Source: Eledone cirrhosa (taxonomy: Eukaryota). Taken from it: a stretch of 64,000 nucleotides of DNA. A program made the position numbers and the translations under genes. Shown piece after piece: positions 1-64,000 of this stretch. How positions within the stretch are numbered: position 1 is the first letter of the stretch; the number at the start of each line of letters is the position of its first letter. The stretch is from positions 243,102,001 to 243,166,000 of the forward strand of contig OZ024742.1 of assembly GCA_964016885.1 (NCBI GenBank), written 5' to 3'. A model generated the notes under the pieces. It was not told the DNA's origin. It made no database searches and worked only from the letters and a program-made list of their open reading frames with translations.

Positions 1-974
1 AAGTGGAATATAAAGAAAGAAAGTAGAAGAGAAACAAAATTAGAAATCAAGAAAATAAGAAAGAATAAATGCAGACATGATGGAAAATAATAAAAAGGAA
101 AAACATACATCAAAATGAGAGAAATGAAAAATCAGAATGAGGGAAAGTTTAGATAAGGAAATGGGAAAAGGCAAAAAAGTATAAAAGAAGCTTAACGAAA
201 GAACTAAAGAATGAAATGCAAAGAAAGAGAAACAAAATAAAATTGATGCTGCTCAATAAAATATATATATATATGAAAATATAAAATTAAACTGGATATT
301 ACATGAAGGATCGGAGTCGGAAATGTGTTACTTAAAATACTTTAATATGAAGAAAGGAAAAGACGGTGAAAAGAAGAGAGTGGAAGAGAGAGAGAAGTGG
401 GGAACGAGCGAGATTATATAAAATAAATAAGAAAATGTATTTAAAGAAAAATTACTAAAACAGTAAAACCACATGCCATATTTTGAAACTTTACTCGAGA
501 TTGACCTGGAATTGGGCTTTAAATCTATATAATCTGGACTTAACAGCAGCCTAGCCATATTTTTCAGTCACAACCAGCCTAACAAATATCATGCTAGTTT
601 CACAATGCTGTTTTACTTTAATCCTCTCCTCAAACCAACAACAACAACAAAACTAAGCAAAGTAAAATTAATAAAGATAAAATGTTTACATAATGTATCG
701 GACGGCATGCAAGAGATTTATTAATAAATCTTTCTCAAATATTAGGAGATAATTATAGTAATTGTGTTTTTAGATACACGGAAATATAATCCACCAGCAT
801 GTTCGGATTCTCTGAAAAAACACATTGTTTTGTTTGTGTCAGATATAATAGTAAAAAGTTCTAAAAGTCCTCATTAATAGAAGGCATGACTACGAATTTA
901 GGAATTAAATATTAAGGTGGTGTGGTGACGCTCAAACGTTACTATTAGTCCACCGCCCTATTCAAATCTAATAA

Positions 975-1605
975 TGATTTGTACTATAGACACAAGGCCA
1001 GTAATTTGGGGAAAGGGAAAAATCGATTAAATCGACCCCAATGCGTATTTTATTTAATCGACCCCGTAAGGATGAAAAGCAAAGCTAACCTCAGCGGGAT
1101 TTGAACTCAGAACGCAAAGGGCCATAACTCTATGCCGCAAATTATAATGTCCGACTGCTACTGCCAATCTGCTGCCCAAGTGAATCTAATAAGGATTTCT
1201 AGTATAGGCACAAGGCCAGTAATTTGGGGGAAGGGGAAAGTCGATTAAATCGACCCTGTAAGGATGAAAAGGTTAACTTTGCCTTTCATCCTTACGAGAT
1301 CGATTAAATAAAGTACCAGTCACGCACTGGGGTCGATTTAATCGATTTTTTTCTCCCTAACCCAAAATTACTGGCCTTGTGTCTATAGTACAAATCATTA
1401 TTAGATTTGACTTAGGTGTTGGATTGGCAGTAACGGTAGATCGTCAGACACCATGCTTTGCAATAGAGTTATGGCCATTTACGTCCTGAGTTCAAATCTC
1501 GCCGAGGTTAACTTTGCCTTTCATCCTAACGGGGTCGATAAAATAAAGCACTAGTAATGCACTGGGGGGGTTACATGCCTTGTGCCTATAATAGAAACCA
1601 TTATT
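975..1605. mobile_element. Cluster of tRNA-derived SINE family A copies (975-1177 -, 1190-1270 - partial, 1271-1412 + partial, 1413-1605 +)
   Basis: A-box-like TGGCAGTAACGGTAG, B-box-like GAGTTCAAATC and conserved core GCCTTTCATCCT..GGGGTCGATAAAATAAAG.ACCAG shared with over 20 other copies in the window. Confidence 0.85.
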
Positions 1606-1621
1606 AGTGATTAACTATAAC

Positions 1622-1845
1622 AAATGGCTCTTCCAGCATGTTTCCCTCACCATCCTCTGGGGAAACGCCTTCTCTATTCTGTCCACCGGGGCTGTGGGGC
1701 GGCCAGCGCGTGGGCCCCATTGCTCATAATAGTGAGAGATGGGGAGAGCGGGAGAGACGGAGGCAGTGACAGTGGGAGTTTGTTTCCTTTGTGTTCGGAC
1801 CTGGTGTATATATGTATGTTTCACAGACACACACTCAATAACAAT
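1622..1845 (+). mobile_element. 3' fragment of a CRE-like (RLE) non-LTR retrotransposon
   Basis: Homologous to the reverse complement of 21490-21700; begins W-L-F-Q-H-V-S-L-T-I-L-W-G, resembling the QR.S.AI.RGN C-terminal motif. Confidence 0.6.
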
Positions 1846-1939
1846 TTGAATACTTTCTAACTCTACATTGTTGTAGAAACTATTGAAATGCCAGCAGGAC
1901 CTAATGAGAAGTAACGATCAAAAATGGCAGCCTCTACAG

Positions 1940-2117
1940 CAGGCATGTCAAACTGAGGGTTCCCCAAAGACCACATAGGTCACATATGTGTTGTCTGAGG
2001 GCCACACAAGACAACTAATTGCGCACATGACAACAATTTTTTTTATTTTACATTACGAAGATAAAACATGCTCGCGCTGTAAAAACCTTTGTGCGGGCCG
2101 CATGTTTGACATGACTG
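1940..2117. mobile_element. hAT (Charlie-like) MITE
   Basis: TIRs CAGGCATGTCAAAC / GTTTGACATGACTG; 8-bp TSD ctctacag / ccctacag. Confidence 0.8.
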
Positions 2118-3290
2118 CCCTACAGTTTCGCTGTATTTGTTAGAAATAGCAGTCAAATTTCCTATTAACCACACCCTCCTGTCACTGTCTTGTTGACGGA
2201 TGTTCACATTGTATAAAGCAGTCTCAGAGATGATCAAGGCTTTAATCATAGGTCTATTCATCCAAGGATGAGCTAGTATTAAACAGTAACAAAAAAGCAG
2301 GAGTATAACACATCATGCCAGTACGCTAGACGTTACATAATTACATATTTATGAAGAACATCTTAATTTTTCTTTCTCTAAATGGTTAACTATCTCTTTG
2401 ATTGTACGTAAACTCATGATACACTCATTCTGGGAAACTGTCCACTTAATAATAGTTTGAAAATATATAATTTCTAATACTATATAACCGAAAATGTATA
2501 ATTCAATCAATTAAAACATTAAGTACAAAAGAAATAAATGCAGCTTGATGTGAATTCTATTTCCACGATCTACTACTAGTATAGTTAGTATAGTAAGTAC
2601 CCAAACACATTTCTATTTCGTATAGACCAATTCTTTTGTAACATTATACTAAATATCTCGGTTATTCAGTTTAATTATTGCTAAATAAAGGCGTATTATT
2701 GCATTAAATGGCCGTCCGTTAATCGTAAATCAAGTGAAAGACTAAGAGATAATATCTCTCAGATATGATAATAGGTATAATACTACATCATAAACCGGGC
2801 CTTGTATTAATTAATAGACACATGATTTGGTATGCCAGTTGCTCGAAAGACCCTGGCTAGATATATCGAATAACTGGAAAGAATCCAATATCATTATAAT
2901 GCTAATCATCATTAAGAAGATCAACATCATGATAACGATCATCATCGTTGTGGTTGTTGTAGTGATTGTGAGTAAAAAAGAAAGGATAATGAAGAGGATA
3001 AAGAGAGTAACAATGACTCCTCTATATTAGACTTACGGTTGCAAGTTTACAGATGGTGATTTTGTGACGTTCAAGCGTTCCTAACAATATTAGCAGTGGA
3101 AGTGAAGTGAATTGACTTCAATCGAGATTTGATTGGTTGATATCTGAACCTACACCATCATTACATTAACTTCTTTTCATATGTTATAAAGGAATATGGT
3201 ATATGTTATATAAGTCACACTAGTACGGCTTCATACGGCTTGTTGTTGTTTTTAATCACAGAAATATGATAGACAAAGTTACACTGCGGT

Positions 3291-3291
3291 G

Positions 3292-3341
<50 letters not shown>

Positions 3342-3384
3342 GGGGCGGGGGAGAAAGAGAGAGGAGAAAGATAGGTAGATAGAC

Positions 3385-3439
<55 letters not shown>

Positions 3440-3440
3440 T
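3291..3440. repeat. Compound (TA)n-(GA)n-(GATA)n microsatellite, forming the tail or target of the adjacent LINE
   Basis: Directly visible. Confidence 0.95.
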
Positions 3441-3692
3441 CTTTCTTTTATTTGGCACAGGGGCATACAAAAATGGGACATTACAAGACGTGAAGGCGGG
3501 GGTTTTACATAAAAATAACTTTAACATTAATAAATAACAATAAACTATATATAATAAAATAACAATTGAAATCCCCAGTAGGGGGGGGGCGTTACTGCAG
3601 GGTTGTTTTACACCCCGTGGATAGAACAACCCTCAACACCAGGAACACGTTTTGTAGGTGTTCCTGTCTTCCCTCTGTTTATCTTCCTCAAC

Positions 3693-6600
3693 CTACAGGT
3701 TTATATACAGAGAAGGCCCATTCACTCGGGCCATTTTTGCCACATTCACCCACCTTTCAGCAAATTTACTGGGGTGTAGCACCTCTCTCTCCACTCTCAC
3801 CTTCCTTCTAAAGTGATACTTAAAGAAGGGGATAAGTTGTTGTCCGGAGAGAAAGGTGCTTGCCCTCAGTCCTTTTACCCTCGTCCACCATAGTACCTCT
3901 TTCACCATAGCCACCAGACAGAGGAAAACCGCCTCTCCTTCGTTCTTAAATGAAGGCGGCGGGGTGATCCTCACGATAGACTCGGCTGACAACTGAATGC
4001 GTCCTACACGTTACAGCAGCTGTTCGACATAATTCCACAGGTCGGTCACCCCTGGGTATTGAACAATTGCGTGCAGAACGGTTTCGATGTCCTGCTCGCA
4101 TCTTGGACAGGTCTTTTTGGCAGGATCTCTGCCAGGACGTCCCTTCTGTAGATTTTGTCTCGAACTGGTAGGGCTCCTTGGTAGCACTGCCAGGCCAAAG
4201 ACCTCTGGAAGTTATCCATAGGCCCTGGACGGAAAGTCCTCCCGAACAGACTGGTCAGTTCGTCTTCCTTGATGCCTAGAGTTTCCCCGAGAACGTCGTC
4301 GCACTTATCCTCCACTAATCCTTTTATAGAATGTCGAAGTGGAGTCTCCGCTGATTGCCGTTTCCGCTTGGTAGAGGGCTGTGAGCGCCTGTAGGCACTC
4401 GAGGTGCCAGGCACCAATTTTCGGTCTTCGCTTGACCCAGGACTGCAGTTCTGTTAGTGAGACGAGTTGTGGAAGAGCTTGTCTCACAAACGACATCCAC
4501 ACCGGTTCACCGGTCAGGAATACCTGGAGATGGCGTAGCCTCAGCGCATGTTTGCGCATCATCAGCCACGGCATGCCCAGCCCTCAGTTAGAAGGGTGTT
4601 GACAGCAGATGGATCTCCTCACCAATGGAGCCCGTTTCTTCCAGAGGAACTTGAAGAGTAGGCGTTCCATTTTGGTAAGGTATTCGCGGGGGCAAGGCAC
4701 AACTGTTAAGTGGTAGTAGATGACGGACCCTATGTAAGTGTTCGCCACCTCCGCTCAACCTTTCAAGGAGAGTTTGCACTCAGCCCACTTCTAGATGAGT
4801 GCAAACACCTTCGCCATGACCTCGTTCCAGTTCTTGTCCACCTGGAGGTCTGGACCGAACCAGACCCTGAGCAATTTCACCGGTCCTTCCGTCCAGCGTC
4901 CAACGACACTGTCGGAAGGCATGGGTTTGCCTCTCCATGTGCCGAGTTGCAAACCGACAGACTTGTTTGGGTTTAGTCTTGCTCCTGTCAACGTTTCGTA
5001 TTCCTGTAATAGGTTGCCGATTACCCTGATTTCCGAGGTTTTCGACACCATTATGGTTATGTCGTCGGCATAGGCTGACGCTGCTTTCCGCAGTCCTGGT
5101 TCGATCGGGATGCCCTGCAACAGTTCCAATTTCCGCAGTAACGGCTCGCGAGTCAGTACAATCAGAATGGAGGAGAGAGGGCATCCCTGACGGATGGAAC
5201 GCATGATTTGGAATGGCTCTGATAGGTAGCCATTCACCTTGACTGCCGAGCAGATGCTGGTGTGCATGGCAGCGATCCAGCCTCTGAAGACGGGACCGAA
5301 GCCGGCCGCCTTGAGAACAGCTACCAAGTATTAATGTTCGACCCTATCAAATGCCTTAGACTGATCTAAATTGATCAGAGCCCCACCAAAGCCAGGTTTA
5401 CACCCTACCCTCTCTATGATGTATCGCATGAGGTGGAGGTTGTCGTGTATGGACCTGGTCGGGATTGCACACGTTCGGGCTTCCCCTACTAGGTTCTCGG
5501 CGACAAGCGCCAGCCTTGCTGCTAACACCTTGATCAAAATCTTTAACTCTGTGTTGAGCAGAGTTATGGGCCTGAAATTGCTTATCTCATCCTCCTTGTT
5601 CTCATCTTTGCTGATCAGCGTTACTACGCCTCTGCCTACAGAACTGGGAATCCTCCCGTTCTGCTGCCAGTTGCAGTAGACCGCTTCGAGGACGCCAGAG
5701 AACAAGTCTGGCATGCCTATGTAAAACTCATAGGGTAGACCATCTAAACCGGGTGATTTGCGTTTCCCGCAGCGGCCTAGGGCATCTTCTATTTCGCCCG
5801 CTGTGATCGGCCTTTCGCAGCTCTCCGCATCCGTGCTCGAGAGTCGCGGTACGCCGTCAAGGTAGGAACTGAAGTCCATCACCTCGCTCGATGCACCGCT
5901 TTGCCCGAACAGTTGTGCAAAATGCTGCTGGAAGGCCGCGCACATCTGCTTGGATTCAAGTATAATGCGTCCATCTTTGTCTTGCAAAGACCGAATTGTG
6001 GATTTGTTGCCACATTTCGCCTCTGCCACTCGGGCCCAGCTAACAGCTTTGGCTCCCTCGTTCCTTAGAGCACGTGTTCTACTTCTGACAATACAACCTT
6101 CGTGTTTCACGTTGAAGAACTGGTCTAGTGCCGTTCTCGCCGCTAGCACGTCAGCTGTACTGCCATTCCTAAGTGCCTCTTCTATTTTAGCTACCAGTTC
6201 CTTTTCAGTTTTGTTTTTTTCTAAAGCTACTTCCTTGCTAAATGCTATCGATTCTATTCTAATTGCTCTCTTGAGAGAGCTCCAACACCTGTTGTTGACG
6301 ATCGCCCCCGTCAACTGGCACTTAACTAAGGTGCTAATCCGTTTACTGTAGGCCTTACGCGCCGGGAGCGACATGTTTAGCTTCCAGTATCCGGGTCCCT
6401 GTCTATGTTTTCTATCAAGGTTGACTACGCAGGTGACTAATTTGTGGTCTGAATAGGCAACCATGTGCATTTGTGGACAGCTTAATGTTTCCTTATCATT
6501 CTGTCTAATTAAAAATCTATCTAAATACGATCTAGAAGACCCAGTGCGGTTGCTCCACGTCCACAGTGGTGCACTTGGGAAGTCTAGTCGATATCTATCA

Positions 6601-7124
6601 GCCAGTTGGAATTGGCTGATGAGATTTTTGAGGCTATTACACTCCCCTCTATTATCACAAGCTCCTACACAGTCCCAACGTGCGTCTAAGATGCCATTCT
6701 AGTCCCACGCTAACACTAAGGAGCGAGTCGTTCCCAGGAATCGCTCCAGACGCTTGAAGAACTCTGGTCGCGATGTCCCAGTCGGGACATATACGGCCAC
6801 CAGTCTGAAAGCTCCACCTTCACTACCATTCACGTCCAGGACCACCAGGCTTCCCTCCGGGTCCAAGTGAATCGTCTGTATTTTGAGATCCAAGTTTTTT
6901 CGAAACAGAACAGCAGCTTCCCCTCTACATCCTGGCTGACAGAGAGATGCGTAGATCTCAAAATCATCGAATATGGGGGTTAGCTGCTGCTTGTCGTGAA
7001 TCCTGGACGCGGTGATGGTTATCACATCTATACAATGTGACCTGAGATCATTTAAAAGCTGGCCCTGTTTCCAGGACATGCCCAGGCCACGTACATTCAA
7101 ACATCCAGCTTGTATAGTCGCCAT
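3693..7124 (-). pseudogene. Tx1 ORF2 (APE endonuclease + reverse transcriptase), broken by stops and frameshifts
   Basis: CLNVRGL and SDHK (APE); SPGLDGLP, FRPITLLN, LDQSKAFDRV, RQGCPLS, AYADDI (RT); WQCYQGALPV in the C-terminal region. Confidence 0.92.
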
Positions 7125-7149
7125 GTTGGTGAAGAAGAGTTAAGGAGAG

Positions 7150-9025
7150 AAAAGGCAGGAATACTTACCTTTTCGTTTCCTGGAGGTCGGGTTGTTCGAT
7201 CTCCATGTCCAGATTGGTGGTGTCTGGGGAGGGAGGGAGGGAATCCTTTTAGCAGGACACGGTTAAGGGGCTTTTGGCAAGGGGTCCCCACATCATGTGG
7301 GAAGTTCTCCTTTTAAAGTTTCATACTGTAGGGTTGTTACCCTGATAAGTTTGAGGTTTGGGGTGGGTCGTTGGTGGGGAAGGTTTTCCCTTCCGTTTGT
7401 ATTGTGGGGTCCTTTCGGACAGTTTCCACCAGTTCTTTGTTTCTTGTTTTTATGTATGTGTAGTGTGTTTTGTTTTTTATGAGTACTGTTTCTGTTTGTA
7501 GTTTTCTTTTTGTGGTTGGGGTTTGTGATTGTGGTGGTGTGGGTGTTTGTTTTGTTGGTGAAGTGTTTGGTTGTGTTGGTGGTGATTGTGTTGTTGGTGT
7601 GTTTGTCGTTTGTGGCGGTGTGTTTATGGTGGGGTTGGGTGTGTGCGTGTTTTCTGTAGATGTTTTTGTGTCTTTTTTGTGTCTTTTTTGTTTTTTGGAT
7701 TTTTGGGGTTCCTCTTCATTCTCACTTGGAGATGTAGAGGTTCCCGTATCTGAGACTTCTGAATCAGGGGTAGATGGGAGGGGTATGTTGTGTGGGGGAG
7801 TGTTTGTGCAGGTGTTTGTGGAAGTATTTGACAGGGGGGGGAGAGGCAATGGAGGGTTTTTCAGTGGGATTTTGTGTGTGTGTTTGTCTCTGGTCTGTGG
7901 TGGTGTGGGAGTGGATGTTGCAGGTGTTTGTGTTGTGTTTGGTTTGGAGTGTGATGTTGGGGTTTTGGTGTTGGTAATAACACCTTGTTTGTCCTCGGTT
8001 TGTTTAAGAGAGGGCAAAAGGCCTTTAAGTGTGTGGTTTTCCCACACTTAAGGCACTGAGGTCTTTTCCCCTCCACTAAAATGGAGATGACATCTTCCTC
8101 AAGGACGATCCTGTCCGGTATTTTCTCAACTCTCTCTGGCCTCATTTGTACCAGAAACTCGATGCAGGTTCCAAACCAGTTATACCGTTCTGTCCTGTCT
8201 ACAGATAGGAGGGTGTCCTCATCCTTCTTCAGGATGCAGCGTAGGATCCACCATATGTTGACCTCTGCTGGGATCCTGGTTATTTTTATTTTGTATGATA
8301 TTCTTCCCATGTATATGGGGAAGAAGATGTGTTGATCCGTTTTTATTGGTTGAACCGAGTGTTTTGTGCCAGAGTTTCGCACTTAAAGAGCACTGACACA
8401 CTTCCATACTGTTTACCTCTTTGGAGGTATGCCACGTCTGGCTTGATGTCTTTTAGTGCAGCTTCAATAGTGCTTGTTGGGAGCGTTATGGGTTTTTTGG
8501 TAATGATGTCAACTGATTTATAAATTATCTTCTTTTTCTGTGTCATTTCTCTTACTTGTGGGTGTATGTGTGGGGTGTCTCCCTCAAACGTCACATAGTT
8601 GGAAGCTTCTTCCGAATATTCGGACTTTTGGGAAATGTCCATGGAGTAGTATTTAAAATCCTGTTGCTGCAAAGGAAATTTTGTTATTGCTGTTGGTGGT
8701 GGTGATGGTCTCATTCGTTGTGTCGCCACTGATTCCTTTTGTTGTGTTGTTGTTGTTCTCATTTATTGTGGTTGTTGTTGGTTGTGGTGGTATTAGTGTT
8801 TGCTACACATACTTCCTTCTGTGTGTGGATACATGTGACGTTTGTGACGTCAGGCGTGTTCAGTTGCTTACAAGCAGCTGAAGCTTGTTCCTCTTCTAAA
8901 TGTTGAGGCGATAATGTTGCCATTCCTTTGTCCATGCCTGCTACTATCTGCTGGTCAAGTAGGCATGGCTTTCGCTTCCCATCTTCTTGTATTGACAAAG
9001 AAGTAGGTGCCTTTGCTTCAGCCAT
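7150..9025 (-). pseudogene. Tx1 ORF1 (gag-like, frameshifted): CX2CX4HX4C knuckle followed by a Thr/Pro-rich tail
   Basis: ORFs 8759-9025, 8343-8762, 7861-8382 (CLKCGKTTHLKAFC) and 7337-8047 chain together in shifted frames. Confidence 0.8.
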
Positions 9026-9421
9026 TTTTTTTAAATTGAAGTGTTTTGCAAAAAAAATTTTTCGAAAATATTTTGGATGTTTTTGCTCTGAGGGGCACGA
9101 TATTTTGGGAGACTGACCAGATCGAAATTTGACCTGTCAGTCCCTCTACAAATTGGTATAAAAATAAAAGTTCACAATGACGAATTTCTAAAGAAATTTA
9201 AGCAAAACTTACCGAGCAAGTTTAACACGTGTGTCCATCCCAGAGATAGATAGATAGATAGATAGATATCTAATCTTTCTTTATAGATAGATACTTAGGG
9301 TAAATATTGATGCAATTCAATTGAAGCACTCAACGTACTTTTTCCACATAGGAGTGACGGAGTAAATATCGAATAAGTAAAAGCGAAGTAGTTTCAGATG
9401 TTTAAGTCCTTTAATAATAAT

Positions 9422-9503
9422 GCTGTGATATATATTTCAATGACGACACTGGCCACACTGTTCTGTGTGCGAGTGTCGTGACATCGTGACATCATCAGAC
9501 AGC
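9422..9503 (-). ncRNA. Type I hammerhead ribozyme motif
   Basis: Reverse complement reads gctgt-CTGATGA-(extended stem II)-GAAA-tatat-ATC-acagc; 5-bp stem I, palindromic stem III. Confidence 0.75.
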
Positions 9504-10849
9504 TTGTTACATAATAAGGTTATGTTTCCGAGGCAATCCAAGTTGAATCGACATGGGAACGGAGATAGATAGACTTATACGCATGCTTAGACAGAATCTG
9601 CACACAACGGTCGTGTATATATATATGTGTGTATGTGTGTGTGTGTGTGCGTGTGCGTGTGCGTGTGTGTGTGTGTGTGTCGGTGTGTGTGTCGGTGTGT
9701 GTGTCGGTGTGTCCCACCGTATCTGTGTTTATGTTTGTGTCTACGTCTGTGTTTATGCCCTATAACTTAGTGATTCGACAAAAAAGAATCGATGAAATAA
9801 GTACCAGACTTAAAATAATAAGTACCGGGATCGATATTGACTAGACATCAGGATGGCCCTCCAGCATGGTCACAGCCTAATAGTAGAAACAAGATGCGTG
9901 TTAGAGTTCTTTTGTGTTTTATATGTGTATGTGCAAGAGTGTCTCCGTTTGTACGTGTGTGTGTATTTTTACGTGTGAGTCAGAATTCCTTTGCGTTTTA
10001 TATTTGTATGCATGTGTACGTACGTGTAAGCGTATGTTTATGCGTGTTTTTTTGTGTGTATGTTTTTGTGGGAGTGTGTGTATGTGTTTATGCATGAGCG
10101 TGTGTATGTGTGTCTCTCCACGTGTGAGTTTGTGACTTTCTGTATTGCCCGTATCGGAATTTTTTTATCTTTGTTGCATGCATGTATATATGTATTGAAA
10201 GTGTATATGTGTGTATAAAAACGAATCTGGATGAAAGAAATCGTTCACTAATGGGTATGATATACTATATTCCATGCACCCAAGATTTATTTTTAAAAAA
10301 TAGAAGACGTAATATTATGATCATCTGTTTGGACCATCCAGCTTTCACGCCAGCCATGTGTAATGGAGTGTTACAAATAGGTTTCTGGTTACATCGTGGG
10401 TATATTTCTTGCGCAATTTTACAGATGTTGCGCAAAATTAAAAATGAATTCACAAGGGACATACGTAGACTGGGATGGTTTTATTTTAGGACAAAAGTTT
10501 TCCTGAGAGATTTACAGAATTGTTGTTAGGGGTGTAAGCATATACACTTAAATATACATGAGTGCACTGTATAACATACCGGGAAACACCCCACACAGAA
10601 AACCTAACACAACTATATCTAATATTTCTTTTATTGGTTTCAGTCGTCGGGACATACATTTCTATGATATTGTCAAGTAAATCTACTCTAGTACGTAAGC
10701 AATCGACTGGCAATTATTTGGGTGATCCCTGAAGGCAAAATTAACAATGGCGGCTTTTCAGAATGTAAAAGAACGTTACTAAATACGAAACGGCATTTTG
10801 TCTGGTCTAATAACATGTATTATATACATATATATATAGAGAAAAATGT

Positions 10850-12488
10850 TCAAGACCCCGACGGCAGAGCTCAAGCCGTTTCGACGGCTATTTCTGGACT
10901 CCAGCCGAAGTGTATAATAAAGTTATATCTGTATAAATACAGAGTGTGTAACCGAGACTACATCAACGTGTATAAATATATACAGGTTAGTTTTCCGACT
11001 ATAAAAGACCTTTGCCCGATTTCCTAAGCTATTTATAGCAACCAACTAACTGCGTTTACAGTTCTTTTGTGTGTCTGAGTTTCTTACATTTTTTATGAAC
11101 TTCATAATACCTCAGCGCTTCGAATGTTCGGAATTTGCATATAATGTTTATATATATATATATAGTGAAAAATTGAACGGGAACAAAGCAGAGAGGCAGT
11201 ACGAACAAAGGTTTATTAGTTTCACGCTCTTGAGAGTGGGTGGTGGTGGGGAACGACGTTTCGGGCATAAGCCCTTCTTCAGGCGAAAAGTGTGTGGGAA
11301 GTGAGTTCCAAGGGTGTATAGGGGAGTGGGGGAGAGACATTTAGAAAAAAGGGGGGAGAGGAAACGGTACAAATGAAAATAAATATAAAAGCATGATAAA
11401 AATAAAAATAAACATGAAGTTAAACAAGTGGTGGAAGGTTGTGGGGCGTGTAGGGGTAGTGGCGGGTGGAGTGGGGAGAGGGAGGCGGGGTGTCCGAGCG
11501 GGGAGGGCTGAAGATGGTGTGTGTGTGTAGGTGTACGTATGTGTGTGTATGTGAATGTGAGAGTTGGGGGAAGAACGGGGTTGCATGTTCAGGAAAAGGT
11601 GTGTGTGGGGTGGGGTGTAGGTCGGTGTGCGTGTGTGGATGGGGAGGGGTCAGAGAGGGGGGGAGGATTCCGGAGGCTGAGTGTGTAAATATGTGGTGGT
11701 ACACACGTGTGTGTGGTGTTTATGTGTATTGTGGATGTAGGTGGCGTGTGGGAAAAAAATTGTTTTGAGTGTATGTCCGTGGGTAAGTTCCTAAGGTAGT
11801 TTCGTAGGGTGCTGGATAATTTCCTTGTGATGGAGTTGATTCGTTCGTGGGAGCGATGTCCAATGTGTATATATATATATATAACGAAGGAGGTGTGGTA
11901 AGGAACCAGATCGACCATAACGCACCAGAGTACTCAATACTTAGGGTAGTAGAGTGGGTAATAGGAAAATGTTCAAGACCCCGACGGCAGAGCTCAAGCC
12001 GTTTCGACAGCTATTTCTGGACTCCAGAAATAGCCGGCGAAACGGCTTGAGCTCTGCCGTCGGGGTTAAACTTTTTCCTATTACTCCCTCTACTACCCTA
12101 AGTATTGAGTACTCTGGTGCGTTATGGTCCATCTGGTTCCTTATCACACCTCCTTCGTTATATATATATATATATATATAGTTAATAAATTAAATAAAAC
12201 AAAACGCAGGAAGAAAAATTTCAAAGTTATATATATATATAAACATTATATGCAAATTCCGAACATTCGAAGCGCTGAGGTATTATGAAGTTCATAAAAA
12301 ATGTAAGAAACTCAGACGCACAAAAGAACTGTAAACGCAGTTAGTTGGTTGCTATAAATAGCTTAGGAAATCGGGCAAAGGTCTTTTATAGTCGGAAAAC
12401 TAACCTGTATATATTTATACACGTTGATGTAGTCTCGGTTACACACTCTGTATTTATACAGATATAACTTTATTATACACTTCGGCTG
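10850..12488. mobile_element. Composite of (TA)n-embedded Penelope-like non-autonomous fragments with nested inverted repeats
   Basis: Outer arms 10901-11160 / 12228-12488 are near-perfect inverted repeats; inner palindrome 11880-12165; hammerhead-bearing fragment 11165-11865. Confidence 0.7.
11253..11284 (-). ncRNA. Minimal hammerhead ribozyme motif (weak stem I)
   Basis: Reverse complement CTGAAGA-agggcttatgccc-GAAAC-GTC. Confidence 0.6.
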
Positions 12489-13007
12489 CTCGGCACTCCT
12501 CAATATATCTTGATTACTTACCAACACGAAAGCTAATTATATGCAAATTAGTACGTCCGTTCCAGAATAATGCTTAGAGTGAATGGGTATATACACCGAT
12601 CAAATACATGTTTACTTGCTGTTTAGCCCCAGGTCAGCCCTGGTTGAGCCAACCTGTGATCAAAAGTGTTCCAGGCATGACTATCTTTCGCGAGTTAGAG
12701 CAGGTCAAACCAGAGACTTCCTCATTGACTTGACAAGAACCAGGAATACACTGAGGTCGACATAATAGGATATAACTCTCATTACTTGGGGTGGGTCCGT
12801 TTAGACATAAAAAAAAGTGAGACTTGTGCTTAACAAACTAACAATCTTTATTAGTGAAACTAGATACATAAGCTTATTCGACCGGAAGCTGATAAACACT
12901 GACCCAGACAGCTGAATCATTATTAAACCACCTCAATGAGAAATTACAGGAATATTGAGATAATGTACACTGGGAAGAGAATTAGTTAATTGAAAGAAGG
13001 AATGTGG

Positions 13008-13154
13008 GTATATATATATATATATATATATACAGTATATATATATATATATATATAGTATATATATATATATATATATATATACGTTTGTGTATATATA
13101 TATATATATATACGTTTATGTTTATATATATGTATGTATATATATTTATATGTT

Positions 13155-13214
<60 letters not shown>

Positions 13215-13305
13215 AACATATAAATATATCATCATCATCATCATCATTTTACCATATATATATATATATATGTTTATATATATATATATATATGTTTATA
13301 TATAT

Positions 13306-13336
<31 letters not shown>

Positions 13337-13945
13337 TACACATATTTATGTATATATGTGTATATACATTTGTTTATATATATGTGTGTGTGTGAGTGTG
13401 TGCGCGTGTGAATGTACGAGTGTGTATACGTGTGTATGTGCATGTTTGTGTATGCATATCTGTGTATGCATGTTATGTATGCATATCTGCGTGTATATAT
13501 ATATATGGATGGCAGTATATGTATGTGTGAGTTCGTGTGCGTGTGTATGTGCACGTGTCTATGCGTGTGTATTGTGCATGTGTGTATATATGTATGCATG
13601 TCTGTGTGTATATATATATATGGATGGAAGTATATGTATGTGTGGGTTTGTGTGCGTGTGAATTTGCACGTGTGTATGTGCATGTGTGTATATGCATGCA
13701 TGTGTGTATATGCATGCATGTATGCAAGCCTGTGTATATATATATATATATATATGGGTGAAAGTATATGTATGTGTGAGTTTGTGTGCGTGTGTATGTG
13801 CACGTGTGTATACGTGTGTATACGTGTGTATGTGCACGTGTGTATATGTGTGTATACGTGTGTATACGTGTGTATGTGCGGGTGTGTGTATGTATGGATG
13901 TCTATGTGTATGTGTATATACATATGGATGGAAGTATATGTATGA
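13008..13945. repeat. Degenerate (TA)n/(GT)n/(CAT)n microsatellite field with internal ATGGATGG..GTATATGTATG repeats
   Basis: Directly visible. Confidence 0.9.
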
Positions 13946-14650
13946 GTGTCTAGGGTGTTTTAGTGCGGAGTTTTCTATATTTATTTGTTTTTATCAGTAA
14001 ATATAAACGGTGTAAGTCTATGTGGATTCGTGAAAGTGCCAAAACTTTAATTCATCTCCCATAATTATTTTCTCACTTGTATTAATAGCCTAATTACCAT
14101 TCTTACATACAAACCATATTAATCTTAATCCCCAAATCTCTGTTGTCCAAACTGACATGCGCACACACTCACACACATACTCACTCACACACATACGCAC
14201 CCACAAAGCACACACACACACACACGCATATACACTTCCACCCTAACGTTAACTGATAAAAACAAATGAAAATATATATAAAAAAGGTTTACGCAGGAAA
14301 AACTACTTGTTCCACTCCAGAAATAACCCAAAGAACCTCCAAGCAAGGCCCGGCACTTATAATAAAACATGACAGTTATTTTTCTCAACCCTTCGATAGT
14401 CTAAATATTCTCAACCCGGGATGGAACCGTTACCCAGTTAATGTAAGGTAATGAACATTCCAGTTGCCACACTTATATATTTAAAAGGCAATATATATAT
14501 AAAAGGCTTGCTGAACACACAAGTCGAAACCGCTTGGCACCGCGGTCGGGATTTTACGTCTCTCTCTCGCTCTCTCTCTCTCCCAAATATGCAGTGAACT
14601 GGAGTATATATATATATATTAAACTGTTTAGAACTACAAGTAACGTCACT

Positions 14651-15020
<370 letters not shown>

Positions 15021-15064
15021 TGGCTTCATTGGAAATTTAGACGCTGGTCTGAGACTTTTACTTC

Positions 15065-15099
15065 CCTCCGAAGAAGAGATATTATCTCGAAAATTAAGG
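15065..15099 (+). ncRNA. Minimal hammerhead motif with CCGAAGA (U4C) core
   Basis: cct-CCGAAGA-agagat att atctc-GAAA-a-TTA-agg, followed by AAATAAA. Confidence 0.55.
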
Positions 15100-15257
15100 A
15101 CATTTAAATAAATTCAAGGTGAAAGACGAATTCTCATCAATATCTCTCACTATTGCATTCTTTTTCTATGTCCATATCTGCATTGTCTTGGCCTTATTAC
15201 ACATATTCTAACGTTTATACCTCATTACACAATGCTTCAAGTGAACTATAACCTCCT

Positions 15258-15331
<74 letters not shown>

Positions 15332-15430
15332 ATGTGGTTGGCAGCTGAGAGAAAAGCATATTCAATACCGAAGTAGGGTTTAAATTAAGTCTTCCTTTAT
15401 TTATAGTGTCTGCTTTTGAAACGTTAGTTC

Positions 15431-15471
15431 TTGTCTGATGACCCTGTGATAAACAGGCGAAACTCCAGAGT
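15431..15471 (+). ncRNA. Hammerhead motif truncated at the cleavage site
   Basis: CTGATGA-ccctgt gataa acaggc-GAAAC-tccaga-GT, then runs directly into (GT)n/(TA)n. Confidence 0.6.
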
Positions 15472-15879
15472 GTGTGTGTGTATATATATATATATATACA
15501 CATACGGATATATATATATATATATCCTTGGTCCATGGTACAGTTAGGTATATTTAAAAAAGGGAAAAGTGACGTTACTTGTAGTTCTAAACAATTTAAT
15601 TTAATTTTATAATATTATAATTTTACAATTTGGCTTGGTAGATCTCGTAAGTTCTTTGTTAACTTCGGTGGAGGGATTTTTTAAAGATTCTTGGTTAACT
15701 TTCCTGGAGAACTTTCTCGCATTCGTCGGTTATAGTTATGGATTTCAATGAATTACTGGTGGTGGTACCCAAACATGCACTCGATGCGCAGGTAGACTAT
15801 ATATTAAGATAAATGATAAAGTTTCGTTTACACTCCGTCTCTTTCCAAACATAGCCTTCTCATAACCTACGTGACCTAT

Positions 15880-16290
15880 TGGATCACAACTCTTCATTTT
15901 TCTCCTATTCCACACCTGATGCCACCCTCAGATCCCACCTTTGATCTTGGTCCCATTGCCACACCTGTTTGTTCATCACAACCCTCAGAGGATCCAGTTG
16001 TCGTAAATTCTACATTACTAACTATTTTAGCAACCTCAAATAACTTGATCTACTGCCTTATATGTTCGTTGTTCAACGCCCTCAACATTGGCCAATACAC
16101 AAATCACTTCACCAAATACCTTCGTGACATTCGTCATGTAAACGATTCTCCTGTTTCTCGTCATTCTCCACCTGATTCTATACCAGAGCTTGCCTCATTC
16201 GAGATTAAGCTGCGAGCAGCAATTCATTTTTACTCTGAAAACTTCCCACCTTCTCGGACTAAATTCCCCATTTACTTCCCTTGATAATCT
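15880..16290 (+). pseudogene. Decayed Penelope-like GIY-YIG endonuclease fragment
   Basis: TSNNLIYCLICSL..ALNIGQ..KYLRDIRH..DSPVSRH resembles the Neptune-type C.S.NVIY.I.C..C...YIG....H...I...PV..H pattern. Confidence 0.65.
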
Positions 16291-16527
16291 ACATGCACAC
16301 GCTATATTTGCCTGCTACGTGGAGTTAGTATGTTCGATGGTATGTTCAAACGTATTTACTTGTACTTGTCTGTAAATGCCAGCATGTGTGTGATTGCGTC
16401 TATGCATGTTTACCGATACATTTATATAACTATGCACGGGGTGCGTGAGTTTGTGTCAGCACACCTGTCCTAGAGTTTAGTGTGTGTGCGTGTGTACATG
16501 TGTTTGCCTATGTACGCATATTTGCAA

Positions 16528-16569
<42 letters not shown>

Positions 16570-16710
16570 TGTGTGTGTGTGAGTGTGTGTGTGTGTGCCT
16601 GTGTGTGTGTGTGCGTTTAGTGGCCAGTTACTGTAGGTTCACCCGAGTGAGCACTCGATGCATAGTTTCCAGTCTGTTAAGGGGTATAGAACTGTCATTA
16701 CCACAGCAAA

Positions 16711-16795
16711 GGTCCGACGAGCTTTTGATTCCAGAGTCAGGCTAGATCGATACAGATTGAACCATGAGCTGATCAATAGCGAAACGCGTGTCACT
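16711..16795 (+). ncRNA. Hammerhead motif with CCGACGA core and long stem II
   Basis: ggt-CCGACGA-gct...agc-GAAAC-gcgt-GTC-act. Confidence 0.55.
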
Positions 16796-16839
16796 ACTCA
16801 AAAAACGTAATGAAGACATAACAAATCGTCCTTTTATTA

Positions 16840-17055
16840 TTGATTGGCAGTATCGGTAGAGGGTCGGACGCCATGCTTTGTAGCATAGAGTTATATCCCT
16901 TTATGGTCTGAGTTCAAATCCCGCCGGGGGGCTAACATTGCCTTTCATCCTTACGGGATCGATAAAATAAAGCACCAGTAACGTTCTGAGGTCGATTTAA
17001 TCGACTTTCCCCTCCCCTCAAATTACTGGCCGTGTGCCTATACTAGAAATCATAA
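16840..17055 (+). mobile_element. SINE family A copy
   Basis: Full A box, B box, core and tail. Confidence 0.85.
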
Positions 17056-17280
17056 TTATTATATATATAGCGTGAGCGTAGTTATGATTGTGTGTATACT
17101 TATTGAAGAATCTAACTGTATATGGGTGTGTTTTACTGTATGTGCACACTAACCCCCCCGTCTTCATACTTACCTCACCTAACACCACGCTTATCCCACC
17201 TCCTTTACAAACATCAAGATATAAAAACAAGCCCAAGCGTATTTATATTTTCTCTTCGTTTTCTTTTCCTGTTACTTCGC

Positions 17281-17339
<59 letters not shown>

Positions 17340-17340
<1 letters not shown>

Positions 17341-17394
17341 CTATGATCATTTCAATGACCTGGTTCCGTATGAATCCGGTGATATCATCAGGTG
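17340..17394 (-). ncRNA. Hammerhead motif abutting (TA)n
   Basis: Reverse complement cac-CTGATGA-...-GAAA-tgatc-ATA-gt; stem III palindrome ATGATCAT; element ends about 2 nt after the cleavage site. Confidence 0.6.
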
Positions 17395-17503
17395 TTCGAA
17401 ATATAATAAGCGAATGTAATAGATAAAATCCAAGGGGCTGAAAATCAAAGACCGGAGGACGACCGCCATCCAGCATCTTCCACCTTTGCCGGTCGCCCTC
17501 AAG

Positions 17504-17557
<54 letters not shown>

Positions 17558-17560
<3 letters not shown>

Positions 17561-17780
17561 CTTAAAAATGGAATGAGAATAAGAAGAAAACAAGAACGGG
17601 GGGAAGGGGGAGTTTTCCTCATCAGTTGTCTACTGGGGGTCTCGGATATTTCAACGGGGGTAGATATATTGTCTTTAAAAACCGTTGAAATATCCGAGAC
17701 CCCCAGTAGACAACTGATGAGGACCCCCCCCCCCCCTCCGTTCTTGCTTTCTTCTTATTCTCATTCCATTTTTAAGCCTA
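17558..17780. repeat. ~105-bp inverted repeat (hairpin) element between (TA)n runs
   Basis: 17558-17657 vs 17682-17780 are reverse complements; both arms contain CTGATGA. Confidence 0.85.
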
Positions 17781-17854
17781 ATTTAACTAGCAACTACACA
17801 GCCAATCCTACTCCCCATATATATATATATATATATCAGCACTGTGTTTATTAA

Positions 17855-17899
17855 GCTCTGAGGAATCCTACCAAACGGTATGGATGAAACATTGTAAGC
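17855..17899 (+). ncRNA. Type I hammerhead ribozyme motif
   Basis: gct-CTGAGGA-atcc taccaaacggta tggat-GAAAC-att-GTA-agc, then AATAAA. Confidence 0.8.
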
Positions 17900-18754
17900 A
17901 AATAAAAACGGTTTGAGTATGTAAGCGTTCTTTGGTTTCTTTTACATATATATATGTTTATCCCGGGTTCAATCGGGGGTAACCACAGTAAGTAAGGTAC
18001 TCAATACTTAGCAGAGTATAAATATTTAATATAGAAATGGCTTCTACAGGACTAGAACTGTTTCATTCGGAGGAAATCATATATATAGTATATTATATAT
18101 AAAAATGAAATCTTCAGAAATAAAACAGCCCTAGTCCTGTATAAGTCATTTCTATATATAATACCAATGTATTGTGTATCTTTTTAATTATGGTTACCCC
18201 CAGACACAACCATATATATGGGGATGGAAATCCCTGATACTGGACGGACATAAAAATAACTTTCGGCAGGATAAATACGCGGAAACAAAAACATCGATAA
18301 ACCCCTATTTTCCTGCACCAAATGCATTTGAACAGAAGCCCCCTCAATTCAATCTATATATGGACAAATTGACAATCATATTAATCATGTATCTCCTATC
18401 TCATTTTGCATATATGTACTGTATGTGTTTTTTGTATTTATTGGATATTTTTTGTGTGTTTTTTCTTTTGTCTACTTTATATCTGTGTTTTGGGGGGGTT
18501 TTTTGTTTTGTTCCATGTGATGGAAATTCTAACTATGTACCCGCCTAACTGCTCCCTTTCATACTGTAATTTACCCTCCGTTCTACTGTACGGTACTATC
18601 GTTCAGTATGTAGATAAAATATCAGTAACATTAATACCCCTTTCAAAACTTCTTACTTAAACATCTCCCTACGTAGTAGATAGTATAGGTGCATATATTT
18701 TTTACTCACTTCAATCTATATTTTTTTACTCACCTCAATCTAGATTCTCACTTG

Positions 18755-18910
18755 TAAATTTTTTAATTTTTTTTTAATTTTTAATTTTTAATTTTTAATT
18801 TTTAATTTTTAATTTTTAATTTTTAATTTTTAATTTTTAATTTTTAATATTTAATTTTTAATATTTGATTTTTAATTTTTAATTTTCGATTTTTAATTTT
18901 TAATATTTAG
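18755..18910. repeat. (TTTTTAA)n minisatellite
   Basis: Directly visible. Confidence 0.9.
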
Positions 18911-19299
18911 TTCTAATTCCCAACTCCCATTCATAACTTCCACTGTGAAACCATGATACCTAGAATTAAATATATTTTCTCTTATAGGTTGATGGTCAAT
19001 TATACTGTCCATGCTTAATGAGGGGTAGTATTGAGACCTATTGATACTCACACTCTCCCATCCCCACTGGCTTTCGACTGACTGCCACTGACGGTGTGGA
19101 CGGGGTGGCTAGCAGTAAGCTATATATAACAGGCCTGAATGGGTTATTGTTTGGTTGAGAGGGGGAACTGACTAGGCGAGTTTCGTTGAAATCTGCGATA
19201 GCTAATGGTCAACTTCCTTCGGACCTGCGCCTGCGCAGACCGGTGGGGGTGAATTGGTACTCACAGGGGAACGGATGAAGAACCCAAGAGCACACACTT

Positions 19300-19807
<508 letters not shown>

Positions 19808-19900
19808 AAAAGAGTCAGGAGCCACGCTATTAACCTAAGTATCGAGTACTCTGGTGCGTTTTAGTGCACCTGGTATCTTACCACACTTTCTTTGTTATAT

Positions 19901-19968
<68 letters not shown>

Positions 19969-19991
19969 GTGTATATATATATATATATACT

Positions 19992-20736
<745 letters not shown>

Positions 20737-21000
20737 TATATATATACACACACACACACACTCACATATATATGTATATATATTGTATGACTATATATAT
20801 ATATATATATGTATGTATGTACACCTGTATGTTTGTGTGCGTATATATACGCATATGTTTGCATAGATATATATAATTACATATACGCAATATTCGTGGA
20901 TATAGATATCTGTATATGCTTCATGCTAAATATATTTCATACATAACTCTGTGTGTCCATGTATATAAGTGTGTGTGTGTGTGTGTGGGTATGTATATAG

Positions 21001-21036
<36 letters not shown>

Positions 21037-21489
21037 AAATACTTCGTTTACAATTATACACATACCCACGCATGTTCATAACAAATGTCGCCCTCTCCTC
21101 CTATTTATATTAAAGCTATGGCAGCTCGTCTCGAGCAATTATCGGAGGGAACATATAGAGCTTACTTGTTAAATCATTAAAACTAAATAAAATCTACATA
21201 TATATATATATATTTCAGTGTACGTATACACCCAAAGACACACTTCCTAATTCACACCTCCAAACACACACTCACGCACACTCGAATACACTTACATACA
21301 TGTGCACATTATAGGTGCAGAAACTGACTCAAATATCCACACTCATACACCTATATTTAACATTCGGACATCAGAGTAATGCCGACCTATGCGAAATTTA
21401 CTCAATATTCAGTTCCTGCTAAAAAACATAAACTTAACAAGATATTATAACTTCCATAGATATGCCTGTTCCATAAAAAAAAAATACTT

Positions 21490-21860
21490 AAATAGTGAGT
21501 GCGTTCGATAAACATATACATATACACTAGGTCTGAACACAAGAGAACCAAACTCCCACTGTCTTTCCCGTTCGTCCCATCTCTCATTATTGTGAGAAAA
21601 TGGGGGCCCATACGCTGGCCGCCCCGTGGCTCCAGCGGACAGAAGAAAGGTGTTTCCCAGAGGATGGAGAGGGAAACGCGCTAGAAGAGCCATTCCAGCT
21701 CTCAAGGCTCACACATGCGGGTATCCAACTCTGTGCCGATGGTGGTTAACAGGGAGGTGGGCCTCAGGTCAAGGACACCAGAAGTCTCCATTGCCACGGG
21801 CTTGACCGCAAACCTGTCGGGGAGCGACCGCTGTGTAAGAAAGTATGAAATCGCTACCAA
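21490..21860 (-). mobile_element. 3' fragment of a CRE-like RLE non-LTR retrotransposon
   Basis: Translates PVAMETSGVL..IG..ELEWLF*RVSLSIL, resembling the CRE C-terminal P.A.ET.G..G..A..QR.S.AIQRGN pattern. Confidence 0.65.
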
Positions 21861-22319
21861 AAAATTCTATATAAAACATATTCCTATAAAATCATGCAAA
21901 AGCCCTCTTTACTAAGTTCACAAAATATATAATAAACAAATAAAAAAATAAATATCCTGTATCTTAGCACTGGTTTTACTTGGCAGTAAGAAGAGATTTT
22001 AACAATGGGCAAAGTATGTGTGGAATTTATAGGTGTGTGTATATAGATAATAGAATAAATAAACTATTTAAACTAATAGAACATATACACCATATAAACA
22101 GGATATCTTCTATAAACTATCAGAATAAAATACATCTGAGTCTGGCAGCATGAAGAGACTTAGTATATATTTATATTTTCAGATGGAAATATTTCCAAGG
22201 AGGAAGCCTTCTACATGAGGGATGTGCATTCAAATACAATCTATTTAATGGGGTAAGGAAAGAAAGCCCTTCGGAGGAAAACGTTTCTTTTTCTTTTTTC
22301 TTTTTTTTCCTTCCTTCTA

Positions 22320-22610
22320 GGGTTCTTCCGAAGGATCCTTGGAGTAATGATACCCGATAGAGTGAGTGGCTCGGTGATCAGAGAGTCGTCCCACGTAGAG
22401 CCGCTAATTTTCCGTATTGAAAGATCACAGCTCCGATATTATGGGCATATGGTTAAAATGTCTAAGGAAAGAATCACTGGACAGATTTTACATGCAAAAC
22501 CAAACCCCGAGCAAGATGGTCGGATAACATCTATGGACCCGCTTAGGGATCTAGCTAGATCAATTGGAGAAGGTTGCTTCTGACAGAGCCAGCTTGAGGA
22601 CTCTACCCTC
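22320..22610 (+). mobile_element. RTE-clade LINE 3' fragment
   Basis: FRRILGV..DRV....IRE...VEPL..RIERSQLRYYGHMVKM. Confidence 0.75.
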
Positions 22611-22949
22611 TTAAGAAGATTTTAATCAATTGAATTTTTAAATGTTATTTAAATATAAATACAGGTGGAAAATTGATTTTGTCAAAAGCAAGGGAGGTAG
22701 CACCCAAATCCGATTAACAATTGAATGTGGGTATATGCGGTGACAATTCTGCATAAAGTTACGTTTTAATGGACCTCTTTAGTAAAGCATTGCCCAACTG
22801 ATACTTACCAGTCATTAGAATAACTGAGAAAATATGAGACTCGGTTGTGGGGGAAATAAATAAAAACATTTGGTCATTTGACGATTGGATATAACGCCGG
22901 AAATTTTGTAAGGGCTATTTTCGTATGGAGAATATATACTTAAGTGGGG

Positions 22950-23270
22950 AATGAGCATCGGGCTTACAATCGTGAGGTTGTAAGTTCGATTCTCAGACCG
23001 GGATTTGCATCGTGTTCTTCAGTAAGACATTTTATTTTACATTGCTCCAGTTCACTCAGCTGTAGAAATGAGTTGCGACGTCACTGGTGCCAAGCTGTAT
23101 CGGCCATTCCCTTTCCCTTTGGCAACATAGGTGGCATGGAGAAGGGAGGTGGTATGCATGAGCGACTACTGGTCTTCGAGAAACAAACTTGCCCGGACTT
23201 GTGCCTTGGAAGGGAACTTTCTAGGTGCAAATCCCATGGTCTATCGTGACCGAAGCCGGGTCATTATCCC
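22950..23270 (+). mobile_element. tRNA/CORE-like SINE family C; related copy at 45843-46110 (-)
   Basis: B box GTTCGATTC, CORE-like GTGTTCTT..AAGACA.TTTA..TTGCTCCAGT.ACTCAGCTGTAGAA, tail GGAACTTTC.AGGTGCAA..CATGACCGAAG. Confidence 0.7.
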
Positions 23271-23701
23271 CTTACATATTAACGTAGTAAGCTCCCAGGG
23301 TTCTTTTTTTAATCAATTTAACTTAACCCTGTTAAGCACAAAAACATTATAAACATTGACGGAATTCTTTCCAAAGACGAAGGAGCCAACCCTGTAATTC
23401 AAATTGATTAAAAATTGAATGGAACACATAGTGCGAAAGGAGTCAGATATTTAGCAGATATGGTAACAAAGTCGGATATGTTTTGGTTTTAATGGACTTA
23501 CTCGTTCGTACAAGCCAGGTCTTAAATTGTTTCTCAGATTATATAGCAGTGGAGAGTAATTTACATGATGGTTGACTAACAACCACACGTGGTTTCTCAC
23601 CTATCTTCTTTCATCTAGCTTTCTTACTTTTCTTACTCTCCTTTATCTTCCTTTTCTCTTCTCTCTCCCAAACAGCCCCCCTCTCTCTCTCTCTCTCTCT
23701 C

Positions 23702-23766
<65 letters not shown>

Positions 23767-23923
23767 CTATCTTCCGATGCAGGATTAGGGTTCAAAGAAT
23801 TAAAACTCATTTCCGTCCATATCAATCGTTAGACCTATATACCATCATAGTATTGTATTGTTCTCCTGTGATATTTTTCTATGTTGACTCTTTATATATA
23901 TATAGTATATATAAAGAGTCAAC

Positions 23924-23983
<60 letters not shown>

Positions 23984-24170
23984 GTGTGCATGTGTGAATG
24001 TGTGTATGTGTGTATTATGTATGTATGTATGTATGTACGTACGTATGTATGCATGTATGTATGTATGGATGTATGCATATATGTATGTTTGCCCAGGTCT
24101 GACGTAGGTATATTTCAATTATCGTAACTATTAGACCCAAAATTGTTTTCAAAACCAAATTACTTGTTAT

Positions 24171-24355
24171 TGGATTGGCAGTATCGGTAGCAGGTCGGAC
24201 GCCATGCTTTGCAGCAAAGAGTTACGGCCCTTTATGGTCTGAGTTCAAATCCCGCCGAGGTTGACTTTGCCTTTTATCCTTACGGGGTCGATGAAATAAA
24301 GTACCAGTAATGCACTGAGATAATTGCTGGCCTTGTGCCAAAAGTAGAAATAATT
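24171..24355 (+). mobile_element. SINE family A copy (short variant)
   Basis: A/B boxes and core. Confidence 0.85.
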
Positions 24356-24546
24356 ATTTTGTTTATTCCTTCCCGCGCGGGTTTTATACATTCACTTGCC
24401 AGACTGTTACCTGTAATCTGGGACAAGTTAAGGTAAGTGCGGGAATAGTTGATCCCAGCTACCTGCATAGTGAGTGCCGTAACAGTACAATATTTACACG
24501 GCGAAATGCATGCTTTGTACATATAACGTGGTGCTGAATAGCATTG

Positions 24547-25017
24547 CGTATATGCCGGCGTACAAGTCGACATTTGGAGCCTAACAATATCTCTCCAAAA
24601 CCAGGGGTCGACTTTTTCGCCGAATGTAAAATGTGAACCTTTTCGACTGAGGGGTAAACAGTGAAACTGCCTGCCTAACACTCATTGTGCACCTCTTACC
24701 ATAACTCTAGCAGTCCGCCACAATTATTTCCTACTGAATCTCATATTTGTTAAGTCTATTTAAACGCAGAGATTATAATATAAATGACTTGCCGTAGCTC
24801 ATAGGTTAGGTTACCATAGGTTCGTTAAGGTTAGGTTGGTTTACTCAGTCAGTTAGAACTCACTTGCGACTGAAGTGCTTTAGAAGAAGTGCCTTAGCCT
24901 TTAGTGTGTCACTAAATGTTTTTAAATCATTTCCTCTGCAAGGCCGAAATCAGAATTACATCTCAGAGTTTCAGGGGTCGATATATGCGCCAGATCGACT
25001 GTACGCCGGCATATACG
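24547..25017. mobile_element. Tc1/mariner-superfamily (pogo/Tc2-like) MITE
   Basis: 17-bp TIR CGTATATGCCGGCGTAC / GTACGCCGGCATATACG. Confidence 0.7.
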
Positions 25018-25049
25018 AAGTGTATTATTATTGGTGTTGTAAGAAACAG

Positions 25050-25310
25050 TCTAAAGTCTGTCTTAAGCCAGAAGGCTCGTTAGGCTGGTGCTTGTCCCGG
25101 TTTTCTGGTGTGAAGTGACTGAGAATACAAGACTCCCTGCCCCGTGGACAGGACGCCAGTCTATCGCAGGTTTAAACTCCCAGCTATTGCTGGTACTCAT
25201 TTTCAGTTGAGTATACTGGAGCAACGTGAACACAACACGAAACCCAGCCCAGGAATAGAACCCACGACATTATTATCGTAAGTCCAACCTCCTTACCACT
25301 AGGCCACGCA
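25050..25310 (-). mobile_element. SINE family B (tRNA head + CORE-like + V-like domain)
   Basis: Near-identical to 45207-45488 (+) and 59178-59459 (-); CCTGCGAT.GACTGGCGTCCTGTCCA and AGACTTT tail. Confidence 0.85.
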
Positions 25311-26035
25311 GTACAACGTGGAATTTAGTATTATCATACTAGTAATATAGAAATGATGTTTTTATTGCAGACAGTTTAGATTAAGATGGTAGCATATTTT
25401 ATACCTTGTGCGTCTTCAAAACTCAACACTTGAACCAGTTAAACTATATCTGAAGTAGCAACACTGGAATCTTGGTGGAAACTATGATTTAATATTAACG
25501 GTTGATGCTGTATTTGAAGGTGGAAAAAGAAACCTATCTACTTGAATCGTTTATTTAGGCGAAATAAACGAAAAAAACTCAAGTTCTATAGTTACATCTG
25601 TGAGGTTTTATTATTTTATTAGCTGCAAGCAAAGGAAACATTTTTATTAGTATCAACACTTCTCTCGAAATGCCATTAAAAAAGATGTTTGCTGTATTAA
25701 AGTAAATGTGTATCCTGTCACTTTTCCTGCTGATAAACAGCGCAAGTATTAGCAAGAAACAGTAAGAGAGGTTGTATTGATAGTAAGTACCAACATTAGG
25801 AATATCCTCATAAATACTCTTTTAACACTACTGTTATCAATATATCTACAACTAGTTGATTGGTTTTAGCTGTCGTTAGAACGTTGAACAGAAGCTGTTA
25901 CGATATTTGTTCCTGCTTTCTGCGCTGTGTGTTCAAATCGCGCCGTCGTCTAGTTTGCTTTTCACCCCTTTTGAGTCAATAAATCTACCAGGCCATTTAT
26001 GGTGCAGCCTTCTTTCCCTCAAGCTGTCACCTCCC

Positions 26036-26236
26036 CAGACCTGTCAACTCTCCCCATCGGTAAGGGAGATCTCCCATCCGCTTTGGGGTGGGTGGGAGAT
26101 GTCTTCTCTTGTGAAAATGGATATAGCTTTCATATGTAAAATCGCCCCATTTTGCCTCATTTCTCCCCGTTTTTTTTTTGTTTTTTTTTTATTTCATGAT
26201 ACTCCCCGATTGGGTTTTTAGAGGTTGGCAGGTCTG
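26036..26236. mobile_element. DNA-transposon MITE with 6-bp TSD (copy 1)
   Basis: TIR CAGACCTGTCAAC / GTTGGCAGGTCTG; TSD cctccc / catccc. Confidence 0.75.
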
Positions 26237-26410
26237 CATCCCTGTATACAATAACACTTAACATCGTCACATTCTACTACATACTGTTAAATTACATTAA
26301 AAGTAACCGAACAAATCGAGTACCAACGTACTGACTCGAACTGCTAGAAAAAGCAATGAAATCTCTCTCAAAACTTGTCCCGCCGTCTTTCAAAAGGAAG
26401 AACGCATAAA

Positions 26411-26790
26411 ATAATTGTTTCTAGTTTTGGCACAAGGCCAGTAATTACCCAGTACATTACTGGTACTTTATTTTATCGACCCGGTAAGGATGAAAGGCAA
26501 AGTTAACCTCGGCGGGATTTGAACTCAGAATGGCGTAACTATATACGTCAAAGCATGGCGTCCGACCCTCTACCGACACTGCCAATCCACCGCCCTAAAA
26601 TAATTGTTTCTACTTTAGGCACAAGGCCAGCAATTACCCAGTGCATTACTGGTACTTTATTTTATCGACCCCGTAAGGATGAAAGGCAAAGTCAACCTCG
26701 GCGGGATTTGAACTCAGATCGTAAAGGGACGTAACTATGCTGGAAAGCATGGCGTCCGACCCTCTACCGACACTGCCAATCCACCGCCCT
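26411..26790 (-). mobile_element. Two tandem SINE family A copies
   Basis: 26411-26596 and 26600-26790, each bounded by taaaataat. Confidence 0.85.
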
Positions 26791-27443
26791 AAAATAATGT
26801 AGTCTTATATACACCACGTTTACATTTTTTTTTATATTCCAAGATAGAACGTTTCACTGTGATCTAAGCTAAAATTCCACCGGGTTCAAATTTTTCAAAT
26901 AAAATAAAGTATAAATCTATGAGAATGGACTGGCGAAATGGACCTTCGGATACAATACCTTGCGGTATTTATTCTGGCATTTTGTATTTTGAGTTCATAT
27001 TCCGCCATAGTCTACTTAGGTGGTTGACTTAATGTTATAGTCGCTACACTCCTCCTGATTAAACAATACATAAAAGATCTGCTTCGGCAAAGTTGACCTG
27101 GGGCTAAATAACAGCAGCATCGACAACAACAACCCCAGTAGTAGTAGCAGCAGTAACAACAAAAATAGCACCAGCGTTACGTTAATATACTTTATTATCT
27201 AGATGAAATACTGTTAAAAAGTATATATATATGAAATATATTATAATTAATCATGTAGAATAACGATAACAGAGTCTATAAACGAACTAATTACTGGTAC
27301 TTATTAAAATTAATTAATATAAAAAGCAACATCCCGTAAAGATAGGTGACAAGCTTTCTATATCATAAGGCATCTTGATGTTCGGATATGAATTAATATT
27401 TCCCTATTTATGATTCGAATCGGGACGGGGTAGTTTAACTACC

Positions 27444-27618
27444 CAGACCTGTCAACGATCCTCGTCCGGTGGGGAGATTTCCCACCCACTTTTGGGTGGG
27501 TGAGAGATGTCTGCTCTTGTGAAAATTAGTATAGCTTTCATTATGTAAAATCTCCCCGTTTGGGGGCACGTTTTTTCATGGTACTTCTCGTTTGGGTTTT
27601 TAGGAGTTGGCAGGTCTG
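27444..27618. mobile_element. DNA-transposon MITE with 6-bp TSD (copy 2)
   Basis: Same TIR as 26036; perfect TSD actacc. Confidence 0.8.
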
Positions 27619-30514
27619 ACTACCCTTCATCTATTCTATTCACTGGTAACACCATATATTATAATTATAGAGCTCCTTACGAGATCATTTGACATGTTAG
27701 AAATAGCAACTTAATCTCCTTCAAACCAAACAAAGAAATACACATTGGATAATCTGATTATAGGCGCACACACAGGAAACCGATGACTTGGTCATGGCTA
27801 GAACTTTAGATTATATGCCTGCTCAATCAGTTCTGAACTTGGGTTAAACTGCAACACATCAACAATAGCAACAAAACAACAGCTACAACAACAGGGTGAT
27901 GTTTCATAATGACTGCATTGTAATTAATGTAGGCGCTATTGTGATGTGATGTAATCAAAAATGACAAAACAGATAGTTATCCTTAATTGGTATTCTACGA
28001 ATTAATAAAACACATTTAGACACGTATTTTATTGCATGACCAGTAACTCTATATCTTCCTTCATAATCATCTGGGTGTGTTCCTTTCGTTATCTACTCCT
28101 ACGTTTTTCACATTTGTCAGTGTTATCATTTTATCACTTAATCAGAGAAGACTGATCGCACCCGTTGTCTTTTTTTAGAGTTTCCGAAACTATTAAGGGG
28201 GGGGGGGGGGTGAAGTTATCCTTAGACCTCAGATTATTCTGAAATGTTTTCAACAGTATGGACTCCAGTAAAAACACTCAAAGGTAAGGTGATGTGAAGA
28301 ATAGAAAAGATCTCTCCAGCAGGCGTTCACATATTTCGTCTGCAAAAGTCCCCTTGGAAGGCGATGTTCGACCCGAGGCTATGATAAAAGACACTCGTTC
28401 AACGTGACCAATCTTGAGATTGGATTCGAAACCACGTAATTGCGAAGCATATTTCTTAACACACACCTAAGCCTTACAAACGATTGTGTTTTGACATAGC
28501 CCTTTTTCTCCGTTCCTCATTATTTCCGCTTCTCTACCCTTCTTCTTCTCCCCCCCCCCCCCTCTTTCATACATACTCTCACACTCACTCATACATTACA
28601 TCGCTACATTCAATCTATTCATTCGATACTGTTAGAAGACAAAAAGACATCTCTCTCCGACGAAGGGTTTTGTTTGAAACGTCGTTAGAAGTTTTCTTTT
28701 TCTCCCAATAAATCAATTTATTCAGCTTTTGAACCGTTCATACTTATTAATTGCCGATACAGATCAGTACTAGTTTTCTTTGTATCTTGTGTTTATTCTT
28801 TTTATGTATGGGGCTTCCTGTTTAAATATAGATGAAGATAACCTTTTATCTCTTCAAGATTCTATAATATTATATGTATTATATGTTGTGTTGTTTAGCC
28901 CCAGGTCAGTCCTGGTTGAACGGTCATATTATCGTAGGTATTCTAACCATATATGTTTATGGCTACATTATCTAATGTGTTCTTCGTTTATTTTTTAAAG
29001 GATATTTAGCTGCTATTACTAACATATAGAGAACAATACGAGTAATGTTAAAAGAACTAGTATTTACGAGAATATAGTTGATGTAGGTGTTTCATTCATT
29101 GAGACGAGTATTGCTACGTTTCTTGTTATGTCTACTGTTTACAAGCAGGAAAGTTGGCAGAATATTTATTTAGTTCAATATAAAGTCCTCTTGTTTAATG
29201 AGATTTCAAAAGAAGTGTTACTATCAATAAAATAAAATGTTCTCTCTAACTTCAGCTAATAAACTAAAGTGTGTTTTGTTTTGCTTTTTCAGAAACGTTA
29301 CCTATAAAATTTTACAGATGTAACTATAGAACTTAACAGTCTTACATCTATTTAGTCGTCAATAAAGTAATAGATTAGCTCTCTTCTCTTCAAGTACAAT
29401 ATCAACAGTTAATCTTAAATCATAGTTTCCACCAATTAGTTTAGCTGGGTTCAAATGTTAAGTTTTGAAGAACAAGAAATAAAATATGCCAACACGTAAC
29501 CAAAACTGATTGCAATAAAAACATCCCTCCTACAATATTAGTTTAGTAACACAACATTCTATGCTGCACCTTTTCTTAGAAATATTAGTTGTTAGTCTTG
29601 GAAGGAAGGTTGTAAGGGCGTATTAGTATAGGAAGAAATGTTGTAAAAGAAAAGGAAAAACATGCATATCACATTAAAGATAGTGAATTGACTTAAATAG
29701 TAAGATGCTGTTAAATGTATCAAAATATTAAGCCGCTTCTATCCACGTTATAAGATCAAATCTTCTGTTGGTTAAGCCTATCTTTTAACCACATCGAGGT
29801 CAATTAAGCAGTGAATCATGTATGTATTAAGTTTGTTTTCAATCGACTACATCCGCCAATTTCGTTGCTGCCATTCTTGGTGCTATTTAGCCGCAGGTCA
29901 ACCTAAATTGAAAAAGTATATAATCAAATGCATTTGAGTGGTAGCCGCATCATAATATTACTTGAAGCAGTGCACCTAGAATCACTTTTATCCCTTGCGT
30001 CCTTTATATATAAAGTATATATAAACATATCTACTAGACGCAAATCAAAATACCTCTTGAATCTCAATGCAAAGAACAGTTTATGTGATGGAGAGAGTAT
30101 ACAACATTGAAAACTTGTACTATTACATGTGTATTATGCTCCGAAACTATACAAAAGACATATACATGTTGAAAAATACATTGGAAATAAATATTGAAAC
30201 CAATTATAAGTATATCATATCTCTGATAAACGTTTCTGGAAATATTTAAAGCATTTCTACCTGTTGACACAAATCAAATAACATACACATGCTTCTTCAT
30301 CAGCAAGGCAGAAAGATAGAGTAAAGCTTTAGTTTGTTGATGTAGTGCGAAAACCCGCTCATATGTAGAAATAAGCATACGTCATCTATCAAACTTAGGA
30401 ATTTAACGAGTAGAGCTCTGAGATAACTTAGCTTCTACTATCTACATTTGGCAGACAGGAAAAGTGCTGGGTCACTCGAACTTTCAAATTTATGACCAAT
30501 GGAAATAAGATATT

Positions 30515-30655
30515 AATAATTGTTTCTACTTTTGGCACAAGGCCAGCAATTACCCAGTGCATTACTGGTACTTTATTTTATCGACCTCGTAAGGATGAAA
30601 GGCAAAGTTAACCTCGGCGGGATTTGAACTCAGAATGAAAAGGGCCGTAACTCTA
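30515..30655 (-). mobile_element. SINE family A, 5'-truncated
   Basis: Core and tail; flanked by aaataagatattaataat duplication. Confidence 0.8.
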
Positions 30656-31489
30656 AATAAGATATTAATAATGATGCATCAATACAAAGTATTGCTAGCA
30701 TACAAATGTCAGAAACAGAAAATGTACTTGTATACAACGTGTTTCGGATATCTTAAGTCTTTTTTTTTTTCTTCTACCAAACACTCTACCTCTTTATGTC
30801 ATGTGTTACTTAACTTAAAGATTCTTGCATGATATACAAGATTCTTCACCTGACAGATTAATGTCATACTGTATATATACCAAATATATATACTAATACA
30901 CAGATTTATGTTGAATTTTACCTACAAATACCTCAAATATCTTTCAGCTCTATTTATCTGCTTTTTTTTTTGTATATCAAACATATGATTTATATACCAA
31001 ATTCAGTTACTATTGATATTGATGTTATTGCTGCTGTTGCTGTTTAATTGATATCAGTTCTGATCAGGCACATCTATGGTCAGACACACTATCCATAACT
31101 ACGACGTTTTTTCTTCAAACAATGTATCTGTATGTATGTATGATCCCGTAACTCCTAAGGAAGTCGTAGGGGCGCCATATTAACATACGGCGTTTCTAGA
31201 TCACTCCACCTGGTGGAGCCCATCTCTTCTCCAGCTGTGAATACAGCAGATTTCTTCCAGAGAAAGATAGAGTGAGAAAGAGGAATAGATAGAGAGGAAG
31301 GGTCGACCCCAATACTTGAGTGGTACATTTTTATCGACCTTACGACTAGTTACGTCACTACGTTTTAAGTCCAAAAGCCACAGAAGTCAATTTTGCCGTT
31401 CATTCTTCAGGGATCGATAAAATAGATATTTGTCATATGCTACAATTGTTTATCTTAGTCAGAAATTAATAGCAATGTAAGTATTGGCT

Positions 31490-31932
31490 ACTGATTTAGG
31501 CACAAGGCCAATCATTTGGGGGGAGGGGAAAGTCGATTAAATCGACCCCAGTAAATTACTGGTACTTTATTTTATCGTAAAGATGAAAGGCAAAGCTAAC
31601 TTCAGCACGAATTGAACCTAGACCGTAAAGGGGCGTAATCCTAAGCTATAAAGCATGTTGTTCGACGCTCTACCGATACTGCCAATCCACCACCCTATTA
31701 TACCAAACTAAATATTGGTTTCTTATATAGGCACAAGGCCAGCAATTTTTGGGGAGGAGAAAGTCGATTAAATCGACCCCAGTGCGTGACTGGTACTTTA
31801 TTATCTCGACCCGGTAAGGATGAAAGGCAAAGTTAACCACGGCGGGATTTGAACTCAGATCGTAAAAGGCCGTAACTCTATGCTACAAAGCATGGCGTCC
31901 GACCCGCTATCGATACTGCCAATCCACCGTCC
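31490..31932 (-). mobile_element. Two SINE family A copies
   Basis: 31490-31695 and 31713-31932; taccaaactaaatatt duplicated around the second. Confidence 0.85.
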
Positions 31933-32888
31933 TTACCAAACTAAATATTAAAAAGAAATATCCTTAACTATTTTGTGCAGAATCTTCTCTAAATTATGCT
32001 AAATGGTCCTGGAGTTCTCGTTAGTATTAAGCTAAGTCACGTTTCATATAATATATGAGATAACATATGGAAAATATAATATAATAAGATAAGATAACAT
32101 ATGGAAAATACATATATGTTTCAGAAATGTTTTACAGAAAATAAACACATGATTTTTACTATCAAATTAAAAGACAAAATATGAATTATAAATAATCTCG
32201 CATGTTCTAACCCCTATTCACTAGATTAACTTTCTGCAGAATCGTTTACAATATGGCAAAGAAAATATATAACAAATACTCCAAAGCAATACGGAGAAAA
32301 TTACATCAGATAATTCAAGAAATTAAATACTGAAATCTATATTTCAAGGAAGAAGAGAAGGAATTTTCTTTTTTAATAAAATAAGTTTAACTGTTAATTA
32401 TCTATAAATTATGTAATTTTTTACCACCGTTTACTTGCACCAACTAAGAGTCACGCTTGACGTGTCATATAAATGCTGAACAGCTGGGTCTATTTCATGC
32501 TTGATATATGTGATATAGTGATGAAGCGGAATAAAGAAATAAAAAGCAGTATAAATTTATAAAAAATATATATATAAAACAAAGGAAACGCACCGGTAAA
32601 CAATTATAAGATCATGAATGGAAAGAAAAATTTAATAAGACTGTCAAAATTATTGAGTAGATCTTTCCTCTAATTTGAAATTAATATGGTATAGAAAAAA
32701 AAAATGGGTGTATACTTCTGTGCTATACTTATGATGTAATTATACACGCAAACATTGCTGTACACACACACACAAACGCACGTGTTTGTGCGTAATCATT
32801 AACAATATATATATATATATATACATTTGTCTAGACAATTTCTTACCCTTGAATTATAGTAACTATATATATATATATATATATATAC

Positions 32889-32976
<88 letters not shown>

Positions 32977-33106
32977 AGAATCCGTTGGAAACTCAATATG
33001 TTAGTTGAGTATAGACATATTCATTTATTATAGAAATGACTTCTACAGGACTAGAGCTGTTTCGTTCGCAAGAAAGAGTTGTGAGTTGTAATATATATAT
33101 ATATAC

Positions 33107-33201
<95 letters not shown>

Positions 33202-33301
33202 CGTGCGTGTGTGTGTGTGTGTATTTATATATATATATATACATATATATCTATATATACATATATATATACATATATATATTCTTTCATAATTCTTTCA
33301 T

Positions 33302-33334
<33 letters not shown>

Positions 33335-33836
33335 CGGCGATGAATTTGTTTTGCGAGGTTTTTGATATGAAATCGTATGTCGAAACAAATGTTGTTATAC
33401 TTGGGGAGGGTCATATTGTTGTATTAATATTGCCAGAATTCTGGCAATATTATTACAACTATATATATATATATATATACATATATATACATATAAATTC
33501 TTTCATAATTCTTGTACTATTATATATATATATACATACAGAGATATCCACGGTAAGTTATGGGGTCCAGTCTGTATGAAGAACTCAATGTAATCCATAT
33601 GTTGAAAATGTTGTAGGTTAAAATAAATCCCGGAAAACAATAAAACATTAAAAGGAAAACAGAGTCATGATATAAGTTAAAACAATGAAATAAAAATCAA
33701 GCACTGAAGTATATTTCTAATGACTTGATTTTTTTATTTCATTGTTTTAATTTATATATATATAAATATATATATATATATTTTGAGTTTATGTTGGTTG
33801 TATACCAACACCTCAGTATGCAGGCTGGAGCACTCG

Positions 33837-33911
33837 ACGAAGTGCACAGGTTGGTTTGGTTACGAAGTGCGCAGGTTGGTTTGGTTACGAAGTGCGCAGG
33901 TTGGTTTGGTT
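33837..33911. repeat. 25-bp tandem repeat x3 (acgaagtgcgcaggttggtttggtt)
   Basis: Directly visible, upstream of a hammerhead. Confidence 0.9.
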
Positions 33912-34021
33912 CACTGAGGAACTGTGAATTAACAACCCAACAAGGAACTGGGCATATCAGAGTATTGACAATATTATACACCTAAACAACATATGTACTT
34001 GTCTATACCATACTAATTCAA

Positions 34022-34076
34022 ACTGCCTGAAGAGGTCACAGCCAAAGCTGGCTGTCACTGAAATATATATAGCAGT
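34022..34076 (+). ncRNA. Type I hammerhead ribozyme motif
   Basis: actgc-CTGAAGA-ggtcacagcc aaagct ggctgtcact-GAAA-tatat-ATA-gcagt, then AATAAA. Confidence 0.85.
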
Positions 34077-34120
34077 AATAAACGAAGCTAAATTTTAATC
34101 ATTTGACTTTTATTTAACTT

Positions 34121-34152
<32 letters not shown>

Positions 34153-34158
<6 letters not shown>

Positions 34159-35025
34159 AAATTTCGCTCTACATGGCTGAATACAATAAATGTAATCTGA
34201 GTTTTTCGAATATTAATAACAACATTTAATTCGTTTGCAATTTTGCAAACAACCCTCAATTTTATAGCCATGTCAGGAGAATGAACACTTCATTCTTGCT
34301 CTTATGTTGGCATGCGAACAGAACTGCAGACACTAATGTTTCTGGGTATCACCCTTCATCAGTACAGCTCACTGTTCACCTGCCAAACTGTCAGAGCTAG
34401 TGAAAATATATGCTATTTTCAAAAATACAATGACTGATCGGCCTGATTTGCATATTAGCAAACTGGCTGATCAGTCAGATCTGCATATTAGCAGATCCAC
34501 TGATCAGCCAGATTTGCATATCAGCAGACTGGCCAGTCAGTTTCCTGTATACGAGCGATAAATGGCCGGTTTTGCCAAATTCAAATAAAAAAGAAAATTT
34601 CGCTCTACATGGCTGAATACAATAAATGTAATCTCTTTATTTGAATTTGGCAAAGCCGGCAATTAATCGAATGTTATTATTAATATTCCAAAAACTAAGA
34701 TTACATTTATTGTATTCACCCATGTAGAGCGAAATTTTCTTTTTTATTTGAATTTGGCAAAGCTGGCCATTTATCGCTCGTATACAGGAAACTGACTGGC
34801 CAGTCTGCTGATATGCAAATCTGGCTGATCAGTGGATCTGCTAATATACAAATCTGATTGATCAACCAGTCTGCTAATATGCAAATCAGGCCGATCAGTC
34901 ACATAAGAGCAAAAATGAAGTGTTCATTCTCCTGACATGGCTATAAAATTGAGGGTTGTTTGCAAAATTGTAAATGAATTGAATGTTATTATTAATATTC
35001 GAAAAACTCAGATTACATTTATTAT
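34153..35025. mobile_element. Inverted/tandem-duplicated pLTR-like element with hammerhead at 34324-34367 (-)
   Basis: Segments of 34153-34635 are mirrored in 34636-35020; HHR reverse complement ctgta-CTGATGA-agggtgataccca-GAAAC-attagt-GTC-tgcag. Confidence 0.75.
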
Positions 35026-35121
35026 ATAGTCGTCCACCACCAACACCCCACTCTCCAGAGCGTGAAATTCATAAACATTCGTTGTACTGCCTCTCTGTTT
35101 TGTCCCTGTTCAAATTTTTCC

Positions 35122-35169
<48 letters not shown>

Positions 35170-35489
35170 GGAATGAATTCTGTGAGAGAGCATCGTTATT
35201 TTTCTCCCTCATATCAAGAATTTGAAGATCAGTGAGATCAGTGATTATCAATGAGATCAGTGATAATCGATCATCGCTTCACAATCGATCTATCTCTTAT
35301 TGAAACATGTGTCGTGATTAAATGATTGGAATTTTACCCTGGCTTCGGATTTTCATTTTGATACTTATACTCCGTTTTACATCATCTAGCTGTTCCCTAG
35401 TATGGAATTGGAGATATACAAAAGCGTGGAGAACTTAATACTGCTAACATAAATTTATTGGACCATTTTACACAACCAATAATGCACCT

Positions 35490-35557
<68 letters not shown>

Positions 35558-36055
35558 GTACAATGATTATGAAAGAATTTAAGACATTTTTATTAATACT
35601 ACACATGTTTCAACAAATAAAGAGTGAAGAATATATTAAATAGAAAATTTCATTAAGCTACCTTATATCAAGTAGAAGTAAATCCATATAGTAAGATGTG
35701 AGCATAAAAACGAAAGAAAACATCTTAGTACATAACTCTACATCAATTTTATATCGCCAGAGACATTAAAGATAGTCATAAATTTTTAGAGAAACAGATC
35801 TCCTTGAGAAAAACATCCGATCATCACAAGTACATTTTCCACCAATTTATGTATGTTTTAATGTACACTGCCCTTGAAGGGATTTAATTGATCACATCCA
35901 CCCCAGTACGGATTTTCTCAGGCCTTGTACTTTTTCAATAGATCTTTTTTTTTCATATTGCTAAGGTACGGGATATAAACAGTAAACCTATATGAATTAA
36001 AACAACAGAAGTAAGCTTTATTTCATCATTTTTCATTTTGTAAAAAAAAACTCAC

Positions 36056-36095
<40 letters not shown>

Positions 36096-36240
36096 GACTG
36101 GTTTCCACACTAAACTTTACTCACAAGACATGTAGACTATAACAAGTGACACTTACCAAGGAGCCAGGTAGTAAGACTGAACCCGAAACCACGTAGTTGC
36201 GAAACAAATTCTTCAACCACACAGCCATAACGAAATTATA

Positions 36241-36850
36241 CATTGTCATTATTCCCAAATCCGATTGTTCGAGTTACCTGCTGACTTTATGCGAAAACCA
36301 GACGTTGATTGTGTGAACCTATATCATACTAGAAGTTGTATTTCTTCAGATTGAAGTGTATTTACAATAAGATTGAGCCATAGTATGCGCGAAATCACAA
36401 GTGTTGTATGGTGTTTGTGGGAGAAGGAAGGAAACAGTCAAACCACGGTCGACAATTTTTTTGTTTTATATTGATAAGTTGTTACCCTTCACCGACAGAG
36501 CAGCTGTATGGTGTGTGTATACTTGGAAAGTGAAGAGTGTATATTTTTAAAGATCATATATTAAATTGAAATGGTTCGAAAGGAGGTGACTATTTTATTT
36601 TCATTGTTTTAATTCATTCTTATCATTTTTGTCTGTGTTGAATTTCTGAGTCCGCTGCGGCTTAGCAAAAGATTTTTTTATTAACGTAGGCATTTCGTAA
36701 TCCCATTACGAAATGCCTGCGCTTTTGTTAATATTTTTATATCACTAGTGAAAAGGATTGTTTCATTCTATGTTAACCACTGCGAAACATTAAAGTAACA
36801 ATTCTAAATTATTCATACACTAAGAATCGGATTTGGGAATAATGACAATG
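36241..36850. mobile_element. Tc1/mariner-type MITE
   Basis: 26-bp TIR CATTGTCATTATTCCCAAATCCGATT / AATCGGATTTGGGAATAATGACAATG, TA on both sides. Confidence 0.8.
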
Positions 36851-36887
36851 TATTATTCGACATACCGTTAATTGGATTTATAATCGT

Positions 36888-37870
36888 ATAGTAAATTTCC
36901 ATTCAAAACTCCACTGCTTTGAGTTTCAATGTTTTATTATTTGACCTATCTGCTCCCAAATACAATGTTTATGCAAATCGGATTTACCGATATATTGAAA
37001 TCCTATACTAATAGCGAACGGCTATATCGGTTTCGTGAATAGAGAAAAGCGTGTACGAGACCTCTTAAGAGAGTCGCAATTGAGGCCGAAACCGTTCAGG
37101 CCAATCTTACATTTTCTGTCCACGGAGAAATTAAAGAAGAATATATTTGTTTACATTCCCTTAATGTGTTCCATTACATATACTGTGGAGCTAAAACCAT
37201 GGTGAGCATTAAGGTATACCAAATACTATATTTCCATTATCCAAAATCCGTTGCTTTATCAATAATTAATTGACTTAGCTGTCATCCAATGTTTATACCA
37301 ATGTATATTCAGTTCTTATTAAAGTAACTATATAAATGGCCATAATATATATTTCTCGGTAGCTAGACACAATACTTCTGAAATTCCTCAGGACAAGTTT
37401 TATTTTGTTTGTTATTTTTTCATCGGTCTACGGAAACATTTTAAAAAGTAAAATTTATTTAAAATTGTCAAGTGTATTCGATAACAAAGTTTGGTGACAC
37501 CCGAGAAACTTGAATTGCTTCATAGAGTATACACAATAGTATATTTCCATTATTCAAAATCCATTGCTTATTACATAAATAATTAATTCATTGACCCAAG
37601 CTGATAGCAAAAGCACTATTTATGCAAATCGGATTTATTTATTTATTTAGCTATAAACTATATTTCTCAGTGGAAAGACAAAGTTGTGTGCATTGTCTCT
37701 GAAGAAATTCAAAACTAGGATCGAATCCGATGAGGCCAATCTACCTACGTCTATCCACGGCTCGGTGAAATAAATTTGTCAATCGTATTTCATTATGCAT
37801 CACAACGATGGTTAAAAGATTGTGCTACCTGATATGATGTATCCAATAGTATGTTTTCATTATCCAAACT
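36888..37870 (+). repeat. Old tandem array of ~310-335 bp units with degenerate hammerhead relics
   Basis: Motif TA.TATATTTCCATTAT.CAAAATCC recurs at ~36888, 37224, 37535 and 37844; TTTATGCAAATCGGATTTA at 36968 and 37620; CT.AAGA...GAA.CCG...AGGCCAATC at ~37063 and ~37698. Confidence 0.55.
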
Positions 37871-38025
37871 ACTCTACAATAATCTATCATATTCTTCTGC
37901 TACTGACTACATGAATAATGCTTCAACTATACAACGAAATCTGAGATGCGCACAACATTTAGATTACTCGAGAGATAATTGACTGATAAATATACATATT
38001 TCAAATTAAGTATGATATATGCATT

Positions 38026-38056
<31 letters not shown>

Positions 38057-38058
38057 CA

Positions 38059-38173
<115 letters not shown>

Positions 38174-38329
38174 CATTTATCATACATATATATATACCAC
38201 AAACCCTCCATCTCAATTCTACTTTTGAAAAGCATAAAAACTGTGAAACCGGCAAAGGAAACAAATAAATATTCTTAAAAAGACTCCAGTTGCATTTTCG
38301 ATTTCATCTTCTTTCCTTATATATATATA

Positions 38330-39265
38330 CTAAGGTAAAACTTTAAAAGAATAGGACAAGAAACTAAGATAAAACTTTAAAGAATTGGACAAGAAATAAA
38401 AAAATGTTACAATAATATTAGTGGCAAAATTTTTATTGGTAAAAAATAGAGTTCCACATTCATAGGCTCTGGGTTCCACATTCAGAGGTCGTCGTCAGAC
38501 CGGGGGGATCATTTGATCCTGGTTTGAACACCAATTGGGCCATAACCATACCCCTATTTCATAATTCGGCGACACGCCTCATGTGTCATGCATAATGTGA
38601 ATGGACCCATGGGCCCATGAGCACAGATCTTTAGCAGCAGCGGACGGTCTTGTCGTTCCGCTCATCCTTGATCTTGACCAATCCGTCCATCTTCTCCTTG
38701 CATCTTGTCCTTGAGTTCAAGTCCAGCAGTCCAGATGAATGCGTGCCACATCTTTCTGGTACAGGAAGGGGGAGCAGGAGGACTGGAGGGATGACGGGAC
38801 AGAGGGAGGGAGGACCGGTGGTTGAGGGAGGTGCCGTAGTCGGTGGTCAGAGTCGACATCTTGTCCCGGTCGTCTTCTCCATCTTCGTCTGGTGTTGCGG
38901 GACCAGAAGGGCATTCTTGGAGGAGACCTGCAGCTGCATCGGCCAATTCTTCTTGCAATGGTCATTCTGACGGAGCAGAACTGCTCAGCCAACCAACCCC
39001 AACCAGAACCAACCGCTCAGGGGCAACGCACAATGAGAGCATGACAATTATTATGCACTAATCAAGAAGATACTGGGGCATAGCACAGGAAACGAACAAA
39101 AAAATGTTGCCACTAATATTATTGTAAATTTTTTTATTTCTTGTCCAATTCTTTAAAGTTTTATCTTAGTTTCTTGTCCTATTCTTTTAAAGTTTTATCT
39201 TAGTTTCTTGTCCTATTCTTTTAAAGTTTTATTTTAGTTTCTTGTCCTGTATTTTTAAAGGTTTA
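38330..39265. repeat. Inverted arms built of 32-bp tandem units (38330-38432 vs 39101-39265) enclosing a GC-rich decayed ORF
   Basis: taagataaaactttaaaagaataggacaagaaac units and their reverse complements. Confidence 0.85.
38480..38990 (-). pseudogene. Decayed GC-rich ORF of unknown function
   Basis: ORF 38662-38958 continues past TGA/TAG stops (..KICAHGPMGPFTLCMTHEAC..); AATAAA on the minus strand at ~38432-38437. Confidence 0.3.
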
Positions 39266-39586
39266 TATTCCAACAATATTACTTTTTTTTGCTGTACGCA
39301 TTTTTCTATCTGGTCTACTATTTTTTAAGGCAATGCAAGCAACAACTATCTAATAATTAAATGATCATAGTGAATTACTGACAAGTGATTGACATTTTAA
39401 AGTTCTTTTGAGTATAATTGCAATCTAGTTGAGGCAATTGGCTTAATGACAAAGCTAGTAAATCATGAATGCATTTGAGATGATTAGTGCATAATAGTGA
39501 ATTGGTGAAACTTGTGCATTTCAATGGTGTTACAACAATAGATGTAAGTTATATAGTAGTAATACTTTATCATTTTAACTTTTTAG

Positions 39587-39955
39587 AATGGACAAAACCC
39601 CATGCAAAGAAATGACTTTGACTGCAGTGATTCTTTCCAATTTACTTACGAAGCAAAACGTGGCAAATACCTTATCATCTCTGATAAAATGCGCATTGAA
39701 TCACTGAAAATCGGATGCATGGAATTCCTCATAAAATGCACCTATGAATCGGAAGCCATCACATATATCAATGGATATAGGGAGTTGTTCACACTGGAAG
39801 ACCATCACTTCATTTGTGATTTCATCAGTTATCTCCATGATTATCTCAGACACCCAATGCCATTGATGAGAGGTGATCCAATGTGTGAGCATGTAACTAA
39901 TCTTATAGAAGTTGTTATCGACCACCTGGCTTTTAGTGACATTTGTCTGATTTGA
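39587..39955 (+). CDS. Orphan coding exon (~120 aa), unknown function
   Basis: Protein-like, non-repetitive ORF preceded by a ttttag acceptor (39586) and possible gtaagt donor (39544); AATAAA at ~40032. Confidence 0.45.
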   Translation, partial: NGQNPMQRNDFDCSDSFQFTYEAKRGKYLIISDKMRIESLKIGCMEFLIKCTYESEAITYINGYRELFTLEDHHFICDFISYLHDYLRHPMPLMRGDPMCEHVTNLIEVVIDHLAFSDICLI

Positions 39956-40126
39956 CTGATAATGATGTATTTTTAAAAAGTATGTGTACATTCTTGTTAC
40001 TATTTTAAGGCAATGCAAGCAACAACTATTTAATAAAATTTAAATTTAAAAATGACCATTGTGCATTACTAGTATGATGGCATTTTATTAAGTCACAAAA
40101 TTAGTCAGTCAGCCATAGAACAAGGA

Positions 40127-40923
40127 TCAGGTGCCAAAAACATTGGCAAAAATTTGTGTCAATTTAAGATTTCCAACATTGTTCAAATGAATCATATCTG
40201 GTTTGAAGTCAGATTTGTCAAATTTTGACCAATTTTCAATGTCGTGAAGATTGGGCAAGTTCAATTTTTTAATCATTTTTTTCATGCAGTAATTAAACTT
40301 TTCCAAACGAGAATTTCTCTTGCCCAAGTCATTTTTATTTTCAATTACACTTTGTGGACGTGGAATGACACCACTGTAGAAAATGGGTGTACAGTGGTGC
40401 TTTTCCGCTATTTTTTGTAGCCTTGCAAAGAGACTCTTCCCCTGTTTTTCCGGTTTTGTGCCTCGAATGGGCACTTTGTCCTTAATTTACAAATAAATGA
40501 TTAATAAAAAAATACTTTGGCAAAAATTATTGTATTACTTTGCACAGCTTTGTAGTGCCAACGGTGCGACGAGGATTCAGATCATTAGAGCCGACATGAA
40601 CCACCAATACTTTCACAAAAGGACAACAGATAAAAATGTTGGCGATTAACATTACCTGGCCCTGACGGGCCCCAGGTATACAAAATATCTAAGTATTTTT
40701 TTGGGTATGATAAGTAAATACATTTGAATTAATATTGTTATACCTTCTGGTCATTCGATTTCGCCACATTTCTAATTATGGATTTGTAAAAACTGGCATG
40801 AATGTGAATTTGATCAGTCCAATTGCCCGATTTTAGTGAAAAGTTTTGATTCGAAATGGAAATACTCCATTTCCGTGCCATGGAAAAAATGAATAAGCCG
40901 ATCAAAAAGCCGCGAAACATCAT
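40127..40923 (-). CDS. Three-exon SGNH/GDSL hydrolase-like gene (exons 40923-40744, 40688-40539, 40480-40127; ~227 aa)
   Basis: Two phase-0 GT-AG introns (55 and 58 bp) join in frame; blocks SIIRNV (I, lacking GD), CIPGAR (II), VVHVGSND (III), YSGVIPR, PDMIHLN..G (V); AATAAA at ~40084-40089 (-). Confidence 0.72.
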
Positions 40924-41496
40924 TTTTAATTAAGCGAAATTAGTGGATGCAAATCTCAGAAAATATTGTAAACTATTCACACCTATCGCACTACTCGCAC
41001 CTATCGGTACAAAAATATAGCGCACTATTCGCACCTATCGGTACAAAAAAATCGCACGACTGTTAATAATACTAGAAGTGCAAATTATCTGTTGAATACC
41101 TGGTATATGAAGAGCAACCGATACGATCGGTCGGCGATCGGTCTTGAAGAAGAATGAAGAATGAAGTGAAATTTTGGTCTGGTTGTTGTCATCGGTGTTT
41201 CGCAGAGATGCCGGCACGAACAAAGGTGTCAGTGACACAAAGTTGTCCGCTTGAACTAAGGTGTCGGTCCGACAAAGGTGTCAGTCAGACAGACAGTCAG
41301 ACAGTGTCACAGTCGGTGCGACAAAGCGATCGATACGATTAAAAAAAATTTAACTCACATGTTTACCTATATTTTCGCAAACTGTTGATAGATTGGTACA
41401 AAAAATAGCTTTGATAATAAACATAAATTTTTAACGAAGTATTTAAAAAGCATTTTAGCAGTGAAAAGTGAAGTAATGTTTCACACTGACGCAAGT

Positions 41497-41620
41497 AGGG
41501 CCGTTCAGAAATGACGTAGTCAATTAGGAGGAGGGGATTCGGCGATTTGACTACATTTGACTAACGTAATCACAATCACAAGAGTTCCGCCGAAAAAAAT
41601 TCGTCATTTCTGGATTACCT
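41497..41620. mobile_element. Small MITE with imperfect TIR
   Basis: GGGCCGTTCAGAAATGACG ... CGTCATTTCTGGATTACC. Confidence 0.4.
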
Positions 41621-41875
41621 CCCCTAGCGTCACGCTTACTACTCACTCACTTGAACACAAGATTTATCAGCAAACTTTGATTATAAACTTTTTCCCGCTG
41701 GACCAAATTTCTAGATTTTTTAAGCCAAAAGATGCCTAATGATCTACTGTTCATGCTCATATAAGTTTTATCTCAGTTAAATAAAGTAGAGCCGCGCTGT
41801 ACTGTCGTAAACAGACGATTGCCAACGAAAACACGACCACAACAATATTACTAAACGGACTACCGTCCGTTTAGG

Positions 41876-41900
41876 ATATATATATACATATATACACAAG

Positions 41901-41934
<34 letters not shown>

Positions 41935-41941
41935 TACACAA

Positions 41942-41997
<56 letters not shown>

Positions 41998-41998
41998 T

Positions 41999-42066
<68 letters not shown>

Positions 42067-42097
42067 AGTATATATATATATATACATATATACACAA

Positions 42098-42186
<89 letters not shown>

Positions 42187-42190
42187 CGCG
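41876..42190. repeat. Interrupted (TA)n microsatellite
   Basis: Directly visible. Confidence 0.95.
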
Positions 42191-42203
42191 CAATCAACTT
42201 CTA

Positions 42204-42262
42204 GCTGTCTGATGAGGTCATAACTGTTGCATAATGGTTATTAACCAAATACATATTAAAGC
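42204..42262 (+). ncRNA. Degenerate hammerhead motif (G12 missing)
   Basis: gctgt-CTGATGA-ggtcataactgtt..aatggttattaacc-AAA-tacat-ATT-aaagc. Confidence 0.45.
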
Positions 42263-42310
42263 GATTATGAATAAACGAACTTAATTTTAACCTGTTCACT
42301 TGTACTTCAT

Positions 42311-42365
<55 letters not shown>

Positions 42366-42366
<1 letters not shown>

Positions 42367-43260
42367 GAGGTGTGTCAGAAAAGTTTCCGGACTGATGTCA
42401 CAAAAGATTTACTTCAAACCCAAACTTCACACTGAGAGTTTTCTCCCTCAAAGTAATCCCCCTGGAGTCTAATGCACCTTTCCATCCCTATCTGCCACGT
42501 TTGCATGCACTCTTGGAAGGATTCTTTCGGGATCCTCCGCAGTTCCGTCGTCACGGCCTTTTTGATGCCGTCCACGTCTTCAAAACGGGTCCCTTCCGGG
42601 TCGTACTCGAAGATCCATGACTCATCATCGGTGATGACTGTCCCTAGCAAGTCTGGTTCGGTTTAAAGACGCTCGAGGATATCCTGGTACACTTGCATGC
42701 ATCGACCCTTCTGGTCATCGTTCAGCAGTTTTGGACCCATCTTCGCGCAGACTTTCCGCATGTCCAAATCTTCAGTGAGAATCTTCCAGACGCTGTCCCG
42801 ATTCATGCCCAGCTCATTTACCATCAGTCGAACAGTCAACCGACGGTCGCTACGCATCATCTGCCTGACGCACTCAACGTTGACTTCAGTCCTGGTTGTT
42901 GAGGGCCTTCCGCTCCTGGGGTCATCTTCCACGTCCTCGCGTCCTTCTTTAAACCTCTTGCACCACTCAAAAACACGTGAGCGTGACATCGTCTCATCTC
43001 CATACACTTGCTGCAGCAATCCCAGTGCTTCTGACGGAGTTTTCAAGTTTGTTCGTTGCTCTGTGATCATTGCTTGACGACCTGAAACATAGGACATGTA
43101 TATAAAATTATGAAGAAAAAAGTTTGATCACTGCAGAGAGCTAAGATTACAGTTGCATACTCCAGGGGGATTACTTTGAAGGAGAAAACTCTTAGTGTGA
43201 AGTTTGGGTTTGAAATAAATCTTTTGTGACATCAGTCCTGGAACTTTTCTGACACACCTC

Positions 43261-43261
<1 letters not shown>
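42366..43261 (-). mobile_element. Internally deleted mariner (DD34D) transposon
   Basis: TIR CGAGGTGTGTCAGAAAAGTT.CC.GACT extended to ~100 bp, TA flanks; HTH EDDPRSGRP, ITDDESWIFEYDPE joined directly to GTRFEDV..GDYFEG. Confidence 0.92.
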
Positions 43262-43333
<72 letters not shown>

Positions 43334-44287
43334 CAGAGGGAGGGGAGAACCTTTCCCGTTTTTAAATATCTGTAGTGTTGTTGTTATTTGAAATAGATTT
43401 GTTTATGATTCTAGAAATAACTAGACTAAGCGTATTATATAGATATACGAGATTATTTAGGTTAAAAAAAAATAATAATATAATAATTTGATGAAAGGAA
43501 TGGGGTTAAGTGAAATGAAATTTAAAGAATAAATAAATGATTAGGTGGATAGTTGATTGGATCTGCACGCATACGACACGCGTGTGCATGCAGGCACGTG
43601 TGAGCATGCACACACAAGCCCAAGCGCATTCATACAGGCATACATATCTGTGTTCACACACACACACATATATATATGTATATATATGTATTTATATTTA
43701 TATGTATATACATACATATATATATGTATATGTGCATGTGCATTTGCGCATACATATATTCGCACGCAAATGCACATGGACATATAAACACAATCTCACA
43801 TGCACACACACACACACACACGGGCCAATGCATGTCTACATCCATGCCCTATGAATCGCATATAATATACACTGCATAGGTGCAATAAGTATACATTCAC
43901 ACACAGCTTGCACATGAGCTGCTCACACATAGTCACATAGAACGAACATATATTATACATTCCTACATGCAAATCATACACATGTTCCGACCTAAGCGTC
44001 ACATATATGTGTGTGCATGGCGCGTGCGAGGGTGCAATCTACAGGCCCACATATATGTGTATATGTAGCGAAACCTGTCCACACCTGGAACCATAGGTGA
44101 CACCTAAAGGTCAAACTCTAGGTCACCACCCTTTTGGCGTTAACAAGTTGATGCGTGGGCGATCCCTCGAGGCAGGGGACAGAAAGCTGGGGATATAAAT
44201 AGCCGGTGGAAGAGAGAGAGAGAATTCAATCACGACCAGGACTACTACCACGGACTGTAACCACCAACAAACATTATCTGGGAGGGT

Positions 44288-44645
44288 CGGTGGATTGGCG
44301 GTATCAGTAGAGGGTCGGACGCCATGCTTTCCAGCATAGTTACGTCCCTTTACGATCTGAGTTCAAATCCCGCCGGGGTTGACTTTGCCTTTCATCCTTA
44401 CGGCGTCGATAAAATAAAGTACCAGTAATGCACTGAGTAATTGCTGGCCTTGTGCCTAAAGTAGAGACAATTATCTGGGAGGGTCGGACGCCATGTTTTA
44501 TAGCAAAGAGTTACGGCCCTTTATGATCTGAGTTCAAATCCCGCCGAGGTTAACTTTGCCTGTCATCCTTACGGGGTCGATAAAATAAAGTACCAGTAAT
44601 ACACTGGAATAATTGCTGGCCTTGTGCCAAAAGTAGAAACAATTA
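44288..44645 (+). mobile_element. Two nested/tandem SINE family A copies
   Basis: attatctgg repeated at ~44273, 44470 and 44642. Confidence 0.85.
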
Positions 44646-45206
44646 TCTGGTCGCTCGCTGTTTCACATCAACAACAAAAATAACATCGTCAACCTTTGCA
44701 ACTCGTGGTAACTTATTTGTTTTTGTTGTTTTACTGAAGTGGAGTAAATATTATATCAAAAATATCATATCAAAAGTAAACTTCGCTTCATATATACACT
44801 CCAGAAGCACACTTTCCCACTTTGCCAAATACATACAAATGGACACTTGCCACGCACACAAGCATGCATACGCGTTCACATACACATATACATGCACACA
44901 CATACGACTACTCTCGCACAGACACACATACATACGTAGCTGTGCACATGGTACACATTCACATGCATATGTACGTACTAAATATGGTGGTAGAATTATA
45001 TGTTCGCATACGTGCCTGGGCACCATACATGTGTACACGTATATGTTAGTGCTACGTATGGTGGTAGAGTGTGCTACCTCTATACATCTATACGAAAACC
45101 ATGAGAGAGGAGGTGGCAAAATTGTCTGCCCGTTTGTACTTTATACATGTTCACACATATGTATGTGATATACATTTATACACCCATTTATATGCCCATA
45201 CAGTGA

Positions 45207-45488
45207 AGGCACGTGGCCTAGTGGTAAGGGTGTTGGACTTACGATCATAATGTCGTGGGTTCGATTTATGGGTTGCGTGTTGTGTTCTTGAGAAAAACAC
45301 TTCATTTCACGTTGCTCCAGTATACTCAGCTGAAAATGAGTACCAACAATAGTTGGAGGTTTAACCCTGCGATGGACTGGTGTCTTTTCCAGGGGGCAGT
45401 CTTGTACTCTCAGTCGTTTCATGCCATGAAACCGGGATAAGCACCAGCCAAATGAGCCTTCTGGCTTAAGACAGACTTTAGACTTTAG
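45207..45488 (+). mobile_element. SINE family B full copy
   Basis: A box TGGCCTAGTGG, B box GGTTCGATT, CORE-like and V-like segments, (AGACTTT) tail. Confidence 0.85.
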
Positions 45489-46427
45489 GCTTATACGACC
45501 ATACAAGAACTAGGGGAGCTGAGGTGATAAAACTGTCTGAACATATACACATGGGATGTATAGTATGTAAAGGTGGTTGTTGGTTTATAGTAGGTAGTAG
45601 GTGCACACTCGAGGTGAGAGGCAGAGGTGTGTTCTCGGTAGAAATGCAAGTGTAGGGACAAGAGTGTAAGGTGGGCTTACTCCAAGTATAAGTCACTGCG
45701 CGGGATTAAATGCTGGTTCCGACGCTTGGTAAATATGGATCCTAAGCCTCTAGGATCGTGTATATACTTTACACACATGTATATACATATGTGTGTGTGT
45801 GTGTGTGTGTGTGTGTACATGCATGAAGAAGGGTAATGAGTAAAGATCCCCTTCATGACCGAAGGGGTTCTTTACCCTTTGCACCTGGAAAGTTCCCTCC
45901 GAGGCAAGGTTGTGTGTGGACGACCATGCGTACCGGTCTCCCCACTCCATGACACCAGCGTGGCACCATTGACATCACAACTCACTTCTACAGCTGAGTA
46001 AACTGGAGTAACGTAAAATAAAGTGTCTTGCTCAAGGATACAACTCATCACCCGGTTTCGTGAATGGAACCCACAACTTCACGAATGCAAGCCCAACGCT
46101 CTAACCACGTGTATATACATGTATATTCATATATATATATATATATATTCATACATATATTCGTGTCTGTGTGTGCGCGTGTGTGTGAATGTGTTGGTGT
46201 GTTGTGTTTGTGTGTGAGTGTGTGTGGGGGTGTATGGGGGGTGTTGGGGGTGTTGTGTTTGTGTGTGTGTAGGTGTATAGGTGTGTTGTGTTTGTGTGTG
46301 TGTAGGTGTATGGGTGTGTTATGTTTGTGGATGGGTGTGTTATGTTTGTGTGTGTGGAAGGGGTTGTGAACGTCTGGCTCCACTTATTGAGAGGATGTAC
46401 TTTCTCACTGAAATATGTTCTCTCATT

Positions 46428-46488
<61 letters not shown>

Positions 46489-46841
46489 GTAAAGCTTTCC
46501 TGTCTAAAATGAACATAGACTCCCAAGATTGCTTTATCGCCTATAAAGAGAACTTGAACTTGTCAAACAAGAACAAGTACCAATATGGCATCAGTACGAC
46601 ATATTTCGAACATAAAACTCAAATATATCTTCTGACACTGATACAATAAATCAAACGGGAAAACCATGTTTTCTTAATGTCTATGTTACTCTAAACATCA
46701 TTTGTAGGCAAATCTGTATAACGTATGTTTATTTCAAAGTTGACACATAAAAATATCTTAGGATACGTTTATGAGCGTACACGGTGGAAAAATATGATAA
46801 ATATAAATTCCTTTAGCATAGTACCAACCGTTTTTATTGTG

Positions 46842-47033
<192 letters not shown>

Positions 47034-48124
47034 CAACTAGAAATTGATTGACATATATATATATATATAAAATAAACATATGAAACAATCACAGGGAATA
47101 ATTTGTAAAAGTGTGTAAGCACACACACAGCTAGGTAGCTAACTAATTAAAGTTTAACTAGAACTTTAAATATAGATACCTTTTAAAATGATTGGATCTA
47201 TTCATTGGAATCTTTGAGCATATTCTACAGTGGATATGGCGCATGTCTCTCGGACATGTCACCCTTAATTTAATTTTGGATATATATTGGGTAGATAACA
47301 ATCTAATGAAACCTTTAATATATTATGAGGGAGTAGACTGTATTTAAAATTAAATATAAATATATAACATTATGTAAAAGGGATTCAATTGTGACACTAT
47401 ATAATGTCTATTAGAGCAAAGAATTTAAATAGTTTAATGAGCTAGTTACCCCCCCCCCTCCTTACGCATTAGATCCCCTGAATTTTTTATCTCATATCCA
47501 CTTCCGGATATTAAACCGTTGGAAAATCTCGCTGTAGAACAACTCTAATCCATGAATATGAATACAATAAGACCAAGTTACAACCCATTACTATAACTAA
47601 CTAAAAACATTCAATACAAACATTAACTAAAATATAACTTAACATATGTAATGGATGGGAAATCAGTAACTTTCATATTCTCCACAAATACAAATTTGAA
47701 CTCTACAGAAACTATCATCGCATTACATCCTCTGTAATACACTAACATATTCGCTTAAAGTGCTTGTATTTTATGTAATACCTTGCCATACAGTATTTAT
47801 ATATGCCTAATACCTTTGCTTGTTTCCTTCTCATATATATGACTAACGCATGTGCAATCTCTACACGCTTGAATATGTATTTCTTTCTCAATGCCTCTTT
47901 AATTATTAGACTATTCTTTTGTATTATCTGTCGCATGTATTCCACTCTGTGCTTTTAATTTTAATTTTAATTTTAATTTTAATTATTGTACAATTCTCGT
48001 ATAATATATGTCGCATCCATTAGACCCTGTAAATACTAAACATCATACACAACATCAATATATATGTATCTATATGATTGTTCAGTTGAATAGGAGGTTA
48101 ATTATATGTACAAACATTGATAAT

Positions 48125-48169
48125 GCTCCGATGACTCCAAACTAAAGTTTGGAAGAAACAATTGTCAGC
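48125..48169 (+). ncRNA. Hammerhead motif with CCGATGA core
   Basis: gct-CCGATGA-ctccaaact aa agtttggaa-GAAAC-aatt-GTC-agc; stem III palindrome ACAATTGT. Confidence 0.7.
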
Positions 48170-48338
48170 GATTAAACACAACTTTGATACTTGTGTAATT
48201 TATATTCCTGCTCTGTAAAACACCTGATGTTCTTACATTGAGCTATTTCTCTTACTGGTAATAAGGTAGTAATAAATTACTGACCTTTCCTGTTTATAGT
48301 TATTTATAGTATAGTATATACATAACTATAAATAGTAT

Positions 48339-48386
<48 letters not shown>

Positions 48387-48455
48387 CTTCCCTTTGTTAT
48401 CATTGTTAAATAATATAATATGTAATATATATGTATATACATATATATATGCATA

Positions 48456-48532
<77 letters not shown>

Positions 48533-48588
48533 CATATATTATTTAACAATGATAACAAAGGTAAGTTATTTTAAATATTTTATTCATT

Positions 48589-48708
48589 GTTTTACGATCG
48601 TTTCGGAGTGTTGATCATATCGATATATTGACTGATTTATAGCAGTTAGAGAACTGTATACTATTAGACATAATATATGGGTTCGATCATACCGTCTTCT
48701 TCGAAAAC
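48589..48708 (-). ncRNA. Degenerate hammerhead motif with long stem II
   Basis: Reverse complement gttt-TCGAAGA-...-GAAAC-gatc-GTA-aaac; palindrome ACGATCGT. Confidence 0.45.
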
Positions 48709-48722
48709 AATGAAGTTAGAAT

Positions 48723-48777
<55 letters not shown>

Positions 48778-49474
48778 TTAATATAGAAATAGCTTCTACA
48801 GGACTAGAACTGTTTCATGTGGTTACCCCCGATTGAACCCGGGATAAACTTATATATATATATAAATATAACTGTGATAAAATTTTGAATAATAATTACT
48901 ACTTTATAACAATTTCATAATAGCATCTTAGCATTAAGAGACATTTCACTAACTACTCTTGGGTTCCAAATAATAGGGGAGGGGATAAGTGGGAGGAATG
49001 GACATTTCCTTGAATTCTTATAAGCGGGGGTGCAGGAGTTGGTAATTGTATAGTGTACGTTCGTAAATATGGGATTTCTTATATTGTTCTATTTTTGTCA
49101 TATATAATATTTCTTTTTAATGTAAAATAAAATTATCATTAGATTCTCCAGCAGCTATATCGATATGAATCACTTACAATAAAATTTCGCCCGTGATAGA
49201 TTAGCAAAATTTAATAAGCGGGGTGGGGGTGGAAAAAATCTATAAAATTAATACTTCTTGTACTTTGAATCCGAAACTTTCTTTTGATATTTCCTGCTAC
49301 ACTCAACAAGTAAAATGATATCTTTCATACTTATCGATAAGAGATTTTTTCAAATCATTTTATATATAATATAAATATAGCTTCATACAGTATGAGACAT
49401 TAGTCGAACAAAATATTCAGGTTTTCCATCGTAGAATTTAAAGTCACAAATTTTATACTCCAGCATATCAGGTA

Positions 49475-49769
49475 GCTTCTCTTACCAGCTAACCTTCCTT
49501 CTAGGCATAACCTACCCACACCACGAATTGATCTTTTTATATGACCGTATAGTTTGTGTACTCTTGACTTGGCATGTGATGTAATTGGTTTAAGTCTGGT
49601 AATGTTGAGCAGAGGCCGGCAGCCAAAACGATGGCTTGATAATGTCAACCTATGGACTGGACTTGATCTTTGCTCTTTAAATCCTGCTGTTGGTGATCGA
49701 ACTTTGCGGAGAAAAATATCTCATGTTGATGCCCAGTCTGCATCTGGCGGAGTTTAGCGTCAAAGTAGT
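49475..49769. mobile_element. 5'-inverted RTE-clade LINE 3' fragment with 10-bp TSD
   Basis: Minus part KLYGHIKRS..LEGRLAGKRS; plus part RGRQPKRWLDNVNLWTG..DR; TSD atatcaggta at 49465 and 49770. Confidence 0.75.
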
Positions 49770-50827
49770 ATATCAGGTAACCCTTCGTTTTGACAGTTAT
49801 TTTAATACATCTAAATATGATTCCAATATATATATACTGACATATGCGGATGGGTTTGTATTCGTGTGAGAATGAGTAAATAAATTGCTGTTGTTGATAT
49901 TGATGTTGTTGTCGTTGATGATGATATTGTTGTTGATGTCAATGTTGTTGTCGTTGTCCAAAGTCAACCTTTATTAAGCTGAACTATCACAGCCGTAACA
50001 TTCTGTCCTTATTTCAGATATGGTTTATCTAGGACAACGTTATGTATAGTTTCCTTTAGTAAGATGGAGCTATTTCTTTTAATAAGTCTTGTGCTATTTC
50101 TTTTAATAAGTCTTGTGACCGTGTTAAAGTTCTTTCATTGGTTCAAGAGCGTAGGTATATAATTATATATGAAACACTTGTTTCATAGGTAGATAGCTAG
50201 CTAGATAAGTTTTAACTGCTCTTGTGTGATAGAATAAGGAAGAACCGCCAACATTATTCTGAAAACCGGCAAGCTAGGGTTAGATAAAAAAAATATAGAA
50301 GAGGAAAGGGGAGAAATAAAGGGGGTGAGGTAAAGGAAAATTAGACAGAAAAGAGATGAGAGAAGAGAGACTGAAAAGTAAGTAGAGAGATAAAGAGGGG
50401 CAGAGAGACACTGAGAGACAGGGAGAGGCAGAGAGAACAATAGAGACATTAGGGTTAGTTTATAGTGCATGGTATTTTGACGGTTGTAAAATGGTAGTTA
50501 ATAACGTCTACAAAATCAACGTTGGCCATGTTTAATTAATTGCTGCCATATGGAAGGATAATTGCAAAGAAGACTATAAGCAAGCATTTTTGAACAGTTT
50601 AACCTCTTTCTTTCCTGGGACAAGCTGACCTAGTGATTGAATTCATTAGGCAGTGAACCAGTCTTACATTCAATGGAACAACAACCCTTCCTACCTCACG
50701 TGGCTATTTGTTGGGCTGGGGTGATTTGAAGATGTGTTAATTCTGGTGAAAGTAGATTATAATTGCAGAATCACACACACACTGTTCAAGGTTAACAAAA
50801 ATGATGAAGCTTATTATTATAATTAAT

Positions 50828-51326
50828 GTTGTCGTCTTCCTTTAGTCGGGAAGGGCAGACAGTTCTTATCTGTCTCGAGGTCATGGTCAAAGAAGTTGTA
50901 CGATTTACTCGACTGAAAGCGCTGAAGATAAACACTTTCTTCTTCGGCGAGGCTCTGGTTAATATTTTTTCAGGTTTCGCCTGAAGAGGAAAATCATTGG
51001 GAAGAGGGAGCTACTCCCTTCTAGCAAGTTCTTTGAAAGGTGAATGAAAGGGACGAGCATTGTCCGAGTGAAGGGGCCTGCTTTGAATATACGTCTTTAG
51101 TTTGGAGGAGGACAACTGGCAGACGGCACGTGCCCTAGCGGTCAGCCTGTCGTGGTTTTTTTCCCTGAGTAACCATCGACAGATTACCCCCCTCCCTATT
51201 GTGGAATATATTTTGTTTTTATATTTTTATACAAAAAAATATGACCTACTGTCTATTGCCATCTGTCGTCTTTAACGTTTTTGTCATGGCAACCCTTTAT
51301 GTCTAATAAAGAAATCATTATTATTA
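50828..51326 (+). mobile_element. 5'-truncated Tx1-like LINE 3' end, related to the 3441-9243 element
   Basis: Translates SSFSREGQTVLICL..MVKEVV..TRLK..LKRK..SKF.ER, colinear with ORF 3693-3992; AATAAAGAAAT then (ATT)n. Confidence 0.75.
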
Positions 51327-51349
51327 AGGTTGATGTTGTTGTTGTTGTT

Positions 51350-51560
51350 ATTGACAGTATCGGTAGAGCGTCGGACATCATGCTTTGCAGCATAAAGTGA
51401 CGACCCTTTATGTTCTGTGTTCAAATCCCGCCGGGGTTAGCTTTTTCTTTCACCCTTACGGTGTCGATAAAATAAAGTACCAGTAATGCACTGGGGTCGA
51501 TTGAATCGCGTTTCCCCTTCCTTTCAAATTGCTGGCCTTGTGCCTAAAGTAGAAACAATT
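51350..51560 (+). mobile_element. SINE family A copy
   Basis: A/B boxes, core and tail. Confidence 0.8.
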
Positions 51561-51579
51561 ATTATTATTATCATTATTA

Positions 51580-52630
51580 TAGCTCTGTCACGTAGTACAA
51601 ATGGATAATGCACTAGGGTATTTCGTCATCTGTCAAGATGCAACAAGGACCTTAGACAGATAATACTTTCCTCAAAATGTGTGCAGTACCTAACGAAGCC
51701 ACATTTTCTATTACCCCCAACCTGTATGGTATTCCCAGTCTTGAAGTTTCAATGAGATTGATCCTAATGCCCCGATCACAACTGGTATCACTTTCACATT
51801 AACCCCCTGCGTTACAAATAGTCTTGCCAACTCCACTTTAAATTCTGTGCACTTGGTCATTTTTTTTCAATCTCCTTACTCGCAATGTTCGTGTTATTTG
51901 TCATGGCTACTTCAATGATATGACAGTGTGTTTTTTCTTGTTCAATACGACAACGCCTGGTCTGCAGTGCTCAATAACTCTATCAATTTGAAAATCATAA
52001 TCCCAGAATATCGTTGCTTAAGCGACGATGTTGTTTTATCCTTGATATCCTGTTTTTTTTTCTCAAACTGTCGTTCTCATTCGTTCATGCGTTCTCATTC
52101 CTAGATCTTCTTATCTTTTCTCTTCAGCTCTTTCGTTAAACTCTTTCTTTCCAACCCTTTCTACTGCATCTATACCCATATTTTCTGTTACATATTGCCA
52201 CAACTCTTCGTCACTGTTTATCAAATATTCTGCAAGCGTTCTCCTTTCAGTCCTTATACAATGATCCACACTGATGAGGCCTCTACCACCATTCTTTCTT
52301 TTCATGTATAATCTATCAGAGTGTAAAGCTCCGTACAATGTCATTAATTTTCTCGTCTTTCTATCTAACTTTGATATTTCTTCTTCAGTCCAACTGAGAA
52401 TGGATGCACTATATCTAACCACTGCAACTACCCAAATATTCATTGCAGAGACCAGATTTCTTGCATTCAAGTTAGATTTTAAGATCATTTTTTACTCTTT
52501 TTAAATATATCCCTCTAACCTTTTCTTTCATTTCTGCGTGCAAAATATCATCTAGTTCTAAGATCCCCAAATATTTATAGCCAATATCTTCTGGTTCTCC
52601 CATGGTTTCTCCAGATGCTAATCGTAATCC
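51580..52630 (-). mobile_element. R4/Dong-like RLE non-LTR retrotransposon fragment
   Basis: YKYLGILE, LDRKTRKLMT..ALH..DRLY..R..GGRGL, WDYDFQIDRVIEHCRP, VIPVVIGALG; (TAA)n-like tail. Confidence 0.8.
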
Positions 52631-52949
52631 ACTACAGGAGGCAGCGGCGTCGTCATCGTCGTCGTCGTTGTTGTTGTTCGACATTATCAGTGACAGACGT
52701 GATTTATGAACGAGTGAGTTGTTTTTTAAAAATTATCGGATTACTTTCAAATGTTGGTGTTTTGGCTCAATTACATAAAGAAGTGAGAAGGCTTGTCTAG
52801 GGGAGAAATATACCTTATATTTTGAAATTTATTTGCATCAGATATCTTTGAAAAATATTTGTAGTGGCAGTGGGAGGAAACTTCCACAAAGTTAATAGCA
52901 ACATGTACATCACCCCAAATTCACAGATTTAAAAGAAATAAAGACAGAC

Positions 52950-54945
52950 AAAAAGAAATGATGATATTTGAACAAATGCAGCTTTTTTTCAAAGTCGCTC
53001 TGCTTGCAACAATGTTAATACCAACGAAAACAACAGTTTTTGGTAATGTCACAGACTAGAAGGAATCACTTTATATAGATCTGCTGCAGGAACAAGATGA
53101 ACAAATTATCCAGGAAAGGGCAAGGAGGTATATTACTTCCTTGTACTTCTCAAAAACGCGAGAGCATTCCTTATGACTTCAGAGAATCTGTTAAGAGAAA
53201 CTCTACCCGATATGTTGCATAATGTGTTCCATCAATCGGACCCAGGCATATTAGAGTGTGTCCCTGGTTTTTAAGACGAAGGACTTGATGCGACAAGCAT
53301 AACTGGTGTACCACACATCTGCCAACAGGCTGTCGGCTGATGTATATGAGAAAACGAAACTCTATGCGCACGGCCATAGACAATAATATCAATGTTGTCC
53401 CTTATTTTGCATTTGTCGGTAATGCAGCCTTTAATGTTACTGATACAAGAGTAGCCAATTTTCACTGTATGGCGATTGAATATCTGTCGGTTTTTATTGT
53501 TTACAAGGAAGTGAATATCTTGGAGGGCTTGGAATTTTCTCCCTATATTTGGTCTTCAAATTAAGTGCGAATGATGGTGCGAAACACACGACGTCTTTAT
53601 GTCTAGATGTTTCTTTCTAGATGTAGGGCGGTGATCCGGAGAGTAAGTGATTCTTTCGGAGAAGCTGCTGTTGCTTAGTACTGAATTGTAGTAGGGTGCT
53701 GTCCTATCAAAGATGACTTTGCTAGAAGAGAGGTTGGATACCCTTTTACTGGTGTTATTAACAAGATTCTTTAAAACTATAGGAGGGTGGCTAGAGTCCT
53801 TATGAATGTACCTAAGTTTTTCACTGGGTTTGTGGAATGGTCTATATGTGCATGTACGTAGGTCTAAATTAACGTCTTGGAAATTAACACTGGTGATATT
53901 GCTAGATGTTGTAATGTTTAAGCTGCTGAAAGTAGTAATCAGGTTTTTTCTAAATATGTCGAGGCCATAGCCTCTTTTATGACTCGATAGTGCCAGACTG
54001 TCATCACGATATAGACCCGTATGGAAGTGAGGGAATTTCTTACATAGTGTGTCTAAGATAAAAATGCCCACCAAATCGTATATATCAGCACTGTCAAATG
54101 ATACCATCGGCACATCCTAGCTATAGTAAATGTCTTCTGTACTAAGCTAAGAACATCAATCAAACTTGAATGTCAATAAATCATCGTTGGCCTTTCCATT
54201 TATCATTAGGTTGTTTCCACTGATAGTGGATGGATTCCTTTATACAGGGGTGGTCATTATTAAAGCGGGGGGTGGGCGGTTCTGCAGCGGAATATTACTA
54301 ATCGGTCTAACTCGTCTATATTGGTGAAATTGCCAGCGAAGTCAACGGCCTTATCAAGTAAGGTCCTGGATATCGGGGGGTAAAAATCAACCATATCAAA
54401 TTTAGTAAAGCCTTCTTTTGTGTGTTTGAGGACGTTGAACCCATCTATAATTACTTGACTATTATCCCACTGATTAAGATTAGACTGTTGTCTAATGACT
54501 ATATCATTTTTTCTAAGTATGTCTTTACTAACAAGTCCTAATTCCGTTTTGGTAAGGTTTATGAGTCTGCAAGGTGGTTTATTAATGAAATCATCCTTAT
54601 GATTCTTAAGTGTAATATAAGCCTCTCTCCTAGCTAAACATTCTAACTTGTTATCTACTTTGAGGGTGGTGGCTGTATGTTTCGCCTCATTATTGATGGC
54701 ATAAAAAGTAGCAGGGTCAGCTTTTTTATATTTAAACAGTATGGTTTAGACAGAAGTTGGTTGTAGGTAGAATGATCTAGTTCATAAAGATTGTTAGTTT
54801 TATCAGATAGGACGAAAACTTTATGAGAGGATCTGAAGTTTGTTTATGCCTCTACTTATTTTATTCTGAAGGGAGTTGGCGTGTTTGCGGAAAGATATGT
54901 TAGCAGCTAGATTAAGATGATCAGCTTCAAAACTAGTGAGTTAAT
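52950..54945 (-). mobile_element. Decayed Penelope-like element (RT with YRDD, thumb, C-terminal region)
   Basis: DKTNNLY, LKNHKDDFINKPPCRLIN, FDMVDFYPPIS, GLYRDD, SSHPP, IFNRHTVKIGYSC in several frames. Confidence 0.85.
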
Positions 54946-55009
54946 TTCCCAAGAATAATATCTTGCTTTATTTACAATATTGCGATTAATTATATTTATT
55001 GAACAGAAT

Positions 55010-56690
55010 CATAATTGTTTCTACTTTTGGCACAAGGCCAGCAATTACCCAGTGCATTACTGGTACTTTATTTTATCGACCCCGTAAGGATGAAAGGCAA
55101 AGTTAACCTCGGCAGGATTTGAACTCAGACCATAAAGGGCCGTTACTCTTTGCTGCAAAACTTGGCGTCCGACCCTCTATCGATACTGTCAATCCACCAC
55201 CGTGAATTGAACAGAATCATAATGATCATCTACGTGTAAATTAATAATTGTTTCTGCTTTTGGCACAAGGCCAGCAATTATCCCAGTGCATTACTGGTAC
55301 TTTATTTTATCGATGGATGAAAGGCAAAGTTAACCTCCGTGGGATTTAAAATCAGACCCTAAAGGACCGTAACTCAAAGCATGGCGTCCGACCCTCAACC
55401 GATACTGCCAATGTGTTCAAGTTCTTATAAATCATTAAAACTTTATCTTATGTCTGTCACAACGTTTTCTGGTTATAATGAGGGGGACACAGTATAATTA
55501 TTTTATCGACTCCTGAAATGATAAAATGCAACTTTAACTTAAGCGTGATTTGAACTCGGAGCATAAAAAGAAGTAACTGAATATGAAGTATTTTCCAAGT
55601 CGCTCTACCAGTGCTGTTAATCTATATAACAGTTTCTGATTTAGGGACAAGGCCAACCATTTTGAGGCGGGGGGAGGGGGATTCCCTTAAATCGAACCCA
55701 GTGTGTTACTGATACTTTATTTGATCGACCCCCGTCAGGATGAAAGGCAATGCTATCTTCGGCACGATTGGAAATTAGAACGTAAAGGGCCGTAACTCTA
55801 TGTCACAAAACATGTTGTCAGACGCTCCACCGATACTGCCAATCCACCAACCTAATCTATATAATGATTATTTTTAACATAAGCACAAGGCTAGCAACTT
55901 GGGTGGATTGGAAAGTCATTTATAGGAACCTCCATAAGTTTATTTTATCGACCCTTGGAAGATTGAAGGGTAATTTGGGGCTCGACCAGAGTTAAACTCA
56001 GTCGTACAAAATACTGCAAAACCTTTTGGTCAACGCTCTCTAACAATTCTGCTAATCCATATAACAGAGGTTTCTAATTTATGCACAAGGCTAGCAATTT
56101 GTGGGAAGCGAAAAGTAAATTATATTAATCCCAGTGCTATAGTGATACTTTATTTTATCGACTACAAGAAGAATGTAATACAATCTTGACCTCGGTCAGA
56201 TTTAAACTCGGATCCTAAACAGTCGCAAGGCATTTTGTCCAACACTCTAACGATTCTGCCAATTCATATAATAATTGTTTCTACTTTTGGCACAATTATC
56301 CCAGTATATTACTGGTGCTTTATTTTATTGACCCCGTAAGGATGAAAGGCAAAGTGAATCTCGGTGAGATTTGAACTCAGACCATAAAGGGGCATAACTC
56401 TAAGCTGCAAAGCATTGCGTCCGACATTCTACCGATACTGCCAATCCCCCGCTAATTCATATAGTAATGATTACTTACAAGCTATGAGGATACAAATTTA
56501 TGGGTTGTGAACAGTCAATTATGCCAACACCAGTATTTGATTGGTACCTTATCTTATAAACCTTGGAAGGAGTAAAATTAAAGTTAAGATCAGAAGAAAT
56601 TGAACTTAGAACGTAAAAAGGGTCATAACTCAATACCAAAATTCTACCATTTGCTGCAGTTCTACAGATTCTGCAAATCCATATCATAAT
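55010..56690 (-). mobile_element. Array of ~8 same-orientation SINE family A-related copies of different ages
   Basis: Repeated CACAAGGC..TTTTATCGAC..AACTC..CTGCCAATCC units; TSD attgaacagaatcata around the first. Confidence 0.8.
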
Positions 56691-57931
56691 AACAAAATCT
56701 GTAACGTGATATTTTGAAAAGTAATCTGATATTTTCAAAAGAAAATCTATTTAATATTTTACGAGCTTTTTTTTTTTTGCGAAGCTGCTCCCACAGATAC
56801 ATACACATAATTACACACTCTCTTTCATACAAACACACACATATATATTGCACATATTCCATACTTATTCTGGCATTACACATTTAAGTACAAACTTCAG
56901 TGGGTGGAAACAACCTAATGATAAATGGAAAGGCCAACGATGATTTATTGACATTCAAGTTTGATTGATGTTCTTAGCTTAGTACAGAAGACATTTACTA
57001 CAGCTAGGATAAAGATGGTTGAAATAATTGGTGTTTTCTTCTGCAAAAGGGCGCACATATTTATAATATAACATATATATGTGTGTATGTATGTATGTGT
57101 ATGAATGTGTGTATATATGATTGTATATATGTAAATATGTATACATGTGTGTATGTAAATATGTATACATGTATATATGTAAATATGTATACATGTGTGT
57201 ATGTATGGATGGATGCACATATATATGTATGCATGCGTGTATGTATGTGTACGTGTGTGTATACAATGTTTTGTCTCCATATGATAACGTTGATGGTTTC
57301 TTGAATCATTGCCATTTTATGATTTTTTGTCTGGAGATGAGTTTTGTGCATTATATTATTTTTTATTGTTGTTGTTTAGCCCCAGGATTTCCCTTGTTGA
57401 ACAGATTCATGATCAAATAACTTCCCGCTGGGACCATCTCGTCTTTTGTTCTAAACATAGTTTACCCCATATTACAGCATCCGATTGATTTTTCTTTGTG
57501 ATTTATGAGAAATGATTTAGCTGCTATTTTTAGACAGACGAGTGACCACATACAGGTATCTTGTTCATTTGTGTATTTTATGCATACTGTTATTTTCCTC
57601 CAGATCAGTCCTGATTGAATAAAACTGTTTTTCAGATATATTGTATATAGGAATATATGACCGAATTTTCCCTTTACCTTCATATATTATCATGTTAGAG
57701 TGGAGTTCGATGACCGTTTAGCAGCTATTTCTAACACCACGAATAACTGCTCCTCTCGTTGGCATCTATAATGTGGCATTAGTGAACCTATCACTCCTTA
57801 TCACTAAGACTATATATATACAATAGGCCAACGAGAGAGTATCTACCTGACTATTAGACGTGCTAGAAATAGCAACCAACTTCTATCACATACAAGATAG
57901 TTGAACACTACGAGACGAAAATCCAATACAG

Positions 57932-58500
57932 CAGGGGTCCCCAACCATCGAGCCGCTGACCGGTACCGGTCCCTGCATCATTTGCTACCGGGCCGCAAAA
58001 AAATAATTAACTTGTTTCAATTTATATAATAGATGTATTGAATATTGGACTTTAATTTAAAAAGATTTGTTGAAATATTTAATATTTATATACGCAATAC
58101 ACCTTTTCTTCCCTTTAATAAATCGCTCTTTTTTTATTTTTGCTCTCTCTCTCTCTCTCTTTATTAGGGCGGAGGATTGGCAGTATCGGTAGGGTGTCGG
58201 ACGCTATGCTTTTCAGCATAGAGTTACGGCCCTTTATGATCTGAGTTCAAATCCCGCCGAGGTTAACTTTGCCCTTTCATCCTTACGGGGTCGGTAAAAT
58301 AAAGTACCAGTCAAGCACTGGGGTCGATTTAATCGACTTGCCCCTCCTCCCAAATTGCTGGCCTTTTACCTATGTAAGAAACCATTATTGCTCTCTTCAT
58401 CGAAATGTACTTAAATAACACATATGTGCAACTAGCGGTCCGCGGAAAGATTGTCCGACACCAAGCCGGTCCGTGGTATAAGAAAGGTTGGAGGCCACTG
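57932..58500. mobile_element. hAT (Charlie-like) MITE containing a SINE A insertion (58167-58390)
   Basis: TIR CAGGGGTCCCCAACC / GGTTGGAGGCCACTG; perfect 8-bp TSD caatacag. Confidence 0.85.
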
Positions 58501-59177
58501 CAATACAGAACGCAGAGATGAACAATAAAGTAATCAAAAGAAAATGAAATGAAACTTACATGAAATTACATCGCAATAACAAAATAAAGTAATGTTCGAT
58601 ATTAAATCGAACAACGTGTGACGAAGAGTGAAATGATCGGTTAGACTTATAAAAATGGGGTGACGCAATGTGGTTGATGCAGAAAGGAGATAAAATACCT
58701 TACGGCAAAAGTGGTGGTTAGCCAGTAACAACCCACGTCCGAACGGTGTGAAATCACCAAGTCAAAATGATGAAAAAATAGGGTTTCCTGGCTGAGGAAG
58801 AGGTATGTCGTAGTAATACTAGGAGAAAGGAACTGTGTGACGTCACAGATAGCTAATTGTTAAATTAGCAACGGATATAATGAAAACCAAACAAAAGTAC
58901 AGGAACCTACGACTAGGAGACGAGATATATATTCTTATGTTTTTTTACCTGTTTCAGTCAGTTGACTGGGGTCATTTATATATATGTGTGTGTGTGTGCG
59001 CACATACGTGCGTTGGTGTATATGTGTGTGTGCGTGTGTGTGAGTGTATGTGTGTGCAAAAGTGACATAGTCACTACTTTAAAACTGATAGCATACGGTA
59101 TATTGCCAAATATACTATACATACATTCATGTATACATCGCTATTTCAGAACACCAATCCTAATTCCCTATATATAT

Positions 59178-59459
59178 CTAAAGTCTAAAGTCTGTCTTAA
59201 GCCAGAAGGCTCATTTGGCCGGTGCTTATCCCGGTTTCATGGCGTGAAGCGACTGAGAGTACAAGACTCCCCCCTGGACAGGACGCCAGTCCATCGCAGG
59301 GTTAAACATCCAGCTATTGCTGGTACTCATTTTCAGCTGAGTATACTGGAACAACGTGAAATGAAGTGTTTTGCTCAAGAACACAACACGCAACCCAGGA
59401 ATCGAACTCACGACATTATGATCATAAGTCCAACACTCTTACCACTAGGCAACGTGCCT
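59178..59459 (-). mobile_element. SINE family B full copy
   Basis: Reverse complement of the 45207-45488 copy. Confidence 0.85.
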
Positions 59460-59488
59460 CCACACACACACACACACACACACACAGG

Positions 59489-59530
<42 letters not shown>

Positions 59531-59539
<9 letters not shown>

Positions 59540-59905
59540 TTCAAAATATTAACAAAATAGATATTCTTGTGATCAATTATATTTTATTATACATATTTCA
59601 GAGGTACTGAGTTAAGGTTAACAGTACGTCTTCATCAGATAAAATAAAATGATACATGACATACCCTGACATAGTAGATGGTTAAGATTCAGTCATGGTA
59701 GTCATGACTGAATCTTAACCATCTGTGTGTGTACTACCATGACTGAATCTTAACCATCTACTATGTCAGGGTATGTCATGTATCATTTTATTTTATCTGA
59801 TGAGGACGTACTGTTAAACTTAACTCAGTACCTCTGAAATATGTATAATAAAATATAATTGATCACAAGAATATCTATTTTGTTAATATTTTGAATTAAT
59901 ATTAA
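59531..59905. mobile_element. Palindromic element with two outward-facing hammerheads (59582-59644 -, 59791-59853 +)
   Basis: ~170-bp arms; ttttat-CTGATGA-ggacgtactg..cagtacctct-GAAA-tatgt-ATA-ataaaa. Confidence 0.8.
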
Positions 59906-60029
59906 TAACTCTGGAAAACCTAATTGTTGAGTGCTTCCAACCTATTGTAAAACTCATTCTTTGATGTATTCATTGAACCTTGTTTAACTCTTATATATAT
60001 ATATATACAAATATAAATATAAATATAAA

Positions 60030-60826
60030 TTAGCGAGAATCGTTTTCAGCTCAGGAATTAACGAAAATCAACGTCCGATATGTGTGGCAAGCGCTCGATG
60101 AATCATATGAATCAGAGCTACAACATACGTTAAGGGCTAAACACACTGAGATGATGGTTAAACATATCATCCGCACAGCCAAAACAAACGACCAAGTAAT
60201 TCGGGTCAAACAATAAAAATATATGTGTTGATACTTTCCCGGACCCTGGACTGATGGTAAAATCCAGTATTGGTTTCTGCGACTCCAAAATCAGGTACTG
60301 TCCGCCTACATAAAGAATGTTGGGCTTCTGGTGAGATGATGAACAAGGAAGTCGTGTTACCAACGGGTTTTGCTCCAAGATGCTATAGATAGTGTGGCTA
60401 TTACTGACCCCTCGTGGGATTCAGCAAGGGAGGCAAGACCTCTATTAAGCGAATGATTCAGTTGTGTAATATTGCGAGAATGCAAAATATCACAAATCGA
60501 ATAAAGCTCTCGACAGAATGGTTAAATATAACAGAGCTATTCAACAGTCAATATAAGTAACTGAAAAAATCAATAAAATTAACTGCTCAATAGCTAGACT
60601 CTGGAGATTAATACAAATATAAATTAACGAGAATCGTTTTCAGCTCAGGAATTAACGAAAATCAACGTCCGATATGTGTGGCAAGCGCTCGATGAATCAT
60701 ATGAATCAGAGCTACAACATACGTTAAGGGCCAAACACACTGAGATGATGGTTAAACATATCATCCGCACAGCCAAAACAAACGACCAAGTAATTCGGGT
60801 CAAACAATAAAAATATATGTGTTGAT
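60030..60826. repeat. Partial tandem duplication: ~200-bp direct repeats at 60030-60232 and 60625-60826
   Basis: Near-identical sequence, both ends abut (TA)n. Confidence 0.85.
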
Positions 60827-60830
60827 ATAC

Positions 60831-60861
<31 letters not shown>

Positions 60862-60890
60862 AAATCAGAGACGATAGCGAAGCGAATGAC

Positions 60891-60974
<84 letters not shown>

Positions 60975-60991
60975 GTATATATATGTATATA

Positions 60992-61067
<76 letters not shown>

Positions 61068-61170
61068 TAACAGATTAAAGTTTAAGCAAAGAATCGGTGT
61101 TTTCACCCTTAACGAGATCTTCTGAAACTGTCGAGCCCTCTTTGGATTTTAGTCTTCAAATTTATTATTA

Positions 61171-61210
<40 letters not shown>

Positions 61211-61218
61211 TACTACAC

Positions 61219-61407
61219 TGGGGCGGTGGATTGGCAGTATCGGTAGAGGGTCGGACGCCATGCTTTCCAGCATAGTTACGTTCCTTTACGGTCTGAGTTC
61301 AAATCCCGCCGAGGTTGACTGTGCCTTTCATCCTTACGGGGTCGATAAAATAAAGTACCAGTAATGCACTGGGTAATTGCTGGCCTTGTACCTAAAGTAG
61401 AAACAAT

Positions 61408-61410
<3 letters not shown>
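61219..61410 (+). mobile_element. SINE family A copy
   Basis: Full length. Confidence 0.85.
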
Positions 61411-61441
<31 letters not shown>

Positions 61442-61580
61442 AAATAATGAAACGAAATTAAATTTCGTTTCGTTTGTAACTCACTTTTGTATGACTGACG
61501 CTTAAACAATTAAGTTAAAAAGAAAAAGCATATAACGATATGTGCTTTTACAATTCTCCAGAAAGGCCGGTAGATAGGTA

Positions 61581-61625
61581 AATATTGCTGATGAGTTGTA
61601 ACAACAACGAAACTAGTTCAATATT
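61581..61625 (+). ncRNA. Type I hammerhead ribozyme (copy 1)
   Basis: aatattg-CTGATGA-gttgt aaca acaac-GAAAC-ta-GTT-caatatt; 7-bp stem I. Confidence 0.85.
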
Positions 61626-62047
61626 CCTTGTCTGGCTTTCTGGAGAATAGAGGAAAGGTGTTTCCTCGAAAACCAGTATGACTATAAAAACCGGTTTGTC
61701 TGTGTGTTTACATACAGAATAGCTGGGTTACTCACAGTAAAGTAACCAGTGAAAGACTTGTTACATCTACATATGTATACGTGTGTGTATTCATATGCAC
61801 ACTAGTACTTCAGTATGCATATGTAGATGTACATTTTTAACTTAATTGTTTAAGCGTCAGTCATACAAAAGTGAGTTACAAACGAAACGAAATTTAATTT
61901 CGTTTCATTATTTGTTTTTATCGTCTCCGCTGAACCGGTGCGTACTCACACTCTATGCAAATTAGTCTGCCCACTACTAATTTTCATAGAAAAAGCATAT
62001 AACGATATGTGCTTTTACAATTCTCCAGAAGGGCCGGTAGATAGGTA

Positions 62048-62092
62048 AATATTGCTGATGAGTTGTAACAACAACGAAACTAGTTCAATATT
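62048..62092 (+). ncRNA. Type I hammerhead ribozyme (copy 2)
   Basis: Identical to copy 1. Confidence 0.85.
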
Positions 62093-62444
62093 CCTTGTCT
62101 GGCTTTCTGGAGAATAGAGGAAAGGTGTTTCCTCGAAAACCAGTATGACTCTAAAAACCGGTTTGTCTGTGTGTTTACATACAGAATAGCTGGGTTACTC
62201 ACAGTAAAGTAACCAGTGAAAGACTTGTTACATCTACATATGTATACGTGTGTGTATTCATATGCACACTAGTATTTCAGTATGCATATGTAGATGTACA
62301 TTTTTAACTTAATTGTTTATATATATATATATATATAGTAATAATAATAAATATATATATAATAATAATAATAAATTTGAAGACTAAAATCCAAAGAGGG
62401 CTCGATAGTTTCAGAAGATCCCGTTAAGGGTGAAAGCAGCGATT

Positions 62445-62594
<150 letters not shown>

Positions 62595-63207
62595 CATTCG
62601 CTTCACTATCGTCTCGGATTTTTTTTGTTTTGTTTTGTTTTCTTCCCTGATAAATATTCGTCTTAGTTATCAACGCACTGTGGTGAGATGTGCTGTCTTT
62701 AATGCGTCAAAACATCAGTGACTCACGGCAGACACCCGATGAGCAAGAATTGTCCTTATGTTTGTGTTTCTCTTACGTTTTCTAAATGATATTTATTAAT
62801 AACCACACAACGTTTTGTCACTTTTAATTCATATATATATATATGTGCGTGTGTGTGTGTGCGTGTACAAATGTGTGTGTGTGTATGTGTGTGTGTGTAT
62901 GTGTGTGTGTGTGTGTACATATATATATATATTGATTTGACAGGTATCAATAATACCATTGATATCAAAAGATCTTTGTCCAGAGCCTGACAATTCAGTC
63001 ACTCAATGAAACCTTTATGTTTACTCAGAATAAATGAACCATAAAAAATGTGTATTAATGTGTATATTTATGAAAAAATAGTTATTTCAAAGAAACCCTG
63101 TTCTTTAAAATCCCTTGGCCAATGACCTCTACTCATCCCCAAATATCACCACCTTTCCTAACCACCAGAAAGGATATAAATACAACTGTTTTAAAAGGGT
63201 AGTTGGA

Positions 63208-63254
63208 TTACCTGATGATTTCTTTTGAATAAAACAGTTCTAGTCCTGTAGAAG
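63208..63254 (+). ncRNA. Hammerhead motif (G12A); family also seen as 3' halves at 18035-18080, 33030-33065 and 48782-48818 (-)
   Basis: CTGATGA-tttc tttt gaat-AAAAC-ag ttctagtc ct-GTA-gaagcc; the other copies keep GAAAC. Confidence 0.55.
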
Positions 63255-63545
63255 CCATTTATATTTTAAACATTATATATATTAAACTTTTTCTGTCCCT
63301 CAGGGTATTTTAATCGATTTTCTTAAACTATTATTTATACCGGTTTGTGCGATTGGATTATACATACATACATGATGATGATTGCTGCAACTTGACGGGT
63401 TTTGTTTTGCATCCCGCAGGGTGTCCAAAATCACCCTCCTCCTCAAGCAATCTTATTGGGGTTGCCGATTTAGTCGCCGACGATCCAACCATGCACAGGT
63501 TGTACTGGGTTCCATGTTAACAGAAGCGCTGAAGAGCGACCTGAC

Positions 63546-63640
63546 ATAACATACATACATACATACATACATACATACATACATACATACATACATACAT
63601 ACATACATACATACATACATACATACATACATACATACAT
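63546..63640. repeat. (CATA)n microsatellite
   Basis: Directly visible. Confidence 0.95.
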
Positions 63641-63649
63641 AAATCATTC

Positions 63650-64000
63650 AAAAAGCCTAGTATGGAGTTCCGACAAGCTTTTGACATCCCACCTTGAAGG
63701 ATATCTCTCAATACAGGAACAAGAAATCCCTATCAAATATCTGCTACACAAAAGAGGAGGGCCATCAGTCGACAATAAATGTAGGCTTTGTAAAACAAAG
63801 ATGGAAGATGTTAGCCATATTGTTGCCAACTGCGAAAGAATATTGTCTCGCTACTACCTCCTTATGAGAAACGATGTGATAACTAGAACCATCTGGAACG
63901 CACTTAGGAAAACAAAATTAAAAACAAATGAGGAGGAATATGTTGAGATAGATGGCACTAAACAATACTGGTAGAACCTGAAAATAAAAACTGCCACCAA
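63650..64000 (+). mobile_element. R4/Dong-like RLE LINE fragment (zinc-knuckle region), runs off the window
   Basis: EGYL.IQEQEI..KY..CRLC....EDVSHIVANC....YY..R.D.I. Confidence 0.75.

Follow-up and report, generated by a model that had tools for sequence, protein, structure and literature searches.

Two hammerhead motifs lie in tandem in the 64,000-nt stretch of DNA analysed here (the window), and a sequence-only reading had taken them to define a 467-nt monomer, a retrozyme or circular-RNA candidate that a transcript of the locus would release. The analysis concerns the locus, its family and the way in which such an RNA may have been copied into DNA. Papers are cited below for the portions of their text that were consulted.

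Anatomy of the locus

The CTGATGA cores of the two hammerheads, at 61588 and 62055, are identical and 467 nt apart, as had been claimed (Table 1). Each hammerhead has a helix II of 5 bp and a helix I of 7 bp with a long extension; the earlier description of them as perfectly paired holds for these two helices but fails for helix III, which consists of A-U and C-G only, round a 2-nt loop. The predicted cleavage triplet (GUU at both), the cuts placed after 61618 and 62085 and the palindrome AACTAGTT all agreed with that reading. The 8-nt palindrome at helix III forms a predicted self-duplex of -6.6 kcal/mol, and a weak helix III of this type is said to require a dimer (PMC4209133; PMC7229834). 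The seventh base after the cut is U, and in the tetraloop of helix II base 4 is A; both match the loop contact described in PMC11875169. Helices I and II were present in the free fold of the 799-nt right arm. Both hammerheads matched the Rfam model Hammerhead_HH9 (RF02275) over its full length at 38.6 bits (E 2.4e-7), below the gathering score of 52, and a scan of the whole window at gathering thresholds gave no match; Rfam miRNA matches were dismissed as noise from hairpins and the microsatellite.

The near-identical direct repeat, reported as 331 bp, was found to span 332 nt (61521-61852 and 61988-62319, offset 467), with three mismatches, at 61564, 61684 and 61808. The inverted copy that precedes it had been put at 84 bp, a fair estimate: BLAST gave 88 nt with 1 mismatch, the outer 4 nt merging into (TA)n. 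This left arm copies 61834-61921, comprising the last 19 nt of the repeat and 69 nt of the spacer; it contains no hammerhead and overlaps the right arm by 1 nt, at 61521. Site A, a putative start of reverse transcription, was read through at its first occurrence in this copy and used at 62319. No target-site duplication could be resolved at the locus, the flanks being (TA)n microsatellite. The longest ORF inside the monomer is 40 aa, and it holds no RT or GIY-YIG ORF.

Table 1. Features of the insertion, in window coordinates.
Feature	Position	Strand	Basis or remark
(TA)n target, left side, after SINE 3' end	61412..61437	.	sequence
Left arm, monomer 314-401, outer end at site B	61434..61521	-	alignment
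Right arm, 1.7 monomers (1-467, then 1-332), outer end at site A	61521..62319	+	
Hammerhead 1 with extended helix I, predicted cut after 61618	61553..61648	+	
Hammerhead 1, helix I	61581-61587/61619-61625	+	
Hammerhead 1, CUGAUGA	61588-61594	+	
Hammerhead 1, helix II, loop AACA	61595-61608	+	
Hammerhead 1, GAAA	61609-61612	+	
Hammerhead 1, palindromic helix III	61612-61617	+	
Predicted 467-nt monomer between the two cuts	61619..62085	+	non-coding, ~36% GC, strongly self-paired
Site A (monomer 325-333), 3' of long hairpin	61838..61852	+	outer-end pile-up
69-nt 'tail' between sites A and B, with hairpin	61853..61921	+	
Site B (monomer 395-402), at end of 69-nt tail	to 61921	+	outer-end pile-up
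Octamer ATGCAAAT within hairpin	61955..61962	+	kept in 424-nt sister family
Hammerhead 2, core same as hammerhead 1, predicted cut after 62085	62020..62115	+	
(TA)n target, right side	62318..62337	.	sequence

The insertion has several repetitive neighbours. The SINE-like repeat to its left (61221-61409) has a B-box-like motif and a very high copy number, with a second copy near 58167-58387. A larger inverted repeat (60866-61170 and 62345-62620) encloses this SINE and the retrozyme. Within each half lies a very small two-armed remnant, derived from the untranslated end of a Hydra-like family of Penelope-like elements (PLEs; L246/L252); both remnants have the same inner junction, and the larger repeat may be a local inverted duplication or a foldback element. 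At 59531-59992 lies a second two-armed hammerhead element with 172-nt inverted arms. Its hammerhead is of the minimal PLE type, and its right arm carries an 88-nt tail; a first look gave ~2,000 genome candidates, and 20 loci contained no linked ORF. A partial tandem with a 594-nt period and an AT-rich end follows at 60013-60827 (221-nt repeat at 98%), with no CTGANGA core on either strand. Another minimal hammerhead of PLE type is found at 34027, and 63640-64000 resembles what we take to be the zinc-knuckle end of a non-LTR retrotransposon.

The family and its hammerheads

The genome copy-number search that had been proposed as a check returned 5,123 exact copies of the 36-nt hammerhead core in the 3.0-Gb genome, as compared with 0 for the reversed pattern; the family has spread to thousands of sites. 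Given these counts and the fold of the 467-nt monomer (z = -8.8), the hammerheads are not a chance occurrence. A second, non-overlapping core variant with GUC added 3,131 exact copies, giving at least 8,254 hammerhead copies genome-wide and ~2,500 insertion ends; B-end junctions numbered 2,517, and a narrow pattern found 416 exact A-end junctions. These thousands of copies had been missed by the sequence-only reading, as had the nature of the inverted copy as a second arm and the existence of arrays of 20 or more monomers. The recent insertion that it proposed is borne out by the 3-4 differences in 467 nt that separate this copy from its nearest relatives.

For detailed comparison, 190 loci drawn by similarity, by each end pattern and by the core pattern were parsed into 164 distinct insertions, 145 of them complete. 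The counts that follow describe this pattern-chosen sample, mostly from one contig (C1), rather than a census, and are slightly inflated, because L118/L119 and two copies in L177 look like segmental duplicates. The family has a GC content of 36% and consists of thousands of dispersed copies, from dimers to multimers; 154 of 271 arms exceed one monomer. Subfamilies near the window copy have GUU, the more distant ones GUC. A 424-nt sister family (L186, L361) shares the order of hairpins, the octamer and the ACTAGT palindrome and has the triplet GUA; a 65% homolog beside two PLE loci proved to be this sister retrozyme. A further hammerhead repeat has a 310-nt unit (L248).

Within the family the catalytic core is strongly conserved. 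CUGAUGA deviated in 5 of 2,927 calls and GAAAC in 7 of 2,118, as compared with 7,664 of 210,000 for the whole monomer; at 0.2-0.3% against 3.7%, the core is ~15-fold more conserved. Across 84 distinct extended hammerheads, 98.5% of cells were paired, and one helix II pair is U-A in 52 rows and A-U in the other 32. This is the one clear compensatory swap in helix II; another occurs in the helix I extension, so that independent events are few, and the count of covarying pairs in the 84 hammerheads does not exceed that of a shuffle. The low deviation of the core and the compensatory pair in helix II show selection acting on the hammerhead. A non-G rule applies to the base that precedes the cut, and the family stays within it: among 425 calls, U occurred in 313, C in 110 and G in 2, and the sister family has A. 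GUU is a weaker cleavage triplet than GUC; our search of the literature on GUU cleavage yielded no usable rate figure.

Insertion footprint and probable RNA template

Head-to-head insertions, with the left arm on the minus strand and the right arm on the plus strand, made up 102 of the 164 distinct insertions. Across the insertions, outer ends piled up at two places 69 nt apart: 106 at monomer positions 325-333 (site A) and 133 at 395-402 (site B), 124 of the latter at position 401, with 10 elsewhere. Among the 94 complete two-armed copies, 85 paired an A end with a B end, 1 was A+A, none was B+B and 8 had one end elsewhere; a further 49 complete copies were one-armed. Alternating AT abutted 165 of the 180 A/B ends of complete two-armed copies. 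Inner ends were scattered, the arms overlapping by at least 1 nt in 56 cases, abutting in 10 and leaving a gap in 36, and near-palindromic inner junctions (within 8 nt) were confined to 9 of 102, mostly at intrinsic hairpins. The window copy is a typical insertion of this kind, B on the left and A on the right. A 10-nt motif common to sites A and B looked like a start signal but is not proposed as one, as the 424-nt sister family keeps only its last few bases along with the hairpin layout.

The same rule was found in a control PLE of this genome, an intact, young element with a 777-aa frame: its two end sites bound a 39-nt tail, and in all 10 two-armed copies among 20 regions each site was used once. 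Penelope-like elements are described as having an inverted arm, a tail often at one end only and (TA)n targets (PMC8557442). In vitro, the Poseidon PLE PAc uses two internal RT start sites that bound the tail, and cuts and extends both strands; a dimer is predicted (PMC11167929). The strictness of the A+B pairing suggests coupling between the two priming events, for which two subunits on one RNA would be the simplest arrangement.

Potential partners are abundant. From tens of thousands of PLE candidates, three families with long open frames were sampled, presumably Hydra-like, Neptune-like and Penelope/Poseidon-like, to judge by their motifs; all insert in (TA)n. Their loci contained no homology to the monomer sequence, and the monomer end motifs were not clearly shared by the three families. 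Pfam detected RVT_1 and GIY-YIG only, in two of the three, and nothing in the Hydra-like proteins; one Hydra-like element with an open 824-aa frame and no Pfam match is itself two-armed (L241:2499-4973). The control PLE is the Neptune-like one, which is very young, with a 4.8-kb period (L333-L352, e.g. G000:C4:119555000-119564900). Its 777-aa RT/endonuclease frame is near-identical in 150 scored copies and is preceded by an apparent further coding stretch, and a pattern search found no hammerhead in it.

Dispersed (AT)n insertions with fixed ends, and the A+B rule itself, require a priming mechanism. This is difficult to reconcile with satellite-like amplification at the DNA level, by unequal exchange and gene conversion, in which the hammerheads would be relics of Penelope terminal repeats, as are the compensatory change and the conservation of the core. 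Li et al. 2026 do propose local tandem amplification from PLE termini. A very long array on C5 shows the higher-order repeats typical of local amplification: ~50 kb of the 467-nt unit beside a decayed PLE (L010-L020, G000:C5:87.62-87.67 Mb), which likely expanded at the DNA level after insertion. The related concern, raised in the sequence-only reading, that the duplication here is an assembly artefact was not upheld, since the locus has private variants and an anatomy shared with 85 other copies, and the family occurs in contigs of six independent sequencing runs (none of the pieces among the matches listed spans the window locus or its inner junction). We regard either origin as most improbable.

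What was copied can be judged from the variants. Monomers diverged by 0.8% within insertions and 4.5% between them, and disagreement within insertions showed no excess at family-polymorphic columns (59 of 6,920, against 448 of 40,033 elsewhere). Both arms shared rare variants across up to 21 monomers; 25 such variants were common to all monomers of both arms, and three A>G changes were common to 19 monomers. In the window copy, both arms carry a rare variant at monomer position 387 that is present in 1 of 158 insertions, and there are 3 differences between its two full monomer copies, two of them being alleles found elsewhere in the family.

In one rival account, the same element is copied by the same Penelope-type enzyme, but from a long linear multimer that a homogeneous master array yields by transcription and that stays uncut, the hammerhead being slow or acting at another stage. 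On a linear multimer as heterogeneous as the donors, the same turn of both arms would share variants that other turns lack. In a test over 22,161 sites in 58 insertions, variants confined to the same turn of both arms numbered 19, falling to 5 when indel-zone columns, where gap placement is strand-dependent, were dropped; the out-of-register counterpart gave 10 and then 7. Some 70 would be expected from a linear multimer if it had aged as much as these copies have, although the test is weak if the donors were very young, homogeneous arrays. Arrays of dozens of monomers are indeed available as potential donors, the weak GUU triplet is that of the most frequent variant, an uncut RNA would account just as well for read-through of the cut site, and PAc uses unprocessed RNA in vitro, its hammerhead requiring protein (PMC11167929). 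Nevertheless, besides the missing in-register excess, the 25 arm-wide rare variants would demand many donors, each homogeneous, which itself requires a monomer bottleneck, and the catalytic core is strongly conserved. An uncut multimer is, in our view, a rather unlikely template.

A cut linear monomer, on which the RT would jump from the 5' end to the 3' end to make multimers, accounts for the haplotype purity and the shared variants no less well than a circle. Arm stops are also modestly enriched immediately 3' of the cut (27 in positions 95-121 as compared with 15 expected, in an interval picked post hoc), which fits some linear cut templates. Against this, the cut site was crossed 429 times with 9 stops within 95-104 and no inserted bases at 92-105, and jumps so precise and scarless are unlikely to be repeated. 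We consider jumping on a linear monomer quite improbable. Among the parsed insertions, arm ends were also inspected for a sharp peak at the cut site, and none was found. Taken together, the haplotype purity, the shared variants, the missing in-register excess and the seamless passage of the cut site favour a template that is monomer-length and seamlessly closed. Shared rare variants included 26 A>G and 8 T>C (p 0.002 per variant), reduced to 13 and 8 when counted per insertion (p 0.38); as this latter excess is not significant, RNA editing of the template is suggestive only. Two insertions had clustered A>G changes at the octamer.

The likely explanation of these data is a young, high-copy non-LTR retrozyme that inserts as two arms in (AT)n and is copied, most plausibly by a PLE enzyme, from a single RNA, probably a circle. 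A multi-copy locus would be transcribed, neighbouring hammerheads would pair through the ACUAGU palindrome and cut, and the monomer so released would be closed by a host ligase. A Penelope-type GIY-YIG/RT protein, to judge by the footprint, would then make a double-strand cut in an (AT)n tract, and the two DNA 3' ends so exposed would serve as primers on the sense RNA, with site A as the start for one and site B for the other. Both reactions may circle the same template, for anything from a fraction of a turn to tens of turns, before the resulting pair of cDNAs is joined wherever they happen to share a short overlap. We also lean, if only slightly, towards a more specific form of this, in which a PLE dimer loads once on a circular ribozyme RNA, with one subunit per start site, and performs rolling-circle reverse transcription from both ends of the break, so that the circle's edits appear in every unit of both arms. 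Counted against the likely explanation are the weak GUU triplet, the failure of 8 of 9 Xenopus retrozyme dimers to cleave in vitro (10.64898/2026.07.22.740005) and the dispensability of the PAc hammerhead for insertion in vitro (PMC11167929).

Fate of the window copy and comparison with known systems

The octamer, a candidate promoter part, lies upstream in 75 of 80 arms with two hammerheads. In the window copy the plus-strand arm takes up the monomer at position 1, past the octamer region, and for this reason the release of a circular 467-nt RNA from the locus, as the sequence-only reading had envisaged, is doubtful. If the octamer is a promoter, only read-through from outside would cover both hammerheads. 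Because it is absent upstream of the first hammerhead, the window copy may be a dead end, better seen as a product than as a source. In newt satellite 2, the unit reportedly has an snRNA-type promoter similar to the host snRNA proximal promoter; alignment of the monomer with three host U2 upstream regions was not significant (p 0.05-0.36). No RNA record carrying the monomer was among the matches listed.

The class of element is known, and mobilisation of animal retrozymes by PLEs, on circular templates, has so far been proposed without insertion-level evidence in the consulted text of PMC7229834 and 10.64898/2026.07.22.740005. The family described here offers a countable footprint, with one arm per start site, a single haplotype and seamless multimers. 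This makes it testable, in the existing in vitro PLE system, whether a PLE RT can travel repeatedly round an RNA circle as it copies, and also how the inverted arms and tails of PLEs arise. The GUU lineage spread more recently than the GUC lineage, which offers a way to ask whether the element gains from cutting more slowly. If true, the reading of a dimer on a circle would settle both how animal retrozymes spread and why PLE insertions have an inverted arm with a one-ended tail.

A literature search limited to sources outside subscription journals and supplements listed no paper that deals with retrozymes of cephalopods or with an A+B rule. Metazoan non-LTR retrozymes (coral, mussel, axolotl, newt satellite 2) share with this element a type I hammerhead in each short, non-coding tandem unit, a GC content under 50%, thousands of copies and a highly self-paired predicted circle (PMC7229834). 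The weak palindromic helix III recalls axolotl HHR_Amex1 and newt, and the 467-nt monomer compares with ranges of 150-450 (PMC7229834) and 51-972 (10.64898/2026.07.22.740005). Unlike in those elements, as far as these two sources describe them, GUU is dominant here; nor do the portions consulted give any description of insertions with two arms, of fixed pairs of ends or of variants shared along whole arms, the word 'inverted' having no occurrence in PMC7229834.

Endonuclease-bearing PLEs likewise have partial tandems, an inverted 5'-truncated arm and a one-ended tail, AT-rich or (TA)n targets, two internal start sites and a type I hammerhead (PMC8557442, PMC3846280, PMC11167929, PMC4209133). 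As these sources describe PLEs, our element differs in having no ORF, a canonical rather than minimal hammerhead, a tail of 69 nt rather than 30-40 and arms of up to tens of identical units. Its mostly non-palindromic inner junctions do not fit antisense self-priming (PMC3846280) as a general rule.

More distant systems differ further. In plant LTR retrozymes, type III hammerheads lie in LTRs and insertion gives a 4-bp duplication, whereas the hammerhead here is type I and no short duplication can be resolved. Hammerhead_HH9, the best ribozyme match, is an isolated conserved amniote motif, not a mobile repeat. In L1 twin priming, both target ends prime on one RNA, giving an inverted 5' part; here, in contrast, both starts are fixed, the arms overlap in template coordinates, and each arm can exceed many monomers. 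We conclude that, by sequence criteria, the element is a metazoan non-LTR retrozyme, as the candidate status given to it earlier had implied, and neither an autonomous PLE nor a plant LTR retrozyme.
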